Positions 1 to 64,000 of a stretch of DNA of 64,000 nucleotides are shown here, in pieces. How positions within the stretch are numbered: the stretch's first letter is position 1; the number at the start of each line of letters is the position of its first letter. The notes under the pieces were generated by a model. That model searched no databases and was not told where the DNA came from. It saw only the letters and a program-made list of their open reading frames with translations. The stretch is from an uncultured Actinomycetota bacterium. Its GTDB lineage: Bacteria; Actinomycetota; Actinomycetes; CAVWCF01. The stretch is taken from the NCBI GenBank assembly GCA_963753435.1, contig CAVWCF010000001.1, positions 864,001 to 928,000 of the forward strand, read 5' to 3'. A program made the position numbers and the translations under genes.

Positions 1-641
1 TCGCGCAGCACGCCGAATTCCAGTGAGAACCAGAACACCTTGGACACGAACTCCAAGGCCGCCTCGGTCTCAACCCGGTTGACCGCCGCACCAGCCGCCC
101 GGTACAGCGCCGCCAGGCCTTCATGCGCAAGGCAATTGGCGTGCCCGACTACTTCGTGCACAACGTCCGGTTCGGGCGTATACAGCGGCACCGAGTGATG
201 GCGCATGTACTGCGTTGAGTAGAAGTGACCCCTAGCCAGGCTGCCGTAGAACTCGCGCAACGGGACCAGGCCCGCGGCGGGCAGGTACTCAAACCCACTG
301 GTGGGCGCGAGCAGGTCGGTCACTTCGGCCAACTGCGGGATGCGGTCCTCGGGTAACCCCAAGCGCTCCTTGCCCGCCAAGTACTCCGAGCACGCCAGTT
401 CCTCATGCAGGCGATGCAGTTCGGCCGACACCAGCGCCCACACCTCGTGCTCGGCCGGCAAGTACTCAACAGTTGGCACCGGCTGGCCAGGCCGCCAGTC
501 CAGGGCGAGACCGGCGATCTCGTTACGTCGGCGGCGATAGTCGGGGTCGGTGGCGCCGGGATGGTCCGCGCCCAGGTGGACTGTGACCGCGCCGTCATCC
601 GTGCGGGTCACCGGCGCGTACAACTGGGCTTCCTCGAACAC
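1..641 (-). CDS. phhA: Phenylalanine 4-monooxygenase (aromatic amino acid hydroxylase), 3' end beyond window edge
   Basis: Not in ORF track because it runs off the edge. Hand translation from GTG 641 gives MFEEAQLYAPVT...HPGATDPDYRRRRNEIA...FYSTQYMRHHSVPLYTPEPDVVHEVVGHA...KVFWFSLEFGVLR, with the hydroxylase motifs PEPDxxHExxGH and WFxxEFG. Confidence 0.92.
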   Translation of the reverse strand, partial: MFEEAQLYAPVTRTDDGAVTVHLGADHPGATDPDYRRRRNEIAGLALDWRPGQPVPTVEYLPAEHEVWALVSAELHRLHEELACSEYLAGKERLGLPEDRIPQLAEVTDLLAPTSGFEYLPAAGLVPLREFYGSLARGHFYSTQYMRHHSVPLYTPEPDVVHEVVGHANCLAHEGLAALYRAAGAAVNRVETEAALEFVSKVFWFSLEFGVLR

Positions 642-813
642 GGTCCCTAGGGCAGCACGCGCCACCTGAGTATGCAACCTGCCCGGTCAACGGTGGTCTT
701 GCTGTCCAGAACGCCCAGCGTCAGCGCAGATTCCTTGCTCATCATGTACACCCAATCCAAACGGTCGGAGCGGCGGTGTCGTCTGGGGCGGTCGGAGTTG
801 GCAGGATCGTGGG

Positions 814-1704
814 GTGCCGACGGCCCTGTTCGTGGACAACCTGTCCAAGCGTTTCGGTGCCGTCCTGGCGGTGGACGCGGTGACCTTCACCGTCCAGCCG
901 GGCCGGGTAACCGGCTTCCTCGGGCCGAATGGGGCCGGCAAGACAACAACCCTGCGCTGCCTGCTGGGCTTGGTCACCCCGACCACGGGCAGCACGCGCA
1001 TCGGCGAGCTGGCCTACCGGCAACTGGCCAAACCGCTGCAGACCGTGGGGGCTGCGCTTGAGGCCAGCGGCTTTCATCCCGGACGGACCGGGCGCAATCA
1101 CCTGCGCGTGCAGGCTGCGGCCGCCGGACTGCCCGACACCAGAGCCGACGAGTGCCTGGAACTGGTTGGGCTGGGAGACGCAGCGGGTCGGCGCGTGGAT
1201 GGCTACTCCCTGGGCATGCGCCAGCGGCTGGCGCTGGCCGCGGCATTGCTCGGCGATCCGGACGTGCTGATCCTGGACGAGCCGGGCAACGGCCTGGACC
1301 CGGCGGGCATGGCCTGGCTGCGCGGCCTGTTGCGCTGGCAGGCCGAGCAAGGCCGAACGGTGCTGCTGAGCAGTCACGTCCTCGCCGAGGTGGAGCAGAC
1401 CGTCGACGACATCGTGATCCTCAATCGCGGCCGGCTGGTTCACACCGGTGCGCTGCAAGATCTGACGCTCACTCCCAGCGTCGTCGTGCGTACCCCGCAA
1501 GCGGTGATCTTGAGTGAAACGCTGCGAGCCGGTGGCGCGGCGGTGGCAGAGCAGCCGGATGGGTCACTGCGCGTGGACGGCGTCGATTCCGCCGCTGTCG
1601 GCGCTGCCGCCTTGGTGTCCGGCGTGGAGTTGCACGAGTTGCGCACCGAACGCCGCGAGTTGGAGGACGTCTTCTTCTCCCTGACCGGAGATGCCGAGAA
1701 ATGA
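814..1704 (+). CDS. ABC transporter ATP-binding protein (BcrA-like exporter)
   Basis: Walker A GPNGAGKTT, signature YSLGMRQR, Walker B LILDEP, H-loop SSH. Confidence 0.93.
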   Translation: MPTALFVDNLSKRFGAVLAVDAVTFTVQPGRVTGFLGPNGAGKTTTLRCLLGLVTPTTGSTRIGELAYRQLAKPLQTVGAALEASGFHPGRTGRNHLRVQAAAAGLPDTRADECLELVGLGDAAGRRVDGYSLGMRQRLALAAALLGDPDVLILDEPGNGLDPAGMAWLRGLLRWQAEQGRTVLLSSHVLAEVEQTVDDIVILNRGRLVHTGALQDLTLTPSVVVRTPQAVILSETLRAGGAAVAEQPDGSLRVDGVDSAAVGAAALVSGVELHELRTERRELEDVFFSLTGDAEK

Positions 1705-2444
1705 CCATCCGGGCGGAGTTGCGCAAAGCGTTCACAACAAGAGTGGTGTGGGCGCTGCTGGTGGTGCTGGCCGCATTCGTGGCACTGAACGTCGTCGCTG
1801 GAGTGCTGGCCTCCGGACTTGAGGGCGCACCGAGCCTGCAAGAGGAATCCACGGTCCGGTCCATCTGGGCCAGCGCCGGGGCCGGCGGAGTCCTGGTTCT
1901 AGTCCTCGGGATCTTGGCCATGACTACCGAGTACCGGCACCAGACGATCACCGCGACTTTCCTGGCCACGCCCCGTCGGGGCCTGGTGGTGGCGACCAAG
2001 ATGGTCGCCTACGGCCTCATCGGCCTGCTATTCGCAGCCGTCGCCGCCGTGCTGACCTTGGCTCTGGCGCCGGTGCTCCTGAGCCTGCGCGACGCCGCCA
2101 CCGTGGACCCCGACACGATCGCCCGGATCGTCGTCGGTGGGGCGCTGGCAACCGCGCTGTATGGGGTCCTGGGCGTGGCCGTGGGGGCGTTGATCCGCAA
2201 TCAGATCGCCGCCGTGGTTGCCGCATTGGTCTGGGTACTGCTGGCCGAGGCGCTGCTTGTGGCGCTGTTGCCGGCCGTAGGTAAGTGGCTGCCTGGCGGC
2301 GCCGCCAATGCGCTTGTCCAGGTGACGTCGGCAGACGGGTCGTCGTTGCTGCCGGCCTGGGGAGGCGCGCTCCTGATGACCGGGTACGCGCTGGCTTTCG
2401 GGGTCCTGGCGGCACGGGTCACCGTGCGCCGCGACGTGACCTGA
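1701..2444 (+). CDS. ABC-2 type transporter permease
   Basis: ATGA overlap with the ATPase, about 6 hydrophobic segments, motif TTEYRHQTITATFLATPRR. Confidence 0.88.
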   Translation: MTIRAELRKAFTTRVVWALLVVLAAFVALNVVAGVLASGLEGAPSLQEESTVRSIWASAGAGGVLVLVLGILAMTTEYRHQTITATFLATPRRGLVVATKMVAYGLIGLLFAAVAAVLTLALAPVLLSLRDAATVDPDTIARIVVGGALATALYGVLGVAVGALIRNQIAAVVAALVWVLLAEALLVALLPAVGKWLPGGAANALVQVTSADGSSLLPAWGGALLMTGYALAFGVLAARVTVRRDVT

Positions 2445-2522
2445 TCCGCAGCGAGGTGCCGAGCCGGCGCCGGATAGGATTAATCGCCAATCCCCCGCGA
2501 CTTGAAGCATGGCGGTAGCCGC

Positions 2523-5500
2523 GTGTCTGAGACGAGTCAGTCCACTCCCGACGTCCCCGTTGCTGGGTTCGGCCCCAACGAATGGCTGGTGGACGAGATC
2601 TACCAGAAGTACCTGGCCGATCCACAGAGCGTGAATCGAGCCTGGTGGGACTTCTTCGCCGACTACCAACCCATGGACGCGCTGGTCACCAAGGCGGCCC
2701 CGCCGGCTTCCGAACCGGAAACCCCCGCACCCGGCACACCGACTTCGCTCGACGCCGCCGCTCCGGCCGTGGCGCCCCCAGGACCGGCGGCGCCAGCGGT
2801 TCCCGCTCCAGCCCCGGCCCCTGCTCCTGCTGCGGCCCCGGCACAGACCGCTCCCGCTGCAGCGGCTCCCGCGACAGCTCCGGCAGTTGCCCCTGCAGCC
2901 GAAGCCGCCGAAGGACCTGCCGGGCCCGAGGTGACCAGGCTGCGCGGGCCGGCGGCGCGTGTGGTGACCAACATGGAGTCATCGCTGGAGATCCCGACGG
3001 CGACAAGCGTGCGCGCGGTGCCGGCGAAACTCCTCATCGACAACCGCACCGTCATCAACAACCACCTGCGCCGCGGCCGCGGCGGCAAGGTGTCCTTCAC
3101 CCACCTGATCGGCTACGCACTGGTCCGCGCGGTCACCGACGTGCCCGCCATGAACGCCGCGTACGAGTTGGTCGACGGCAAACCCTCCGTGCTCACCCCG
3201 GAGCACGTGGCCCTTGGGCTGGCCATTGACCTGGCCAAGCCGGACGGCAGCCGCCAACTGCTGGTCCCGAGCATCAAGAATGCCGAGTCCCTGGACTTCG
3301 CCGCGTTCTGGGCCGCGTACGAGGACATGGTCCGACGGGCCCGCAACAACAAGCTCACCTTGGACGACTTCGCCGGCACGACCATCACGCTGACGAACCC
3401 GGGCACGATCGGGACCGTCCACTCCGTCCCGCGACTCATGCGCGGACAGGGCGCGATCATCGGCGTTGGGGCCATGGAGTACCCCGCGGAGTGGTCCGGC
3501 GCCAGCGAGGAGACCCTGGCCCGCCACGCGATCAGCAAGATCTTGACGCTGACGAGCACGTACGACCACCGCATCATCCAGGGCGCCCAATCCGGGGAGT
3601 TCCTGCGCCGCCTGCACCAGCTGCTGCTCGGCGCGGACGGCTTCTACGACGAGATCTTCGCCGCGCTGCGGATCCCCTACGAGCCGGTGCGCTGGGCGCC
3701 GGACATCTCGGCCTCGCACGAGGACGACGTCAACAAGACGGCCCGAGTACAGGAACTGATCCACGCCTACCGGGTCCGCGGGCACCTCATGGCGGACACC
3801 GATCCGCTGGAGTACGAGCAGCGGCGGCATCCGGACCTGGACATCGTCAACCACGGCCTGACGCTGTGGGACCTCGACCGCGAGTTCCCGACCGGCGGCT
3901 TCGGCGGGCGCAGCATGGCTCCGCTGCGGGAGATCCTCGGCATTCTTCGTGACTCGTATGTGCGAACCATCGGCATCGAGTACATGCACATCCAGGACCC
4001 GGTGCAGCGGCAGTGGATCCAGCAGCGGGTGGAGACACCGCTGGAGCGCCCGGATCGCGAGCAGCAACTACACATCCTGCGTCGCCTCAACGCCGCCGAA
4101 GCGTTCGAGACGTTCCTGCAGACCAAGTACGTAGGCCAGAAGCGCTTCAGCCTCGAAGGTGCCGAGTCGGTCATCCCACTGCTGGACGCCGTGCTGTCCC
4201 GGGCCGCCGAACGCGGCCTGGAGGAAGTTGCCATCGGCATGCCACACCGCGGCCGGCTGAACGTGCTGGCCAACATCGTCGGCAAGAGCTACGCGCAGAT
4301 CTTCCGCGAGTTCGAGGGCGGCATGGACCCGGGGACCGCGCACGGCTCCGGCGACGTGAAGTACCACCTCGGCGCCGAAGGCAGTTTCACCACACCCGAG
4401 GGTTGGTTGATCCCGGTCACCCTCGCCGCCAACCCCAGCCACTTGGAGGCCGTGGACCCGGTGCTGGAGGGGATGGTTCGCGCCAAGCAGGACCTGCTGG
4501 ATCAGGGCGACAAGTTCCCGGTTCTGCCGATCCTGCTGCACGGCGACGCGGCCTTCGCCGGTCAGGGTGTGGTCACCGAGACGCTGCACCTGTCGCAACT
4601 GCGCGGATACCGCACCGGCGGAACGATCCACGTGATCGTGAACAACCAGGTGGGCTTCACCACATCACCGACTTCGTCCCGATCCAGCGTCTACGCCTCC
4701 GATGCCGCCCGGATGATCCAGGCACCGATCTTCCACGTGAACGGCGACGACCCCGAGGCGTGCGCGCGGGTGGCACGGATGGCGTTCGAGTTCCGGCAGG
4801 CCTTCAAGAAGGACGTCGTCGTGGACTTGATCTGCTACCGCCGCCGCGGTCACAACGAGGCTGATGATCCTTCGCTGACTCAGCCGTTGATGTACTCGAT
4901 CATCGACAACAAGCGCAGCGTCCGCAAGCTCTACACCGAGCAACTGGTCGGCCGCGGCGACATCACGCTGGAGGAGGCCGAGGAGGCGCTGCGCGACTAC
5001 CAACAGCAGTTGGAGCGCGTGTTCCAAGAGACACGCAGCGCAGCCGCCGACCCCGCCGCCGAGCAACCGGCCGAGGTGGAGTTGACCGGGGAGATCGCCC
5101 TCGTGCCACGCGACGAGTCCCGCGAGCGGGCGACCGCAATCAGCGAGGCGACCATGAAGACGATCGCCACCGGGCAGGTCGCGGTCCCGGAAGGTTTCAC
5201 CGTCCACTCCCGGTTGGCCCCGCAGTTGCAGCGACGCGTCGACATGGTCGAGAAGGACGCGATCGACTGGGCCATGGGCGAGACCCTCGCATTCGGCTCA
5301 CTGCTGATGGAGGGCGTGGCCGTGCGGTTGGCCGGCCAGGACAGCAGGCGCGGCACGTTCGGACAGCGGCACGCCGTCTTCGTCGACCGGGTCACCGGCG
5401 AGGAGTACGCGCCGCTGCGTCACCTGTCCGCCGACCAGGCCAAGTTCCACGCCTACGACTCCCTGCTCAGCGAGTACGCCGCCATGGGCTTCGAATACGG

Positions 5501-6278
5501 CTACTCGGTGGCCCGCCCCGAAGCGCTGGTCCTCTGGGAGGCGCAGTTCGGCGACTTCGCAAATGGCGCCCAGATCATCATCGACCAGTTCATCGCCTCG
5601 TCTGAGCAGAAGTGGGGTGCGCAGGCGCCACTGACGCTGCTGCTGCCGCACGGTTACGAAGGACAGGGGCCGGAACACTCGTCCGCCCGCATCGAACGGT
5701 TCCTGACGCTTTGCGCCCAGGAGAACATGACGGTGGCCTACCCGAGCAGCCCGGCCAGTTACTTCCACCTGCTGCGCCGCCAGGGGCTGTCCAACGTCCG
5801 GCGGCCACTGGTGGTCTTCACCCCGAAGTCGATGCTTCGCTTGAAGGCCGCAGCCTCACCCGCCCGCGACTTCACCGAGGGCACTTTCCAGCCGGTTATC
5901 AGCGATTCGACCGTCGATGCGACCCAGGTACGCAGCGTGCTTTTGTGCGCCGGAAAGGTGTATCACGACCTGGTTGCCGCCCGAGCGGCTCAGGGCCGCA
6001 CCGACGTAGCCATCGTGCGCGTGGAGCGCCTGTACCCCCTCGCCGAGGCGGATCTGGCCGAACTGGCAGCGACCTTCCGCTCGGCGCAGGAGTTCCGCTG
6101 GGTTCAGGAGGAGCCGGCGAACATGGGCCCGTGGCCCTACATGGGCCTGCACCTGCCCCCGGTCCTTGGTCGGCCCATCACACCGATAACCCGCCCGGAG
6201 TCCTCATCGCCGGCCGTCGGCAGCCACCACCGGCACGAGGCGGAACAGGCCGACCTGCTCGCACGAGCACTGGGCTAA
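2523..6278 (+). CDS. kgd: Multifunctional 2-oxoglutarate decarboxylase/dehydrogenase E1 with E2-like domain
   Basis: [11 protein letters not shown]-terminus, [19 protein letters not shown] motif [33 protein letters not shown] 2523 chosen as likely start. Confidence 0.97.
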
Positions 6279-6290
6279 ACGGTTCGGCCC

Positions 6291-6470
6291 ATGTACTTCA
6301 CCGACCGAGGCATCGAGGAGTTGCGCGAACGCCGCGGCGGCGAGGACGTCTCCATCGACTGGCTGGCCGAGCGGTTGCGCGAGTTCGTCGACATCAACCC
6401 TGACTTCGAGACCGCCGTGGAGCGACTGGCCACGTGGCTGGCTCGGCTTGACGAGGCGGACGAGGACTGA
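6291..6470 (+). CDS. Small conserved actinobacterial protein (DUF6104-like), 59 aa
   Basis: Below the ORF-track cutoff. MYFTDRGIEELRERRGGEDVSIDWLAERLREFVDINPDFETAVERLATWLARLDEADED; this family is usually found downstream of kgd. Confidence 0.85.
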   Translation: MYFTDRGIEELRERRGGEDVSIDWLAERLREFVDINPDFETAVERLATWLARLDEADED

Positions 6471-6520
6471 CCGACGCGCGGCCCTAAGTCGGCACGGCAA
6501 GCAGCAGGCGCAAGACCGAC

Positions 6521-7495
6521 TCAGACGGTAAGCACGATCTTTCCGAACGCCTCGCCACCAGCAAGCCGCTCGAACGCATCCCGCGCCTGCGCCAACTCGA
6601 ACACGCTGTCGATCAGCGGCTCCACACCGGCGGCGACCATGAACTCCATCAACTCGGCCAGTTCGGTCCGGGTGCCCATGGTGGAACCGATGACGGACAG
6701 TTGCAGGAAGTAGATGCGGTTCAGGTCCGCCGCCGGTCCGGCCCCCGACGTGGCCCCGCAAACGACTACCCGGCCGCCCGGGCGCAACGCCTTCAGCGAG
6801 TGCGACCAGGTGGCCGCTCCCACGCTTTCCATCACGGCATCGACCCGCTCGGGCAACCGCGCTCCCGGTTCGAAGCAGTCATGCGCCCCCAACTCGCGGG
6901 CTTGCTCGCGCCGACCCGCATCGCGGCTTGTCACCCATACGCGCAGGCCCATCGCCCGGCCCAGCACGATGAGGGCAGTCGAAACCCCGCCGCCAGCCCC
7001 CTGAACCAGGACGGTCTCCCCGGCTTCGAGCCGTCCGCGCGTGCGCAGCATCCGGTAGGCGGTCAACCATGCGGTCGGCACGCAGGCGGCCTGTTCAAAC
7101 GACCAGCCAGGCGGCTTCGGGATGATGTTGCGGCTGGGCACCCACACCCGTTCGGCCAAGGTGCCGTCATGCACTTCCGAGAGCAGGGAGCGCTTGGGGT
7201 CCAACGTCTCGTCACCCCCGCCGGCCGCGGGGTCCCCGATGACCGCGTGCACGACCACCTCTTCGCCCTGCGGCCCCAGGCCGGCCGCATCACAGCCCAA
7301 GACGATCGGTAGCCGGTCGGGGCTGATCCCCACGCCCTTCAACGTCCAGAGGTCGTGATGGTTCAGCGCGGCCGCTCGGACGGCCACCGGGACCCAGCCA
7401 TCCGGCCCGTCCGGGTCCGGGATCTGACCTACGCCGAGGCCGGCGAGTGGTTCGTCCGGGTTGATGGAGTCAGCGGTGACTGCGAGCACCGCCAC
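6521..7495 (-). CDS. Zinc-binding dehydrogenase / NADPH:quinone oxidoreductase (MDR family)
   Basis: AAALNHHDLW, VLGCDAAG, Rossmann motif VLVQGAGGGV, GSTMGT. Confidence 0.9.
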   Translation of the reverse strand: MAVLAVTADSINPDEPLAGLGVGQIPDPDGPDGWVPVAVRAAALNHHDLWTLKGVGISPDRLPIVLGCDAAGLGPQGEEVVVHAVIGDPAAGGGDETLDPKRSLLSEVHDGTLAERVWVPSRNIIPKPPGWSFEQAACVPTAWLTAYRMLRTRGRLEAGETVLVQGAGGGVSTALIVLGRAMGLRVWVTSRDAGRREQARELGAHDCFEPGARLPERVDAVMESVGAATWSHSLKALRPGGRVVVCGATSGAGPAADLNRIYFLQLSVIGSTMGTRTELAELMEFMVAAGVEPLIDSVFELAQARDAFERLAGGEAFGKIVLTV

Positions 7496-7498
7496 ACC

Positions 7499-8674
7499 CT
7501 AGGGCTGGCCGGAGGGGCGCCGGGCCACACCGTCGCGCACCGCGGCTGCGGCCACCGCCGCGGCAACGGCCGGGCCGACCCGCGGGTCGAACACCGACGG
7601 GATCACGTGGTCGGGGTCCAACTCGGCGGTGGCCACGTCGGCAATAGCGTCAGCAGCAGCCAACTTCATGGCCGGGGTGATGGCCGACGCGGAAACGCTC
7701 AGGGCGCCGCGAAAGACCCCCGGGAAGGCCAAGACGTTGTTCACCTGGTTGGGAAAGTCGCTGCGACCGGTAGCCACCACTGCGGCGAAACGCCGGGCCG
7801 CCTCCGGGGCGACCTCCGGGTCGGGGTTGGCCAGCGCAAACACGATCGGCTTGGGCGCCATCAGCTCCAAGAGCTCCGCGGCAACCCGGCCGGCGGAGAC
7901 ACCCACGAATACGTCGGCGCCCACCAAGGCGTCAGCAAGCGAACCGTCGAGGCCTTGAGTGTTGGTTCGGGCCAGCAGGTCCTGCTTCACATCGGACAGG
8001 TCGACACGACCCGGACCGATGATTCCGCGGGAATCGACCACAACCACGTCGCGAACATTGGCCTGCATCAGGATGGTGCTGACCGCGACCCCGGCCGCGC
8101 CGGCACCCATCACCACGACCCGCAGGTCGGTGAACTCCCGATCCAGAGCCCGGGCCGCATTGCGCAGGCCGGCGAGCACCACGATCGCCGTCCCGTGCTG
8201 GTCGTCGTGGAAGACCGGGATGTCCAGTGCCGCATCCAGGCGGCGCTCGATCTCGAAGCATCGGGGCGCGGAGATGTCCTCCAAGTTGATCCCGCCGAAG
8301 GACGGGGCGATGTTCACGATTGTGTCCACGACCGCCTCGACGTCACGACAATCCAGGCAGATCGGGACTGCATCGATTCCGGCGAACTGCTTGAACAGCA
8401 ACGCCTTGCCCTCCATGACCGGCAAGGCACCCGTGGGGCCGAGGTCACCGAGACCCAGCACTGCGCTGCCATCGGTGATCACGGCCACCGTGTTGGCTCG
8501 CCAGGTGTAGATGTCAGCGAGGGACTCGTCCGCGGCGACGGCCGAACTGACCTTGCCGACCCCGGGTGTGTACGCCATGGACAGCGCCGCGGCATCCGGG
8601 ACATCGATGGTGCTGCGCACCTCGATCTTCCCGCCCCGGTGAAGCCGGAAGATTGGGTCGTCGTCCAACGTCAT
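7499..8674 (-). CDS. NAD(P)-dependent malic enzyme
   Basis: AYTPGV, DGSAVLGLG, PVMEGK, NLEDI, FHDDQHGTA, GAGAAG, ATGRSDFPNQVNN. Confidence 0.95.
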   Translation of the reverse strand: MTLDDDPIFRLHRGGKIEVRSTIDVPDAAALSMAYTPGVGKVSSAVAADESLADIYTWRANTVAVITDGSAVLGLGDLGPTGALPVMEGKALLFKQFAGIDAVPICLDCRDVEAVVDTIVNIAPSFGGINLEDISAPRCFEIERRLDAALDIPVFHDDQHGTAIVVLAGLRNAARALDREFTDLRVVVMGAGAAGVAVSTILMQANVRDVVVVDSRGIIGPGRVDLSDVKQDLLARTNTQGLDGSLADALVGADVFVGVSAGRVAAELLELMAPKPIVFALANPDPEVAPEAARRFAAVVATGRSDFPNQVNNVLAFPGVFRGALSVSASAITPAMKLAAADAIADVATAELDPDHVIPSVFDPRVGPAVAAAVAAAAVRDGVARRPSGQP

Positions 8675-8704
8675 CGACTGCTCCTCAGCGCCGTTCGCTA
8701 CCGG

Positions 8705-9037
8705 TCATGGTTTCACGTGCTTTCGTCGTGCAGCGGTGAACAGGGCTGGGCGTGGAGCCAGCCGGGCGACCACAACGGCCACCACCGCATCGGACCCGAT
8801 CGGTCCCAGCGACCACGAGTCGACGCCCGCTCGCGGATTGTCCCGCTCGACGAACCATCCGCCCGGTTCCCGCCGGGTCGCTCGCTTCACCGCCAGCGGG
8901 CGTTCGCCGGGCAACTGCACCAAGACCAGGTCCCCCGCTTGCACCTGCCGACCGTAGGAGACCAACAGCCGATCGCCTTCGCGCAGCGTCGGCTGCATGG
9001 ACTCGCCGGCCACCGTCGCGATTCCCCAACGACCCAC
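8705..9037 (-). CDS. sodX: Nickel SOD maturation protease (S26 family)
   Basis: VAGESMQPTL (catalytic Ser), AVKR (Lys), DNP...DSW, and divergent from sodN. Start is uncertain: GTG 9037 chosen, ORF open to 9115. Confidence 0.85.
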   Translation of the reverse strand: MGRWGIATVAGESMQPTLREGDRLLVSYGRQVQAGDLVLVQLPGERPLAVKRATRREPGGWFVERDNPRAGVDSWSLGPIGSDAVVAVVVARLAPRPALFTAARRKHVKP

Positions 9038-9117
9038 TGCACCTCCCGACTGTCGCTTGCCGGTGGGCAACGCTAATGTCGGCATTCGATTCCCGCTGAT
9101 CCCGAAAGGAAGCATCC

Positions 9118-9519
9118 ATGCTGCGTCGCGTGTTCGCTCCCCGCATCACCGTCCACGCCCATTGCGACCTCCCGTGCGGGATCTACGACCCCGCTCAGGC
9201 TCGCATCGAGGCCCAGTCGGTCAAGGCCTGCATGGAGAAGTACCACGGGTCCGAGGATGCCGACTTCCGCGCCCGGGCCATCAGCATCAAGGAAGAGCGC
9301 TCGCACTTGGTCAAGGAGCACCTGTGGGTGCTTTGGACCGACTACTTCAAGCCTCCGCACTTCGAGAAGTACCCGGAGTTGCACGAGCTGTTCAACTCAG
9401 CGACCAAACTGGCCGGTGCGGCTGGGACCAAGGGCACGGTCGACGTCGCCGTCGCCGACGAGCTCCTGGCCAAGATCGACCGCATCGCCGAGATCTTCGC
9501 GGAGACGAAGCAAGGCTGA
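9118..9519 (+). CDS. sodN: Nickel superoxide dismutase precursor
   Basis: 14-aa leader followed by the Ni-hook HCDLPCGIYDP; LWTDYFK; SD AAGGAAG. Confidence 0.97.
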   Translation: MLRRVFAPRITVHAHCDLPCGIYDPAQARIEAQSVKACMEKYHGSEDADFRARAISIKEERSHLVKEHLWVLWTDYFKPPHFEKYPELHELFNSATKLAGAAGTKGTVDVAVADELLAKIDRIAEIFAETKQG

Positions 9520-9557
9520 TCCACCGCGCGACGGGGTCGGCTCGCTAGCGTCAGCCC

Positions 9558-9920
9558 ATGGCGGCGCCCCTGCTACTGACGGTCCCTGCGGATCCGGCCT
9601 ATGTGGTTGTGCTTCGTGCCGCTACCGCGGCCGTCGCCAGTCGCGCCGGCTTCGGGCTGGACCAGATCGAGGATCTGCGGCTCGCCGTCGATGAGCTTGC
9701 CGCGTTGGCGCTGGCCGAACCGGGAACAACTGCTGACATCCAGTTGACCCTGGACGCATCCGACGCCGGGGTCCTGCTGCAGTTGCGCTTCAGCGGTTCG
9801 GCCCTCCCCGAAGACGGATTCGGCTGGATGGTGCTGCGTTCCCTGGCTTCCTCGGCGGAGCAGGTAGCCGAGGACGGCCACGTCACCGTCACTCTGCACG
9901 CAGTGGGCCAGAGCGGATGA
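9558..9920 (+). CDS. Anti-sigma factor, RsbW/PrsH-like
   Basis: VPADPAYVVVLR...DQIEDLRLAVDE; ATGA-coupled to a SigB/F-type sigma factor. Confidence 0.82.
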   Translation: MAAPLLLTVPADPAYVVVLRAATAAVASRAGFGLDQIEDLRLAVDELAALALAEPGTTADIQLTLDASDAGVLLQLRFSGSALPEDGFGWMVLRSLASSAEQVAEDGHVTVTLHAVGQSG

Positions 9921-10690
9921 GCATCCCGCGGCAACCGACCCCGGAGGCGGCGGAGGTCCGCGAGCGCTTCCGGCTCATGCGCGCGGCACCGCCGGGCTCG
10001 GAGCAGCGGCAGCAGTTGCGCGAGTCCTTGGCCACTCAACACCTGGGCCTGGTCCGCGCCGTCGCGCTGCGGTTCCGGGACCGGGGCGAGTCCGTCGATG
10101 ACCTCGTCCAGGTCGGGTCGGTGGGGCTGCTGAAGGCGATCGACCGGTTCGACCCTGAGCATGGGGCGGCCTTTTCCTCCTTCGCCCTGCCCACGATCAG
10201 CGGCGAGATCAAACGGCACTTCCGCGATCACACCTGGGCGGTGCGGGTGCCACGCCGGCTGCAGGAACTGCGCATGGCGCTGACGAGCCGGACCGAGGAC
10301 CTGCGCCAACAATTGGGCCGATCCCCCACTGTTGCGGAGTTAGCGGCTGACCTTTCCGTCAGCAGCGAAGACGTCCTGGAGGCGCTGGAAGCCGCCGACG
10401 CCTACACGGCGGTGCCGCTGGATGCCCCCATCGACACTGATGGCGCAACAGCGGCTGAGCGGCTCGGTGGTCTGGATCTCGGCATGCTCCGAGTGGAGGA
10501 CCGCGAGGCGCTGGCACCGGTCCTGGACTCCCTGCCGGATCGCGAACGGCGCGTGCTGCATCTGCGCTTCGTGGAAAACCGAACCCAAAGCGAGATCGCC
10601 ACCGAGATCGGGGTTTCGCAGATGCATGTGTCCCGCATCCTGGCGCGAACACTGGCGACCCTGCGGCAGGCGCTGGTCCAACCCGCCTAG
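9917..10690 (+). CDS. RNA polymerase sigma factor, SigB/SigF family
   Basis: DDLVQVGSVGLLKAIDRFDP, PTISGEIKRHFRD, region 4 TQSEIA...SQMHVSR. Confidence 0.95.
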   Translation: MSIPRQPTPEAAEVRERFRLMRAAPPGSEQRQQLRESLATQHLGLVRAVALRFRDRGESVDDLVQVGSVGLLKAIDRFDPEHGAAFSSFALPTISGEIKRHFRDHTWAVRVPRRLQELRMALTSRTEDLRQQLGRSPTVAELAADLSVSSEDVLEALEAADAYTAVPLDAPIDTDGATAAERLGGLDLGMLRVEDREALAPVLDSLPDRERRVLHLRFVENRTQSEIATEIGVSQMHVSRILARTLATLRQALVQPA

Positions 10691-10703
10691 CGTCGCGCCG
10701 CAG

Positions 10704-11099
10704 TTAGCGGCCGAAGGCAGCGCGACCAGCCGGCGACAGCAGGGCAATCAGCGCCGTCACCGCGCCAGCCGCCAATGGAATCGCGCCCAACCAGAAGGCC
10801 TGCGAGGCCATCTGCCAGGCGATCGGCAGGCACAGCAACTGCATGGCCACGGTCGCGCCATAGGCGAAGCCCATGCGCCGGAACAGTCCTACGGCGACCA
10901 GCACCACCAGGGTCCCGAACACCAGGAAGTACCACGGCAACTCCCGGGCCAACTCGGCGTTGCTGGCTTCAGCGGTGAGCCACTGCACGACCAGCCAGGC
11001 GCCGTAGCCGAGCAACGCCAGCCCCTCGGCCAGGACGACCAATGCCGCGGTCGTGACCTGCGTCGCCCCCGGCGCGGGGCCCTCGGCGGCTTGCGTCAC
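10704..11099 (-). CDS. Small membrane protein (about 4 TM)
   Basis: Hydrophobic segments and motif QLLCLPIAW; sits in the usual slot between the sigma gene and DAG kinase. GTG 11099 is an inferred start. Confidence 0.65.
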   Translation of the reverse strand: MTQAAEGPAPGATQVTTAALVVLAEGLALLGYGAWLVVQWLTAEASNAELARELPWYFLVFGTLVVLVAVGLFRRMGFAYGATVAMQLLCLPIAWQMASQAFWLGAIPLAAGAVTALIALLSPAGRAAFGR

Positions 11100-11138
11100 G
11101 GCGGCAGCGTAGGCGGACCCGCGGATACGGTGAGCCGC

Positions 11139-12053
11139 ATGCGAGCCGTTCTCGTGGTCAACCCAGCAGCCACCACCACCACCGACCGGGTTCGCGAAGT
11201 GATCTCTGCCGCCCTGGGACATGCGATGGACGTCGAGGTCGCAACCACCAAGAGTCGTGGCCACGCGCACGAGATTGCGGCCGAAGCTGTCGGCCAGACC
11301 GATCTGGTGGTCGCGCTAGGCGGTGACGGCACTGTCAACGAGGTGGCCAACGGACTGCTGGCCACCGGCCCTGGGCCACATGTGCCCCGGCTGGGGATCA
11401 TCCCCGGTGGCTCGACCAACGTCTCCGCGCGCGCATTGGGTTTGCCCGACGACCCCGTCGAGGCCACCGGCGCGCTGCTGGACGCCCTGGCGCGCGACCG
11501 CGAACACGCCATCGGGCTGGGGCGGGCCGACGACCGCTGGTTCCTCTTCAGCGCCGGCATGGGTTTCGACGCGGCGGTTATCGCCGCGGTGGAGTCCGAC
11601 CGTTCCCGGGGTCGCAGCACCAGCCATCCGCGGTTTCTGGCCCGTGCGGTCCAAACGTTCTTCGGGGGTCTGGACCGCTCCACCCCGGCCATCACCGTCG
11701 AAACCCGCAGCCGCACCGAGTCGGGGCTCTTCCTGGCCATCGTGCAGAACACGACGCCGTGGACTTTCCTCGCCAACCGGGCGGTCACGGCCTGTCCGGA
11801 TGCTTCCTTCGACACGGCGCTGGACCTGTTCGCGCTGCGGTCATTGCGAACGCGGCAAACCCTGCTCGCGGCCTCGGAGTTGCTGGGCGGGCCACTGCGA
11901 GCCGGCTCGAACAACCTGCGGCTGCATGATCAACCCTGGATCCGGCTGCGTGCGATCAAGCCGCAGCCGGTTCACCTCGACGGCGACTACCTGGGCGAAA
12001 GAACCGAGTGGGATCTGACCTGGACCCCGAACGCGCTACGGATAGTGGTCTGA
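11139..12053 (+). CDS. Diacylglycerol kinase family lipid kinase
   Basis: MRAVLVVNP, GGDGTVNEV, PGGSTN, GMGFDA, DGDYLG. The longer upstream extension in the ORF track overlaps other genes. Confidence 0.92.
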   Translation: MRAVLVVNPAATTTTDRVREVISAALGHAMDVEVATTKSRGHAHEIAAEAVGQTDLVVALGGDGTVNEVANGLLATGPGPHVPRLGIIPGGSTNVSARALGLPDDPVEATGALLDALARDREHAIGLGRADDRWFLFSAGMGFDAAVIAAVESDRSRGRSTSHPRFLARAVQTFFGGLDRSTPAITVETRSRTESGLFLAIVQNTTPWTFLANRAVTACPDASFDTALDLFALRSLRTRQTLLAASELLGGPLRAGSNNLRLHDQPWIRLRAIKPQPVHLDGDYLGERTEWDLTWTPNALRIVV

Positions 12054-12139
12054 AAAGTCCGAAATGGGGCTTAGATGTGACCAACGCGACACCGTTGACC
12101 CCGGATTTCGGCGCCTGGGCCCTTGTGTCAGACGTTTCA

Positions 12140-12165
12140 GGAATGTCACAGTTGCCCCCTTGGTT
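12140..12165 (+). promoter_or_regulatory. Putative SigR/SigH-dependent promoter of whiB1
   Basis: GGAAT (12140-12144)-N18-GTT (12163-12165) matches the SigR/SigH consensus exactly. Confidence 0.65.
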
Positions 12166-12247
12166 GTCGAAAGACGACAACCTTGGCCGAGCGCCCACAC
12201 GGGGAGCGCGCTCGATCGCGCTCACGGCCGGCATCGAAGGAGACCGC

Positions 12248-12502
12248 ATGGACTGGCGACACGAGGCCGCCTGCCGTGACGAGGATCCGGAACTGTTCTT
12301 CCCCATCGGTAACACCGGCCCAGCGCTGCTCCAGGTCGATGAGGCTAAGGCCGTTTGCGCGCGCTGCACGGTCCGCGAACAGTGCCTGGCCTGGGCTTTG
12401 GAGACCGGCCAGGACGCGGGTGTCTGGGGCGGCATGTCCGAGGACGAACGGCGCGCGCTGAAGCGTCGCAACGCACGTCAGCGACTGCGCAACCGAACCT
12501 GA
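12248..12502 (+). CDS. whiB1: WhiB1/WblE Fe-S transcription factor
   Basis: MDWRHEAACRDEDPELFFPIG, four Cys, GVWGGMSEDERRALKRR; SD AAGGAG. Confidence 0.96.
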   Translation: MDWRHEAACRDEDPELFFPIGNTGPALLQVDEAKAVCARCTVREQCLAWALETGQDAGVWGGMSEDERRALKRRNARQRLRNRT

Positions 12503-12511
12503 GTCCGCCCG

Positions 12512-13957
12512 TCACCCGTCCGTCAGCGGGACAGCCACGCTGACGCAGAGCCCCCCGCCGGGCTCGGCCGCAAACTCCAGGGATCCGCTGAGATCCTGCT
12601 CGACGAGGGTCCGCACGATGCGCAACCCCAGCCTGTCGCTGGTCTCGGGGTCGAAACCGGGCGGTAGTCCCGGACCGGAGTCGGCCACCTCGAGGTGCAG
12701 AACGGGGCCTCGTTGGCCGCGAACCCGGACCCGGCCACCGGTCGGCACGGCGTGCTCCATCGCGTTCTGCAGCAACTCGTTCAGAACCAGGGCCAGAGGT
12801 GTAGCGACCTCGGCCGGCAACCGGCCCAAGGTCCCCGCCCGTTCGAAGTCCACGGCCGAGTGCTGCGCCAGATCCGCGGCGGTTGCCACGACCTGGTCGG
12901 CCACTGCGTCGAAGTCGACGGTCTCGTCGGACTCCGCCGACAGCATCTCGTGAACAAGCGCGATCGATCCGACCCGGCGCATGGCCTCCTCCAAAGCAGC
13001 TCGGGCTTCGGGTTCGGACACCCGGCGGGCCTGCAGCCGCAGTAGCGACGCGACCGCCTGAAGGTTGTTCTTAACCCGGTGGTGGATCTCCCGGATGGTG
13101 GCGTCCTTGCTGAGCAGATCGGCCTCGCGAACTCGAACGTCGGTAACGTCGCGGAGCAGGATCAATGCGCCGGTGCGACGACCGTTTCGGCGCAGCGGAA
13201 TCCCCCGCATGCGCACCCAAGCCCCCCGGGCGTGCACCTCGGCCACCCCGGCGCCGCGGCCGGACGCCACCATCTGCAGGTCCTCATCAACCGGCCCGCG
13301 CCCAACTAGCAGCGCGGCCAGGACATCAGCCAGCACGGTCGAAACGGGGTCTGCGTTGAGCCCGAGACGCCGCAGCGCGGACAGGGCATTGGGACTCGCG
13401 AACACCACCGTCCCGCCCTCATCCAGTCGCAGCGTTCCGTCGCCGACGCGCAAGGGGTCGGACAGTTCGCCACCGGTGGGATCGGCGGGGATCGGGAAGC
13501 GGCCAGCAGCGACCATCTCCACCAGTTGGCCGTAGGCGTCCAGGTAAGCGGTCTCGAGCCGCCCACTGGCTCGCGTCCCGGCGATGTCCCGGTAGCGAGC
13601 CAGGACCGCGATGGTGCGACCCGCGCCCGGTACCGGGATCACCTCGACCGGGGCCTGCGGGCTGGGGTTGTCGGAGGTGATGACGCGGCGTTCGCCAACC
13701 GCCTTGTCCAGCAGCGGGCGGCGGCCCTTCGCCAAGAACGCCCCGACCACTTCCTCGGCGAACACCGTGCTCCCCGTGGATGGTCGTTGCTGCGCCGCGG
13801 CGATGTAGCCCGACCCGCTCCAGGTCGGCACCCACAGCACCAGGTCGGAGAACGACAGGTCCGAGAGCAGCGACAACTCCGCTGCCAGACGGTTGAGACG
13901 ACCCAACTCATCAGCACTTAGGTCTGTCTGCTGCGCGACCTGGGTCAGCCTGGACAC
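12512..13957 (-). CDS. pdtaS: Cytoplasmic sensor histidine kinase (GAF-PAS-HisKA_2), PdtaS-like
   Basis: SDLSFSDLVLWVP, RVGDG, REIHHRVKNNLQ, ELLQNAMEH, DSGPG; convergent with whiB1. TAGCCT lies 6 nt before GTG 13957, suggesting a leaderless transcript. Confidence 0.9.
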   Translation of the reverse strand: MSRLTQVAQQTDLSADELGRLNRLAAELSLLSDLSFSDLVLWVPTWSGSGYIAAAQQRPSTGSTVFAEEVVGAFLAKGRRPLLDKAVGERRVITSDNPSPQAPVEVIPVPGAGRTIAVLARYRDIAGTRASGRLETAYLDAYGQLVEMVAAGRFPIPADPTGGELSDPLRVGDGTLRLDEGGTVVFASPNALSALRRLGLNADPVSTVLADVLAALLVGRGPVDEDLQMVASGRGAGVAEVHARGAWVRMRGIPLRRNGRRTGALILLRDVTDVRVREADLLSKDATIREIHHRVKNNLQAVASLLRLQARRVSEPEARAALEEAMRRVGSIALVHEMLSAESDETVDFDAVADQVVATAADLAQHSAVDFERAGTLGRLPAEVATPLALVLNELLQNAMEHAVPTGGRVRVRGQRGPVLHLEVADSGPGLPPGFDPETSDRLGLRIVRTLVEQDLSGSLEFAAEPGGGLCVSVAVPLTDG

Positions 13958-14015
13958 CGGCACAGGCTACGGCCGGTTCCGTGGCTATCCCCAGCCGCTG
14001 ACAGGATGGCGCACC

Positions 14016-15377
14016 GTGACCAGCACCGCATCCAACCGCCGCAGCAGCGCTGTCGAGCGCGGCGACAGCGCTGCCTTGTTGGCTCGGGACCAGCGCAGTG
14101 TGTGGCACCCATTCACCCAGCACTCGCTGTGGCTTGACGACGACCCCCTGGTGATCGATCGAGCCGAAGGCATGTACCTGTACGACGCCAACGGCGACGC
14201 CTACCTGGACGGCTTCTCATCGCTTTGGGTCACCGTGCACGGTCACCGTGTGCCCGAGATCGATGCGGCCATCACCGACCAGCTGGCCCGGCTGGACCAC
14301 TCGACGTTCCTCGGCTCCACTCACCAACCCGGTATCGAGCTTGCGGAGAAACTGCTGGCCACGGCCCCGGCCGGCCTGGGCAAGGTGTTCTACGCCGGCG
14401 ACGGGTCATCGGCAGTGGAAGCGGCCATCAAGATGGCCTTTCAGGCGTGGGCCCAGCGCGGCCAAGTCCGACCCCGATACGTCCACGTCGCTGAGGGGTA
14501 CCACGGAGACACCCTCGGGGCGGTGAGCGTCGGCGGCATCGACCTGTTCCATCAGACGTACCGACCACTAATGCTGGACACGCGGATGGTGCCGTCCCCA
14601 GGGCTGCTGCAGCCGGGCCAGACTCGGGCGGAACGCGCTGTCGAGGTACTGGACCAGATGCGGGCCATCCTGCAGGCGGAGGCGGCGCAGGTGTGCGCCA
14701 TCGTCATCGAACCGATGGTCCAGGGCGCCGGCGGGATCCTCACCCACGACACCAGCTTCGTGCGCGGTGTGCGAGACCTCGCCGACGAGTTCGACACGCT
14801 GATGATCGTCGATGAAGTGGCAACGGGCCTGGGCCGCACCGGCGCCATGTGGGCGGTTGAGCACGCAGGGGTCACCCCGGACCTACTCACTTGCGGCAAG
14901 GGCCTGACCGGTGGCTACCTGCCACTGTCAGCCGTCTTGGCCACCGACTCGGTGTACGAGGCCTTTCTCGGCGCGGCCAACGCGGCGCGCACGTTCTTCC
15001 ACGGTCACTCGTACACCGCCAACCCGCTGTGCTGTGCCGCCGCCATCGCCAACCTGGACCTGATGAAGTCGCGCGGCACGGTCGCGCATGCGGCCGCCGT
15101 CGGCGAAGAACTCGGTCGACTGTTGCAGCCATTGGCGCAGCATTCAGCGGTGACGGAGGTCCGCCGCTGCGGAACCATGACCGGCATCGAGGTGGCAGCG
15201 GTTCCGGGATTGGACCGCACCGGCTTTGAGGTCTGTCGCGCGGCCCGCAGACGCGGGGTGCTGATCCGCCCCCTCGGCGACGTGGTCGTGCTGATGCCCC
15301 CACTGGCGATCGCCACAGACGAACTGCGCCTGCTTGTGGACGCCGTCACCGAGTCCGTGCACGAGGTCTGTCGGTGA
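14016..15377 (+). CDS. bioA: Adenosylmethionine-8-amino-7-oxononanoate transaminase
   Basis: VWHPFTQ, SSLWVTVHGH, GYHGDT, DEVATG, PLP Lys in CGKGLTGGYLP, FFHGHSYTAN. Confidence 0.96.
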   Translation: MTSTASNRRSSAVERGDSAALLARDQRSVWHPFTQHSLWLDDDPLVIDRAEGMYLYDANGDAYLDGFSSLWVTVHGHRVPEIDAAITDQLARLDHSTFLGSTHQPGIELAEKLLATAPAGLGKVFYAGDGSSAVEAAIKMAFQAWAQRGQVRPRYVHVAEGYHGDTLGAVSVGGIDLFHQTYRPLMLDTRMVPSPGLLQPGQTRAERAVEVLDQMRAILQAEAAQVCAIVIEPMVQGAGGILTHDTSFVRGVRDLADEFDTLMIVDEVATGLGRTGAMWAVEHAGVTPDLLTCGKGLTGGYLPLSAVLATDSVYEAFLGAANAARTFFHGHSYTANPLCCAAAIANLDLMKSRGTVAHAAAVGEELGRLLQPLAQHSAVTEVRRCGTMTGIEVAAVPGLDRTGFEVCRAARRRGVLIRPLGDVVVLMPPLAIATDELRLLVDAVTESVHEVCR

Positions 15378-16513
15378 GCCAACTGAACCGGCGTTTGACC
15401 GCTGCCGCCGCCGATCGCGAGGCCCGGGGCCTGACTCGCACGCTGCCGTCGCGGCGGCACTCCGAACTCGACCTGGCCAGCAATGACTACCTGGGACTGG
15501 CCACTGACCCACGTGTGGTTGCGGCCGCCGTCGAGGCCGCCCGGACGTTCGGCGTGGGCGCCACTGGATCCCGCCTGGTTACCGGAAACACGGAAATCCA
15601 CACGCGGCTGGAAACCGAAATCGCCTCGTTCGTCGGTGTCGAGGCAGCGCTGGCCTTCTCCTCCGGTTACCTCGCCAACCTCGGCGTCCTCAGCGCGCTC
15701 GGCGGCCCCGAGGTGCTCGTTGTGTCCGACGCCGCCAACCACGCGTCGATCATCGATGCCTGCCGACTGTCCCGATCGCCCGTGATCGTCACCGAGCACC
15801 GGGACGTGGCGGCCGTCCGGTCGGCCCTGGCGACGAGACCGCAGCCGGACGCACTGGTTGTCACCGACGCGGTCTTCAGCGTGGACGGGGACCTGGCGCC
15901 CTTGGCTGATTTGGGCGCGGTGTGCGCCGAGTTCGGGGCAACGCTGGTCGTTGACGAAGCCCACTCCCTAGGTGTCGTCGGCGATCTCGGCGCTGGAGCG
16001 GCTGTTGCCGCCGGCTTGTTGGACTCCGGAGCCGAGATCGTCTTGACCGCGACGCTGTCCAAGGCTCTGGGCAGCCAAGGCGGGGTCGTCCTGGGATCGG
16101 CCCAACTCATCGAACACCTGGTCAACACCGCCCGACCGTTCATCTTCGACACCGCCCTCGCTCCCCCAGCAGCGGCCGCGGCTGCTGCTGCCTTGGACGT
16201 GCTGCGCGCCGAGCCCGAGCGGGCCGGCGCCGTGCGCGCTGCCACCCAGCACGCCTACGAGTTGGTCGTGGCCGCCGGGTTCGCGGCGATCGCTCCGGAT
16301 GCTGCCGTCACCAGCGCAATCGTTGGCGACGCCGACCTCGCCCTCGCGGCCGCGGAGGCCTGTCGGGTCGAGGGCGTGCGGGTCGGCTGCTTCCGACCGC
16401 CGTCGGTGCCCGATGGGCGCAGCCGGTTGCGCATCACTGGCCGATCCGACCTTGGCGCCGCTGAATTCGACCAACTCAAATGCGCCCTGGCGGCCGCAAG
16501 GGAGTTGCTGTGA
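15374..16513 (+). CDS. bioF: 8-amino-7-oxononanoate synthase
   Basis: LASNDYLGL, GSRLVTG, NHASIID, VDEAH, TLSKALG, FRPPSVP. Confidence 0.95.
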   Translation: MSQLNRRLTAAAADREARGLTRTLPSRRHSELDLASNDYLGLATDPRVVAAAVEAARTFGVGATGSRLVTGNTEIHTRLETEIASFVGVEAALAFSSGYLANLGVLSALGGPEVLVVSDAANHASIIDACRLSRSPVIVTEHRDVAAVRSALATRPQPDALVVTDAVFSVDGDLAPLADLGAVCAEFGATLVVDEAHSLGVVGDLGAGAAVAAGLLDSGAEIVLTATLSKALGSQGGVVLGSAQLIEHLVNTARPFIFDTALAPPAAAAAAAALDVLRAEPERAGAVRAATQHAYELVVAAGFAAIAPDAAVTSAIVGDADLALAAAEACRVEGVRVGCFRPPSVPDGRSRLRITGRSDLGAAEFDQLKCALAAARELL

Positions 16514-17238
16514 GCACGCTGGTCGTCACCGGGACCGGAACGGGTGTCGGCAAGACGGTGGTCACCGCCGCCATCGCCGCAGTGCTGACCGCTCGCGGCC
16601 GATCAGTCGCCGTGGTCAAGCCGGCGCAGACCGGTGTCGAGCCCGGCGAGCCGGGCGACATGGACGAGGTAACCCGGCTGTGTGGGCTGGGCAACGTGCA
16701 CGAGTTGAGCCGCTACCGACTGCCGCTGGCCCCAGCAGCCGCAGCACGGCTCAGCGGCACGGCAGCAGTCGACCTGGACGCCGCAGCCGGAACCATCCAA
16801 CGACTGGCTGCCGAACACGATTCGGTTCTGGTGGAGGGGGCCGGCGGACTGCTGGTGCGCTTCGACGACGACGGCCGGACCATCGCCGATCTGGCCCACC
16901 AACTCGACGCCGAAGTCCTGGTGGTGACCCAGCCCGACCTGGGCACCCTGAACCACACGGCGCTGACGCTGGAGGCCATGGCCCACCGGGGGCTGCGACT
17001 GGCCGGCGTGGTCATCGGCGCCTGGCCCGCCCATCCGGACCTGGCTTGCCGGAGCAACATTCGCGACCTGCAAACGCTGGCGGCCCGGCCACTTGCCGGC
17101 GCGCTACCGGCACTGGCCGCGGCCATCGGATCGCCGCCGGACTTCCTGCAGGTCGCCACCGCTGGACTCGCCCCGTCCCTGGGCGGCTCGTTCGATGCGG
17201 CAGACTTCGAGAGCACCTACCCACCCGTGGAGGAATGA
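16510..17238 (+). CDS. bioD: Dethiobiotin synthase
   Basis: [29 protein letters not shown]; GTGA overlap with bioF. Confidence 0.95.
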
Positions 17239-17239
17239 C

Positions 17240-18262
17240 TTGACCAGCACGCCGACGGCGCCAGCCGAGGTCGACGTACTCGAACACGCACGTGCGACCG
17301 TTCTGCGCGACGGTCTCGGGCTGGGCGAAGCGGACCTGGTCCGGGTGTTGCGGCTGCCGGATGACCGCGTCGGTGACTTGCTGCAACTGGCGCACGAGGT
17401 TCGCCTGGCCTGGTGCGGTCCCGAGGTGGAGGTCGAGGGGATCGTCTCCCTCAAGACCGGCGGGTGCCCCGAGGACTGCCATTTCTGCAGCCAATCCGGC
17501 CTCTTCGAATCACCCGTGCGCTCGGCCTGGTTGGACATCCCAGCGCTGGTCGAGGCAGCCCGACAGACGGCTGCCACCGGCGCATCGGAGTTCTGCATCG
17601 TCGCGGCCGTGCGCGGCCCGGACGAGCGGCTGATGGCGCAGATGCGCGAAGGCGTCGCCGCGATCCGGGCCGAAGTGGACATCAATGTCGCCGCAAGTCT
17701 GGGCATCCTCACCGCCGAGCAGGTCGACGATCTCGTCGACATGGGCGTTCACCGCTACAACCACAACCTGGAAACGGCCAAGTCCTACTTCAGCAACGTG
17801 GTGACTACGCACACCTGGGAGGAGCGCTTTCAGACTCTGGCCCTGGTCAGCGAGTCCGGCATGGAGGTCTGCTGCGGGGGCATCGTCGGCATGGGCGAGT
17901 CAGTGGAGCAGCGCGCCGAGTTTGCCACCCAGTTGGCTCAGCTGAACCCGCACGAGGTTCCGATGAACTTCCTCAATCCGCGTCCAGGAACGCCGTTTGC
18001 CCATCTCGACGTCCTGCCCGCCGCCGACGCCCTGCGGGCCATCGGTGCCTTCCGACTGGCGATGCCGCGCACCATCCTCCGTTTCGCCGGCGGCCGCGAA
18101 ATCACGCTTGGCGACTTGGGCACTCGCGATGGGCTCCTGGGCGGCATAAACGCCGTGATCGTCGGCAACTACCTGACCACGCTGGGGCGCGACGCCGATG
18201 CCGATGTAGAGCTGCTTCGGGATCTGCAGATGCCGGTCAAGGCGTTGTCAGACTCCATCTGA
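17240..18262 (+). CDS. bioB: Biotin synthase (radical SAM)
   Basis: [37 protein letters not shown]; TTG start after GGAGGA. Confidence 0.96.
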
Positions 18263-18266
18263 TCCC

Positions 18267-19916
18267 ATGAGCCAACCCGCCGAGTTGCCCGATCACGGCG
18301 GAACGGCGGCGATCGCTGCCGCCGCGCAGGCCGGCGTGGACACGCTCTGGACTTTGTCGGGCGCTCACATCTTCCCGCTGTTCGACGCGGCCACCCGCGG
18401 CCAGTACCGCATGCGCATCCTCGACGTGCGGCACGAACAGACCGCCGTCTTCGGGGCGGAGGGTCAGGCCAAGTTGACTCGGCGCCCCGGCCTGGCCGCA
18501 CTCACGGCTGGTCCCGGCGTCACCAACGGGGTCTCCGCGATTGCCACCTCGTGGTTCAACGGTTCGCCGGTCGTCGTGGTCGGCGGCCGCGCGCCCCAGT
18601 TCCGTTGGGGCAGCGGCGCACTACAGGAACTCGATCACCCACCCATCCTGCGCGAGGTCACCAAGCTTGCGAGCACGGTGTCCCAGCCGGAACTGATCGG
18701 GCCCGAGGTGGCGGCGGCCTTCCAGTTGGCCACTAGCCCCCATCGCGGCCCGGTGTTCCTCGATGTGCCCATGGACCACCTCTACACGCCGGTGTCGGTG
18801 CAACCGATGGAAGTTGCCGCCGTCGCGGCCACCCCGGCCCCGCCGGAGGCCCTGGAACGCGCCGCTCGGCTGTGGGCCGCGGCAGAGCGGCCGGCCCTCA
18901 TCATCGGCTCGGACGTGTGGACCGGACGCGCCGAAGCGGCCGCCCTGAAGTTGGCCGAACTCACGCAGACGCCCACCATCACCAACGGGATGGGCCGAGG
19001 GGTGATCCCGGGGGGTCACCCCCTGCTGGCGACCCGTGCCCGCGCCACGGCGGTCAAGAACGCGGACGTGGTCGTCGTCGTCGGCACCCCGCTGGACTTC
19101 CGCCTCGGCTACGGCTCGTTCGGAAGCAAGCAATCACCGGCGACCGTGGTGCACATCGTCGACGACGAGAGCCAACTCGCCCAACACACCGAAGCGGTGG
19201 GACTAGTCGGCGATCTGGCTGCGACCCTCAATGCGCTGGGCGGACTCTGGCCCAAGCAGCCGAGGGTGGATCTGGAGGCCTGGCACCTGCTGCTGCGGGA
19301 TGCGGCCGCGGAGCGAATGGCCGCGGATGCGGAACTGCTGCGGGCGGATTCGGATCCGATCCACCCGGGCCGCATCTACGGGGAACTGCTGGCCCGCATT
19401 TCTGATGAGACGGTGGTCATCGGGGATGGCGGTGACTTCGTGTCCTTCGCGGGTCGATTCATCGAACCGGCCGCGCCGGGGCGATGGCTGGATCCGGGTC
19501 CGTATGGCTGCTTGGGCACTGGCCTTGGGTATGCGGCGGCCGCCCGGCTGACCTACCCAGACGATCCGATCGTGCTGCTGCTCGGCGACGGCGCAGCCGG
19601 CTTCTCGCTCATGGACGTGGACACCTTGGTTCGCCACCAACTCCCGGTCGTTCTGGTGGTCGGCAACAACGGCGCGTGGGGCCTGGAGAAGCACCCCATG
19701 CAGATGCTGTACGGATACGACGTAGCCGCAGATCTGCAGCCGGCGACGCGCTACGACGAGGTCGTGCGCGCACTCGGCGGCGGCGGAGAAACGGTGACCT
19801 CGCCGGAGCAGATCGGCCCGGCCCTGGACCGTGCGTTTGCCGCCGGGGTGCCGTACCTGGTCAACGTGATCACCGACCCAGCCGTGGCGTATCCGCGCTC
19901 GACCACCGGCATATGA
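18267..19916 (+). CDS. TPP-dependent enzyme (acetolactate synthase-like / 2-hydroxyacyl-CoA lyase-like)
   Basis: RHEQTAVF, TAGPGVTN, TPP motif GDGAAGFS...NNGAW, DPGPYGCLGTG. Confidence 0.9.
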   Translation: MSQPAELPDHGGTAAIAAAAQAGVDTLWTLSGAHIFPLFDAATRGQYRMRILDVRHEQTAVFGAEGQAKLTRRPGLAALTAGPGVTNGVSAIATSWFNGSPVVVVGGRAPQFRWGSGALQELDHPPILREVTKLASTVSQPELIGPEVAAAFQLATSPHRGPVFLDVPMDHLYTPVSVQPMEVAAVAATPAPPEALERAARLWAAAERPALIIGSDVWTGRAEAAALKLAELTQTPTITNGMGRGVIPGGHPLLATRARATAVKNADVVVVVGTPLDFRLGYGSFGSKQSPATVVHIVDDESQLAQHTEAVGLVGDLAATLNALGGLWPKQPRVDLEAWHLLLRDAAAERMAADAELLRADSDPIHPGRIYGELLARISDETVVIGDGGDFVSFAGRFIEPAAPGRWLDPGPYGCLGTGLGYAAAARLTYPDDPIVLLLGDGAAGFSLMDVDTLVRHQLPVVLVVGNNGAWGLEKHPMQMLYGYDVAADLQPATRYDEVVRALGGGGETVTSPEQIGPALDRAFAAGVPYLVNVITDPAVAYPRSTTGI

Positions 19917-20410
19917 GCGCGGTAGTGGTGCGGCCGGTGTCCGCCGGTGACGATCTGGAGGCCCTGGCCGAACTGACGGTCGCTGCGTACGCGGCCGGCG
20001 GCGCCCTGGACCCGGCCGGCGCGTACATGGCGACGCTGCGAAACACCGGTGCCCGGGCGCGGGAAGCGCAACTCCTGGTTGCCGAGCAGGCCGGTGCCAC
20101 GGTTGGCACCGTCACTGTTACTCCGCCGGGCAGCCCTTGGGCCGAGATCGGGCAACCATCGGAGTTGGAGTTCAGGTTCTTGGCCGTCGCCCCGGCAGCC
20201 CAGCGTCGCGGCGTTGGTGTGGCGCTGGTGGACGCGGTGGTGCGGATGGCCCGCGAGCGCGCTGATGCCGCCGTCGTCTTGTCTGTGCTGGAGAGCAACG
20301 TCGCCGGTCGCGCACTCTACGAGCGGCTGGGGTTCGCGCGGGTTCCGGAACGGGACTGGGTCCCTTGGACCCAGGTGAGCCTGCTCGTCTACTCGCTGGG
20401 CTTGGACTGA
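19913..20410 (+). CDS. GNAT N-acetyltransferase
   Basis: FRFLAVAPAAQRRGVG, LYERLGF; ATGA overlap with the upstream gene. Confidence 0.88.
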   Translation: MSAVVVRPVSAGDDLEALAELTVAAYAAGGALDPAGAYMATLRNTGARAREAQLLVAEQAGATVGTVTVTPPGSPWAEIGQPSELEFRFLAVAPAAQRRGVGVALVDAVVRMARERADAAVVLSVLESNVAGRALYERLGFARVPERDWVPWTQVSLLVYSLGLD

Positions 20411-20787
20411 AGCCGCTGCAGGAACCGGTCGCGGTCAACCGCGGTCCTGGTCACGACTCCGGACGCGAGGCGATTGCCATCACCGTCTTCGGCTCCCACC
20501 GTGAAGCGCAGCAGGCGGCCGTCCACATGCGCCAATACGGCGGAGGTGCGGACGGCCGTGCCCACGGGGCAGGCCCGCTCATGCTGCATTTCGATGCGGT
20601 TGCCGACCGAGGTCGAAGCCGCCGGCAGCGCCGCGGCGACCGCGGCGACCGTCGCGGCCTCTAGCCAAGCCAGCAACCGGGGCGTCGCCAATACCGGCAC
20701 ATCACCGCTGCCGAGCGCCTCGGCGGTGTCGGCTTCAGAAACAACCCATTCCAGGACCGCGGTCAGCCCGACGCGCATCTGCTCCAC
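20389..20787 (-). CDS. Hotdog-fold thioesterase (FlK-like)
   Basis: DTAEALGSGDVPVLATPRLLAWLE, SVG...H, VDRDRFL. Confidence 0.88.
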   Translation of the reverse strand: MEQMRVGLTAVLEWVVSEADTAEALGSGDVPVLATPRLLAWLEAATVAAVAAALPAASTSVGNRIEMQHERACPVGTAVRTSAVLAHVDGRLLRFTVGAEDGDGNRLASGVVTRTAVDRDRFLQRLQSKPSE

Positions 20788-20804
20788 GTGTCTACGGTAC
20801 GGCC

Positions 20805-20996
20805 GTGGGCGAAACCGAATCCGCGTACTGCGTTCACTGCGGCCGGACCGCAGACGCCGACCATGCGGCGTGTGCGCGTACCCCGGAGTTGGAGCCGCCG
20901 CGGTATTGCCCCCAGTGCGCCAGGCGCATGGTCGTGCAGGTGACGCCCAAGGGTTGGTCAGCTCGCTGCGTCGAACACGGTCAGCGGCACGGGTGA
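20805..20996 (+). CDS. bsaP: Biotin synthase auxiliary protein (Rv1590-like)
   Basis: CVHCG...EPPRYCPQCARRMVVQVTPKGWSARCVEHG matches the BsaP signature. Confidence 0.85.
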   Translation: MGETESAYCVHCGRTADADHAACARTPELEPPRYCPQCARRMVVQVTPKGWSARCVEHGQRHG

Positions 20997-20997
20997 G

Positions 20998-22101
20998 TCA
21001 GGCGACCAATCCCAGCCGCCGCAGTTCCACGGTGAGGTCGTGCGGGCTGGTCGAGGCCTGCATGGCCGAGTCCAGGCTGATCACACCGTCGCGTAGCAGC
21101 GCCACCAGGTGCTGGTCGAAAGTCTGCATTCCGTAGAAGGCGCCCTCGGTGATCAGCTGCGGCAACGTAGACGTCTTATCCGGCTCGGCGATTGCCTCCG
21201 CCACACGCCCGGTGTTGATGCAAACCTCCATCGCGACGCAGCGCCCGTAGCCGTCGCTGCGCTGCACCAGACGCTGGCAGATGATGCCGCGCAGGCTGCT
21301 CGCCAGCGACAGCCGCACCTGCTTCTGCTCGTGCGGCGGGAAGAAGTCGATGATGCGGTTGATCGTCTCCGACGCGTCGGTGGTGTGCAGCGTCGACATG
21401 ACGAAGTGCCCGGTCTCGGCAGCCGCGAGGGCCGCCTTCACGGTCTCCATGTCACGCATCTCACCGACGAGGATGACGTCCGGGTCCTGGCGCATCGCGG
21501 CACGCAACGCAGTTGCGAAGTCCCCAGTGTCGACCCGCACCTCACGCTGGTTGATCATCGCCAGCTTGTCGTAGTGCAGGATCTCGATCGGGTCCTCGAT
21601 CGTGACTACGTGCACCTCTCGGTTCTCGTTGACGTGGTCGATCATCCCGGCCAGCGTCGTGGTCTTTCCCGAACCGGTCGGGCCGGTGACCAGGACAAGT
21701 CCGCGCGGCTCCATCGAGAGCGCGCTGAGCACCGGGGGCAGACCCAGATCGGTCAACGGGATGGCCCCGACGCTGACGCGCCGGAACACGATGCCGGCCG
21801 ATCCACGGGAGCGGAACACGTTGACGCGGAAGCGGCCCACGCCCGGCAACGAGAAGGCGAAGTCGGCTTCGTTGGTCTTGAGGAAGGTCTCGATCAGGTC
21901 CTCGCGCAGAACCTCTTCGACGAAGCGCTCGGTGTCCGCCGGGGTCAGCGGGTCGGCCTGCAACTTGCGCAGTCGCCCGTCAATGCGTACCCGCGGCGGT
22001 GACCCGACCTTGCAGTGCAGGTCGGATCCGCCGCTCTCGTTGAGAGCACGCAGGTAGGGCGCAATCGTCGGCTCGGCGGCCGCGCTCAGGTCGTCCGTCA
22101 C
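20998..22101 (-). CDS. pilT: Type IV pilus retraction ATPase, PilT/PilU family
   Basis: SDLH, GRFRVNVF, GPTGSGKTTT, TIEDPIE, RQDPDVILVGEMRD, TGH...STLHT, GMQTFDQ. Confidence 0.92.
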   Translation of the reverse strand: MTDDLSAAAEPTIAPYLRALNESGGSDLHCKVGSPPRVRIDGRLRKLQADPLTPADTERFVEEVLREDLIETFLKTNEADFAFSLPGVGRFRVNVFRSRGSAGIVFRRVSVGAIPLTDLGLPPVLSALSMEPRGLVLVTGPTGSGKTTTLAGMIDHVNENREVHVVTIEDPIEILHYDKLAMINQREVRVDTGDFATALRAAMRQDPDVILVGEMRDMETVKAALAAAETGHFVMSTLHTTDASETINRIIDFFPPHEQKQVRLSLASSLRGIICQRLVQRSDGYGRCVAMEVCINTGRVAEAIAEPDKTSTLPQLITEGAFYGMQTFDQHLVALLRDGVISLDSAMQASTSPHDLTVELRRLGLVA

Positions 22102-22150
22102 AATCTGCTCATCGGCCGCCCGGGGCGGCGACTGAAGGCCTGAACCTCAA

Positions 22151-22369
22151 CTAGGGACCTAGGACCACCAACAGGTCGCCTTCCTGCACGACATCGCCCT
22201 CGTTCACAGCCACCTCGACCACCGTGCCACCGACCTCGGCCAGGACCGGGATCTCCATCTTCATCGACTCGAGGATGACGACCATGCCGCCAATGGGCAC
22301 AACGTCACCGGCCCCGACGACGACCCGTGCGACATTCGCGACCATCTCCGCCCGGAGTTCTTCAGCCAT
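22151..22369 (-). CDS. Biotin/lipoyl-binding carrier protein (TB7.3/Rv3221c-like)
   Basis: MAEELRAEMVANV...LESMKMEIPV biotinylation motif; SD GGGAGGA. Confidence 0.92.
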   Translation of the reverse strand: MAEELRAEMVANVARVVVGAGDVVPIGGMVVILESMKMEIPVLAEVGGTVVEVAVNEGDVVQEGDLLVVLGP

Positions 22370-22421
22370 GCGTCCTCCCGTCGAATGCGCCGGGCCCCGT
22401 TCCGGAGCCGGTGACGGGAGC

Positions 22422-23687
22422 CTAGTGAGAGCCGCTACGGCGCCGGTCCAGCACGCGGCCGAGAGTTCGCACCACGGCTGGGTCGTAGTCGAAGGCCATG
22501 CCCAGCCGTAGGGCTTCCAGGGCCTCCGCTTGCCGGGACTGCTCGTTGCTGTCACCGACGGCATCGTCGTATGCGTTCACGACCCGCACGATCCGGCTGG
22601 CGATGCTCAGGTGCGGATCGTCGGCCTCGTGTGGCCGGCGGTAAGGATCGGATTGGCGCTCGACGATGTCCGCCACTCGGTCCAGGACCTTCGTCTGGCG
22701 GATGACCTCGGCACCATCGCGAGCGATCGCCGCCTGCACGTCCGCGGACTTCCACGACGTGGCCCCGCCGTCGATCGGCTCATCGAGGGACAGCTGGCCG
22801 ATGTCGTGCAGCAGCGCGGCGTACTCCAGGTCCCGCAACTGTGCGTCCGAAAGGCCCATCTCGGTGCCCACCGCTACGGCCAGGTCAGCGACGCGATGCA
22901 GGTGTCCCGTCTCGGTGTATCCGCCCAACTCCGTAACTCGGGATAGCGACCGGATGGTCTGCAGGTAGGTCATTCGGATCGTGGCGAACCGGCGGAAGGA
23001 GAACTGCGCCAGTAGCAGCGGCGCCCCGAACACGGGCACGGCCCACAGCCCGGTCACCGGGGCAGCCAACGCCATGAGAACGCCGGTGATGCCAATGGCA
23101 ACACCCAACGCGCCGGTGGCGCGCAACTCCTCGACCACGGCCCGGGCGAACGGTGCGTGCGCGCGCTCGGCACGAACCGCGGCGGACAGCAGCGCGTCCA
23201 GTCCGCCGCCGATGGCAACGACCGTGGCCATGATCAGTGCTTTGGCCAGGGGTCCCGACGTAGCCAGCAGATCCTGGACCGAGTCGGAGCGGAACCAGAA
23301 GGCGACCGTCGCGATGACCACGAGGCGGCGCGCCAGCCCGTCGGCATCCGGGGCGCGGCCGGTGACGATGTGCGGCAGGACCCCGAGTGCGGTCGCGCCC
23401 GCGGCGACGGCGACCACCTGCCACGCACCATGGGTCGCCGGTGTGCCCGAAACCGACTCGGTCAATGCGTAGCCGAGTGCCGCAGCGGTCCCAAGTGGTG
23501 CGGCCTCTCGGCCATTGGGCAACCAGATTCGAATGACTTCGCCGACCAGAATCACCGCGCCGAACGCGATCGCGACGCGGGGCTGCACCAGACCGCCGGC
23601 CTCGAAGACCACGACGAAGGCAGCGATTGCCAGCGAACCGGCCAGGAGAATCACCAGCGCGGCAAGGCGCGTGGGTCCGCTGATCAT
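22422..23687 (-). CDS. Membrane-bound HD-domain protein with degenerate HD-GYP
   Basis: About 7-8 TM N-terminus; GH..RV and LLHDIG are present, but HHE and GYP are absent. Confidence 0.85.
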   Translation of the reverse strand: MISGPTRLAALVILLAGSLAIAAFVVVFEAGGLVQPRVAIAFGAVILVGEVIRIWLPNGREAAPLGTAAALGYALTESVSGTPATHGAWQVVAVAAGATALGVLPHIVTGRAPDADGLARRLVVIATVAFWFRSDSVQDLLATSGPLAKALIMATVVAIGGGLDALLSAAVRAERAHAPFARAVVEELRATGALGVAIGITGVLMALAAPVTGLWAVPVFGAPLLLAQFSFRRFATIRMTYLQTIRSLSRVTELGGYTETGHLHRVADLAVAVGTEMGLSDAQLRDLEYAALLHDIGQLSLDEPIDGGATSWKSADVQAAIARDGAEVIRQTKVLDRVADIVERQSDPYRRPHEADDPHLSIASRIVRVVNAYDDAVGDSNEQSRQAEALEALRLGMAFDYDPAVVRTLGRVLDRRRSGSH

Positions 23688-25033
23688 GAGCGACCCACCG
23701 CCACCGTCGGATCGTCGTGGTCGAGCCCGCCGGCGGCCGCCCTGGGTGCAGGTTGTCCGGTCCGCTCGGTCCAAGGTTCGCGCTCCAGGGCCAGCAGCAT
23801 GGCTTCGACCATGCGCGGGTCGAACTGGGAGCCGGAGCACCGACGAATCTCTTCCAGCGCTTCCTCGACGGATCGGGCGCCACGGTAGGACCGGGTCGAT
23901 GTCATCGAGTCAAATGCGTCCGCAACCGCGATGATCCGGGCGAACTCAGGGATGTCTTCGCCCCGCAGGCCCATCGGGTAGCCGCGGCCATCAAGCCGTT
24001 CGTGGTGATGCAGTACGCCGGACAGTGCCTCACCCAGGAACTCCAGGTCCGCGACCAGGTCCCGTCCCCGCACCGGGTGCAGCGTGATCGCGGCGAACTC
24101 CTCGTCCGTCAGCCGCCCGGTCTTCTGCAGGATCCGGGTGGGGACACCCAACTTGCCGACGTCGTGCAGGATCCCGGCGTAACGCAGCGCATCCAGCCGT
24201 GGACCGACCAGGCCGAGAACGCGGCCGATCATTACCGACCCTTTGGCGACGCGTTCGGAATGGCCCCGGGTGTATTCGTCCTTGGTCTCAACTGCGCGGA
24301 TCAGCGTTCGGATGGTGGCCTCGTAGGCCTCGCGTTCCCGGGCGTACTGGCCGATGGCCCACCGCGCGATCATCAGCGGCGCCAGCACGAGGACCACCGA
24401 GGTGGCGCCAATCCCGGACCCGAGCCAGAGCGCGGCGATCATCAATCCGAACACCGAGTATCCGAACATCGCCGGAGTCGTCTGTAGGAGATAGCCCCGT
24501 AGCAGGTCCCCAACGCGTGCACCTTGGGCAGCGGACAGAATCCCGATGAGCAGCAGGCTGGTCACCAGGCAGTAGACCGCGTTGGCAACGGCGAACGGCA
24601 CCAGGACGGATGGGAAGTCACCGGGTTCGAGCGATCCAACAGGCCCACCGAGCCACACGTATGCCCAGCCGGCCGCAAAAGCGCTCAGCGTCCAGTTGGC
24701 CGCGTTGAAGGCGCGCTTGAGGTTCAGACCGTGCCGCTCGGACGGTTCGTGACCCCGGACGAAGAGCCCCATGGCGCCCACCAGTGCCGCTGCGCCGGGG
24801 CCGTCAACCATGAACGCCGCACTCGCGACCGGAAGGGTCATCGTCGTGAATGTTCCCGACGAGGCCACCGATGTCGCGCGGAAACCCACCCGCTCCAGCA
24901 CCAGTACCAGCGCCAGGAGGAGGCCGGTGCCCTGCCAGTCTTCAACGAGAGTGAAGCTGACACCCACGGCGAGCAGCCCAAGACCAACGACAGCGCCCGC
25001 ATACATGCGGGCACGCATCGGCAGGTCGCGCAT
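23684..25033 (-). CDS. Membrane-bound HD-GYP c-di-GMP phosphodiesterase (MASE9-like N-terminus)
   Basis: TM domain with GP and KRAFNAAN; KDEYTRGHSERV, LHDVGK, HHHERLDGRGYP, ADAFDSMTSTRSYR. Confidence 0.93.
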   Translation of the reverse strand: MRDLPMRARMYAGAVVGLGLLAVGVSFTLVEDWQGTGLLLALVLVLERVGFRATSVASSGTFTTMTLPVASAAFMVDGPGAAALVGAMGLFVRGHEPSERHGLNLKRAFNAANWTLSAFAAGWAYVWLGGPVGSLEPGDFPSVLVPFAVANAVYCLVTSLLLIGILSAAQGARVGDLLRGYLLQTTPAMFGYSVFGLMIAALWLGSGIGATSVVLVLAPLMIARWAIGQYAREREAYEATIRTLIRAVETKDEYTRGHSERVAKGSVMIGRVLGLVGPRLDALRYAGILHDVGKLGVPTRILQKTGRLTDEEFAAITLHPVRGRDLVADLEFLGEALSGVLHHHERLDGRGYPMGLRGEDIPEFARIIAVADAFDSMTSTRSYRGARSVEEALEEIRRCSGSQFDPRMVEAMLLALEREPWTERTGQPAPRAAAGGLDHDDPTVAVGRS

Positions 25034-25093
25034 GCGCCCTCCACTGGGGAAGTTAGAGAGGGAACCGGGGACCGGCGGCGACACAAGTCACGG

Positions 25094-25153
25094 TCAGTGC
25101 CAGCCGTGGCCGTTGGTCATTAGAAAGCGCTCCAGCATGGACGAAATCGTCAT
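25094..25153 (-). CDS. Putative 19-aa peptide MTISSMLERFLMTNGHGWH
   Basis: Read by hand: ATG 25153 to TGA 25094. SD-like GGGGTGAT about 6 nt upstream; ends 60 nt before the HD-GYP ATG. Confidence 0.65.
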   Translation of the reverse strand: MTISSMLERFLMTNGHGWH

Positions 25154-25583
25154 GAGCGCATCACCCCAAGTCAGAAGTCATGGGAGTCCGCTACTACCCA
25201 TGCGCGATCCGCTCCGCTCGGTGATCGCCCGTCGGACGGGCTGTCGCCACAAGTGCGACAAGCGTGCCGCCGCCGGTCCCCGGTTCACTCTCTGCAGTTG
25301 TCGGGCGGGCACAGATGTGCCCAGGGCTGCCCCGCTGGCGGTGAGGCCCCCCTGCCGTGTCTTGTGTGACACAGGCGACAGAAGTGAATCGTGTGAATGG
25401 TGAGGGGTCAAGGGGGCAGGCACCTAGGACAGGTATCGAGTCGGTCACGGCCAGCCTCAGTCACCCATTCGGGCGAACCACGACACCCGCTAGCGGGATG
25501 CCGGTTTCGGAGGGTCGGCGATGGCTACGCTTGCCCCACACGGCCCGAACGGGGAATCGAGGGTCGTTGCCAACGGAGGAGCG

Positions 25584-25952
25584 ATGAGCAGCCGCGAACG
25601 GGCGCTCGGCGACGTGGTCGCCGGGTTGCTGGACGCGCGCCTGGACCCGGCCACCGACCGCTTCGACGCCGAGTTGGCGGCCGCCGAAGCCGATGGGCGG
25701 ATCGACGCCCAGACCGCCCGGTTGCTGCGCTGGTGGCAGCGTGAGTCGCTGCGCGGCCTCGTGGACCATGCGCGCCGCACCATTCCGGCCACGATCGTTG
25801 CCTTGGATCAGGCCAACACCGCAGCGCGCACCGGCAACGAAGAGTCGGCTGCAGCGTGGGCGCGGGCCGAGGAGCCCAGCCGCGCGCGGACGATAGACCT
25901 GGACCAACGCCGGCAGGCGTTCGTAGCCGGACTTACTGAGGCGGACGCATGA
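25584..25952 (+). CDS. Hypothetical protein
   Basis: SD GGAGGA before the ATG; ATGA-coupled to the next gene; LRWWQRES motif; family not recognised. Confidence 0.75.
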   Translation: MSSRERALGDVVAGLLDARLDPATDRFDAELAAAEADGRIDAQTARLLRWWQRESLRGLVDHARRTIPATIVALDQANTAARTGNEESAAAWARAEEPSRARTIDLDQRRQAFVAGLTEADA

Positions 25953-26620
25953 CGACCCTGCGATTGCTCCCCGAGTTGGAGCAGGACCTGCAACGAGTGC
26001 CCGGCGTTCAAGCTGCCAGCGTCGTGACGGGCCCGGATGCGGTGCCCGTGGAGATCCACGTCCTGGCGGCGCCGACCAGAGCCGCCAAGCAGATAGTGCG
26101 CGACATTCAGTCCTTGGCCCAGGCTCAACACGGCCTGGCTATTGACCACCGGATCGTCTCCGTCGTGCAACTGGACGTGGACGACAGCCCAGCGCCGGCA
26201 CCGGAGACGCCCAAGAACGGCCACCACAGCCTCGAACAGCAGGCGCCGCCGCGTCCGGCCATCGCATCGATCATGGTCCGCTCAGCCGGCCCGGAGGCCG
26301 AGGCGGTGGTCGTCCTCGCCGCTTCGGGCCTCACCTTTGAGGGACGAGCCACCGGGGCTTCCGGCCTGGGGCACCGATCCCGGCTGGTGGCCAGGGCGAC
26401 CCTGGACGCCCTGGGCGAACTACTGGGTCACTCCGTCGAAGTGGACAGTGCGGACATCGTCGATGCCGGTCCGCATCGGGTCGCGGTCACGGTGCTGACC
26501 ATCCTTGCCGCCCGCTCGGGGGAACAACTCGTTTCGGGATCGGCGGTGGTTCGCTCTGATGAGGCGGACGCGATCGCCCGCAGCGTCCTGGATGCCCTGA
26601 ACCGCCGCTTGGCCGACTAG
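25949..26620 (+). CDS. Conserved hypothetical two-domain protein
   Basis: EIHVLA...KQIVRDIQS...IDHRIVSVVQ, a Pro-rich linker, and a C-terminal alpha/beta domain ending ARSVLDALNRR; SD GAGG. Confidence 0.85.
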   Translation: MTTLRLLPELEQDLQRVPGVQAASVVTGPDAVPVEIHVLAAPTRAAKQIVRDIQSLAQAQHGLAIDHRIVSVVQLDVDDSPAPAPETPKNGHHSLEQQAPPRPAIASIMVRSAGPEAEAVVVLAASGLTFEGRATGASGLGHRSRLVARATLDALGELLGHSVEVDSADIVDAGPHRVAVTVLTILAARSGEQLVSGSAVVRSDEADAIARSVLDALNRRLAD

Positions 26621-26874
26621 TCGTCAGCCAAGCTCGGGTCCGTCAGCACCGGCCGGATGGCCTTCAATCCCCGACCGAGGAACGCTGACGGCGTGTTGTC
26701 TCTAATCACCTGAACCATCATCGCCTCGGTGATCGGCGTGTCCTCGCCGTACTTGTCCATGAGGATGCTGTTCAGCCCGTCGCGGGTGTTCCGGCGAAAC
26801 GGGAAGGGAGTAGCGCTGATGCTCTTGTCGTACACGGCCTTGGCATTCTCGGCCCACTTGAAATCCGGCATCAC
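26617..26874 (-). CDS. Small helical protein, PCP_red/DUF2621-like
   Basis: SD AAGGGAGG; pattern W..NAK......P.PFR......ITE.......TP. Family resemblance judged by eye. Confidence 0.7.
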   Translation of the reverse strand: MMPDFKWAENAKAVYDKSISATPFPFRRNTRDGLNSILMDKYGEDTPITEAMMVQVIRDNTPSAFLGRGLKAIRPVLTDPSLADD

Positions 26875-26952
26875 GGCCTCCCCTTCGCGCTGACTGTAGA
26901 AGCGCCCCGCGCCGGATCAAAGCACGGGGTCGCCATGGTGTGTTCGTGTTGC

Positions 26953-27729
26953 CTACGCCGCAAGCGTCACTTCCCGGCGGCTGGGGGGAAGGTTGAGCAG
27001 CCGGCGCCAGAGGAGCGCACCGAGCAGAACCGATACGAACACAACTAGCGCAAGCACCAACAGCGGCACGCTGCTGCCCTGCGCGCCGTTGCTGATCGCC
27101 CACACCAGGAACCAGAGGCCACTGGATGCGGAGATGGTGGTGAATCCGTGCAGCACCTGGGCACGAGTGCGCAGTAGCGCCGCAAAGAAGTACATCGTGG
27201 CCCCGGTGATGAGCAACTGCAGGAAGATCACCGGATCGCCGAAAGAGTTGAAGGCCAAGACGATCGCAGCCAGGTTGACCACCGACAGCGGTACGAAGTA
27301 CGGACCCTGGCGCAGGTAGAAGACGGGCAGCGCCACAACCGCCGCGACGGAGACGGCTACCACCCAAAGCTGGTCGCCGCCAATGGCCAGCGCGATGCAG
27401 GCTTGGCCGGCGGTAATCAGCCAGTAGAAGAGGAAATCGGCGAAGCCGTAGCCGTTGGTGCTGGCCGTCTCCTCAGTCAGGTACCAGTTGTCCATCGTGT
27501 TCTGGGCGGCCTCGAACGCCCCGCCGGCCGAGAGCAGGCAGGCGGCGGCGAAGAACAGGAAGGGGTTGTACGTCACTTCCTGCAGATAGGCCCAGTTCCA
27601 CGAGACGGCGGCGACGATGGCCAGGGGGACCAGCAACGCGTAGGCGTGCGCAAGCAACACCCACACGGCTTCACCGCCGCGGATGTGGACATCAGCCCAG
27701 ATCCGCTTTGTCGGTGTCATCGTCGCCAC
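26953..27729 (-). CDS. Hypothetical multi-pass membrane protein
   Basis: About 7-8 hydrophobic helices; SD AAAGG; co-oriented in an apparent three-gene operon. Confidence 0.8.
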   Translation of the reverse strand: MATMTPTKRIWADVHIRGGEAVWVLLAHAYALLVPLAIVAAVSWNWAYLQEVTYNPFLFFAAACLLSAGGAFEAAQNTMDNWYLTEETASTNGYGFADFLFYWLITAGQACIALAIGGDQLWVVAVSVAAVVALPVFYLRQGPYFVPLSVVNLAAIVLAFNSFGDPVIFLQLLITGATMYFFAALLRTRAQVLHGFTTISASSGLWFLVWAISNGAQGSSVPLLVLALVVFVSVLLGALLWRRLLNLPPSRREVTLAA

Positions 27730-27738
27730 CGCCTTTCG

Positions 27739-28041
27739 TCACTTCTCGCGATTTACCGTTTCCGCTGCCTGCTTCAGCGCGTCGGCGACCACGGCCGTTT
27801 CGGCCCCGATCGCATCGGCGATCTGCGTCGCGATGGACTCCACGGTGCCGTGGATGCCCTGGACAACGGCCTTGCTCGTGTCCCGCGCCGCCCCAGTCGC
27901 TTCGTCAGAAACGCCCATGCTCGACAGGACCGTCAACGGGATCTCCGCAGCAGCAAGGGTCGTGTTCTCGATCGCATCCCCGAAGTTGCGGAACGCGAGG
28001 AGGAAGAACCGGTCTTCACCGCTCTGCTTGGCCTGTGCCAT
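27739..28041 (-). CDS. Hypothetical amphipathic helical protein
   Basis: SD AGGAGGTG before ATG 28041; gapless similarity to 30399..30770. Confidence 0.8.
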   Translation of the reverse strand: MAQAKQSGEDRFFLLAFRNFGDAIENTTLAAAEIPLTVLSSMGVSDEATGAARDTSKAVVQGIHGTVESIATQIADAIGAETAVVADALKQAAETVNREK

Positions 28042-28089
28042 CTCGCACCTCCTGATCGTTCCGGGCGATCCGCTTGATCGACCGGGTCT

Positions 28090-28118
28090 TGTATACCGTC
28101 GCAGTGAACGCATGTCCA
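28090..28118 (-). promoter_or_regulatory. Putative sigma70-type promoter of the leftward island operon
   Basis: Minus strand TGGACA (28118-28113)-N17-TATACA (28095-28090). Confidence 0.55.
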
Positions 28119-28143
28119 CCATTTCAGCCTACGAACGTTCACT
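28103..28143. promoter_or_regulatory. Two 18-bp FabR/DesT-like operators
   Basis: AGTGAACGCATGTCCACC (28103-28120) and AGCCTACGAACGTTCACT (28126-28143). The outer arms CAGTGAACG/CGTTCACTG form a perfect 9-bp inverted repeat. Confidence 0.65.
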
Positions 28144-28314
28144 GAGTGTTCCTGCCCCGATGCTGGCCCCCGAGCACGGACCGCGGCACCGCCTTTGGTC
28201 CCGGGAGTGCGATGCCGGAGGACCCTTTGGTCCCGGCGACTTGTCGGTAAGGCTGACCCTGAGCCCGACGTCGGATTACCCTCGGCGCCCGGGTCAGCCA
28301 GGGGAGGCACAAGG

Positions 28315-29595
28315 ATGAAGACTGTTTCGGCCACTCAGACCGGTGGCGGTATCGACCAAGGCAGTGTTGACCAGGTCAGCGGGACCGGCATCAGCCGGAC
28401 CCCCATCTGGCCCGACTACTTCGCTCGCCACGGCCAGCCCGATGCGGCCAACTGGCAGTACCAGGGGTACCTCAGCGACACCGCGCGGGTCTGGCGGGCC
28501 TACTACAACCTGGTGCTGGGCCACCCGAAGGTCGCCTTCGTCGGCATGCGGCACTTCTACCAATCGCTGGTTTACCGGATCTCCAACGAGCACACCGGGG
28601 ATGCGCTCGCGCCGTTGATGACGTTCGTGACCCCGTTCGGCATGGTCGCGACCCCGTTCGCTTCCCTGCTCGCGGTGGCCACCGTCCCGCCCTTCCTCAA
28701 GCGGGTCAAGCACATGGAAATCCCGCCGCTGTTCCGCCCGTTCAACCGGCGCGGCTGGTCCAACTACAACATCATGCTCGTGACGATGTTCACGATGCAC
28801 AGCTACAAGCAGTACCGCATGGGCTGGAGCCCGGACCACGCGCTCAGGCACTCCTCCAAGGTGTTCTGGCATGACTTCTTCGAGACCCACCTGCCCGAGG
28901 GCCACCGCGCCACCAAGCAGTACGGCGTCATGAAGGACGGCGTGCTCAAGGGCGAGATCCCCGAAGACTCGTTCATCATCAAGCCCACCAAGGGTGGCGC
29001 CGGCCAGTACCTGCGCACCTGGGAATGGGACCCCACCGAGCGCCTCTACACGTGCACCGACTCCGAGCGCAGCCCCGAAGAGCCGGAGGTCTGCACGCCG
29101 GAAGAACTGCGCGAACACATCCTCGGCATGTACGTGAACGCCGTCATCGAGAAGTGCGAGCGCATGCGGTCGCCCTTCCCCATCAGCAGCTTCCGGGTGA
29201 TGACCCTGAACATCGACGGCGAAGCGGAGTTGATCGCCGCCGTGTTCCTGCCTGCGGACGAAGGCTCGAACTCCACCGCGTACTTCGACCTGGACACCCA
29301 CCTCATCAACTACGAGGACAGTTCCATCGGCAAGCCGATCCGGCCCCAGAGCGAGGGACCCTGGACCGGCATCGAGGTCCCCGAGTTGAACGATGTGATC
29401 GAGGCCTGCATCGCGCTGCACAACGAACTGCCCGCCCACGTCGAGGTGAGCTGGGACGTCATGCTGACCGAAGACGGTCCGGTGTACCTGGAAGGAAACA
29501 TCTTCCCGCCCGGCTGCGACTACAAGTTGACGATCTTCAAGAAGTGGGAGAACTTCAAGTACCTGAAGGATCGCCTGCTCGGCGCCTACCGCTGA
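28315..29595 (+). CDS. ATP-grasp domain protein (ATPgrasp_ST-like C-terminus)
   Basis: IIKPTKGGAGQ, SFRVMT, VSWDVMLTEDGPVYLEGN; SD GGGGAGG/AAGG. Confidence 0.8.
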   Translation: MKTVSATQTGGGIDQGSVDQVSGTGISRTPIWPDYFARHGQPDAANWQYQGYLSDTARVWRAYYNLVLGHPKVAFVGMRHFYQSLVYRISNEHTGDALAPLMTFVTPFGMVATPFASLLAVATVPPFLKRVKHMEIPPLFRPFNRRGWSNYNIMLVTMFTMHSYKQYRMGWSPDHALRHSSKVFWHDFFETHLPEGHRATKQYGVMKDGVLKGEIPEDSFIIKPTKGGAGQYLRTWEWDPTERLYTCTDSERSPEEPEVCTPEELREHILGMYVNAVIEKCERMRSPFPISSFRVMTLNIDGEAELIAAVFLPADEGSNSTAYFDLDTHLINYEDSSIGKPIRPQSEGPWTGIEVPELNDVIEACIALHNELPAHVEVSWDVMLTEDGPVYLEGNIFPPGCDYKLTIFKKWENFKYLKDRLLGAYR

Positions 29596-29640
29596 CGCAG
29601 GCCGTCGTAGCATCACGGCATCCCGACAGAGGAGGTCGCG

Positions 29641-30402
29641 GTGGCCAGTCGCGCCGAGCAGAAGGCTCGCACTCGAAACGCACTGATCCACTCCTGGCTC
29701 AGACTGATCGGGGACGGGGCCAACTTCGCCTCCGTGAGTCTTCGCGAGGTCGCCAAGACCGCCGGCGTTGTTCCGACTTCGTTCTACCGGCACTTCGGCG
29801 ACATGGACGAGCTTGGCCTGGCCGTGGTCGACCAACTCGGCAGTGACCTGCGCCGCCTCGGCCGATTGTCGAAGGACCCGGATACCTCCGTATCGGCGAG
29901 CGTGCAGCAGGGCGTCGAAGCGTTCGCGGAGTACGTCACGGAGAACGCGGACCTGGTTCGTTTCGTCAACCAGGCACGGACCGGGGGCAACTCACCGCTG
30001 CGCAAGGCGATCGACAATGAACTTGAGTTCTTCAGCGCCCGCATCGCCAGCGCCCTGGGCGACGTTCGCCCAGAGTTGGATACTGCCGCTCGCGATGTGG
30101 TCGCCGAGTTGGTCATCGCGGTCCTACTGGAGAGCACCCCGGCGATGCTTGAAGCCGACGCGGAGCAGTTGAGTGCAGCTCGTTCCGGCCTGGAGCAGAA
30201 GATTCACATCGTCCTGCTTGGGGCCGCCCAATTGGCCGAGGAATCACAACAACCCCAAGCGGGCAAGCGCGCCCCCACCAAAGCAACCGGGCCCCGGACC
30301 AGCAAGGCAACGAGCGCCAAGCGGGCAACCGCAGAACGGGCGGCCAAGAAGCCGACCAAGGCGGCCAAGAGCACCCGCAAACCCGCGGGCGGACCGGCAT
30401 GA
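29641..30402 (+). CDS. TetR-family regulator, FabR/DesT-like, with Lys/Ala-rich tail
   Basis: RAEQKARTR...FASVSLREVAKTAGVVPTSFYRHFGDMDELGL; SD GAGGAGG. Confidence 0.9.
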   Translation: MASRAEQKARTRNALIHSWLRLIGDGANFASVSLREVAKTAGVVPTSFYRHFGDMDELGLAVVDQLGSDLRRLGRLSKDPDTSVSASVQQGVEAFAEYVTENADLVRFVNQARTGGNSPLRKAIDNELEFFSARIASALGDVRPELDTAARDVVAELVIAVLLESTPAMLEADAEQLSAARSGLEQKIHIVLLGAAQLAEESQQPQAGKRAPTKATGPRTSKATSAKRATAERAAKKPTKAAKSTRKPAGGPA

Positions 30403-30770
30403 ACCTGGTCGAGCAGGTCGACGCCTACTGGGGACTGATCCACCGGTCCTTCGACAATGCCACCGAGGCGGTGGAACACGTCCACCAACGCTTCGCGGAG
30501 ATGTCCTTCGACGTCCTGCACGAGATCGGACTACCCAAGGACGTGACTGATCGGGCCAAGGCCAAGCACGGGCGCGTGATGCACACCCTCTACGACGGCG
30601 TCCGATTCACCAACGCCGAGATCGGCGACTTGGTAGTGCGGCAGTTCGATCAGATCAGCCGGTTCGCCAGCAACCTGAACGCCAGCCTGCTGCCGAGCCC
30701 GACAAACGTTCCCGATCAGCCGCGCACCGGACGCGGTGGCGTCCCCGGGGAGACATCCACGTCCAAGTAG
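30399..30770 (+). CDS. Hypothetical amphipathic helical protein
   Basis: ATGA-coupled to the TetR gene; apparent paralog of 27739..28041. Confidence 0.78.
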   Translation: MNLVEQVDAYWGLIHRSFDNATEAVEHVHQRFAEMSFDVLHEIGLPKDVTDRAKAKHGRVMHTLYDGVRFTNAEIGDLVVRQFDQISRFASNLNASLLPSPTNVPDQPRTGRGGVPGETSTSK

Positions 30771-31561
30771 GTCCGCTGCGCGTCGGCCACCTGCGGCGGG
30801 TCGTCCGGACCGAACACCGCGTCGAACATCATGTTCGCCCCGGTCCAGCCGAGCACCGAAGCCAGCCCCGCCCCAGCCGGTGAGTGGTAGTCGAGCCCCT
30901 TGTAGGCCTTCTTCATGACCGCCAGGCGCCGCGCCTCAACCCGAGCCGCATCGGTATGCGCCACCGGGTCGGCGTCGCGGTAGACGTTCGTCCACTCCGC
31001 TGTGACGTCGAGCAGGAACTCCTTGCCGGCTGGGATGGCAGCCGGGTCGAGATAGAGCAAGACGCCGACGCTCGACCCGACCTGCAACGTGAAGTAGGGA
31101 CTAGGCGGCGGTTCGGGGCCCAGCCGATACGACGTCAGCGTCGGCCAATGACGCGCGACCACGTCCGCGTACCCGAGCATGTGCCGCCCGTAGTAGGTCT
31201 GGTCGAACGCAACATCTCCGACCGGAATGAAGTCCGCACCGATGATGCAGACCTCCGGCATCTCGAAGATCACTGTCGTCAACGCCGGAAAGTCGTAGCC
31301 CGTGCCCGGCCAGGCGTGGGCCAGGTGTTCGTTCAACATGCCGCTGCGATGGAACCGATACAACGTCGACCGCTCTATCTTGGCGGCGGTGTAGGAGTCC
31401 ACGTCCACCGCTCCGGCCTCGTTGTCCGGGCCGGCCTCGAACCGGTTATGGGCGATCAGAGCCGGAACCGGAAGTGGCTGCCATTGCAGGGCGTCTCCCA
31501 GGATCTGCGCCTGGGCGGCCCGCAGACCGAGGGTGTCTTCGCGCTCGATCTCGTAGGTCAT
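30716..31561 (-). CDS. Ferredoxin-dependent bilin reductase / red chlorophyll catabolite reductase-like protein
   Basis: WPGTGYDFP, GADFIPVGDVAFDQTYYGRH, PPPSPYF, W..VYRDA, D..SPA...LASVLG pattern. The ORF is solid; the fold is inferred by eye. Confidence 0.6.
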   Translation of the reverse strand: MTYEIEREDTLGLRAAQAQILGDALQWQPLPVPALIAHNRFEAGPDNEAGAVDVDSYTAAKIERSTLYRFHRSGMLNEHLAHAWPGTGYDFPALTTVIFEMPEVCIIGADFIPVGDVAFDQTYYGRHMLGYADVVARHWPTLTSYRLGPEPPPSPYFTLQVGSSVGVLLYLDPAAIPAGKEFLLDVTAEWTNVYRDADPVAHTDAARVEARRLAVMKKAYKGLDYHSPAGAGLASVLGWTGANMMFDAVFGPDDPPQVADAQRTYLDVDVSPGTPPRPVRG

Positions 31562-31577
31562 GACCAAACTATGTCGC

Positions 31578-31859
31578 TTACTCGGCGGGAGGCTGGATCC
31601 GGTACTCCGCTCGAACCATTTCGATCCGCGCGATCACGCGGTTGCGCAGCCCCTCGGGCGCGTGGTCCGCGCCGCAACATCGGGCGACCAGCGCCATGAC
31701 CGCCTGCTCAAGGCCGTACTCCCGCAGGCATGGACCGCACTCGTCCAGGTGCACCCGAATGGAGTCAAGCGTGGCGTGGTCGATTTCCCCGTCCAGGTAC
31801 TCGTAGACCTGCGCGAGGACCGCGTCGCAGTCAACGTCGTGGGGATGGCCGCAGCTCAT
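31578..31859 (-). CDS. rsrA: Zinc-binding anti-sigma factor RsrA/RshA
   Basis: [11 protein letters not shown]...HLDECGPC (ZAS motif HxxxCxxC); ATGA-coupled to the sigma gene. Confidence 0.95.
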
Positions 31860-32536
31860 GACGTCGATCCCTCCTCGACAAGTAGCCCCCGGTCCAGCGC
31901 GTAGTCCTCCAGCAGCGCCCGCAACTGCTTGCGGCCCCGGTGCAGACGGGACATCACCGTGCCGATCGGCGTGTCCATGATCTCGGCTATCTCCTTGTAC
32001 GCGAACCCCTCAACGTCGGCGAAGTAGACCGCCAACCGAAAGTCCTCGGGCAACTCCGCGAGCGCTCGCTTGACGTCGCCATCGGGAAGGCCTTCGAGGG
32101 CCTCCACCTCGGCGGACTTCAGCCCACCGGCGGTGTGTGCCTCGGCGCGCGCCAACTGCCAGTCCTCCACCTCGCTGCCGGTGAAGTGTGGCTCCCGCTG
32201 CTTCTTGCGGTAGGAGTTGATGAAGGTGTTGGTCATGATCCGGTAGAGCCACGCCTTGAGGTTCGTGCCGTCGCGATAGCGCTCGAAGGCCGCGAAAGCC
32301 TTGGCGTAGGTCTCCTGGACCAGATCCTCGGCATCGGCCGGATTGCGGGTCATCCGCAAGGCGGCGGAGTACATCTGATCGAGGAACGGCAGTGCGTCGC
32401 GCTCAAAGCGGTCCGCGCGCTCCTGGTCCGTCTCTACGGTGCCCACCACCTCAGCAGTCGTTGCCGACGAGGGTAGCCCGCCGACCACGATCGCGTCGGC
32501 CAGCGCGGCGTCGATTCGCTCTCGCGCCAGCAGCAT
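31856..32536 (-). CDS. sigH: ECF sigma factor SigH/SigR (thiol-oxidative stress)
   Basis: [56 protein letters not shown]. Alternative in-frame GTG at 32449/32446. Confidence 0.95.
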
Positions 32537-32545
32537 GACAAGTCG

Positions 32546-32571
32546 AACACCACCCGGGCCCGGATCATTCC
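32546..32571 (-). promoter_or_regulatory. SigR/SigH autoregulatory promoter
   Basis: Minus strand GGAAT (32571-32567)-N18-GTT (32548-32546), 9 nt before ATG 32536. Confidence 0.72.
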
Positions 32572-33218
32572 TCCCGAGCCTGGATCCGGTTCAACCAGGT
32601 CAGCGCGTGCCGGACCAGTACCGCCCGCGCCTCGGCAGCCGTCAGCGGGCCGCCGAGCGAGCAGCCGAACGAATGGTCGGCGCCCGGCACGATCGCAACT
32701 GCAGTACCCACCGGGAACTCCCCCGGCCGACCGAACGGGTCCCGGTCTCCCTGCACCACCTGTAGCGGAACGGCCAGGTTCAACTCGGCGGCTCGACTGC
32801 GCTCGGGCCGACCCGGCGGGTGCAGTGGGAAAGCCAACGCAAGCACGCCGACGGCGCCACCGTCGGCCGCAGTTCGACAGGCGACCCGGGCGCCGGCGGA
32901 GCGTCCGCCGAAGACGATGGGACCGCCAAGGCCGAGTTGACCCACAACTTCGAGCCACGCGGAGTCCAACCTCCCCGGGGCGTCGGCCACCTTGCGCCCA
33001 GCCACCCGCCAGGGCTGCTCGACCAATTGCACGCCCCAGCCGTGCCGCGGCAGATCCCCCGCCAACGCCTGCAGATCGGCGGCGCCAACGCCGCCGCCAG
33101 CACCGTGGCCGAGGAGGACCCAGCCCTTGGGCGCACCGGGCGCGAAGCCGTGTACCCGCGCGACGCCACCGGGGACGCTGAACTCACGCGTCGAAACCCG
33201 GATGGGGTCAGTGGCCAT
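32565..33218 (-). CDS. Alpha/beta hydrolase
   Basis: LGHGAGG, nucleophile elbow [24 protein letters not shown]. Confidence 0.88.
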
Positions 33219-33948
33219 CGGGGACGAGCACCTCATCCGGTGGCAGCGGTCGTAGCAGGTCCGCGCCGTTGTTTCGCACGTTGTTCACCGCCGTCGAGAC
33301 CGGGTAGGCCTCCAGGACCCCACTGGCGGTCGGCTCGGGCAGGTGGACGTCGCTGCTGCCCGGGTCCAACCACCAACTCCACTCGTCTTCGCGCAGCAAT
33401 GCCGGCATCCGATCGTGGATGAACTCTGTGTCCGGGTTGGCCGGCATGGTGATGACGGATGCCGACCAGACGAAAGCGCCATCGGCGTCCTCGGCGACCT
33501 CGCCGTTGCGCCAGATCTCGTAAATGCCCGCCATGGCCAGACGCTGACCGTCCCGGCGCCGGATGAAGAACGGCTGCTTGCGTGCACCCTTTACCGCGGC
33601 TGCGCGCCATTCGTAGTAGCCATCCGCCGGCAGGATGCAGCGCCGGCGGGCGAACGCACGCCGATACGCGGGCTTGTCTGCCAGTGACTCGGCGCGCGCA
33701 TTGATCATGCGGTTACCGATCGAAAGGTCCTTCGCCCAAGACGGGACCAAGCCCCACCGCACAAACCGCAACCGGCGCACGACGGTGTCGTCGTGGACTC
33801 GTTCCAGCACGGCGAAGACGTCCTTGGTCGGAGCCACGTTGAAGTCCGCGCTCGCCCCCGCGGCCGCTACCGCTGGATCGACATCATCGACCTCGAATTC
33901 TTCGACCAGGTCATCAGGGTTCGCAGAGGACGCATACCGGCCGCACAC
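33208..33948 (-). CDS. SOS response-associated peptidase (SRAP/HMCES/YedK)
   Basis: MCGRY, NVAPT, RWGLVPSW, INARAE, GYYEW, IHDRMP. Confidence 0.95.
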   Translation of the reverse strand: MCGRYASSANPDDLVEEFEVDDVDPAVAAAGASADFNVAPTKDVFAVLERVHDDTVVRRLRFVRWGLVPSWAKDLSIGNRMINARAESLADKPAYRRAFARRRCILPADGYYEWRAAAVKGARKQPFFIRRRDGQRLAMAGIYEIWRNGEVAEDADGAFVWSASVITMPANPDTEFIHDRMPALLREDEWSWWLDPGSSDVHLPEPTASGVLEAYPVSTAVNNVRNNGADLLRPLPPDEVLVPDGH

Positions 33949-33979
33949 AGCCTCAGCCTGACATCACTACGGTTGCGGC

Positions 33980-35242
33980 GTGCGCCCTGACCCCTGGCCG
34001 GCACCGACCGCCTCCGGCCCCGTCGCGGCCCGGATCCGCCTGCCAGGCTCGAAATCGATGACCGCGCGGGCGCTGGTACTGGCCGCCCACGCGGAGGAGG
34101 CCACCAGGCTGCACGGCGCACTCAACTCGCGAGACACGCAACTGATGGCTGCCGGACTACGCGCACTGGGCTGCGACGTGGATACCAGCTCGCAGACCTG
34201 GGCAGTTCACCCCAACGGTCCCGGCACGGGCGCGCGGCGCGTCGACTGCGGTCTGGCCGGCACCGTGATGCGCTTCCTGCCGCCGGTGGCCGCTCTTATC
34301 CCGGGCACGACGTCATTCGACGGCGACGAGCACGCACGGCTGCGGCCGCTGGCACCCCTCGTCGAAGCGCTGACGCAACTGGGGGTGCCCGTCGAAAGCG
34401 CAGCCGGTCATCTGCCGCTTCAGGTTCATGGAGTAGCGGACTTGCGCGGTGGTCAGGTGCAGATCGACGCCCGCGCCTCCAGCCAGTTCGTGACCGGACT
34501 GCTGCTCAGCGGTTGCCGGTTCGGCGACGGGCTGCTGCTGGAGGTCACTTCCGGAGTCCCCAGCCGGCCGCACATAGACATGACGGTCTCGATGATGCGG
34601 CAAGTTGGACTCTCGGTGCGCGAAAGCGACGACTCGTGGCAAGTGGATCCGGGTCGGCCCAGCGGTGGCGACGTCGTCGTAGAGCCGGACCTGTCCAACG
34701 CCGCGCCGTTCCTGGCCGCCGCCCTGGTCACCGGCGGCTCGGTGGAGATCCCCAATTGGCCGGCACAGACCGATCAGCCCGGGGATGACCTGCGGCGAAT
34801 CCTGGCGGCGCTTGGCGGGGAGGTTTCCTGGCAGGACGGGACACTGCGCGTGCGCGGCGGCGAGACGATCCACGGCGCTGACCTGAACCTCGCCCATGCC
34901 GGTGAGCTCGCTCCTGTGATCGCCGCTCTGGCGGTGCTGGCGGACACGGCCAGCACCCTGACCGGACTGGCCCACCTCCGCGGTCACGAGACCGACCGGC
35001 TGGCCGCGCTCGTGACCGAGATCCGTCGCCTGGGTGGGGTCGCGGAGGAATTGGACGACGGGTTGCGCATCGAACCGCGCCCGCTGTCGGGCACGGAGGT
35101 TGACACCTACGACGACCACCGGATGGCGCAGTTTGCGGCGGTGATCGGGCTGTCAGTACCCGGAGTGGTGCTCAACGACGTAGCCACTACCGCCAAGACA
35201 CTGCCGGAGTTCCCGCGGATGTGGCACACACTGATGTCCTGA
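33980..35242 (+). CDS. aroA: EPSP synthase
   Basis: PGSKSMTAR, CGLAGTVMRF, SSQF, HETDR, DDHRMA, KTLPEF. Confidence 0.97.
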   Translation: MRPDPWPAPTASGPVAARIRLPGSKSMTARALVLAAHAEEATRLHGALNSRDTQLMAAGLRALGCDVDTSSQTWAVHPNGPGTGARRVDCGLAGTVMRFLPPVAALIPGTTSFDGDEHARLRPLAPLVEALTQLGVPVESAAGHLPLQVHGVADLRGGQVQIDARASSQFVTGLLLSGCRFGDGLLLEVTSGVPSRPHIDMTVSMMRQVGLSVRESDDSWQVDPGRPSGGDVVVEPDLSNAAPFLAAALVTGGSVEIPNWPAQTDQPGDDLRRILAALGGEVSWQDGTLRVRGGETIHGADLNLAHAGELAPVIAALAVLADTASTLTGLAHLRGHETDRLAALVTEIRRLGGVAEELDDGLRIEPRPLSGTEVDTYDDHRMAQFAAVIGLSVPGVVLNDVATTAKTLPEFPRMWHTLMS

Positions 35243-36225
35243 TGACCCGCCGAACGAGCGACTACGACGAGGACGACGTCCGGATCCGGCCCAGCCGGGC
35301 CAAGACGCGACCGCGTTCAAAGGACCGGCCCGGCCACGAGAACGCCGTAGCCGCAGTCGTGCGCGCAGTTGACCGTGGGCGGTTCACCTGCCGAATAGCG
35401 GGTGTCGACCGCGACGTCGTCGCTATGCGCGCGCGCGAACTGGGGCGGAAGGGTCTTGTCGTCGGGGACCGAGTCGACCTGGTTGGCGACACCGATCGCC
35501 CGGACACCTTGGCCCGGATCGTGCGGGTGCAACCGCGCAAGTCGGTATTGCGGCGCACCGCCGACGACTCCGACCCGGTGGAACGCGTCCTCGTCGCCAA
35601 CGTCGATCAGTTGGCGATCGTCACTTCGCTGGCGAACCCGGAACCGCGCGGCGGATTCATCGATCGATGCCTGGTGGCCGCCTACGACGCCGCCGTCGCG
35701 CCGCTGCTCGTCCTGACCAAGTCTGACCTAGCTGACGAGAACGACTTGATTCGCAGCTACCGGGACCTTGGCGTGCCTACGGTTCTGACCAGGCGGGATG
35801 GTGACCTGGACGAACTGCTGGGCAGGTTGACCGGTCTGGAGACCGCAATGATCGGCCCCTCCGGCGTCGGCAAGTCAACCCTGGTCAATCGGCTGGTTCC
35901 GGACGCGGAGCGAGCAACCGGCATCGTCAACGAGGTGACGGGACGGGGGCGGCACACATCCTCGTCCGCGGTTGCGTTCCCGCTTGGCGGCGACGGGTGG
36001 ATAGTGGACACCCCCGGTGTCCGTTCATTCGGATTGGCCCATGTGCGCATCGACCGGGTCCTGTCCGCCTTCCCCGAGATCCTGGCCGCGACCGCGCAGT
36101 GCCCCCGATCGTGCACGCACGACGAGCCGGACTGCGGGCTCGACGACGCTGTCCGCTCCGGCGCGGTGGACGAACGACGGCTGGCGTCGCTGCGGCGATT
36201 GCTGGCTGGGCTCAAGCGCGACTGA
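35242..36225 (+). CDS. rsgA: Ribosome small subunit-dependent GTPase A
   Basis: TKSD, GPSGVGKS, GRGRHT, DTPG, CxxxCxH..C. Confidence 0.96.
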   Translation: MTRRTSDYDEDDVRIRPSRAKTRPRSKDRPGHENAVAAVVRAVDRGRFTCRIAGVDRDVVAMRARELGRKGLVVGDRVDLVGDTDRPDTLARIVRVQPRKSVLRRTADDSDPVERVLVANVDQLAIVTSLANPEPRGGFIDRCLVAAYDAAVAPLLVLTKSDLADENDLIRSYRDLGVPTVLTRRDGDLDELLGRLTGLETAMIGPSGVGKSTLVNRLVPDAERATGIVNEVTGRGRHTSSSAVAFPLGGDGWIVDTPGVRSFGLAHVRIDRVLSAFPEILAATAQCPRSCTHDEPDCGLDDAVRSGAVDERRLASLRRLLAGLKRD

Positions 36226-36243
36226 ACTGGCCGGGCGCTTCGA

Positions 36244-39200
36244 CTACTCCACGGCCGATCGAAGGACACGCAGCCCGACCGACAGCGGAGCCAGGCCTTC
36301 GCCTTCGGTAGTGGTGGAGATCTCCTGGAGCATGTCCACCAGTCGACCAACCGAGTCGACGTGCCGCTCCTCCCACTTGCCCAGTCGTTCCTCCGGCGGG
36401 TCGTCGGCCGGAGTTTCCGCGGCGATCCCTCGGGTGAGAGCCCGGTGGGCCGCGTACAGGTCGTCACGCAAGGACATTCGCGCCATCGCCTGCCAGCGGT
36501 CGTTGCGTGGCAGGGCGGTTATCCGCAGCAGGAGCGCGTCTACGGACATTCGTTCCGAAACAACGAAGTACAGGGCCGCGACCGAGGTCGCGTCTTCGCC
36601 CAGATCCGCCGCGATATCGGCGATGTCCAGCAGACCGAACACGTCCAGCAGCACGGACGTCCGCACGGCCAGGTCCTCCGGAAGCCCGATCTCGGCCAAC
36701 TCATTGGCCCGCCGTTCCATGCGGTCCCGCTCGCCGCCCTGCAGCAAGTCCGGGATGCTCGGGATCAGCGCCTGGACGGTGGGTGCGTAGCGCTCGATCA
36801 AACCGGTGATGTCGGCCAGGCCGCCCGGCTGGCCGATCAGCCAGCGGACGGAGCGGTCCAATAGCCGACGCATCTCCAACAGCGTTGCCACCTGGGCCTG
36901 TGTCGGTACGCGGTTGTCCAGCGACTCGACCTCCGCGTACAGCTGCGGCAGACCGAATACTTCACGGGCCACGGTGAAGGCCCTCGCGACCGACTCGTAG
37001 TCCGAGCCGGACTCTTCGACGGCACGGAAGGCGAATGTGATTCCACCGCGATCGACAAGATCGCCGGCAAGGGTGGTGGCGATGATCTCCCGGCGCAGCG
37101 GGTGCGTTTCGATCCAGTCCCCGAAGCGCTCCGCGACCGGGTCGGGGAAGTACTCCCGCAGCCTTCGGGAGAACCAGGGGTCCTCCGGCAGGGCGGAATC
37201 CGTGAAATGCCGCGTCAGATCGTTCTTGCTGTAGGCCACGAGGACGCAGAACTCCGGCGAGGTCAGGCCCTCCCCGGCCACCAACCGCCGCGCGATCTCT
37301 TCGTCATCGGGCAGGCCCTCCAGCGCCCGGTCCAGCCGCCCTCTCGATTCCAGCGCCTGAATCAGGCGTTGGTGGACCGGCAACAGAGCTGCCGCCTGCG
37401 AGCGGGCATTGCCCAGGAGCACGTTCTGCTCATAGTTGTTGCGCAGCACCAGCGAAGCCACCTGATCAGTCACCTCGACCAGCACGGCGTTGCGCTGCTT
37501 GACGGTCAGATCGCCGGCCGCGACCACCCGGTCCAGCAGGATCTTCAGGTTCACCTCATGGTCGGAGGTGTCTACGCCGGCGCTGTTGTCAATGGCGTCG
37601 GTGTTCAGCCGGACCCCATGCTGTGCCGCCTCGATCCGCCCCGCCTGGGTCATGCCGAGGTTGCCGCCTTCCCCCACGACCATGCAGCGGAGTTCCCGTC
37701 CGTTGATGCGAACCGAGTCGTTGGTCTTGTCCCCGACGTCGACGGCGCTCTCGGTGGTTGCCTTCACGAAGGTGCCGACTCCCCCGTTGAACAGCAGATC
37801 CACCGGCGCCCGCAGGATGGCTCGGACGACATCGTCGGGCGTCAACGGTCCCTCGGATTCAAGTCCCAGGGCGATGCGCGCCTCGTTGCTCAGCGGGATC
37901 TTCTTGACCGTCCGCTCCCAGACACCGCCTCCGGGCGAAAGCACTTCGGGGTTGTAGTCGGCCCAGCTGGATCGGGCGAGGTCGAACAGTCGCCGCCGCT
38001 CCGCGTAGCTGGCTGCCGGATCGGGGTTGGGGTCCACGAACACGTGTCGGTGATCGAACGCCGCAACCAGTCGGATGTGCTCGCTGAGCAACATCCCGTT
38101 GCCGAACACATCCCCGGACATGTCACCGATCCCAACCGCGTCGATGCTCTGCGACTGAACGTCTACGCCCACCTCGCGGAAGTGCCTCTTGACCGACTCC
38201 CAGGCGCCCCGCGCGGTGATCCCCATCGCCTTGTGGTCGTAACCGTCCGAGCCGCCAGAGGCGAACGCGTCGCCCAACCAGAAGCCGTACGAAATGGCCA
38301 GTTCGTTGGCGATGTCGGAGAAGGTCGCGGTGCCCTTGTCCGCCGCAACCACCAGATACGGGTCGTCACCGTCATGGCGGACGACCCGATCCGGTGCCAC
38401 GACCAAGCCGTCGACGTAGTTGTCGGTCACATCGAGCATGGCTGAGATGAAGCACTGGTAGGCGGCAACGCCCTCGGCCCGGTATGCCTCGCGGTCTTCG
38501 GGGTCCGGTAGGCGACGTGGCACGAACCCGCCCTTGGCGCCAACAGGCACGATTACCGCGTTCTTGACCTCCTGCGCCTTGACCAGTCCCAGCACCTCGG
38601 TGCGGAAGTCCTCCTTGCGGTCCGACCAGCGCAGACCGCCGCGCGCCACCGCCCCGAACCGCAGATGGACCCCTTCAACGCGCGGACTGTGGACCCAGAT
38701 TTCGACGGCCGGGCGCGGCTCGGGGACGTTCGGCAGGGCGCGCGGATCGAGTTTGACCGACAGGAACGGCCGCGGCTGACCGGCCTCATCGCGAACGTAG
38801 TAGTTGGTACGCAGGGTCGCGTTGATGCCGTTGAGCAAACCGCGCAGGATTCGATCGATGTCGAGGCTCAAGACCGCGTCCAGCGCCGCCTCGACCTCGG
38901 CGTTGGCAGCCGTCAAAGCGCTGTCGCGGTCTGCGGCGAAGTCGGGATCGAAGCGCGCCTCGAACAACCGGACCGACGCAGCGACGATGTCGGGGTGGGT
39001 GACCATGACCTCTTCGATGTAGTCCGGGCTGAACAGCGCCTGGACCTGACGCATGTAGCGCGCGAAGGCGCGAATCAACGTCACCTGCCGCCATGAGAGC
39101 CCAGCGGCCAGGACCAGGGCGTTGAGCCCGTCAGAGTCGGCCTTTCCGGCCCAGACAGCGCCGAATGCCTCCTCGAAGCGCACGTTCGTCTGGGCGTCCG

Positions 39201-41100
39201 GGGTTGCGCCGGCGGGCAGGTTCAGGCCGAAGTCGTAAACGTAGGCGGTATCCGCGTCGCTGCGTTCGATCTCGTACGGGCGCTCGTCGACGACTTCCAC
39301 GCCGAGGTGCTGCAGAACCGGCAACACGTCCGAGACGCTCAACGGCGGGCCAGTCCGATAGACCTTGAACCGACGCTCCTGCACTGCGGCCCCGAGGGGC
39401 TCGTACATGTTCACAGCCATGCCGACTTCGGGCAGTTCCTCCAGATGCCGGATGTCGACGGCGCCGACGCGGGCCGGGAAGTCCTCCTTGTACGCCTCTG
39501 GGAAGGCGTCCCCGTACCGAGCCGAGAGCGGCCCGGCATGTTCCTCACCGAACTCCTCCACCAGCGCGGCCAGGAAGTGGTCGCCCCAAGTGCGCGTCTC
39601 TTCAACCATGAGACGCTGCAACTCCTCGGTGTCCACCTCCGGGATGCCGACGCTCTGGTCCACGCGTACAACGAAGTGCAGCCGTGCGCTCACCGATTCG
39701 CCGACCCTGGTCGTGTAGTCCAACTCGGTGCCGCGGTACGCCTCCATCAGCAGCCGGCCGATGGCCAGGCGCACTGGAGTCGTGTACCGATCCCGGGGCA
39801 GGTAGACGAGTGCCGAAACGAATCGCCCGTACACGTCCTCACGCACATACAGCCGGGTGGTCCGCCGTTGCCGAGAGTTCTGAACCTGCAACATGATCGG
39901 TAGCAGCTCGTCCACGGAGGCCTGGAACATCTCATCCCGCGGATGGGTCTCTACTACCTGCTCGAGTTCGCGTGCCGAGTGGCCACCCGGCGGGAACCCC
40001 GAGCGGTGCAGCAGTTCCATCGCCTTGCGCCGGACCACGGGGATGTGCCGCACGCTTTCGGTGTACGCCGATGACGTGTACAAGCCCAGGAAACGGCGCT
40101 CCCCGATGACGCGGCCATCGCCGTCGAACTGTTTGACGCCGACATAGTCCAGGTAGCTGGAGCGGTGCACGGTGGAACGCCGGTTCGCCTTGGTGAGGAT
40201 GAGCAGGTTCGGCTCGTAGGCCATCTGCCGGATCCGCACCGGCAGTCGTGCGAACGCTGACTGTCCGATGGGATCGTCGCGCAGCACCCCCAGCCCGCTG
40301 CCGGGGACCGCGTTCAACTCGATGTCGTTTGCGGTTCCGGACAATGCGTACTCGCGATAGCCAACAAAGGTGAAGTGGCCCTCGGCCAGCCAGTTGAGCA
40401 GTTCCCACGCCTCGGCCACCTCAGCATCAGGGATTCCGGCAGGGGGCTTGGCGGTCAGGTCGTCGGCCGCGCGGCGAGCGGCCGCGATCATCTTCGGCCA
40501 GTCCTCTACCGATTCGCGGACGTCCCGGAGCACAGCTCGAAGGCGCTGCGCCAACTCCTCAAGGGCCGCTACGGAGCCTTCCCGGTCGATCTCGATGTGC
40601 ATCCAAGACTCACGATGCGTCGTCTGCGTCGCGGATTCCTCATCCACCAGCCCCTGCATGCGACCGGTGACATCGCGATCCACGAGGACCTGCGGGTGAA
40701 TCACCAGATGCACGCTGCGTCCGTCGAGCGCCAGCAGTCCGGTGACGGAGTCCACCAAGAACGGCATGTCGTCGGTTACGACCTCGACGATGGTGTGCGG
40801 GCTGGACCAGCCCTGCTCCTCAACCGTTGGGTTGAACGCCCTTAACGCGGCACGGCCCTCGGGTCGTTCGGCCGCGAGTTGCCGGTGGCTCAGTGCCGCG
40901 CCGGCGACGTCCGCTGGGTCTCGACCCAACAGGTCGTCCGGAAGCACGTACCGGTAGTACTCCTGAATCAGGGCGAGGACGTCCTCTCCCTCCCCGTGCA
41001 GCGACCCGCGCCCACGGACTGCGCTGGCGGCGGCGCGCGACAACAACTCGGTCTTGGCCGATTCCGCGGTGGGGGTGACCCGGAGGGGCGTGCTAGTCAT
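36244..41100 (-). CDS. gdhB: Large NAD-specific glutamate dehydrogenase
   Basis: 1618 aa; DDMPFLVDS, ARGGLRWSDR, VAADKGTATFSD, GYDHK, GIGDMSGDVFGNG, DAIDNSAGV. Confidence 0.97.
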   Translation of the reverse strand: MTSTPLRVTPTAESAKTELLSRAAASAVRGRGSLHGEGEDVLALIQEYYRYVLPDDLLGRDPADVAGAALSHRQLAAERPEGRAALRAFNPTVEEQGWSSPHTIVEVVTDDMPFLVDSVTGLLALDGRSVHLVIHPQVLVDRDVTGRMQGLVDEESATQTTHRESWMHIEIDREGSVAALEELAQRLRAVLRDVRESVEDWPKMIAAARRAADDLTAKPPAGIPDAEVAEAWELLNWLAEGHFTFVGYREYALSGTANDIELNAVPGSGLGVLRDDPIGQSAFARLPVRIRQMAYEPNLLILTKANRRSTVHRSSYLDYVGVKQFDGDGRVIGERRFLGLYTSSAYTESVRHIPVVRRKAMELLHRSGFPPGGHSARELEQVVETHPRDEMFQASVDELLPIMLQVQNSRQRRTTRLYVREDVYGRFVSALVYLPRDRYTTPVRLAIGRLLMEAYRGTELDYTTRVGESVSARLHFVVRVDQSVGIPEVDTEELQRLMVEETRTWGDHFLAALVEEFGEEHAGPLSARYGDAFPEAYKEDFPARVGAVDIRHLEELPEVGMAVNMYEPLGAAVQERRFKVYRTGPPLSVSDVLPVLQHLGVEVVDERPYEIERSDADTAYVYDFGLNLPAGATPDAQTNVRFEEAFGAVWAGKADSDGLNALVLAAGLSWRQVTLIRAFARYMRQVQALFSPDYIEEVMVTHPDIVAASVRLFEARFDPDFAADRDSALTAANAEVEAALDAVLSLDIDRILRGLLNGINATLRTNYYVRDEAGQPRPFLSVKLDPRALPNVPEPRPAVEIWVHSPRVEGVHLRFGAVARGGLRWSDRKEDFRTEVLGLVKAQEVKNAVIVPVGAKGGFVPRRLPDPEDREAYRAEGVAAYQCFISAMLDVTDNYVDGLVVAPDRVVRHDGDDPYLVVAADKGTATFSDIANELAISYGFWLGDAFASGGSDGYDHKAMGITARGAWESVKRHFREVGVDVQSQSIDAVGIGDMSGDVFGNGMLLSEHIRLVAAFDHRHVFVDPNPDPAASYAERRRLFDLARSSWADYNPEVLSPGGGVWERTVKKIPLSNEARIALGLESEGPLTPDDVVRAILRAPVDLLFNGGVGTFVKATTESAVDVGDKTNDSVRINGRELRCMVVGEGGNLGMTQAGRIEAAQHGVRLNTDAIDNSAGVDTSDHEVNLKILLDRVVAAGDLTVKQRNAVLVEVTDQVASLVLRNNYEQNVLLGNARSQAAALLPVHQRLIQALESRGRLDRALEGLPDDEEIARRLVAGEGLTSPEFCVLVAYSKNDLTRHFTDSALPEDPWFSRRLREYFPDPVAERFGDWIETHPLRREIIATTLAGDLVDRGGITFAFRAVEESGSDYESVARAFTVAREVFGLPQLYAEVESLDNRVPTQAQVATLLEMRRLLDRSVRWLIGQPGGLADITGLIERYAPTVQALIPSIPDLLQGGERDRMERRANELAEIGLPEDLAVRTSVLLDVFGLLDIADIAADLGEDATSVAALYFVVSERMSVDALLLRITALPRNDRWQAMARMSLRDDLYAAHRALTRGIAAETPADDPPEERLGKWEERHVDSVGRLVDMLQEISTTTEGEGLAPLSVGLRVLRSAVE

Positions 41101-42730
41101 TCGATCCCCGCATGTGCGGGTAGTCGTGGGACCTTGGCGGATCCAGGGTCTCCTTTATCGACCTCGTCGAAGTCCACCTGATCAGGTTCTGCACCGACCC
41201 CGCCTTGTCATTGGTCCCGGAGGCGCGCGCACCACCGAACGGCTGCTGACCGACGACCGCACCCGTCGGCTTGTCGTTCACGTAGAAGTTGCCCGCCGCG
41301 AAGCGCAGCACATCGGTCGCCTGGGCGATCGCGGCCGCATCTCGCGCAATCACCGCACCCGTGAGCGCGTACGGCGCCACCGACTCCAGCTGCCGCATCA
41401 TCGGCTCCCAGTCCGCGTCGGGATAGACGAAAACGGTGAGCAGGGGTCCGAAGTACTCGGTTGCGAACATCTCGTCAGCGGGATCATCGGACACCACCAC
41501 TGTTGGTCTGATGAACCATCCGGCCGAGTCGTCGTACTTACCACCGGCGACGACGTTCAGGCCAGCCGTGGCATGCGCGCGATCGATCGCTGCAGTGATC
41601 TTGGCGAACGCCCCGGCATCAATCACGGCCGACGTGAAGTTCGACAGGTCGGTCACCGGACCAACGGAGAGATCGTCCACCTGCTCCACGAAGTCGCTAC
41701 GCATCTGCGACCACAAGGAAGCCGGTATGTAGGCGCGTGAAGCGGCCGAGCACTTCTGCCCGGAGTACTCAAAGGCGCCGCGGATCAAGGCCGTGCGCAG
41801 TACCGCGGGATCGGCACTCGGATGGGCAAGCACGAAGTCCTTGCCGCCGGTTTCACCTACGAGGCGCGGGTAGGTGCGGTAGGAGGAGATGTTGGAACCC
41901 ACAGTTGCCCAGAGCCGCTGGAAAACCGCCGTCGATCCGGTGAAGTGGATACCGGCCAGATCGGGATCGGCGAGGGCGACCTCGGACACCGCAAGGCCGT
42001 CTCCAGTCACCAGGTTGATCACGCCGTCCGGCAGCCCGGCCTCGCGTAGTAGCCGCATCGTGAAGTGAGCTGCGAACTGCTGAGTGTGCGCTGGCTTCCA
42101 GACCACGGTGTTGCCCATGAGCGCAGGTGCCGTCGGCAGGTTGGCGGCGATGGCGGTGAAGTTGAACGGCGTGATCGCATATACGAATCCCTCTAGGGGT
42201 CTGTGATCGGACCGATTCCAGACCCCGGGGGAACTCAACGGTTGCTCGGCCAGAATTTGCTCGGCGAAGGCAACGTTGAAACGCCAGAAGTCGATCAGTT
42301 CACACGCCGCGTCGATCTCGGCCTGCTGCACTGTCTTGCTCTGCCCAAGCATGGTCGCGGCATTCAACGTTGCGCGCCACGGCCCGGCGAGCAGATCCGC
42401 CGCACGCAACAGCACACCGGCGCGATCCGCAAACGACATCGACCGCCACATCGGTGCCGCCGACTTGGCCGCGGCCACCGCGGCCGCGGCATCGGACTGA
42501 GTCGCCTTGTTCAGCCGACCCAGTACCTCGGCGTGAGCATGGGGCTGGACCACGTCAATCGGTTCGCCGCCGCCGAGTCGCTCGACACCGTCGATGGTGC
42601 ACGGCAAGTCGATGGGATCGGCCGCCAGTTCGGTGAGCCTGTCGACCAATTCCGTCCGTTCCGGCGCGCCGGGCGCGTACGTAAGAACGGGCTCGTTCCG
42701 AGGCACCGGAACCCGGGTTACCGCGTCCAC
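41093..42730 (-). CDS. pruA: L-glutamate gamma-semialdehyde (P5C) dehydrogenase
   Basis: MDAVTRVP.P.NEP, AEIDAACE, FTGST, GETGGK, YSGQKCSA, EYFGP, SGTNDKAG. Start is 42730 or 42739. Confidence 0.95.
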   Translation of the reverse strand: MDAVTRVPVPRNEPVLTYAPGAPERTELVDRLTELAADPIDLPCTIDGVERLGGGEPIDVVQPHAHAEVLGRLNKATQSDAAAAVAAAKSAAPMWRSMSFADRAGVLLRAADLLAGPWRATLNAATMLGQSKTVQQAEIDAACELIDFWRFNVAFAEQILAEQPLSSPGVWNRSDHRPLEGFVYAITPFNFTAIAANLPTAPALMGNTVVWKPAHTQQFAAHFTMRLLREAGLPDGVINLVTGDGLAVSEVALADPDLAGIHFTGSTAVFQRLWATVGSNISSYRTYPRLVGETGGKDFVLAHPSADPAVLRTALIRGAFEYSGQKCSAASRAYIPASLWSQMRSDFVEQVDDLSVGPVTDLSNFTSAVIDAGAFAKITAAIDRAHATAGLNVVAGGKYDDSAGWFIRPTVVVSDDPADEMFATEYFGPLLTVFVYPDADWEPMMRQLESVAPYALTGAVIARDAAAIAQATDVLRFAAGNFYVNDKPTGAVVGQQPFGGARASGTNDKAGSVQNLIRWTSTRSIKETLDPPRSHDYPHMRGSND

Positions 42731-42743
42731 ATCCCCCATGGTG

Positions 42744-43193
42744 TCACTCGTTGGTCGCGGCGGTCCCGAACCTCGCCAGAAGATCCGCCGCCTCCCCGGC
42801 GGCGAACCAGAGGAGGTGCCCGAGCGGGTCCGGTTCCGCGGCGTCGGGGTCATCGGCATGAACCGCCGCCACAGCCGACCAGGCGATCGGGCTGGTCACT
42901 TGGACCCGGCCGGTGTCTGCGGCGAGGGAGGCCACTTCCGCATCCGCGCAGTCGACTGAGACCACGATCCTCGGCGTCGCCGAGCCGAGTTCGGCGACCG
43001 CAGCGCTGAACGCCGCGTACTCGGCGGCTTCGGTGTCGGTGTCAGCGTCCGACGCCTCCGCGCCGGGTTGCCCGGCGGCCCCGCGAAGATCGGCAACGGC
43101 CGCCGCGAACCCGGTGACCGGCGCCGCGATGCTCCCGGAACTGCGCCAGGACTCCAGGACGCCAACCGCGACCGGCAGGTAGACGCGCATCAT
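42744..43193 (-). CDS. Conserved hypothetical protein (DUF6912-like)
   Basis: MRVYLP, EYAA, VAAVHAD, LLWFA. Confidence 0.8.
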   Translation of the reverse strand: MMRVYLPVAVGVLESWRSSGSIAAPVTGFAAAVADLRGAAGQPGAEASDADTDTEAAEYAAFSAAVAELGSATPRIVVSVDCADAEVASLAADTGRVQVTSPIAWSAVAAVHADDPDAAEPDPLGHLLWFAAGEAADLLARFGTAATNE

Positions 43194-44155
43194 CCGGCCC
43201 AGGGAATGGTGTCGACCGTGGCCGCCGATGCGATGGCCGCTGGACTCGTCGCCAGCGACATTTCCAGGACCTCACGGCGGCGGGATGGGTCCATCATGTT
43301 GGCGCCAAGTACGGCGAGGTCGTCCGGGCCCGGAGTGACCAGCCGCACCGTGCTGCCCGCATCGCGCAGCCGGCCCGCCTCCTTGAGGAGCCGGCGGGTG
43401 ATGGAGCGACGGAAAGCTCGCTCGGCTCGTGCGCCGGTCGTAGTCGGGTTGTCCGGGCGCAGCGACGCCATCGGCGCGAACACCCAGACCTCATCCAGGC
43501 CCAGCGCTCCCAGCGTGTCGGCACTGGCACTGGACATCGTGCCGCTGTCTACATAGCGGCGCCCAGCGATCGTCACTGGGGAGAACCAGCCCGGGATCGC
43601 GCAGGACGCGCGCACAGCTTCGCTCAGCAGTGCCGGAGGTGAGCCCTCCCGCCCGAACACCGTGCGCCTTCCGGTGTCGTAGTCCATGGTCACGATCCAC
43701 GTGCGCGGTTGCGTCGGCCACGTGTCGGCCACGGCTTCGATGAGGTCGGAGACAGAATCCAGCGGTCGCCGCCCCTGGGGCAGCAAGGCGGCCAGCGCTG
43801 CGGCCGGGTGAACCCGACGTGGCTGCCGCAACGTTCGCCAGAGGAGGGGCACGGATCCGAACCCCGGCCTCGGAATGCTCGGCAACGCGCCACCCGTGGC
43901 TTCTGCGTGATCGAACGTTCGTTGCGCCAACGGCCCGGTCCGAACCGGCTGATCCTGCTCATGAGCCAACAGCTCGGAGACTTGGACACCAGAGGCCAGC
44001 AGGGCCGCCAGCACGCTGCCGGCCGACGTGCCCTGGATCGTGTCGAAGCCACCAGGGGAAAGCCCGCGCTCGGCTTCGAGCGCGGCCAGCGCGCCGATCG
44101 TCCACGCCGCACCGAGCACGCCGCCGGCACCGAGAACCAGGCCACGGACCGTCAA
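43190..44155 (-). CDS. Patatin-like phospholipase
   Basis: GAGGVLG, GTSAG, ASCAIPG, YVDSG (DGG variant); TTG start overlaps the upstream stop. Confidence 0.9.
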   Translation of the reverse strand: MTVRGLVLGAGGVLGAAWTIGALAALEAERGLSPGGFDTIQGTSAGSVLAALLASGVQVSELLAHEQDQPVRTGPLAQRTFDHAEATGGALPSIPRPGFGSVPLLWRTLRQPRRVHPAAALAALLPQGRRPLDSVSDLIEAVADTWPTQPRTWIVTMDYDTGRRTVFGREGSPPALLSEAVRASCAIPGWFSPVTIAGRRYVDSGTMSSASADTLGALGLDEVWVFAPMASLRPDNPTTTGARAERAFRRSITRRLLKEAGRLRDAGSTVRLVTPGPDDLAVLGANMMDPSRRREVLEMSLATSPAAIASAATVDTIPWAG

Positions 44156-45540
44156 CGCAGCGTCCCGAGCAGTTCGTTCATCGACTCGGTCAGGCAATCC
44201 GCCAGGACCGCCAGGTCCGGGACAGCGTCCCGGTCGGCGGTCAGCCCGAAGGAGACGTTGCCGTCGTACGACGTGCAGCCGATACCCAGGCCTTGCGCCT
44301 TGGCCAACGGCACCACCGGATATGCCGCCAGCATGCGAGCCCCAGCGGCGTAGAGCGGGAACTGCGGCCCCGGCACGTTGGTGACCAGCACGTTGTAGAT
44401 GCGGCGAGACAGGCCCGATGCGCTTCGGGCCGCCAGTCCGTGGATGGTCGACGGGGCGAATCCCGCGAGGCTGACCAACGCGTCCGCGCCGACCGCCTGT
44501 CCGGACTCCTTGTGCCCAGTCATCCGGTAGGAGATCTGCTGCAGACGCACCACCGGGTTGGGCTCACCCACCGGAAGGTCCACGAAGAGCGGCGCCACCC
44601 GGTTGCCGCCGGTTTCGTCTTCCGGACCCCGGACGCTGACCGGAACCATCGCCCGGATCGTGGTCGATGACGTCACCGGTTCACCCCGGGTCAGCATCCA
44701 GGCGCGCAGGCCCCCGGTGACAGCCGCCAGGATCACATCGTTGACGGTGCCGCCATGCTGCTTGCGGACCCGCTTGTAATCGTCGAGCAGCGTGTCCACC
44801 CGCGTGAACCGGCGCTGCCCGGAAATGGTCACGTTCCAAGAAGTCGCCGGCGCCGGCCGAGCTGCCCGACGTGCAGCCGACATGACCGCGCCGGTGTTCT
44901 TCAGCAGGCTCATCCCGGCCTGGCCGATGTCCGACGCCCCCCGTCCGACCGCATCCAGCAGCCTGGTCGGGCGCCTGGTGAACTCCCAGACCGACCCGGC
45001 CCACAGCGTCAGCGAGCCCGGGGGCGGAGTTGGCACCCAAGTGTCCGGCGGGACCTCGCGTGGATCCGGCGAGACATCCAGGATCACCTGCCCGATGTCG
45101 ATGCTGCTCACGCCGTCGACCATGGAGTGGTGGGTCTTGGTCAGGATCGCGAAGCGGTCATCGCTGAGGCCCTCGACCAGATACATCTCCCACATCGGTC
45201 GGCTGCGGTCCAAAGGCCGCGACATGATTCGCGACACCAGCTCGTCCAGTTGCTCCAGGCTGCCGGGCGCGGGCAGCGCTGACCGGCGTACGTGGAACGT
45301 GACGTCGAAGTCCTCGTCGTCCACCCACACCGGGGGCAGCAGGCCCCCCGGGACGGACTTCAGCTCCTGCCGGAAACGAGGTACGAAGGCGATGCGCTCC
45401 GAGATCAGGCCCAGCAGTTGTTCGTAGTCGAAACCCTCGGTCGGCCGTTCGAACAGCGCTACCCCGCCGATGTGCATCGGGGTCGTCTCGTCCTCCAGGT
45501 ACAGGAACGAGGCGTCCAGTGAACTGAGCCGATCCGCCAC
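44152..45540 (-). CDS. Wax ester synthase/diacylglycerol acyltransferase
   Basis: RLSSLDASFL, PMHIG, PLDRSRPMWE, HHSMVDG, TNVPGP; SD GGAGGAGG. Confidence 0.96.
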   Translation of the reverse strand: MADRLSSLDASFLYLEDETTPMHIGGVALFERPTEGFDYEQLLGLISERIAFVPRFRQELKSVPGGLLPPVWVDDEDFDVTFHVRRSALPAPGSLEQLDELVSRIMSRPLDRSRPMWEMYLVEGLSDDRFAILTKTHHSMVDGVSSIDIGQVILDVSPDPREVPPDTWVPTPPPGSLTLWAGSVWEFTRRPTRLLDAVGRGASDIGQAGMSLLKNTGAVMSAARRAARPAPATSWNVTISGQRRFTRVDTLLDDYKRVRKQHGGTVNDVILAAVTGGLRAWMLTRGEPVTSSTTIRAMVPVSVRGPEDETGGNRVAPLFVDLPVGEPNPVVRLQQISYRMTGHKESGQAVGADALVSLAGFAPSTIHGLAARSASGLSRRIYNVLVTNVPGPQFPLYAAGARMLAAYPVVPLAKAQGLGIGCTSYDGNVSFGLTADRDAVPDLAVLADCLTESMNELLGTLR

Positions 45541-45642
45541 GGCAAGCCTCCTCCGACCCCCTAAAGAATCATCGTTTCACGACTGGCGCACCCCCGCCGG
45601 GCATCTGCGCCGACGCGCCAGCGGTCCAGGTACCGTGATCGT

Positions 45643-46152
45643 GTGACCAGCGCGCCCGCTAAGCGACATCCAGTCGCCTCCACCGAACAAGCGCGCTCAG
45701 CACGGTCGGCGTGGCGATCGCGTGCGCTGCCGGCTGCCAGCGCAGCATTGGCGACGATGCTGCTGGCTACCGGTTGTGCCGCCGCCGACAACGAAGCCGG
45801 CTCAACCACACAGCCCACAACCAGTTCCAGCCCGAACGAATCCTCGACCTCCTCCACGACGCCAAGCGGGGTACCCACCGACCTGGCCCGGCCGATCCGG
45901 ATCGATGTCGCCCAGTCCGGCGGGGTCGTGACTCCCCCGCCGTCGCGAGTCGAGGTGCCGCTGGGCTCGGCGGTTGTACTCCGCGTCGGCAGCGACGTTG
46001 CCGACCAGATTCACGTCCACGGCTACGAGTTGGAGCAGGACGTCGCGGCCGGGGGCACGACCACCTTCGAGTTCACCGCTGATCAGAGTGGCCTGTTCGA
46101 GGTGGAGACACACGAGACCGCGCTGCTGTTGCTACAGCTGCAGGTGGCTTGA
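45643..46152 (+). CDS. Lipoprotein with cupredoxin-like domain
   Basis: Lipobox LATGC, Ser/Thr-rich linker, IHVHGY and FEVETH. Confidence 0.75.
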   Translation: MTSAPAKRHPVASTEQARSARSAWRSRALPAASAALATMLLATGCAAADNEAGSTTQPTTSSSPNESSTSSTTPSGVPTDLARPIRIDVAQSGGVVTPPPSRVEVPLGSAVVLRVGSDVADQIHVHGYELEQDVAAGGTTTFEFTADQSGLFEVETHETALLLLQLQVA

Positions 46153-47471
46153 CCGCGGTGGCCCTGAGCGGTCTGGCCGCTCACGGAATCGCCGGTCGCC
46201 AGGACCTACCCATCCCGTTCTGGGCCGCGGTCCTGGGTTCGGCCGTTGCGCTGCTGGCGACCTTCGCGATTCTCGCCTTCGCCTGGCCAACTCCTCGGCT
46301 CAACGGCGATCGCGCCGGCACCGAGGTTCCAGCCTGGCTCGCCGGCACGCTGGACTCACCTGCCTGGAGGTGGGGCTGGCGGATTTTCGGCGCGCTGGTC
46401 GCCGCCTACGTCGGCATGGCGGCTCTCTTCGGTCCCGACGACGCCCTCAACCCGACCGCGGGATTCATCTACGTCATCTTCTGGGTGGGGATTCTCGCCG
46501 TCGCCAGCGCCGTTCTTGGCCCGATCTGGCCGGCGCTGAACCCGATCCGGACGCTGGCGATGCTGCTCGCCCGAATCCGCAACACCGCGACCGAGCGCCC
46601 GCTGCCATCTGGGTGGGGTATCCGACCGGCAGTCCTCGCGCTTGGGTCCTTCATCTGGCTGGAACTGGTCGCACCCGACCGGGGCACCCTGGGCGTGATC
46701 AATGCCTTCGTGGCGATGTACCTCGTGGCCATGCTGGTGGGCGTCGTCGTGTACGGCGTGCGGTGGCTGGATGCCGCGGATGGCTTCGAGAGCTACAGCC
46801 GACTGGTCGGCACCATGGCTGTGCTTGGCCGACGCGACGGCGTGCGAGTTTGGCGCGGCCCGCTGCGGGGACTCGATGCGATTCGCCCAGTGCCCGGCAT
46901 GGTCGCGTTCCTGGTTCTGCTAATCGGATCCACGCTCTACGACGGGCTGTCCAACTCCCCGCAGTGGGTCCGAATCGCCCAGTCCGGGACTTTGCCGCAG
47001 CCGGTCATCGGCACGATCGGGTTGATTGCCGCAACCGTCGCCATCGGGGCCGTCTACGCAGTCGCTGCTCGCGCCACTGGTCGTATCGGGGGCGCCGAGC
47101 CGAGCGCGATGCCGCTGCAATTCGCGCACTCCTTGATCCCCATCGCGCTGGGCTACGTGATCGCGCACTACTACTCACTACTGGTCATCGCCGGGCAACA
47201 GACCGTGCAGCGCCTGTCAGATCCGCTCGGCAACGGTTCGGACCTACTGGGAGTTGCCGACCGTGGCGTCGACCTGACCTGGGCCCAGCCGACCACGGTC
47301 GCCACAGTTCAGGTGTTGGCTGTCGTGGTGGGCCACATCATGGCGGGGCTGCTGGCACATGACCGCGCGGTACGGGTGCTTGCGGCCCGACCGGTGGCCG
47401 GGCAACTGCCGCTGCTGGGCGCCATGGTGCTCTTCACCGTCACGGCGTTGCTGTTGCTGTTCGCTGCCTGA
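46149..47471 (+). CDS. Conserved multi-pass membrane protein (FedB-like)
   Basis: AHGIAGRQDLPIP, SLIPIALGYVIAHY, SDPLG.G.DL, GHIMAGLLAHD; TTGA overlap with the lipoprotein. Confidence 0.8.
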   Translation: MTAVALSGLAAHGIAGRQDLPIPFWAAVLGSAVALLATFAILAFAWPTPRLNGDRAGTEVPAWLAGTLDSPAWRWGWRIFGALVAAYVGMAALFGPDDALNPTAGFIYVIFWVGILAVASAVLGPIWPALNPIRTLAMLLARIRNTATERPLPSGWGIRPAVLALGSFIWLELVAPDRGTLGVINAFVAMYLVAMLVGVVVYGVRWLDAADGFESYSRLVGTMAVLGRRDGVRVWRGPLRGLDAIRPVPGMVAFLVLLIGSTLYDGLSNSPQWVRIAQSGTLPQPVIGTIGLIAATVAIGAVYAVAARATGRIGGAEPSAMPLQFAHSLIPIALGYVIAHYYSLLVIAGQQTVQRLSDPLGNGSDLLGVADRGVDLTWAQPTTVATVQVLAVVVGHIMAGLLAHDRAVRVLAARPVAGQLPLLGAMVLFTVTALLLLFAA

Positions 47472-47488
47472 GAACCGACGATCGTTGC

Positions 47489-48139
47489 TCACTGTCGCAA
47501 CGGCAGGTCGAACAGCACCTCCAGTTCACTCGCGGTGCTCTCGTAGTCGTTGTGCAGCACGCCGACCATCCCTACCTCAACGGCAGCGTTGACGTTCGGC
47601 GGCAGATCGTCGACGAACACACACTCCGCCGGGTCCAGCTCCAAGAGGGCGCAGGTGTGAAAGTAGATGCGGTGCTCCGGCTTTCGCATGCCCACTTCGC
47701 CGGAGATAACCACGGCGTCGAACATTTCGTCCCAGCCATCTCGTGGGTAGGAGTTGCCCCAGGAGTTGGACAGCAGCGCCGTGCGCAGCCCCGATTCGTG
47801 CGCGCGGCGCACCAACCCGGCCATGTCCGGCGCGTGCTCGAATCGCGCGAACATGCGGTCGACCATTCCGTCGGGGCTGGGTGCGGCACCGGTGCCTTGC
47901 CAAAGCCGCTCCGCCAGGTGCTGCTCGAACTCCGGCACCTCCAACTCGCCTCGTTCCAGAGCGTGCACCGGGTTGTAGGTGGCCTCCATACCTGCCTCAG
48001 GACCCAACCATTGAGCCATCACAGCCGAGAAGTGCGCGTAGTCGATGCCGTCGTCAGCCGCCCAGGCCGCCATCGACTCCCCAAGACCGGAGGTGAGAAC
48101 TCCGCCCCAGTCGACCAGGAGTCCGCGCAACTGCCGCAC
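47489..48139 (-). CDS. HAD-family phosphatase
   Basis: DWGGVLT, LLSNSW, SGEVGMRKP, FVDD. Confidence 0.9.
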   Translation of the reverse strand: MRQLRGLLVDWGGVLTSGLGESMAAWAADDGIDYAHFSAVMAQWLGPEAGMEATYNPVHALERGELEVPEFEQHLAERLWQGTGAAPSPDGMVDRMFARFEHAPDMAGLVRRAHESGLRTALLSNSWGNSYPRDGWDEMFDAVVISGEVGMRKPEHRIYFHTCALLELDPAECVFVDDLPPNVNAAVEVGMVGVLHNDYESTASELEVLFDLPLRQ

Positions 48140-48216
48140 TCCACAGACCCTACGACGGGCAGGTGCAAGGACGTATGACCCGGCTGCGGCGTCCTGGAGA
48201 CGGTTAGCCTCGCGGG

Positions 48217-49902
48217 GTGACCAGCCCGAACGCGTCCGCGGCGCAAACAACCGAGAGTTCCCGACGGCGATGGGTGTCGCTGCTCTTCATCAGCCTGGGC
48301 ATTTCGATGATCATGGTCGACGCGACCGTGGTCAACGTGGTGCTGCCCTCGGTGGTACGCGACCTCTCCTTGTCTTCCACTCAGGCCGAGTGGGTAATCG
48401 CCATCTATCCACTCGTGTTCGCCGCCCTGCTGGTGACCTTCGGGTCGGTAGGTGACCGCGCCGGACGCCGACGCGTATTCATCATCGGCGCGATCGGCTT
48501 CGTGGCCGCAAGCATCCTGGTCGCCTCCGCGGGCAGCCCCGAGGTGCTCATCGCCGGGCGCTTCCTGCAGGGCATCGGGGGCGCTGCGATGTTGCCGACG
48601 TCGCTGTCCCTGGTGAACGCCATCTTCACCGGCCGCGACCGCCCGATCGCGTTCGGGATCTGGGGGGCCGTGATCGGGGGCATGTCCGCAATCGGACCCC
48701 TGCTGGGCGGGTGGTTGACGACCACCGCAACGTGGCGCTTGGCGTTCTGGATCAACGTCCCCATCGGCATCGCCTTGGTGGTCGGGTCGCTGCTATTGGT
48801 GCCGGAGAGCCGCAACCCCGCCGCCCAAAAGGGTCTGGACTTCGTCGGGGTGCTGCTGTCGGCCTTCGGCCTCGGCCTCATCGTTTTCGCGCTGATCGAG
48901 GGACAGCGCTACGGCTGGTGGATCGCGTCGGAGGACCTCACCCTGCTGGGGATCACCTTCGAATCCGGTTCCCTGTCGGGGATTCCGTTGGCGATGGCGC
49001 TGGGGGGCGTCATCCTCGCCGGGTTCTTCTACTGGCAACTACGCCAATCGCGGCTTGGCAACCCGGTATTGCTGGACCTCACGCTCTTCCGAATCCCGTC
49101 CTTCCGCTACGGCAACGTCGTCGCGTTGATCGTGCAGTTCGGCGAGTTCGGGCTGATCTTCGTCTTGCCGGTGTACCTCGTGAACGTTCTCGGCTACAGC
49201 GCGCTGCAGGCCGGCGGAGTCATCGCCCTGGTCGCGCTTGGCGTCTTCATCGGCGGGCCCAGCGCTGGGCAGTTGGCCGCCCAGCGCGGCGGCCGGCTGG
49301 TCGTGCGCCTGGGCATGACCCTGGAGATAGCCGGGATGGCTTGGGTCGCATTGCTGATCTCACCAACTACCTCCACCTGGGCGATGGCCCCAGGTCTCGT
49401 GGTCTATGGGGCCGGGGTCGGGTTCGCGACCGCCCAGTTGACGAACGTGCTGCTCAGCGACGTGCCGGTAGTCAAGTCCGGTCAGGCCTCCGGTGCGCAG
49501 AGCACCACCAGGCAGGTGGGTGCGGCTCTGGGTATCGCCGTGCTCGGAGCCGTGCTGTTCACCGGCATCGGCTCCTTCGTCGCCGACGAGGTTGCCGCTA
49601 CCGGCGCGGTCAGCGCGCAGGAGGCCCAGGTCATCGGTGCGACCGCGCAGGCGTCCGCGGCGACCAGCGTTCCGCAGTTGCCAAATGCCGAGGTCCAACT
49701 GGCTGCCGAACAGGGCGTGGTGCGGGCTGCGCAAGCGGCGATTTGGACCGCCATCGGCTTCGTGGTTCTGGGCCTGATCGCCACCTTGCGGCTGCCGGAC
49801 GACCTCGCACTTCGACGCGCCCGCGAGGCAGCTGCCGAAGCCGAAGCGGAAGCCGAGGTTGCGGCAACGCCGGCACCCACCGAGGCGGAAGCCGACGCAT
49901 AG
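48217..49902 (+). CDS. MFS drug:H+ antiporter (DHA2, 14 TM)
   Basis: DATVVNVVLP, GDRAGRRR, GRFLQGIGGA, GPLLGG, FWINVPIG. Confidence 0.92.
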   Translation: MTSPNASAAQTTESSRRRWVSLLFISLGISMIMVDATVVNVVLPSVVRDLSLSSTQAEWVIAIYPLVFAALLVTFGSVGDRAGRRRVFIIGAIGFVAASILVASAGSPEVLIAGRFLQGIGGAAMLPTSLSLVNAIFTGRDRPIAFGIWGAVIGGMSAIGPLLGGWLTTTATWRLAFWINVPIGIALVVGSLLLVPESRNPAAQKGLDFVGVLLSAFGLGLIVFALIEGQRYGWWIASEDLTLLGITFESGSLSGIPLAMALGGVILAGFFYWQLRQSRLGNPVLLDLTLFRIPSFRYGNVVALIVQFGEFGLIFVLPVYLVNVLGYSALQAGGVIALVALGVFIGGPSAGQLAAQRGGRLVVRLGMTLEIAGMAWVALLISPTTSTWAMAPGLVVYGAGVGFATAQLTNVLLSDVPVVKSGQASGAQSTTRQVGAALGIAVLGAVLFTGIGSFVADEVAATGAVSAQEAQVIGATAQASAATSVPQLPNAEVQLAAEQGVVRAAQAAIWTAIGFVVLGLIATLRLPDDLALRRAREAAAEAEAEAEVAATPAPTEAEADA

Positions 49903-49964
49903 GCCCACTCGGGCACCCGGAGATCGCCGGCGTCGGTGGTGCACTGTCGGCCGGGATGAGTCTC

Positions 49965-51164
49965 TCAGCCGGGCGCAGCCAGCCGCCAACCCCAACGGCG
50001 TGGCGCAGCAGTTGCACCTGTCAATCCGGCGCGGAGCGTTCGCAGGCTCTGGCGCATCGATGATCGCGGCGCCACCGAGGCCAGCGCCCGACCGGCCGCC
50101 AGCGCACGATCGACGGCCGCAATCTCATCGGGGACCTGCCAAGTCCGATCGGCGACGACCCCCGCCAGCGCCAACGCCTTGTTCAGTTCCCCGGCACGGA
50201 ATTCCTGCCGGCGCATCCGGTTCAGCAGCACGTGCAGTTCGGCGGTCGACTCCGTCGCCCGCAACTCCTGCACTGCGGTCACCAACCTCGCCAGCCCCAC
50301 CGGATCGGGCAGACCCACGACTAGCACCTGATCCGCGGCGGCCAACGCTGAAGCCCCAACACCCGGTTCTGCGACGTCGGCGGCACCGGCATCGACCACG
50401 ACGACGTCGGCGATCAAGCGCGCTACCGACCAAACCTGCTCCAGCGCCGTGGGTGGCGGTGGCGTTCGGATCGGACGCGCAGTCCCAGTGAGGATGCGCA
50501 ACCGATCGCTTACCTGCGGCGCCAACCGCGCCAGCGCCGGTAGGTCTAGCCCGGCCTGGTTGGCGGCTCGCGCAGCCGCCAACACCCCCGCGTGGTCATC
50601 CAGAACTCCGGCCATCTGCGCCAGCGAGCCGACTCGGTCGTCGGCGTCCACCAACAGAGTCGAGGAACCGGCAAGAGCCCACTCTGCGGCCAGATTCAGC
50701 GCCACGGTGCTTCGCCCCGGCGCACCTGGCGGCCCCCAGACGACGACCAGCCGGCCAGCGGAATCGACCGCCGTCGCGGATTCCGTTGGCAGGGCCGCGT
50801 CGACCACCGGCTCGCTGAGCACGGCTTCGGCCAAGGCCGTCAGGATCGCCTGAGCGTCGACCGCTCCACTGACCACAACGTCAACACGCCATTGCCGCAG
50901 GCGCCGCTCGGCTGCCTCGTCGCGGGCAACCCCGACGACTCGCATCCCATGCGCTCGCAGGTCGTCGATGACCCGGGCATCCAGGGCCCGGTGCTCGGCG
51001 GAGATAACGGCGACGTCGGCCGTCCCGGCGCGGGCGACGGCTCGGACCTCGGTCAGGTCCACGCAGCGGCGGACCAGGGTCCATTCCCCCCGCTCGGACA
51101 AAGCGGCGGCGACCTCGGCATCCAGGCTCCGGTCCGCCAGGGCGCAAACCACGCTCCCGGTCAC
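49965..51164 (-). CDS. MinD/CpaE-like P-loop protein with N-terminal pseudo-receiver
   Basis: VWGPPGAPGRST (deviant Walker A), LLVDAD, VVVDAG, LNR. Confidence 0.82.
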   Translation of the reverse strand: MTGSVVCALADRSLDAEVAAALSERGEWTLVRRCVDLTEVRAVARAGTADVAVISAEHRALDARVIDDLRAHGMRVVGVARDEAAERRLRQWRVDVVVSGAVDAQAILTALAEAVLSEPVVDAALPTESATAVDSAGRLVVVWGPPGAPGRSTVALNLAAEWALAGSSTLLVDADDRVGSLAQMAGVLDDHAGVLAAARAANQAGLDLPALARLAPQVSDRLRILTGTARPIRTPPPPTALEQVWSVARLIADVVVVDAGAADVAEPGVGASALAAADQVLVVGLPDPVGLARLVTAVQELRATESTAELHVLLNRMRRQEFRAGELNKALALAGVVADRTWQVPDEIAAVDRALAAGRALASVAPRSSMRQSLRTLRAGLTGATAAPRRWGWRLAAPG

Positions 51165-51799
51165 GAAGCACCCGCTAGGCGCACGACATCGACGTCCCCG
51201 GTGCGAACCGCGCCGACGACCAGCCCGGCATCCGCCGCGTCCACCTCCACCACGACGGCCGTCTGGCCAGCCGCGAAACCAGCTTCGGCGACCACGTCCG
51301 AAACCACCGCCGCCGGCAGCACGAGCTCGGGGTCGGCACCTTCCGCAGACTGTGGCGTCACGTAGATGTCGACCTGCTCGCCCCGCCCCAGCCCCGGCGG
51401 TAGGTGCAGCGCATCCACGGGAAGGGTGACCAGCCGTTGGCTGACCGCGACTTGCGCCAGGGCGCGTACGGGCAGCAGCTCGCCGGTCGCGATCGGGACT
51501 GCCAGCGTCCGCCCGGCCGGCGATTCACCGGCGGTGCCCACGTAGCGGTCCACGCCGTCATCAAGTCGCACACCCACGAGGCGGATGTCCGCGGTGGTGA
51601 GCGTTGTCCCGGCGGGGAGATCCGCCGCGGCAGCCCACACCAGAACCGACTCGTCGGCGGCCGCCACTACCCGAGTACCGAGGACCACCGAACCGAGCAC
51701 CAGCAGCAGTCCGATCACCGCACGCGGATTCCCCCAGCGGGTTGCGGACACTCGATTGGCTCGCCTGGCGGGCAGGTCGGTGGGCGATGTTGGGGTCAT
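51161..51799 (-). CDS. SAF-domain membrane protein (CpaB-like)
   Basis: N-terminal TM segment, WAAAADLPAG, GELL, GEQVDIYVT; start inferred. Confidence 0.78.
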   Translation of the reverse strand: MTPTSPTDLPARRANRVSATRWGNPRAVIGLLLVLGSVVLGTRVVAAADESVLVWAAAADLPAGTTLTTADIRLVGVRLDDGVDRYVGTAGESPAGRTLAVPIATGELLPVRALAQVAVSQRLVTLPVDALHLPPGLGRGEQVDIYVTPQSAEGADPELVLPAAVVSDVVAEAGFAAGQTAVVVEVDAADAGLVVGAVRTGDVDVVRLAGAS

Positions 51800-51965
51800 G
51801 GTCACAAGGGCTCCCAGTGCGGCGGAACGGGCATGGTCCCCGAACGCGGCGAAAGCGCCGGAATGATTTCCACAGCCCACTCAACCGCGCGATCACACCT
51901 GTCACACTGGGGCAGTTGATCTCCGTAGGGGATCGGTTGATACCAGTTGGCTTGAGGGAGTTGAG

Positions 51966-52181
51966 TTGGCACCGCGATTCCTCACCTTGACCGACGTGGC
52001 CGAGATGCTGAACATCTCCTCGGCCCAGACCTATGCGTTGGTACGCAGCGGCGACTTGCCGGCGATCAAGGTGGGCGGGCGCGGTCAGTGGCGGGTTGAG
52101 GCGGCGGTCCTGGAGGAGTACATCCAGCGGCTGTACGCGCAGACAAGAGAGCAGGTAGGGCGCGGTCTCGTCGAGGACTGA
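51966..52181 (+). CDS. Excisionase/BldC-like HTH_17 DNA-binding protein
   Basis: FLTLTDVAEMLNIS...YALVRSGDLPAIKVGGRGQWRV; SD GAGGGAG. Confidence 0.9.
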   Translation: MAPRFLTLTDVAEMLNISSAQTYALVRSGDLPAIKVGGRGQWRVEAAVLEEYIQRLYAQTREQVGRGLVED

Positions 52182-52216
52182 ACTCTGCCGGCAGGCGGGC
52201 GCTCGCCCGAGTCGGA

Positions 52217-52741
52217 CTAGCGCCAGGAGAGCAAGGCCAGATTGGCGGTCGGGAAGCAGAGCAGCTCCGGATCGGATCCCCGCTGCAAATCCACGGTGTC
52301 GGCGCCGACTGAGGTGATTCGGCCCCGAATCCGGGTTCCGTCAACCAACGCCAGGGCGATCTCGCCGCCGTCCACGAGCCTGCGCAGCACCGCCGTGAGC
52401 CCATAGCCGGCGGCGACTGCCGACTCCAGCGCAGGATCCCGAGCCCCTTCGCCCAGCCCGGTCACCTGAGTGACGGCAGCCAGCACGACCAGAGCCTCCA
52501 CGGTGTCGGCACCGCGCAGCAGGCACCAGTCGGGGCCGACATCGACCACGGTCCCGCGGGCCCAGTCGGCCCCGGTCACGCGCATGCCGACCTCATCCCC
52601 CACCGCAGCGGCCAGCCGATCAACAAGGCGGATGCGTGACCGCTCCGCCACCAGGCGCTCCGCGATCTCGCCCTCGTTCTCGGCGACCTGCTCGCGGTCC
52701 CAGCTGTCCGCCAGGTCTGCAGCGACTTCTTCCCAACGCAT
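52217..52741 (-). CDS. Conserved hypothetical protein
   Basis: MRWEEVAADL; two similar halves (G.VVDVGPDW / G.ITSVGADT) suggest a duplicated small beta-barrel. Confidence 0.75.
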   Translation of the reverse strand: MRWEEVAADLADSWDREQVAENEGEIAERLVAERSRIRLVDRLAAAVGDEVGMRVTGADWARGTVVDVGPDWCLLRGADTVEALVVLAAVTQVTGLGEGARDPALESAVAAGYGLTAVLRRLVDGGEIALALVDGTRIRGRITSVGADTVDLQRGSDPELLCFPTANLALLSWR

Positions 52742-52843
52742 GCGGTCAACCGTATCCCGGGTATCCACAAGCGGGCCTTGACCGCACCAAAACGCGCGCT
52801 TATGGTCCGAGCCACAGCAAACGACATCAAACAGAGGTAAATC

Positions 52844-53458
52844 GTGCCAATAACCGTTGACGCAGTCGCCGCACCGCTCGCGTCCGCCGCTTTCTGCTTC
52901 GCCGCCGGCTGGATCGGCCTCGCGCTGACGGCCAGGTTGCTGGGTCGCCTGCCCGGGGTTGTGGGGACCCTGGCCCGTCGAATCGCGGACAGCGTTACCC
53001 CGAGGTTCGTGCGCACCGCGATAGCCGCAGTCGTCGGTCTTGGGCTGGGCGCGGGTCCCGCCACTGCCGCCGAAGACCCGCTGCCACGGTTGGACCGCGT
53101 ATCCAGCGGCCAACAGTTGGGGGTTACCCCAAGCGCCTACCCACCGGCGACGCCACCGGCGACTTCGGCGGCCGACCCAGCCGCCACTGCCGCGGCTGAC
53201 CCAACCTCTCCCGCTGCCGACCCAACCTCGCGCACGGCTGCAGCGTCCGTCGACGCAGCGCCGGTGCCCTACGTGGTGAAGCGCGGCGACACGCTGTGGG
53301 CGATCGCGGCCAAGCACCTGCCCCCGACCGCCACAGCGGCGGATGTCGACCGAACGTGGCGGCAATGGTGGCTGGCGAATCGCACAGTGATCGGCGCCAA
53401 TCCGAACCTGATCCGTCCCGGACAGGAACTGGCGCAACCGGAAAGTGCGGCTCGGTGA
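52844..53458 (+). CDS. LysM-domain membrane protein
   Basis: YVVKRGDTLWAIA...NR..IGANPNLIRPGQEL; N-terminal TM segment; SD AGAGG. Confidence 0.88.
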   Translation: MPITVDAVAAPLASAAFCFAAGWIGLALTARLLGRLPGVVGTLARRIADSVTPRFVRTAIAAVVGLGLGAGPATAAEDPLPRLDRVSSGQQLGVTPSAYPPATPPATSAADPAATAAADPTSPAADPTSRTAAASVDAAPVPYVVKRGDTLWAIAAKHLPPTATAADVDRTWRQWWLANRTVIGANPNLIRPGQELAQPESAAR

Positions 53459-54072
53459 TGAACGAGACAGCGACTTCGAACGTCAATTCCGTCGTGAACG
53501 ACGAGTCAACAACTGCGGGTGCTGCGGCCGTGCACCGCGGACCTCGGCTGCGCTTGGTGCCCAAGCTGGAATCGATCCCCGTCCCGTCCGGGGCAGTCGC
53601 CGACGCCCCGTCGACCCCGGCGCCGCCAGCGTTGACGGGCGCGGCCCCGGTCCAGGGAACGCTGGCCCTGGCCTTCGAATTGCCCAGCGGGGTGCCCGCG
53701 GCTCCGGAACCCCCTGACCTTCAGGTCCTGGGGTCCGCTACCGACGACGAATTGCGGAATTGGGCCGGCATGCTCGGGGTCGCCCTCATCGAGGTCGTCG
53801 CAGGCCTCCGGCCGCTGCGCCAGGTCGCCGGCTGGACGACGCACCGGGTCGGTCAGCAACTCAGCAGGCACCTGCGGTCAGCGCCCACCGCTCGACGAAA
53901 CAGCGGGGATCGCGGCAGAGCACGATTGCGCTCGGTCCATGTGACGCTGGTCAGCCCCGAGGCGGCAGAGGCAACGGTCGTCGTAGCTCAGGACAGCCGG
54001 GTGCGTGCCGCGGCACTTCGCCTACAACGGCGGCACGGCAAGTGGGTATGCGCCGCGTTCGTGGTCGCATAA
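53458..54072 (+). CDS. Rv3235-family protein
   Basis: EVVAGLRPLRQV, AEATVVV, RVRAAALRL, W.C; convergent with secA. Confidence 0.85.
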   Translation: MNETATSNVNSVVNDESTTAGAAAVHRGPRLRLVPKLESIPVPSGAVADAPSTPAPPALTGAAPVQGTLALAFELPSGVPAAPEPPDLQVLGSATDDELRNWAGMLGVALIEVVAGLRPLRQVAGWTTHRVGQQLSRHLRSAPTARRNSGDRGRARLRSVHVTLVSPEAAEATVVVAQDSRVRAAALRLQRRHGKWVCAAFVVA

Positions 54073-54106
54073 GCGCCAACCCGTGCCAACTCCCAGCCGC
54101 TACCGG

Positions 54107-56938
54107 CTACCGGCGGCGCTTCTTGTTCGCCCGTTCGGCGCGGCGCCGCTCAGCCCTGGACGCATTCGGATCGACGACCACGGGTTCACCCGCGTCGGCA
54201 CCGACGTCACCACCGGTGCGCACCACGTCACCGGTCTCCCCCGGCGCTGAGTACTGCACCTGCTTGGGGCCGCCGGCCTGCAAGCCCTTCGCGGTCACCA
54301 GCGGCTTCTGGCCACCGGCCAGCGCCGCGATGACGGACTGCGCGTCCGAGCCACTGAGCGGACCTGCCCCGCCACGGCCGCCAGAGACATCCGGAAGTGC
54401 GCCTTGCGGGGTCACCTGGGCCGCCGCGGCGGCGTTGGGGTCGTTCACCTGGACTTCGACGTTGAACAGGAGCCCGACCGACTCCTCCTTGACCGAGTCC
54501 ATCATCGCCGCGAAGAGTTCATAGCCCTCGCGCGTGTACTCCACCAATGGATTGCGCTGAGCCATCGCCCGCAGGCCGATGCCCTCCTTGAGGTAGTCCA
54601 TCTCATAAAGGTGCTCGCGCCACTTGCGGTCCACGACGGACAGGACCACGCGCCGCTCGAGTTCGCGCATTGCCTCCGAACCGAGATCCTCCTCGCGGCG
54701 GTCATACGCGCTGTGAGCGTCTTCCAGCAGGCGCTCCAACAAGAAGTCGCCCGTCAAGCCGTTGACGTCGCCGCCAGCCTCCTCGACTACTTCCTCCAGC
54801 GACGGCCCAACCGGGTACAGCGTCCCGAGCGCGGTCCACAACTGCTCCAGGTCCCACTCCTCCGGGAAGCCTTCGGCAGTTGCCGAGGTGACGTAGTCGG
54901 TGATCGTGTCGTCGACCATTCCGCGGATCTGCTCGACTAGATCCTCACCGTTCAGGACCCGCTGCCGCTCCGCGTAGACCACCTTGCGCTGGGTGTTCAT
55001 CACGTCGTCGTACTTGAGCACGTTCTTGCGGATCTCGAAGTTCTGCCGCTCCACCTGCGTCTGTGCGCTGGCGATCGCGTTCGAAACCATCTTGGCCTCG
55101 ATGGGCACGTCGTCGGGAATGTCGAACGTGGTCAGCACGCGGTCGACAACGCCAGACTTGAACAGCCGCATCAGGTCGTCTTCCAGCGACAGGTAGAAGC
55201 GGGACTCACCCGGGTCCCCCTGGCGGCCGGACCGCCCCCGCAACTGGTTGTCGATGCGACGGCTCTCGTGGCGCTCCGTCCCGAGCACGTAGAGCCCGCC
55301 CAGGTCCACGACCTCTTCGTGTTCACGCTTCACGGATTCCTCGGCCTTGTGCAAGGCATCCGGCCACGCCGCCTCGTACTCCTCTGGCGACTCCGAAGGT
55401 GTCAGCCCGCGCTGCTCCAGTTCGGCCGACGCCATGAACTCCGGGTTGCCGCCGAGCATGATGTCGGTACCGCGACCGGCCATGTTCGTCGCAACCGTGA
55501 CCGCGCCTTTGCGGCCGGCCTGGGCAACCACATGCGCCTCTCGCGCGTGCTGCTTGGCGTTGAGAACCTCGTGTGGCACGCCGCGCTTGCGCAGCGCCTG
55601 GGACAACAGTTCCGACTTCTCCACGCTCACCGTGCCGACCAGAACCGGCTGCCCCGCCTCGTGGCGATCCACCAGATCGTCGACGACCGCGTTGAACTTG
55701 GCCTCCTCCGTGCGGTAGATCAGGTCGGCCTCGTCCGCGCGTGCCATCGGCCGGTTGGTCGGGATCGGCACCACTCCGAGGCCGTAGATCTGGGAGAACT
55801 CAGCTGCCTCCGTCATCGCGGTGCCGGTCATTCCGCCCAACTTGGAGTACAGGCGGAAGTAGTTCTGCAGCGTGATCGTGGCCAGCGTCTGGTTCTCCTG
55901 CTTGATCTGGACGCCTTCTTTGGCCTCGATGGCCTGGTGCATGCCCTCGTTGTAGCGGCGGCCCGCAAGGATGCGACCGGTGTGCTCGTCGACGATCAGG
56001 ACCTCGCCGTCCATGATCACGTAGTCCCGGTCCAGCCGGTACAACTCCTTGGCCTTGAGTGCGTTGTTCAGGTAGCCAACGAGATTCGTGTGCGCTGACT
56101 CGTACAGGTTCTCCATGCCGAGGTGGTCCTCCACCTTGGCCACCCCGGATTCCAGCACCCCGACGGTGCGCTTCTTCTCGTCCACCTCGTAGTCCTCGTC
56201 GCGGCGCAGGCGCGTCGCGATTCGCGCGAACTCCGTGTACCACTGCTGGCTCTCCTCCACCGGTCCGCTGATGATCAGCGGCGTGCGGGCCTCATCGATG
56301 AGGATGGAGTCGACCTCGTCGATGACCGCGAAGTTGTGGCCCCGCTGCACCAAGTCATTCGGGGACCAAGCCATGTTGTCCCGCAGATAGTCGAAGCCGA
56401 ACTCGTTGTTCGTCCCGTAGGTGATGTCCGCGTCGTAGGCCACGCGTCGTTCGGCCGGTGACATCTGCGACAGGATCACGCCGACTTCGAGGCCGAGGAA
56501 GCGGTGGACCCGACCCATCCACTCAGAGTCGCGCTTGGCGAGGTAGTCGTTAACGGTGACGATGTGGACACCGTCACCGGAGATCGCGTTCAGATAGGCG
56601 GGGAGGGTGGATACCAGCGTCTTACCCTCACCGGTCCGCATCTCAGCGATGTTGCCTAGGTGCAACGCGGCGCCACCTTGGATCTGAACGTCGTAGTGGC
56701 GCTGACCCAAGGTCCGCTTGGCCGCCTCGCGGACGGTGGCGAATGCCTCCGGCATCAAGTCGTCAAGGGACTCCCCGTCGGCGTAGCGCTGCCTGTACTC
56801 GTCGGTGAGCGCACGGAGCTCGGCATCCGTCAGGTCGACAAAGTCCTCCTCGATGGAGTTGACCTGGGCTGAGATCCGCGCCAGCTGCTTGAGGATCTTG
56901 CCTTCGCCGGCACGCAGGATCCGATCGAGGATGGACAC
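54107..56938 (-). CDS. secA: Preprotein translocase SecA
   Basis: [57 protein letters not shown]. Confidence 0.98.
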
Positions 56939-57085
56939 TTATGACTCGCTTTCGGGGCTTCGGCGGTCCCGCTCGCGGTTGGGCCGAGTGGGTGGAACTA
57001 CAGCATCGCTACCGCATGGTAATCGGCGCCGGGCCGATAACCCCGGCTAGCGCACTCAGGCGGCGGCGGAGGGCATGCTGCGGCC

Positions 57086-57631
57086 ATGCTGCCAGTGGAA
57101 ATCGCCGCGGGGGTCCTGCAGTTGCGGCCGCTGGAGTCCGGCCACACGTCGCAACTGCTGGACAGCCTGAATGACCCGGGGCTGCGGGCGGCCAGCGCCA
57201 TCGCCGCGCGGGGCGACCGAACGGCGGCTGCGGCGACAGCCCAGTTCATCGCTGCCACGCAGGACTGGACGGACCGCGAGTGCTGCTGGGGGATCTTCGA
57301 CACCACGGGGACCGTTCTCGGTGGTGTCAGCGTTTTCGCGATCGACGCTGACCAAGCCAGTGGTCAGGTGGGCTACTGGACGCTGCCGGGCGCCCGCGGG
57401 CGTGGCGTGGCCACCGCCGCCGTCAAAGCCGTTTCCAGGTGGGCCTTCGGCCAACTCCAGTTGCACCGGATCGAGTTGTTTCACGCCGTGGACAACCTGC
57501 CGTCATGCCGGGTGGCCCAACGGGCCGGGTTCACCCTGGAAGGTGAACTGCGGCAGAGCTACCGGTACCACGACGGGATTCGTCGGGACGAACACCTGCA
57601 CGCGCGGCTGGCCGCGGACCCAGCACCGTGA
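57086..57631 (+). CDS. GNAT acetyltransferase (RimJ/RimL family)
   Basis: VGYW.LPGARGRGVA, N.PS.RVA.RAGF..EG. Confidence 0.9.
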   Translation: MLPVEIAAGVLQLRPLESGHTSQLLDSLNDPGLRAASAIAARGDRTAAAATAQFIAATQDWTDRECCWGIFDTTGTVLGGVSVFAIDADQASGQVGYWTLPGARGRGVATAAVKAVSRWAFGQLQLHRIELFHAVDNLPSCRVAQRAGFTLEGELRQSYRYHDGIRRDEHLHARLAADPAP

Positions 57632-57677
57632 GCCAGCCCCTGCCTTCGGGTTCCCGTCATCGTGCGGAACCGGCCCA

Positions 57678-58892
57678 ATGAGTACACGCCGCAGGAGTAG
57701 CGGGCAGGCGGGGGCGCAACCGGACGCCGAAACCGCGGAATTGTCCAGCGCCGAAGCTCGCCGGATCGCGCTGCGCGCCCAGGGCCTGCTCGGCACGCGC
57801 ATCACCGGCGGCCCGTTGGGGGTTCTGCGGCGAGTCGGCGCGGTGCAACTGGACACGATCAGCGTGTTGGCCCGCAGCCATGAACTGATCCCCTATGCCC
57901 GGCTCGGACCCGTCGGAGCGCGCCGGGTCGAGCGGGCCTTCTGGTCCGGGGGCACCCCGCGAACGTTTGAGTACTGGGCCCACGCCGCCTGCATCCTCCC
58001 CATCGAGGACTGGCCGCTGTTCGCCTTCCGCCGCCAGCAGTTCCGCGAACGGGGCAAGCGCTGGCATGACGTCCCCACGACCGCCGTCGCACAGGTCAAG
58101 CAACGGCTGCGTGATGAGGGCCCGCTGATGACCCGCGACCTCGGCGGCGGGCGACGCGGTGGGCCTTGGTGGGACTGGTCCGACGTCAAGGTCGCCGTCG
58201 AATGGCTGCTGGACATCGGCGAAGTCACCGTCGCCAGGCGAGTCGGCTTCCAGCGCGTCTACGACCTCGCCGAGCGGGTAGTCCCGAACGAACTGCTCGG
58301 CCGCGAATTGGGCGAGTCCGAGTGCATTCCGCAGCTCGTGACGCGCGCCGGTCGCGCCATGGGCGTGGCCACTGTGAGCGATCTGGCCGACTACTACCGC
58401 CTGACCAGTGATCAGGTACGCCAGGCCCTGCCGGCAACGGATCTGGTGCCGGTTCGGGTTGAGGGCTGGCGCGGCCACGCCTTTGCCGATCCAAGCGGCC
58501 TGGAACAGCTCGGGGCTCGAGCCAGGACCCGGCCGACCCTGCTGTCGCCATTCGACTCGCTCATCTGGGACCGCCGCCGGACGGCTCGGCTGTTCGACTT
58601 CGCCCACCGTTTGGAGGCATACGTCCCAGCTCCCAAGCGGGTCCACGGCTACTACGCCATGCCGGTCCTGGCCGGAGACCGGCTGGTAGGTCGTGTCGAC
58701 CCGGTCCGCGAGGGCTCGATCCTGCACGCGCGCCGCGTCAGCATCGACGAACCTGAGGCGATCCCGGCGGTGGCCAAGGCGATAGCCACAGCCGCCGACT
58801 GGGTGGGGTGCGAGTCGGTACTGATCGGGCGGGTGACACCGCAAGAACACGAGGCCGCGTTGACCGCGGCCGCCGACGTCAGGCGATGCTGA
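57678..58892 (+). CDS. HTH_42 DNA glycosylase (YcaQ/AlkZ family)
   Basis: EARRIALRAQG, VQLDTISV.ARSH (QxD motif), FEYWAH, LLSPFD, EAYVP..KR..GYY. Confidence 0.92.
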   Translation: MSTRRRSSGQAGAQPDAETAELSSAEARRIALRAQGLLGTRITGGPLGVLRRVGAVQLDTISVLARSHELIPYARLGPVGARRVERAFWSGGTPRTFEYWAHAACILPIEDWPLFAFRRQQFRERGKRWHDVPTTAVAQVKQRLRDEGPLMTRDLGGGRRGGPWWDWSDVKVAVEWLLDIGEVTVARRVGFQRVYDLAERVVPNELLGRELGESECIPQLVTRAGRAMGVATVSDLADYYRLTSDQVRQALPATDLVPVRVEGWRGHAFADPSGLEQLGARARTRPTLLSPFDSLIWDRRRTARLFDFAHRLEAYVPAPKRVHGYYAMPVLAGDRLVGRVDPVREGSILHARRVSIDEPEAIPAVAKAIATAADWVGCESVLIGRVTPQEHEAALTAAADVRRC

Positions 58893-59526
58893 CCAGGCCC
58901 TGGCGCACCCCGTGTGCCACTGCCCCAGTCCGCGAACGGGTCCCGGTCTTCTCCAGGATCCGGCGGACATGGTTCTTGACGGTGTTCTCGCTGATGAACA
59001 GCCGATCGGCGATGTCCCGGTTGCTGGCACCGGCCGCGATCAGGCGCAACACCTCCAACTCGCGTTCCGTCAGAGGTTCGGCGCTCGGGTCGTCGCGCAC
59101 CAGCGCCTGCAGCAGCTGCTCGGTCAGCGGGGGGCTCACGTGCACGGAACCGTCGGCGACGGCACGCACCCCAGCCGCGATCTCACCGATCGGCGCGTCG
59201 CGCAGCAGGTATCCCGCAGCGCCGGAACGCAACGCCAACGTGACCGACTGGGAGTCCGCCGACTCGGCCAGCAGCACGATGTGGGCCGGCGCCACGGCTT
59301 CCTGCCAGTTGCCCCATTGCGCCGACCCGGGCACACACATCCGCGCGGGCAGCAGGACCACGTCCGGGGTCAGACGGCGAACCACGCCGCGGGCGTCATC
59401 AAGGTCGGCCGCAACCGCGACGCTGGGCTCACCGAGGACCTCAGCCAGGGCCAACGCAGTGCCACGGCGATCCAGTTCGCGGTCGTCGACGACGAGCACC
59501 CAGCCGCTACGTCGCCTGCGCACCAC
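58879..59526 (-). CDS. NarL/LuxR-family response regulator with degenerate receiver
   Basis: HTH LTERELEVLRLIA.G.SN..IA..LFISENTVKNHV; the phosphoacceptor Asp is replaced (DVVLLPARM). Confidence 0.85.
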   Translation of the reverse strand: MVRRRRSGWVLVVDDRELDRRGTALALAEVLGEPSVAVAADLDDARGVVRRLTPDVVLLPARMCVPGSAQWGNWQEAVAPAHIVLLAESADSQSVTLALRSGAAGYLLRDAPIGEIAAGVRAVADGSVHVSPPLTEQLLQALVRDDPSAEPLTERELEVLRLIAAGASNRDIADRLFISENTVKNHVRRILEKTGTRSRTGAVAHGVRQGLVSIA

Positions 59527-59586
59527 CGGACCCCACCTCCCGGCGACATCCTGGCACCGTCGTCAGCGGCGCGAGGCCGCTTCAAC

Positions 59587-60210
59587 TCAGGCGTCGGTCA
59601 CGTTGAGGTGGATGACCCCGTAGTCGTAGCCGCGGCGCCGGTAGACCACGCTCGGCCGCCCACTTTCCTTGTCGGCGTAGAGGAAGAAGTCATGGCCGAC
59701 GAGTTCCATCTCGTACAGCGCCTGGTCCAACGTCATCGGCATGGCGTCGTGCTCCTTCTCCCGCACGACCATGGGCCCGTCCGCTGCGATCGTCGTGGCC
59801 GCACCGGGCTCGGCGACCTCGAAAGCGGTGTCCGGCTGGACCGGCGGGGTCGCCGAAACCAGCGATGCGTCGGCTTCGGCCACGATGCGCCGGGCATCGC
59901 GGCGGCGATGGTCCGCACGCCGATCGGCCCACCGACGCAACCGACCTTCCAGCTTGTCCATGGCCGCGTCCAGAGCAGCGTGCTTCTCCTCGGCGGAGGC
60001 TTCGGCGCGAATCACCGGGCCGCGACCGCGGCAAGTGAGTTCGACACGGTATGCGCGCTCGGCAAGGCGGGGGTTGGACTCCTTGGAGACCTCTACGTCG
60101 ACGCGCTGCAACTTCGGGTCGTACCGCTCCAACTTGTCGAGTTTCTCGCTTACGACCTCACGGAACTTGTCGGACACCTCCAGGTGCCGACCACTGACAA
60201 CGACGTCCAT
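59587..60210 (-). CDS. hpf: Ribosome hibernation promoting factor (long HPF)
   Basis: MDVVVSGRH, RVELT...GPVIRAEA, PMTLDQALYEMELVGHDF, YRR..YDYG; SD GAGGAGG. Confidence 0.95.
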   Translation of the reverse strand: MDVVVSGRHLEVSDKFREVVSEKLDKLERYDPKLQRVDVEVSKESNPRLAERAYRVELTCRGRGPVIRAEASAEEKHAALDAAMDKLEGRLRRWADRRADHRRRDARRIVAEADASLVSATPPVQPDTAFEVAEPGAATTIAADGPMVVREKEHDAMPMTLDQALYEMELVGHDFFLYADKESGRPSVVYRRRGYDYGVIHLNVTDA

Positions 60211-60317
60211 GTCCGCCTCCTCACCAACGGCCGTGGCAAGCCCGGCCGAAACCAAGCGACCACACGGATCCGTCTCGTCTTGCGAACCGGACACGCGCGG
60301 TCGTCACAGTTGAGACG

Positions 60318-61085
60318 CTAGTCCAGACCGACCCGGCGCGACACCCGACCATGGTCCTGACTGGGTTGCTCCCCTACGGGAATCACCTGCTGCCGGGCAA
60401 CAGCGTCGCGCGGATGGGTGATGCTGACGACGGCGTCCACGTTCCAGCCCGCGGCTCTGGCAGCACGGGCCGCTTCCAGCGCCGTGGAACCGGTGGTGAC
60501 AACGTCATCGACTAGGACCGCGCGGCCGGCACCGCTCGGAGCGCGGGCGCGCAGCGCGCCGTGAACATTGCCCCGCCGATCTGCGGCCCGGAGCCGACTC
60601 TGATCCGGTCCGCCGCGTACCCACTGCAGCGCCAGCGACACCTGCACCCGGATACCCGCGGCGCTGAGGAGCGCCGCAGCACCGAGGGCCAGTTGGACCA
60701 CTGGGTCCTGGGGCCGGCGCAGTCGATTTCGAGGCCGCTGCGGGATCGGGAGCAGCGTCACCGCATCACCCTGGGCGCGATCACACTGGGCCCGATCACA
60801 CTGGGCCCGATCACACTGGGCCCGATCGGAGAGCAGAACCTGGGCCAGCGGTCTGGCCAACGCAGCAGATAACAGCGGGGTCAGGGCGCGCGCCCCGGAC
60901 TCCTTGAGCGCGACGACCATTCGCGAGGCCGGCGGCTCATGTGGCGCAGCCCAGGCGCGCAGCAGCCCGTCGCGGCGTTGCACCTCGACTTCGCAGGCAG
61001 CCATCGCCGCGGCGCAGTCGGCGCATAAGGGTCCGGCCCGCAGTTGGCAGCCCAGACAAGTCGGCTGCAGCAGCGCGTTCCACAC
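60318..61085 (-). CDS. comF: ComF-family protein (Zn ribbon plus PRTase)
   Basis: CLGC...LCADC, Q..L...R..N, LVDDVVTTGST; lies between lpqB and hpf. Confidence 0.88.
   Translation of the reverse strand: MWNALLQPTCLGCQLRAGPLCADCAAAMAACEVEVQRRDGLLRAWAAPHEPPASRMVVALKESGARALTPLLSAALARPLAQVLLSDRAQCDRAQCDRAQCDRAQGDAVTLLPIPQRPRNRLRRPQDPVVQLALGAAALLSAAGIRVQVSLALQWVRGGPDQSRLRAADRRGNVHGALRARAPSGAGRAVLVDDVVTTGSTALEAARAARAAGWNVDAVVSITHPRDAVARQQVIPVGEQPSQDHGRVSRRVGLD
60764..60827. repeat. 15-bp tandem repeat inside comF (3 perfect copies, 1 degenerate, 1 partial)
   Basis: GATCACACTGGGCCC at 60779, 60794 and 60809; CATCACCCTGGGCGC at 60764; encodes DRAQC x3 then DRAQG. Confidence 0.95.
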
Positions 61086-61185
61086 CCCGAAACGGTCCCC
61101 GGCAACTGAGGGCCGCGCCCGTGGGTTGCGACCCCGGTGGACAGCTCATGGCTGTGATCGGCTGTGTACGGCCCCGATGCGGGCC

Positions 61186-62913
61186 CTAGCCCGGGTAGGC
61201 GACCTCGGTCGCGGATCCCTCCGCACGCCAACCGAAGCCGCGATCCACCCACACCTGCGAGTTGGCGGTTACCGCCAGCAGCGGGCGGGCCGGCGCCGCC
61301 GCGAGGCTGCGTACCTCCGGCAGCGAGCCGGGGGCGGTGACCGCGAAGTTCGGATCGATGAGGAACGGCTCCAGCGTGCCCCGTTCGCTGCGCGCCAACA
61401 CCGCCAGCCGCGTGGCATTGGCCCAACTCACCTGCCGGACGTCGACGAGTTCGGACTCCAGGCGGCGCAGGGCCCCGATCCGGATCCCATCAGCTTCCCG
61501 CTCAATGCGGGCAACGAAGAGCAACCCCCGACCATCCTCCTCGAGGATGACCGCGGCCCGAGCGCCGTCCCGGGCCATCCGGAAGTCCAGGACGCGCCGA
61601 CCCTGCAACTCATCGGCTTCCACCCGCTCGGGCGAACCGCCTAACTGCACCCGCCACACGGCCGCACCGGAACCAGTCCGGTCCACCACCCACACGGTGT
61701 CAAAGGGGTCCCAGGTTGGCCGGGTCAGGTCGGTACCGGAAAGGACCGGCTCGGCCGTGAAGGTCTCCCACTGCCCCACGAGCAGGTCCGGCCCGTTCAA
61801 TGTCGCAGCCGCCGAACCGTCCAGCGACACGGCCACCGATCGCGGCGTCAACGAACCATCACCCAACGGACCGGGAACCGGCTCGGCGGAATCCCCGACG
61901 CCGGACACCAGCGCCCCGTCCACCACCGCGTAAGCAGTCGCGTCGGCGGGCAGGCCGTCGGGATCGAAGGAGGGCCAGGCGTCGCGGCTTTGCACTTCGT
62001 CAGCACCGGGGACAGCAAGGGCGGAATCCCCGGCGCGGATTCGCACACCAGTGACCTCGGGCAACTGGCGCAGGGTCCAAACCAGTTGTGCCGACAACTG
62101 CCTGCGCGCTTCCGGCCCGGCGCTGAGTACGTCCGCGGACAACTGCACGGTGGCAATACCGTCGGCGATCGGGGCGGCCGCCGCGGTCAGTGACGTGCCC
62201 GGGGGGAACGCGGTAGTGACCGCCGGATCCAGCCACGGAGTCGGCCCGGCCAACAGGGCGCGGACCAAGGTCGTCGAAACCCCGGGCAGCGCGGCCGGAA
62301 CGACCACGTTGTCAGGCACCAGACGCACGCCAGAGGCGTCGACGAACATCAGGCTGAACGAGCGGAAGGCGCGGGCCACGTCCAGCGTCGAGAGCAGCAG
62401 GCCGCTGGGCAGTCGACTGATGCGCCACTCCCCGTCGACCTGCCGCAGGTCGTAATCGGCCCGGACCTGCGCGCCGGCGCCCGAGGCCGCGTACTCGCCG
62501 CGGCCGGAGATCTTGGCGACCTCGCCGGCGGTCAAAGCCACGGCGACTTCGGACGACTCGGTCAGGTCCAGGCTGGTCGGGTCATACACGACCGTGCCGA
62601 TCGATGTGTCCCACGCCTCCCGGATCTCCGGCGCCAAGTACTGGCGGGCAACCTCATGGTTGGACTCGAAGGCGGCCGAGGCAGCCAGGAAACCCTCCAC
62701 GATCTGCATCTGATCCGCCCCCGGCGCCGGCGGCCGCGCCAGGACCCGGATGAAGGCGCCGGCCTCGCGATCACCGCCAACCGCCTCACCCTGCCGGACC
62801 GGGCTGCTGGTGGGAATGGCCGCGCATCCGGTGAGGAGGACCGCCGCCGCGGCCACCAGCGCGACCAACGTCCAAGCCGGTCGGCGAGCCCAGCCGCCGC
62901 CGATGGCGTTCAC
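61186..62913 (-). CDS. lpqB: Lipoprotein LpqB
   Basis: Lipobox LTGC, IVEGFL.A, GEWRIS, GP..WL, AQLVWTL, C-terminal YPG; follows mtrB. Confidence 0.93.
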   Translation of the reverse strand: MNAIGGGWARRPAWTLVALVAAAAVLLTGCAAIPTSSPVRQGEAVGGDREAGAFIRVLARPPAPGADQMQIVEGFLAASAAFESNHEVARQYLAPEIREAWDTSIGTVVYDPTSLDLTESSEVAVALTAGEVAKISGRGEYAASGAGAQVRADYDLRQVDGEWRISRLPSGLLLSTLDVARAFRSFSLMFVDASGVRLVPDNVVVPAALPGVSTTLVRALLAGPTPWLDPAVTTAFPPGTSLTAAAAPIADGIATVQLSADVLSAGPEARRQLSAQLVWTLRQLPEVTGVRIRAGDSALAVPGADEVQSRDAWPSFDPDGLPADATAYAVVDGALVSGVGDSAEPVPGPLGDGSLTPRSVAVSLDGSAAATLNGPDLLVGQWETFTAEPVLSGTDLTRPTWDPFDTVWVVDRTGSGAAVWRVQLGGSPERVEADELQGRRVLDFRMARDGARAAVILEEDGRGLLFVARIEREADGIRIGALRRLESELVDVRQVSWANATRLAVLARSERGTLEPFLIDPNFAVTAPGSLPEVRSLAAAPARPLLAVTANSQVWVDRGFGWRAEGSATEVAYPG

Positions 62914-64000
62914 GTTGCGGCCCGTCCCGCGGCTGCCGACGCCGCCGACGCCGACTTGTCGTCTCCTTCGGCGTCCTCCGGCAGCAGCGGCAGCGGTGAT
63001 GACTGCAGGTCCACGCCGGCTCGTTGCGGCAGGGTGAGCCGGAAGTGGGCGCCCCGGCCGGGCTCACCCCACGCCTGCAGCCAGCCGCCGTGCAAGCGGG
63101 CATCCTCCAGCGCGATCGCCAACCCCAGTCCGGTGCCACCGGTGTTCCGCGCCCGAGCCGGGTCTGCCCGCCAGAAGCGATTGAAGACCAGCGACGACTC
63201 CCCCGGACGCAGACCCACGCCGTAGTCGCGAACTCCGATCGCGGCAGCACCATCACCGGTTGCCACCGTAACTACGACATCTCGACCCTCGCCGTGCTCG
63301 ATGGCGTTGACGACAAGATTGCGCAGGATTCGGTCAACACGCCTGGAGTCCACTTCGGCCAGACATGGCCGCTCGGGCACCTGCAGGCGCACGGACGTGG
63401 AACGCCTGGCGGCTAGGGGTTCGCAGCCTTCAGCCACCCGTCGCGCCAGCGACCGTAGATCGATCTGCTCCCGCTCCAGGATCACCGCTCCGGCATCGTG
63501 CCGACTGATTTCCAGCAGATCCGAGAGCAGCGCCTCGAAGCGGTCGAGCTGGTCCTGCAGCAACTCCGCCGAGCGGCGAGTCCCGTCATCGAAGGAGTCG
63601 CTGGCCTCGTGCAATACATCCGCGGCCATTCGAACCGTGGTCAGTGGCGTGCGCAGTTCGTGGGAGACGTCGGACACGAATCGCCGTTGCACCCGCGACA
63701 GGTCCTCCAGCTGGCGGATCTGCCGCTCCAGACTGGCGGCCATCTGATTGAACGACGTCGCCAGCCGGGTCAAGTCGTCTTCACCGGATACCACCATGCG
63801 CTCCGACAGCCGACCGGCGGAGAACTCCTCTGCGATGCGCGCCGCCTTTCGCACCGGGTCGGTCACCTGACGTGTCACCAGCCAAGCGATGCCACCGAGA
63901 ACCAGCAGCAGGACGACACCAGCAGCGATCAGGGTGCGTTGCACCAGCGCGAGCGTCGATTCCTCCGCCCCCAGCGGGAAGAGGTAGTACAACTCGTAGC
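62910..64000 (-). CDS. mtrB: Sensor histidine kinase MtrB (5' part outside window)
   Basis: HAMP domain, FVSDVSHELRTPLTT, NAIEH, DYGVG, FNRFWRADPAR, GTGLGL. Confidence 0.95.
   Translation of the reverse strand, partial: YELYYLFPLGAEESTLALVQRTLIAAGVVLLLVLGGIAWLVTRQVTDPVRKAARIAEEFSAGRLSERMVVSGEDDLTRLATSFNQMAASLERQIRQLEDLSRVQRRFVSDVSHELRTPLTTVRMAADVLHEASDSFDDGTRRSAELLQDQLDRFEALLSDLLEISRHDAGAVILEREQIDLRSLARRVAEGCEPLAARRSTSVRLQVPERPCLAEVDSRRVDRILRNLVVNAIEHGEGRDVVVTVATGDGAAAIGVRDYGVGLRPGESSLVFNRFWRADPARARNTGGTGLGLAIALEDARLHGGWLQAWGEPGRGAHFRLTLPQRAGVDLQSSPLPLLPEDAEGDDKSASAASAAAGRAAT

Follow-up and report, generated by a model that had tools for sequence, protein, structure and literature searches.

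A conserved small open reading frame inside a folded leader RNA precedes MASE9-type HD-GYP receptor genes and may encode a ligand of the receptor

In Streptomyces venezuelae, hdgA and hdgB (vnz24090/vnz24095) were described as a gene pair for a six-transmembrane (6TM) HD-GYP protein and a 6TM protein with a degenerate HD-GYP domain (PMC6205966). The MASE9 domain was named with its ligand unknown and with TM1467 as an example of a MASE9-HD-GYP protein, and the activity of the S. venezuelae HdgA is given in the same work as a personal communication (10.1101/2021.11.05.467447). According to the passages on these proteins in the two sources, the ligand of HdgA/MASE9 is probably bound within the membrane and the activating signals are probably missing; neither a peptide or RNA upstream of the genes nor a partner gene figures in those passages (PMC6205966, 10.1101/2021.11.05.467447). 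In the 5TMR sensor kinases, the S-component fold contains a ligand site, and neither MASE nor HD-GYP occurs in the main text that describes it (PMC11109136). For most c-di-GMP enzymes with a membrane sensor, it is unknown what the sensor responds to, and MASE9 has been named as an example.

We analyzed a 64,000-nucleotide stretch of the genome of an uncultured Actinomycetota bacterium (hereafter the window), which carries a gene pair with the same tandem layout of an intact and a degenerate 6TM-HD-GYP protein, preceded by a small open reading frame (ORF).

22422..23687, minus strand: HdgB ortholog, with a membrane domain homologous to that of HdgA (probability 95%) and a degenerate HD-GYP domain
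23684..25033, minus strand: HdgA ortholog, with a MASE9-type membrane domain of predicted S-component fold and an intact HD-GYP domain
25094..25153, minus strand: small ORF of 19 codons, with a predicted amphipathic N-terminal helix, a Gly-rich linker, and a penultimate Trp
25160..25167, minus strand: Shine-Dalgarno (SD) sequence of the small ORF, GGGGTGAT, 6 nt before the ATG and predicted to pair with 25220-25225 in this genome

The pair is located between a biotinyl carrier gene and, past an inserted block, rsrA and a gene for a SigH/SigR-type sigma factor. The block (26617-31567) contains six genes, encoding an ATP-grasp protein (PF14397), a FabR-like TetR regulator, and four proteins without a family, between a gene for a 223-aa protein and rsrA; it looks like a lineage-specific insertion, as many relatives have a gap of approximately 1-1.5 kb there. 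A small gene matching BsaP (biotin synthase auxiliary protein, NF052237) was also observed at 20805-20996, downstream of a biotin operon.

HdgA of the window retains the HD-GYP motifs (H290-D291, H343-H344-E345, G351-Y352-P353, and R381-S-Y-R384; PF13487, E 1e-39) and is a predicted c-di-GMP phosphodiesterase. The original prediction had linked the receptor to MASE9-type sensors, which was supported by its relatives, as 17 of 32 aligned orthologs matched PF20972 at E<=0.1 (best 1.1e-8), whereas the window protein itself gave no match. When the structure model of the membrane domain (pLDDT 91) was compared with 48,161 chains, S-components occupied the top 14 places with Z scores of 8.9-12.7, just under the caution line of 13 for helical bundles; the best was 4hzu_S (Z 12.7, rmsd 3.6, 158 aligned), and the best Foldseek E was 0.08. 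The model thus suggests that the MASE9 domain of HdgA has the fold of an ECF S-component.

The small ORF, its SD sequence, and its spacing of 60 nt to the HD-GYP gene had been proposed from the window alone, and all were borne out by translation and coordinates: the ORF was translated into the expected 19 residues followed by TGA, and its stop lies 60 nt ahead of the HD-GYP gene, which starts at 25033. Of the 251 genomes of the class, 115 carried an HdgA ortholog. The locus set comprised 115 loci from 114 genomes and 28 families, namely 110 of the 115 ortholog-bearing genomes, four other genomes, and a second copy in G144; fragments and contig-edge matches (G011, G107, G180, G212, and G237) were omitted. 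Two unpublished genomes were counted, G032 (L013) among these loci and G304 (L156) among 30 loci of other classes, and no conclusion hinges on either.

A fixed detector (8-45 codons, SD score >=5, and Trp in the last two residues) was applied in a blind scan. It fired in 92 of the 115 orthologous upstream regions, in 3 of the 115 opposite strands, and in 11 of 300 upstream regions taken from this genome as controls, although the examined genomes are related and the counts hence overstate independence. These frequencies indicate that the ORF is not a chance occurrence, and the expectation that a small ORF would be conserved upstream of orthologous HD-GYP genes was confirmed. Manual curation raised the count to 102 of 115 loci and 27 of 28 families. 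The family f28 was excluded from this tally by rule, its four candidates having been set aside beforehand as alternative-frame ORFs in or beside rsrA; outside f28, the misses are G145 and a frameshifted locus in G209. In 30 ORFs of 21 codons, the entropy at codon positions 1, 2, and 3 was 0.77, 0.59, and 1.16, respectively, with the third position being the most variable, and pN/pS was 0.5. By these signatures, the small ORF is a real, conserved, and unannotated gene. About half of the 30 MASE9 loci from other classes of the phylum are, as judged by eye, likewise preceded by an ORF of this kind, with a basic start, a hydrophobic core, and a tail mostly bearing Trp, Tyr, or Arg.

Among 51 aligned peptides, Met1 and the near-terminal Trp alone were invariant. 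The proposed family motif G-x-x-W(H) survived as W-x only: of 107 peptides, 50 had Gly three residues before Trp and 11 ended in His. The proposed short hydrophobic helix was not supported, since the window peptide is amphipathic with a best 11-residue Kyte-Doolittle mean of 0.76, which is too weak for a transmembrane helix. Window-type peptides averaged 1.19 against 2.5-2.6 in other lineages, and the N-terminal helix pattern is kept at the protein level. In non-actinomycete peptides, a basic N-terminus is combined with a hydrophobic core, and 20 of 35 bear Trp in the last two places. None of 18 relatives of the peptide reached an NCBIfam curated cut-off, and a Pfam scan of 50 relatives gave no fitting family, with single unrelated weak matches in three. 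A match to a Phr N-terminus stayed below the cut-off (E 0.026, 15 bits against 25).

Several loci carry additional copies. A second Trp-ending ORF was present in seven loci (six of 9 codons and one of 28), and two identical peptide genes each were present in L139, L146, and L150. In G276 (L146:930-1040), two identical genes follow a degenerate RNA that keeps the tandem repeat described below and has lost the loop repeat. The Trp core occurs twice within one ORF in L005:2911-2994 (minus strand) and L122:3407-3565 (minus strand), resembling multi-core pheromone precursors. The variation in copy number suggests a diffusible product.

Trp is known to be prenylated or cross-linked in ComX and cyclophane RiPPs. 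With its leader-plus-core layout, the repeated cores of L005 and L122, and the invariant Trp, the ORF could likewise be the precursor of a post-translationally modified peptide whose enzyme is encoded elsewhere. However, the Trp is not universal, the 9-codon versions are leaderless, and the scan of 15 neighboring genes revealed no exporter, peptidase, or modifying enzyme; the peptide modification considered in the original prediction is thus unsupported, and we regard a modified precursor as very unlikely.

The sequences around the ORF were compared, and a leader with a common order of elements (a tandem AGCGG, a hairpin with a bulged A and AGCGG in the loop, and the SD) was found in 72 of the 115 loci.

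25383..25411, minus strand: TTGAC-N18-TTCACT, a promoter-like element that 58 of 69 RNA-bearing loci share and that recurs in 4 of 39 others and in 0 of 108 opposite strands
25220..25225, minus strand: predicted anti-SD strand, with cognate pairing better than non-cognate in just 50 of 72 relatives
25209..25218, minus strand: tandem AGCGG repeat and candidate protein-binding site, in which 9 of 10 columns do not vary among 62 sequences
25177..25203, minus strand: covarying hairpin, with an invariant bulged A at 25178 and a third AGCGG in the loop at 25188-25192

Compensatory changes were observed in six of the seven hairpin pairs. In an extended 14-pair structure, both-side changes filled 81 cells against 24.6 in shuffles, the lowest pairs being weak, and the pairing was 86% against at most 46% for slid controls. 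Judged by covariation, the ORF sits inside a conserved folded RNA; the original prediction had found the ORF and missed this structure around it. One regular-expression match, in L058, was removed as a false RNA. Rfam covariance models, including those of c-di-GMP riboswitches, gave no match at the gathering score in 17 loci, and in the window just four weak matches far under that score. A likeness to the hammerhead ribozyme and the GEMM riboswitch, noticed by eye, was dropped with no Rfam match.

The messages of hok and aapA1 pair end to end around a small ORF whose SD is paired. From this resemblance, the RNA and the ORF might be a type I toxin-like element, with a stable folded message, a concealed SD, and a small membrane peptide, merely sitting before hdgA. 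However, each genome contains a single copy, which a MASE9-type gene invariably follows, none of 120 viral pattern hits was linked, and the peptide is weakly hydrophobic and survives loss of the RNA. We consider this explanation extremely improbable.

The possible function of the hairpin as a switch was examined by folding. In 35 non-actinomycete leaders, the unpaired probability of the ribosome-binding site was 0.31 against 0.44 in shuffled sequences (more paired in 29 of 35), and it opened to 0.46 when the hairpin was held (up in 26 and down in 1), although folding constraints tend to free sites anyway. The same test was negative for the 72 actinomycete leaders including that of the window (0.42 native, 0.45 shuffled, and 0.42 held), and an earlier version in which AGCGG alone was kept single-stranded showed no effect. 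The hairpin switch would thus work on paper for the 35 non-actinomycete leaders and not for the 72 actinomycete ones.

The hairpin, SD, and ORF are further enclosed by a long-range stem.

25290..25302, minus strand: box like the 5' arms of the 16S and 23S rRNA processing stems of this genome
25263..25293, minus strand: 5' arm of the stem (24 + 6 bp) enclosing the hairpin, the SD, and the small ORF
25055..25085, minus strand: 3' arm of the stem, ending 21 nt before the hdgA start and leaving the hdgA SD free

The stem of 24 + 6 bp in the window compares with a median of 28 bp in 70 loci, and the folding z score was -5.97 for the 280-nt leader. Cognate arms paired with -55 kcal/mol against -39 kcal/mol with partners from other families, and the cognate partner was the best of all in 47 of 70 loci. 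The rRNA-like box was also found before 5S in this genome. Of 4.3 million positions scored with a matrix built from the boxes of 69 relatives alone, those in the 23S and 16S stems of this genome ranked 5th and 8th, respectively. The part in common with rRNA leaders is conserved. The boxA consensus of E. coli and B. subtilis has a U-rich core (PMC13753749, PMC5725501, in the parts that define it); the box of this genome is without the U-run of known boxA sequences, which relatives keep in part, with T at its two positions in just 25 and 30 of 69 sites, and the box sits at the foot of the stem, compared with a central position in the rRNA stems. Staggered cuts in rRNA stems have been reported for an actinobacterium, in the portion of the report dealing with them (PMC3848588). 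RNase III is encoded in five of the five genomes checked, and the stem provides at least two turns of double-stranded RNA, from which cleavage by this enzyme is predicted. A second strong box match, without an AGCGG core, is located outside the window (G000:C1 near 741951, minus strand) and is followed by an ORF with a signal-peptide-like start.

Eight metatranscriptomes contained 5-15% of the sequence words, and four of them, examined as contigs, showed scattered low cover. RNA-library contigs, which show neither level nor ends, covered 25092-25282 and 25020-25170. The former, from a close relative (run X3, depth 11, one study), corresponds almost exactly to the inside of the long stem and is a lead at most.

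The position of the ORF in this leader raises the alternative that the peptide is inert and that the translating ribosome, perhaps stalled at Trp, opens or closes the long stem in cis and thereby sets hdgAB expression. The ORF is within a structured leader, the Trp is invariant among the 51 aligned peptides, and in 53 of 70 loci the 3' arm starts <=13 nt from the small-ORF stop, within the footprint of a terminating ribosome. However, in 61 of 70 loci at least 15 nt separate the stem from the start of hdgA, leaving the hdgA SD uncovered, and the N-terminal helix pattern is conserved as protein. The features of a Trp attenuation leader such as TrpL or TnaC were not found: the downstream gene encodes a MASE9-type HD-GYP protein, and the terminal Trp is absent in 15 of the 35 non-actinomycete peptides. 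Furthermore, the peptide is kept in f3, f14, f41, f44, f46, and f53, six families without the RNA and the 223-aa gene, indicating that the product matters and not merely the act of translation. A cis-acting leader peptide therefore appears decidedly unlikely.

Two divergent genes lie on the other side of the leader.

25521..25952, plus strand: hypothetical gene of 143 aa from the first ATG (alternative ATG at 25584), with no family found
25949..26620, plus strand: gene for the 223-aa protein, with a BolA/CDF-CTD-like N-domain and a C-domain of the LeuA regulatory fold; candidate RNA reader

The 143-aa gene is beside most actinomycete copies of the RNA. For the 223-aa gene, 98 loci were counted after omission of 17 with short upstream DNA and no match: both the RNA and the gene were present in 65, neither in 32, and the RNA only in 1, and the genome of the latter carries the gene on another contig. 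The gene was not found in any of the 21 hdgA-positive, RNA-negative genomes searched. A covariance model of the RNA detected a single copy in each of 15 gene-positive genomes, the majority of them part of its training set, and none in 15 gene-negative and 9 hdgA-negative genomes; in other classes it found 7 of 16 and missed four variants seen by pattern.

A search anchored on the protein yielded 62 of 80 loci with the RNA, the peptide, and the MASE9 gene; the remainder were mostly contig-end cuts or motif variants, and five long-flanked loci were without the link. When metagenomes were searched with the RNA, 111 of 118 matches were re-matched, of which 26 had a MASE9-type/HD-GYP gene downstream and 39 a 223-aa homolog upstream (36 co-oriented). 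Both partners were present in 21 of the 111 and neither in 67, representing chance matches or short contigs, and all one-sided loci had <=376 nt on the missing side. Two Bacillota records, Natranaerobius thermophilus and one titled Subdoligranulum variabile, keep the order of 223-aa homolog, RNA, small ORF, and MASE9-type HD-GYP gene. These distributions suggest that the 223-aa gene tracks the RNA and not the peptide, which the original prediction had missed, and its co-occurrence with the leader agrees with the proposal that 22422-26620 is one module. A DUF5317 gene follows the Natranaerobius HD-GYP gene; it was not found in this genome, was present in 11 of the 23 searched, and was rejected as a fixed part of the module.

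Some copies depart from this arrangement. In G144 (L246 / L091 / L092), the divergent pair and an hdgB-like gene are on one contig, and another contig bears two hdgA copies with peptides, one alone with the RNA. For the 223-aa homologs of L239-L241, neither a MASE9 gene nor the RNA pattern lies within 6 kb; two of these records bear the title Burkholderiales yet resemble the Acidimicrobiia record, and the title of L205 is Bifidobacterium breve. These titles may be wrong. A distant paralog of the 223-aa protein (G000:C5 near 178549, E 2e-13) and those of relatives (L247-L251, 1e-17 to 1e-25) are not accompanied by the RNA, and their surroundings are unrelated.

The 223-aa protein matched no Pfam or NCBIfam family, a PDB sequence search with its profile gave nothing useful, and the Atlas contained unnamed clusters alone for it and nothing for the 143-aa protein. 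Its structure model (pLDDT 88.5) has two domains, of which the N-domain resembles BolA and the C-terminal domains of CDF proteins and the C-domain resembles the LeuA/CMS regulatory fold. The C-domain matched LeuA (3f6g, Z 9.4, rmsd 3.0, 109 aligned; Foldseek E 1e-5), and the LeuA profile PF08502 was matched by just 2 of 37 members (best E 6e-4). The nearest chains of the N-domain were CDF C-terminal domains, BolA, and ligase subdomains (Z 7-8.7). Its topology fits the alpha-beta-beta-alpha-alpha-beta order of a type II KH domain, with no GxxG in the alignment, and we take the BolA/CDF-type folds to be KH-like. Double-stranded RNA-binding proteins were weaker structural matches, and many of the invariant residues are basic. 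The model thus suggests folds seen in RNA-binding proteins; these folds occur too in the tails of metal transporters, in acyl-CoA ligases, and in domains that bind amino acids. The 223-aa protein likely binds the AGCGG hairpin, and the RNA and the protein are likely a new RNA-protein regulatory pair. CsrA (PF02599) was rejected as the reader: it was present in three of five genomes, and was not found in the genome of the window (G000, 98% complete) or in G003 (100%). In the literature searched, with subscription journals largely outside, no description of the peptide, the RNA, or the 223-aa protein was found. An RNA without an Rfam family and an unnamed protein family appear and vanish together from actinomycetes to Bacillota.

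The relation between the peptide and the receptor was examined in f28, in which the ORF was absent in 11 of 11 genomes. F109, N110, N158, Y192, R224, and Y237 of HdgA are replaced in this family, which retains 8 of 18 conserved membrane columns compared with 82 of 92 catalytic columns. In nine of ten other families, 16-18 of 18-21 membrane columns persist; the tenth, f18, keeps 11 of 19. f28 is the only family without the ORF, its loss coinciding with that of membrane and linker residues in one event; it is probably the Streptomyces lineage, from which the peptide, the RNA, and the 223-aa gene have been lost and whose membrane domain is altered. G145 has no ORF and yet keeps the membrane residues. 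In HdgA of the window, residue 158 (24560-24562) is Thr, whereas Asn is found in 98 of 101 peptide-bearing orthologs; this Thr and the window peptide, two residues shorter than the commonest length, are possibly a matched change. Co-folding of the 35-residue peptide of a relative (L009) with its own MASE9 domain gave an uninformative score of 0.01.

The co-loss in f28 would fit equally well if the peptide were a fixed accessory subunit of the MASE9 domain, an extra helix for folding, dimerization, or basal activity that carries no signal. The basic N-terminus and hydrophobic core (mean 2.5-2.6) of the non-actinomycete peptides and the absence of processing and export genes nearby are consistent with such a subunit. 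In contrast, the 9-codon versions and tandem Trp cores cannot form membrane helices, the window-type peptide is amphipathic, and the duplicated identical genes together with a dedicated RNA suggest control of dose. We judge the subunit explanation to be unlikely.

Our best reading, which we hold with evenly balanced confidence, is that the peptide is the ligand of the HdgA sensor and that the RNA gates its production. The peptide likely reaches the membrane, and its Trp-bearing tail likely sits in the S-component-like pocket of the HdgA MASE9 domain, possibly in an HdgA/HdgB pair, where it would set the c-di-GMP phosphodiesterase activity. The amount of the peptide is likely gated by the RNA in which the ORF lies, and the 223-aa protein likely controls the peptide through the RNA by binding the AGCGG hairpin. 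RNase III may cut the peptide message from a longer transcript at the long stem with the rRNA-like box, and this excision is proposed to supply much peptide per receptor. The ORF with its coding signature, the covariation of the RNA, its co-occurrence with the 223-aa gene, the folds predicted for the proteins, and the joint loss in f28 were observed, and translation, export or insertion, binding, the direction of the effect, protein-RNA binding, and cleavage are inferred from them.

The duplicated genes, second ORFs, repeated cores, S-component fold, and f28 co-loss count for the peptide as a ligand, and G145, the single-event loss in f28, Thr158, and the lack of an adjacent export or processing gene count against it. 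The hydrophobicity of the window-type peptides, too weak for a signal anchor, and the lack of an exporter among the 15 neighboring genes also count against the proposed route of the peptide to the pocket. The negative switch test in actinomycetes, the box without a U-run, and the non-RNA uses of the 223-aa folds count against the mechanism. The module itself is real and conserved across phyla, and its mechanism is predicted. A wider proposal, possible but doubtful, is a multi-phylum system of a new kind with four parts, in which a dedicated RNA-binding protein with an amino-acid-sensor-like domain would read the AGCGG switch, the rRNA-processing machinery would excise a stable mini-message, the micropeptide would be a self-made signal for a c-di-GMP-degrading receptor of S-component fold, and the Streptomyces HdgA would be a relic without its ligand.

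The module offers a testable ligand, a predicted pocket, and mutable residues for MASE9. It may also explain why the S. venezuelae HdgA/HdgB mutants have no developmental phenotype, because the probable Streptomyces lineage has lost the peptide and the conserved membrane residues. Cultured carriers are available in Natranaerobius thermophilus (whole module) and a Nonomuraea gerenzanensis record (receptor).

Among the known systems, the 5TMR receptors share with HdgA the predicted fold, an extra N-terminal helix, and a cytoplasmic signaling domain, and they differ in that their output is a kinase and that their known ligands are small molecules (PMC11109136). Small membrane proteins tune the membrane sensor PhoQ: MgrB and SafA are likewise encoded by genes of <50 codons and linked to a membrane signaling enzyme, whereas the window-type peptide is amphipathic, has relatives of 9 codons, and has its own conserved RNA. 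CsrA, ANTAR, HutP, and TRAP switches likewise use a short purine repeat in a hairpin loop near a ribosome-binding site, whereas the RNA here has no Rfam family and its candidate reader is a single-target protein without a name. The long stem and the rRNA-like box on its 5' arm are shared with boxA-bearing rRNA leader stems, whereas the stem here encloses a peptide gene instead of rRNA. ComS/XIP, Phr, AgrD, and ComX are peptide pheromones with a leader and an aromatic C-terminal core, and their tiny precursor genes likewise lie beside that of the receptor. The peptide described here shares with them a variable tail at a fixed Trp, duplicated genes, and repeated cores, and it differs in matching no family, in having no adjacent processing gene, and in having a c-di-GMP enzyme as the predicted receptor.

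Follow-up and report, generated by a model that had tools for sequence, protein, structure and literature searches.

The window, i.e., the whole stretch of 64,000 nucleotides that was analyzed, holds a block of seven open reading frames, A to G, between positions 26617 and 31561 (Table 1). All seven were found where the sequence-only reading had placed them, with GC3 values of 0.78-0.92 in the window sequence, and gene F overlaps both the stop codon of E and the 3' end of G. The island does lie between rsrA and an HD-GYP pair, as had been described, but it does not directly adjoin this pair, since two genes (25521-25952 and 25949-26620) intervene.

Table 1. Genes and operator sites of the island, in window coordinates.
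Feature	Position	Strand	Description
Gene A	26617-26871	-	84 aa, unnamed conserved helical protein
Gene B	26953-27729	-	258 aa, unnamed membrane protein
Gene C	27739-28041	-	100 aa, amphipathic helical member of the C/F family; first gene after the operator
Operator 1	28103-28120		18-bp pseudo-palindrome, kept ahead of C/F genes in both phyla
Operator 2	28126-28143		weak, half-conserved; 23 bp away from operator 1
Gene D	28315-29595	+	426 aa, discrete ATP-grasp subfamily
Gene E	29641-30402	+	253 aa, FabR/DesT-like TetR with Lys/Ala-rich C-terminal tail
Gene F	30399-30770	+	123 aa, second member of the C/F family
Gene G	30716-31561	-	281 aa, divergent RCCR-family (bilin-reductase-fold) protein

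The same-family genomes G001 and G002 have an empty site: rsrA is about 250-300 bp from the island's left-hand neighbor gene, a single 24-aa ORF lies between the flanks, and the module is located elsewhere in both genomes. The GC content of the island is 0.647, compared with 0.680 ± 0.015 (rank 9 of 343 windows). As reported earlier, neither an integrase ORF nor an att-like repeat was seen at the island. A target duplication was looked for there and not found, and scans for sigma-70 promoters and terminators stayed at chance level. Recent acquisition was considered and rejected because at the left edge the stop codons of convergent genes overlap, repeats are lacking, and locus L070 shares the arrangement D-E-F-G-rsrA with this genome at 81-98% amino acid identity.

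Distribution of the module and properties of its proteins

The module is rare and is common to some actinobacteria and gammaproteobacteria. Genes A, D and E and the C/F family cluster in both Actinomycetota and Gammaproteobacteria. Linkage of B to the module is mostly found in Actinomycetota; the gene is present in 8 of the 11 other D-carrying genomes and is unlinked in all four Gammaproteobacteria. Co-occurrence across two phyla and conservation of the upstream operator bear out the proposed unit except for G, which adjoins D in none of the 16 long loci and has no operator. We tentatively regard the block as a module of six conserved genes to which an RCCR-family gene is attached locally. Several copies of D have no module neighbors, and A and E are both absent from 7 of the 16 long D loci. 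A PHA_gran_rgn gene is found in 4 of the 16 long loci. Distant D copies are adjoined by a PapA5-like acyltransferase. D was present in 0/300 phylum genomes, and at E 1e-30 its homologs number just 14 among 1.84 billion representatives. In a quick tree of D (44 rows, with 17 fragments and duplicates left out), the actinobacterial copies group (99) among gammaproteobacterial ones.

The assignment of D as an ATP-grasp protein was confirmed by its match to ATPgrasp_ST (PF14397; 38 bits, cut-off 31.4). The protein has a helical N-terminal domain of its own and one hydrophobic helix (residues 104-122). Residues K182, K223, E279, R294, D381, E393 and N395 are invariant; K182, K223, E279, D381, E393 and N395 (invariant in 55 rows) we take to have ATP- and Mg-binding roles, assigned by comparison with Ddl. 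The model of D (pLDDT 89) gave 229 Foldseek matches at E ≤0.001. The best were LysX/ArgX (VIA Z 12.8 and 12.3), tied with Ddl-type ligases, and RimK, L-amino acid ligases and RiPP ligases are matched to nearly the same degree. PDB sequence searches with alignments of D, C/F, A and B yielded nothing meaningful; the matches to designed helical proteins were discarded as composition noise.

Genes C and F share no BLAST similarity. Iterative HMMs seeded with either one converge on the same 79 ORFs, from which we conclude that the paralogy noticed earlier is real. Members of this family have the phasin traits of being small, helical and amphipathic: helix 1 is amphipathic above shuffles in 35/51 members and helix 3 in 27/50, and helix 2 is weak in this respect (just 11/52). 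Amphipathic helices are likewise found in soluble bundles, which counts against reading these proteins as a coat. The sole near-invariant residue is a Gly; His occurs at two helix positions in 28/52 and 22/52 members, and C lacks both. Lys/Ala tails are found in 20 of 76 C/F ORFs, as well as in E. None of 52 members matched phasin Pfam families at E 0.1, and the Atlas clusters matched by C/F are unnamed. Fusions of D to a C/F domain occur in 4 of 67 D homologs, and additionally in L020 and L038; complex prediction for D with F, run without controls, twice returned a score of 0.00.

The two remaining families are unnamed. Protein A (45-73% identity among 18 aligned copies) has no Pfam family above cut-off. 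The PCP_red/DUF2621 label that it had been given was not upheld: 0/18 members match, hhalign to six fused PCP_red tails gave 1.3%, and PF11084 found no match at A in five genomes. A paralog of A lies behind a DUF169 gene in which the PCP_red tail of its homologs is missing. We infer that A is a small adaptor. Protein B contains six or more hydrophobic segments and a set of conserved polar residues (H28, E73, Q76, N77, D80, D98, Q109, Q191 and H194), with no match in Pfam or the PDB.

The operator and its predicted targets

Two operators had been proposed in the shared gap. With a matrix trained without this genome, operator 1 scored 23.4 bits and is conserved; presumably it resembles the DesT/FabR operator. 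Operator 2 scored 9.2 bits with the same matrix and is a weaker candidate, which is retained in two close relatives (L029 and L033); an unlinked C paralog (G000:C1:1330639/1330662) and L040 show the same 23-bp tandem spacing. Among 37 distinct operator sites of at least 18 bits, 34 are followed by a C/F domain within 350 nt, two precede A and one precedes a PHA_gran_rgn gene. Two 0.6-Mb shuffles contained no match of 19 bits or more. Of the top five matches in this genome, four precede C-family genes, and the matrix trained without it recovered its two unlinked C paralogs. No fab or des genes occur among the neighbors examined for the six top genome-wide matches, and no operator was found before G or near the RCCR operon described below (12 genome-wide matches). 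Because the matrix finds unlinked C paralogs, the predicted regulon is the C/F family and not the fab genes; the helical C/F genes, unlinked copies among them, are the strongest predicted targets of E. Retention of the operator upstream of the C/F genes of the module in both phyla also points to the co-regulation that had been expected.

The FabR/DesT-like nature of E was likewise supported. The protein aligns to DesT (PDB 3lsj) over residues 3-178, covering both the HTH and the ligand domain (E 5e-28), and FabR is its nearest family. With 137.2 bits it stays below the FabR cut-off of NF008402 (151), to which a gammaproteobacterial ortholog of E comes closer (149.5 bits). For the lipid-responsive pathway that had been suggested, the DesT homology holds, and lipid sensing by E would be expected from this homology.

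Gene G and pigment-related genes

The earlier call of G as bilin-reductase-like holds insofar as the protein is RCCR-family, but not as regards conserved membership of the module, because linkage is restricted to this locus and one close relative; G is present in 2 of the 11 other carriers. Two overlapping alignments of PF06405-positive host proteins gave hhalign values of 92.9% and 95.4% (E 4e-7 and 2e-8, about 222 columns), against 1-3% for three other reductase alignments and a weak match to HY2 (E 0.028). G also matches Atlas RCCR clusters (0.95, a low recognition value). Neither PF06405 nor PF05996 matched G above cut-off, and 2 of 40 G-family members gave weak matches. A single-sequence model reached pLDDT 32, and no plasmid match was found for G. 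Invariant residues of the family are E78, H79, H82, Val97, E100, D224 and H226. HY2 has an Asn at Val97, which we take to be the position of PcyA Asp105. The available text of PMC10151467 indicates that pre-1 enzymes also lack the PcyA active-site set.

The proposed tetrapyrrole link gains support from G as an RCCR-family protein, from another reductase-fold gene in the clusters and from an RCCR-Rieske operon in the host. This other gene, of a Fe_bilin_red plus PCP_red-like type, is found in 4 of 16 long D loci and in G001 lies directly behind a second D copy. Besides G, this genome contains four further bilin-reductase-fold genes, and no heme oxygenase match was found in it. The RCCR-Rieske operon is unlinked to the island, and its Rieske protein is of the VanA_C type and not a PaO Pfam match. 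Close homologs of this Rieske protein occur in 10 of 12 carriers, and in three gammaproteobacterial genomes they adjoin the cluster or B. The Rieske was found in 0/250 class genomes of Gammaproteobacteria, a class-level contrast.

RCCR itself is present in 10 of 12 D-carrying genomes. All eight actinobacterial carriers, from two classes, possess it, compared with 13/298 class genomes, and only 1 of 13 RCCR-positive genomes has D. In five RCCR-positive genomes A and C/F were not found, in a search without a positive control. The gammaproteobacterial enrichment (0/249 class genomes, one unscored) was dropped as evidence because RCCR occurs in 41/150 genomes of the order of carrier G337, as against 2/4 gammaproteobacterial carriers. 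The co-occurrence of RCCR and D is partly explained by lineage, and the actinobacterial carriers include kin. As far as the available text of a recent preprint goes (bioRxiv 10.64898/2026.03.19.712979), RCCR homologs are rare (1,193 in 160,110 genomes, led by Actinomycetota) and chlorophyll disposal by heterotrophic bacteria is largely open.

Interpretation and comparison with known systems

The reading that we prefer, including the division into a six-gene module and an attached G, has a joint probability of roughly 0.35: the module would provide a coat for lipid inclusions and a ligase, and would serve the handling of chlorophyll catabolites. In both phyla the operator is observed ahead of C/F genes, unlinked copies included, and the DesT-like repressor E likely acts through this 18-bp site on the small amphipathic C/F proteins. 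By homology to DesT, acyl-CoA, possibly phytol-derived, would switch its binding. C and F may form the coat of droplets of neutral lipid or PHA, for which WS/DGAT would be responsible in actinobacterial and PhaC in gammaproteobacterial hosts. WS/DGAT was found in 3/3 actinobacterial carriers tested and PhaC in 2/2 gammaproteobacterial ones; PhaC has no match in the present host. WS/DGAT is common in actinobacteria. As the fusions suggest, C/F could tether D at the droplet surface, where D, judging from its fold and residues, might activate a carboxylate, e.g., convert a tetrapyrrole propionate to an amide. G or an alternative bilin-reductase-fold gene product would reduce the ring-opened tetrapyrrole from the unlinked Rieske-RCCR operon, with A as a putative accessory adaptor and B as a putative accessory membrane enzyme. 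Hydrophobic chlorophyll-type breakdown products would thus be stored or detoxified at the droplet in non-photosynthetic hosts. A more specific version is doubtful: a plastoglobule-like droplet in chlorophyll-eating soil or sediment bacteria, with a repressor sensing phytanoyl- or acyl-CoA, a new coat family that carries D, and D conjugating ring-opened or dephytylated pigment together with RCCR-family reductases.

The same data could describe a lipid-inclusion regulon of a general kind, without a role in pigment handling: E would respond to ordinary fatty acyl-CoA and switch on phasin-like C/F proteins, D would modify a droplet lipid or protein, and G and the other reductase genes would be passengers that came to lie nearby in lineages with many such genes. 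We consider this possible, if somewhat unlikely. The operator goes with C/F, A and PHA_gran_rgn and not with the reductases, G is unlinked elsewhere, distant D copies lie beside the PapA5-like acyltransferase, and the order-level control removed the gammaproteobacterial RCCR enrichment. However, lipid storage is widespread, whereas D occurs in none of the 300 phylum genomes; moreover, three separate arrangements join D to members of two different reductase subfamilies, and RCCR accompanies D in every actinobacterial carrier, in two classes.

The LysX/ArgX likeness of D, whose best fold matches use a carrier protein, raises another option, which we find doubtful: C/F could be soluble pigment-binding or carrier proteins, with D ligating a tetrapyrrole acid or amino acid onto C/F or A in the manner of LysX and LysW, so that a phototoxic intermediate is sequestered for G-type reductases without a droplet. 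The D-C/F fusions and the two His positions fit this idea, as do pre-PcyA reductases, which cluster with bilin-binding globins in the available text of PMC10151467. However, a carrier should keep a reactive residue, and the only near-invariant one in C/F is Gly, with both His missing from C; the PHA_gran_rgn neighbors and Lys/Ala tails are also left unexplained. It is quite improbable that D is a peptide or polymer ligase, which would glutamylate its substrate like RimK or ligate amino acids, that the module serves stress or storage and has nothing to do with lipid or pigment, and that the DesT likeness of E does not extend to the ligand. The nearly equal fold matches to RimK, L-amino acid and RiPP ligases and the sub-threshold FabR score of E favor this reading. 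Against this, the alignment of E with DesT includes the ligand domain, and the reductase and granule-protein neighbors would have no explanation.

If a plastoglobule-like droplet were involved, it would be the first regulated pigment-catabolism compartment in heterotrophs and would bring three new protein families and a new ligase chemistry. Even without a pigment link, the module would represent an undescribed inclusion-coat regulon across two phyla. It offers assayable parts, i.e., a regulator paired with a defined operator, a ligase whose catalytic residues are intact and three families without a name. We call its composition new because our literature search found no description of this module or of any known system with these parts, and because its proteins could not be placed in the phasin or FabR families. 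Its function we infer, and the circuit logic appears to resemble phasin control.

Compared with LysX/ArgX, RimK and Ddl, D has the same fold (Z 11-12.8, rmsd 3.6-4.4, 215-245 residues) and shares the invariant Lys/Glu/Asp/Asn set. Identity to known ATP-grasp ligases is only 9-14%, and the C/F fusions and helical N-terminal domain are particular to D. E resembles Pseudomonas DesT and E. coli FabR in both domains and in being tied to an 18-bp pseudo-palindrome; it differs by its score below the FabR cut-off, its additional Lys/Ala tail and its predicted targets, which are C/F, A and PHA_gran_rgn instead of fabAB or desBC. Among RCCR (PF06405) and FDBR (PF05996) proteins, including pre-PcyA, the profile of G is like RCCR and weakly like HY2, and no heme oxygenase or globin lies beside G as in pre-PcyA clusters. 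The available text of the proposal for prokaryotic chlorophyll a degradation (bioRxiv 10.64898/2026.03.19.712979) covers only homologs of plant enzymes and describes no such cluster. Phasins are small, amphipathic, heterogeneous and regulator-controlled, and PhaF carries a histone-like tail, according to the available text of PMC5658603. In the phaD-phaFI circuit of Pseudomonas and in PhaR-phaP circuits, too, a regulator is tied to small helical proteins of amphipathic character, and some of these bear histone-like tails; the PHA_gran_rgn neighbor is a further likeness. In contrast to these circuits, C/F have no sequence match to phasin families and the module contains no synthase or depolymerase; instead, it adds ATP-grasp, membrane-protein and reductase-fold genes.

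Island architecture and distribution of the module

All seven open reading frames proposed by the sequence-only reading lie where it had placed them (GC3 0.78-0.92). From a 273-bp gap, C, B and A are transcribed to the left and D, E and F to the right; G is convergent with F, overlapping it by 55 bp. D matches ATPgrasp_ST over the cut-off and E matches TetR families, while A, B, C, F and G gave no Pfam or NCBIfam family. The GC content of the island is 0.647, against 0.680 ± 0.015 for the genome (rank 9 of 343). The site is an insertion, because in two genomes of the same family (G001, G002) only a 24-aa ORF separates rsrA from the gene left of the island, and A-B-C-C'-D-E-F, without G, lies on a different contig. 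The insertion looks old, since no integrase or repeats were seen, as had been stated, stop codons overlap at its left boundary, and L070, a relative from a metagenome, has an identical D-E-F-G-rsrA order. The island does split rsrA from the HD-GYP pair as claimed, but two further genes lie between island and pair. The 24-aa ORF, presumably bL37-like, had no tblastn match anywhere in G000 and may have been displaced there by the insertion.

D is rare. We found 67 homologs but none in 300 other genomes of the phylum; in a set of 1.84 billion representatives, 14 matched at E 1e-30. The loci (12 genome, 52 metagenome) belong to Actinomycetota, to Gammaproteobacteria or to contigs without a label. 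In the 16 loci (not dereplicated) that extend 3 kb or more to each side of D, its neighbors were C/F (10), A (9), E (9), B (5), an Fe_bilin_red gene (4) and PHA_gran_rgn (4), and never G. B is present in 8 of the 11 other D-carrying genomes, unlinked in the four Gammaproteobacteria; G orthologs occur in two of the 11, unlinked, and in 6/400 class genomes, all of one genus. Therefore the core is A, C/F, D and E, with B, and G is a local addition, so that the proposed co-occurrence of seven genes holds for the core, across two phyla, and fails for G. The module is real, inserted and cross-phylum. Distant D homologs without the module (also in L061, L062, L065 and L071) have a TIGR01777-like oxidoreductase and a PapA5-like acyltransferase downstream. 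In a small-genome genus (g10; L108-L110; 2-4 RCCR matches, no D) the gene before G encodes an NAD-dependent epimerase that shares 33% identity with that of L019.

Features in the window and elsewhere in the genome (G000, contigs C1 and C2) and in extracted loci (L numbers)
Feature	Location	Strand	Remark
A	26617-26871	-	small helical
B	26953-27729	-	membrane
C	27739-28041	-	amphipathic helical
Operator sites	28103-28120; 28126-28143		
Leader of D	28192, 28224; 28251-28299		exact 13-bp direct repeat; inverted repeat, 18-bp arms
D	28315-29595	+	ATP-grasp
E	29641-30402	+	FabR/DesT-like TetR
F	30399-30770	+	amphipathic helical
G	30716-31561	-	RCCR family
Empty site	31561-31578; L012:4820-5075		24-aa Lys/Arg-rich ORF in relatives
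WS/DGAT	44152-45540	-	only match of G000; 13 kb from island
80-aa ORF	C2:155141-155392		unnamed; top-scoring 24.8-bit operator overlaps its start
L140	C1:501860-510915		Fe_bilin_red gene, gammaproteobacterial-cluster type, directly behind 1221-aa gene and DHO_dh-like gene; C/F paralog 3 kb beyond
L098	C1:824679-825922		tail-less DUF169 gene, then A paralog; ABC1 kinase nearby
L097	C1:1251580-1255083		NAD(P)H-binding protein near B paralog
RCCR-Rieske operon	C1:1563861-1571141 (L141:1862-9142)		RCCR / alpha-beta hydrolase / Rieske oxygenase / second RCCR-like / unknown / SDR / membrane protein / Amdase-family
L019 epimerase	L019:4137-4976		directly behind A
Distant D homolog	L060:8201-10273		

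Operator and regulation

With a symmetrised consensus of the two window sites, D loci totalling 428 kb yielded 40 matches, and shuffles 5-11. A matrix built from 18 of these sites, picked by sequence and not by position and none from G000, was run on G000. Its top five matches comprised two sites before a C paralog at C1:1330.6k, one before the 80-aa ORF on C2, one before a C paralog at C1:424k, and window site 28103; the sixth (19.3 bits) lies inside G, and two 0.6-Mb shuffles contained no match at 19 bits. Counting the 18 training sites, the loci held 37 distinct sites, of which 34 precede a C/F domain, two precede A and one precedes PHA_gran_rgn. This conserved operator is tied to the C/F family. 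Of the two operators suggested for the shared gap, the one at 28103 is strong and the second weak (9.2 bits). The 80-aa ORF is likely a further regulon member.

DesT senses acyl-CoA, and E may do so as well. Linkage and homology to DesT suggest that E would be the protein binding these operator sites. A palindromic site for DesT is described in PMC3462791.

Enzymes and a possible pigment link

The predicted model of D (pLDDT 89), an ATP-grasp fold, comes closest to ArgX/LysX, but Ddl, RimK and peptide ligases score almost as well. Since the residues for nucleotide and metal binding do not vary across 55 aligned rows, D probably works as a carboxylate-amine ligase. Its substrate may be of a pigment type. 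Profile tests did not support the suggested PCP_red/DUF2621 likeness of A, which is highly conserved. In L022 and L106 DUF169 is fused to a PCP_red tail, but the DUF169 gene that precedes an A paralog has none, a hint of equivalent roles. The fusion is found close to A in L022 and ahead of a B paralog in L106. B has six or more hydrophobic segments, and across 121 sequences a set of its polar residues hardly varies, which are features expected of a membrane enzyme; profile and PDB comparisons found no known relative. The NAD(P)H-binding protein of L097 shares 31% identity with a plasmid-encoded Rhodobacter protein that resembles an 8-vinyl reductase BciA, and has an ortholog 3.5 kb from G in G332, another D-carrying genome.

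The assignment of G as bilin-reductase-like is supported by alignment to the hosts' RCCR-like proteins (about 222 columns, 93-95% probability), a weak HY2 alignment and matches to Atlas RCCR clusters. The active site of G is not the canonical one; the PcyA residues are missing from pre-1 enzymes as well (PMC10151467). In gammaproteobacterial clusters the gene of this fold is of another kind, an Fe_bilin_red gene ending in a PCP_red-like tail, and this subfamily also lies behind a second D copy in G001. Bilin-reductase-fold genes are repeatedly attached to the module. By eye, the 1221-aa gene of L140 looks like a pyruvate:ferredoxin oxidoreductase; a similar large oxidoreductase lies by the D cluster of L023.

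G000 (2.17 Mb, 98% complete) has four more genes of this fold, two of them in the RCCR-Rieske operon, and no heme oxygenase match. This operon, conserved in G332 (L144) and preceded by CN_hydrolase, HMGL-like, aldehyde dehydrogenase and second Amdase genes, is a candidate chlorophyll-catabolite pathway. By profile its SDR matches only adh_short and its hydrolase only PETase-like proteins; presumably they resemble NYC1/NOL and chlorophyllase, respectively. RCCR occurs in 10/12 D-carrying genomes versus 13/298 class genomes. Against a link, it is also found in 41/150 genomes of the order of one carrier (G337), a single genome among 13 that are RCCR-positive has D, and neither G nor the RCCR-Rieske operon has an operator in front of it; thus the module is an accessory confined to RCCR-rich lineages. 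For a pigment link, the physical linkages weigh more than co-occurrence counts.

Competing readings and comparison with phasins

We tentatively favor, at a probability of about 0.35, a lipid-inclusion coat and ligase module serving chlorophyll-catabolite handling, in which the attached reductases would reflect a pigment role. An inclusion regulon without that role, to which the operator-free G and RCCR-Rieske operon also conform, is only slightly less probable. Use of D in another ligase role, for which the nearly tied folds leave room, is very improbable. No description of the module was found in the literature searched, a set without most subscription papers.

C and F are paralogs, as proposed: iterative profiles started from either one end in a single family of 79 ORFs. 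A locus holds at most four copies, and G000 has five clear ones. That the C/F proteins are carriers or bind pigment is unlikely, but less so than another role for D. Fusion of a C/F domain to the C-terminus of D, in 4/67 D homologs and also in L020 and L038, ties the two functionally. WS/DGAT was present in the three actinobacterial hosts tested and PhaC in the two gammaproteobacterial ones. Amphipathic character was found for helix 1 in 35/51, helix 3 in 27/50 and helix 2 in 11/52 members, and Lys/Ala-rich tails in 20/76, as well as in E. None of the members matched a phasin family, yet their traits parallel those of phasins as described in PMC5658603, and by this analogy C/F proteins may coat droplets.
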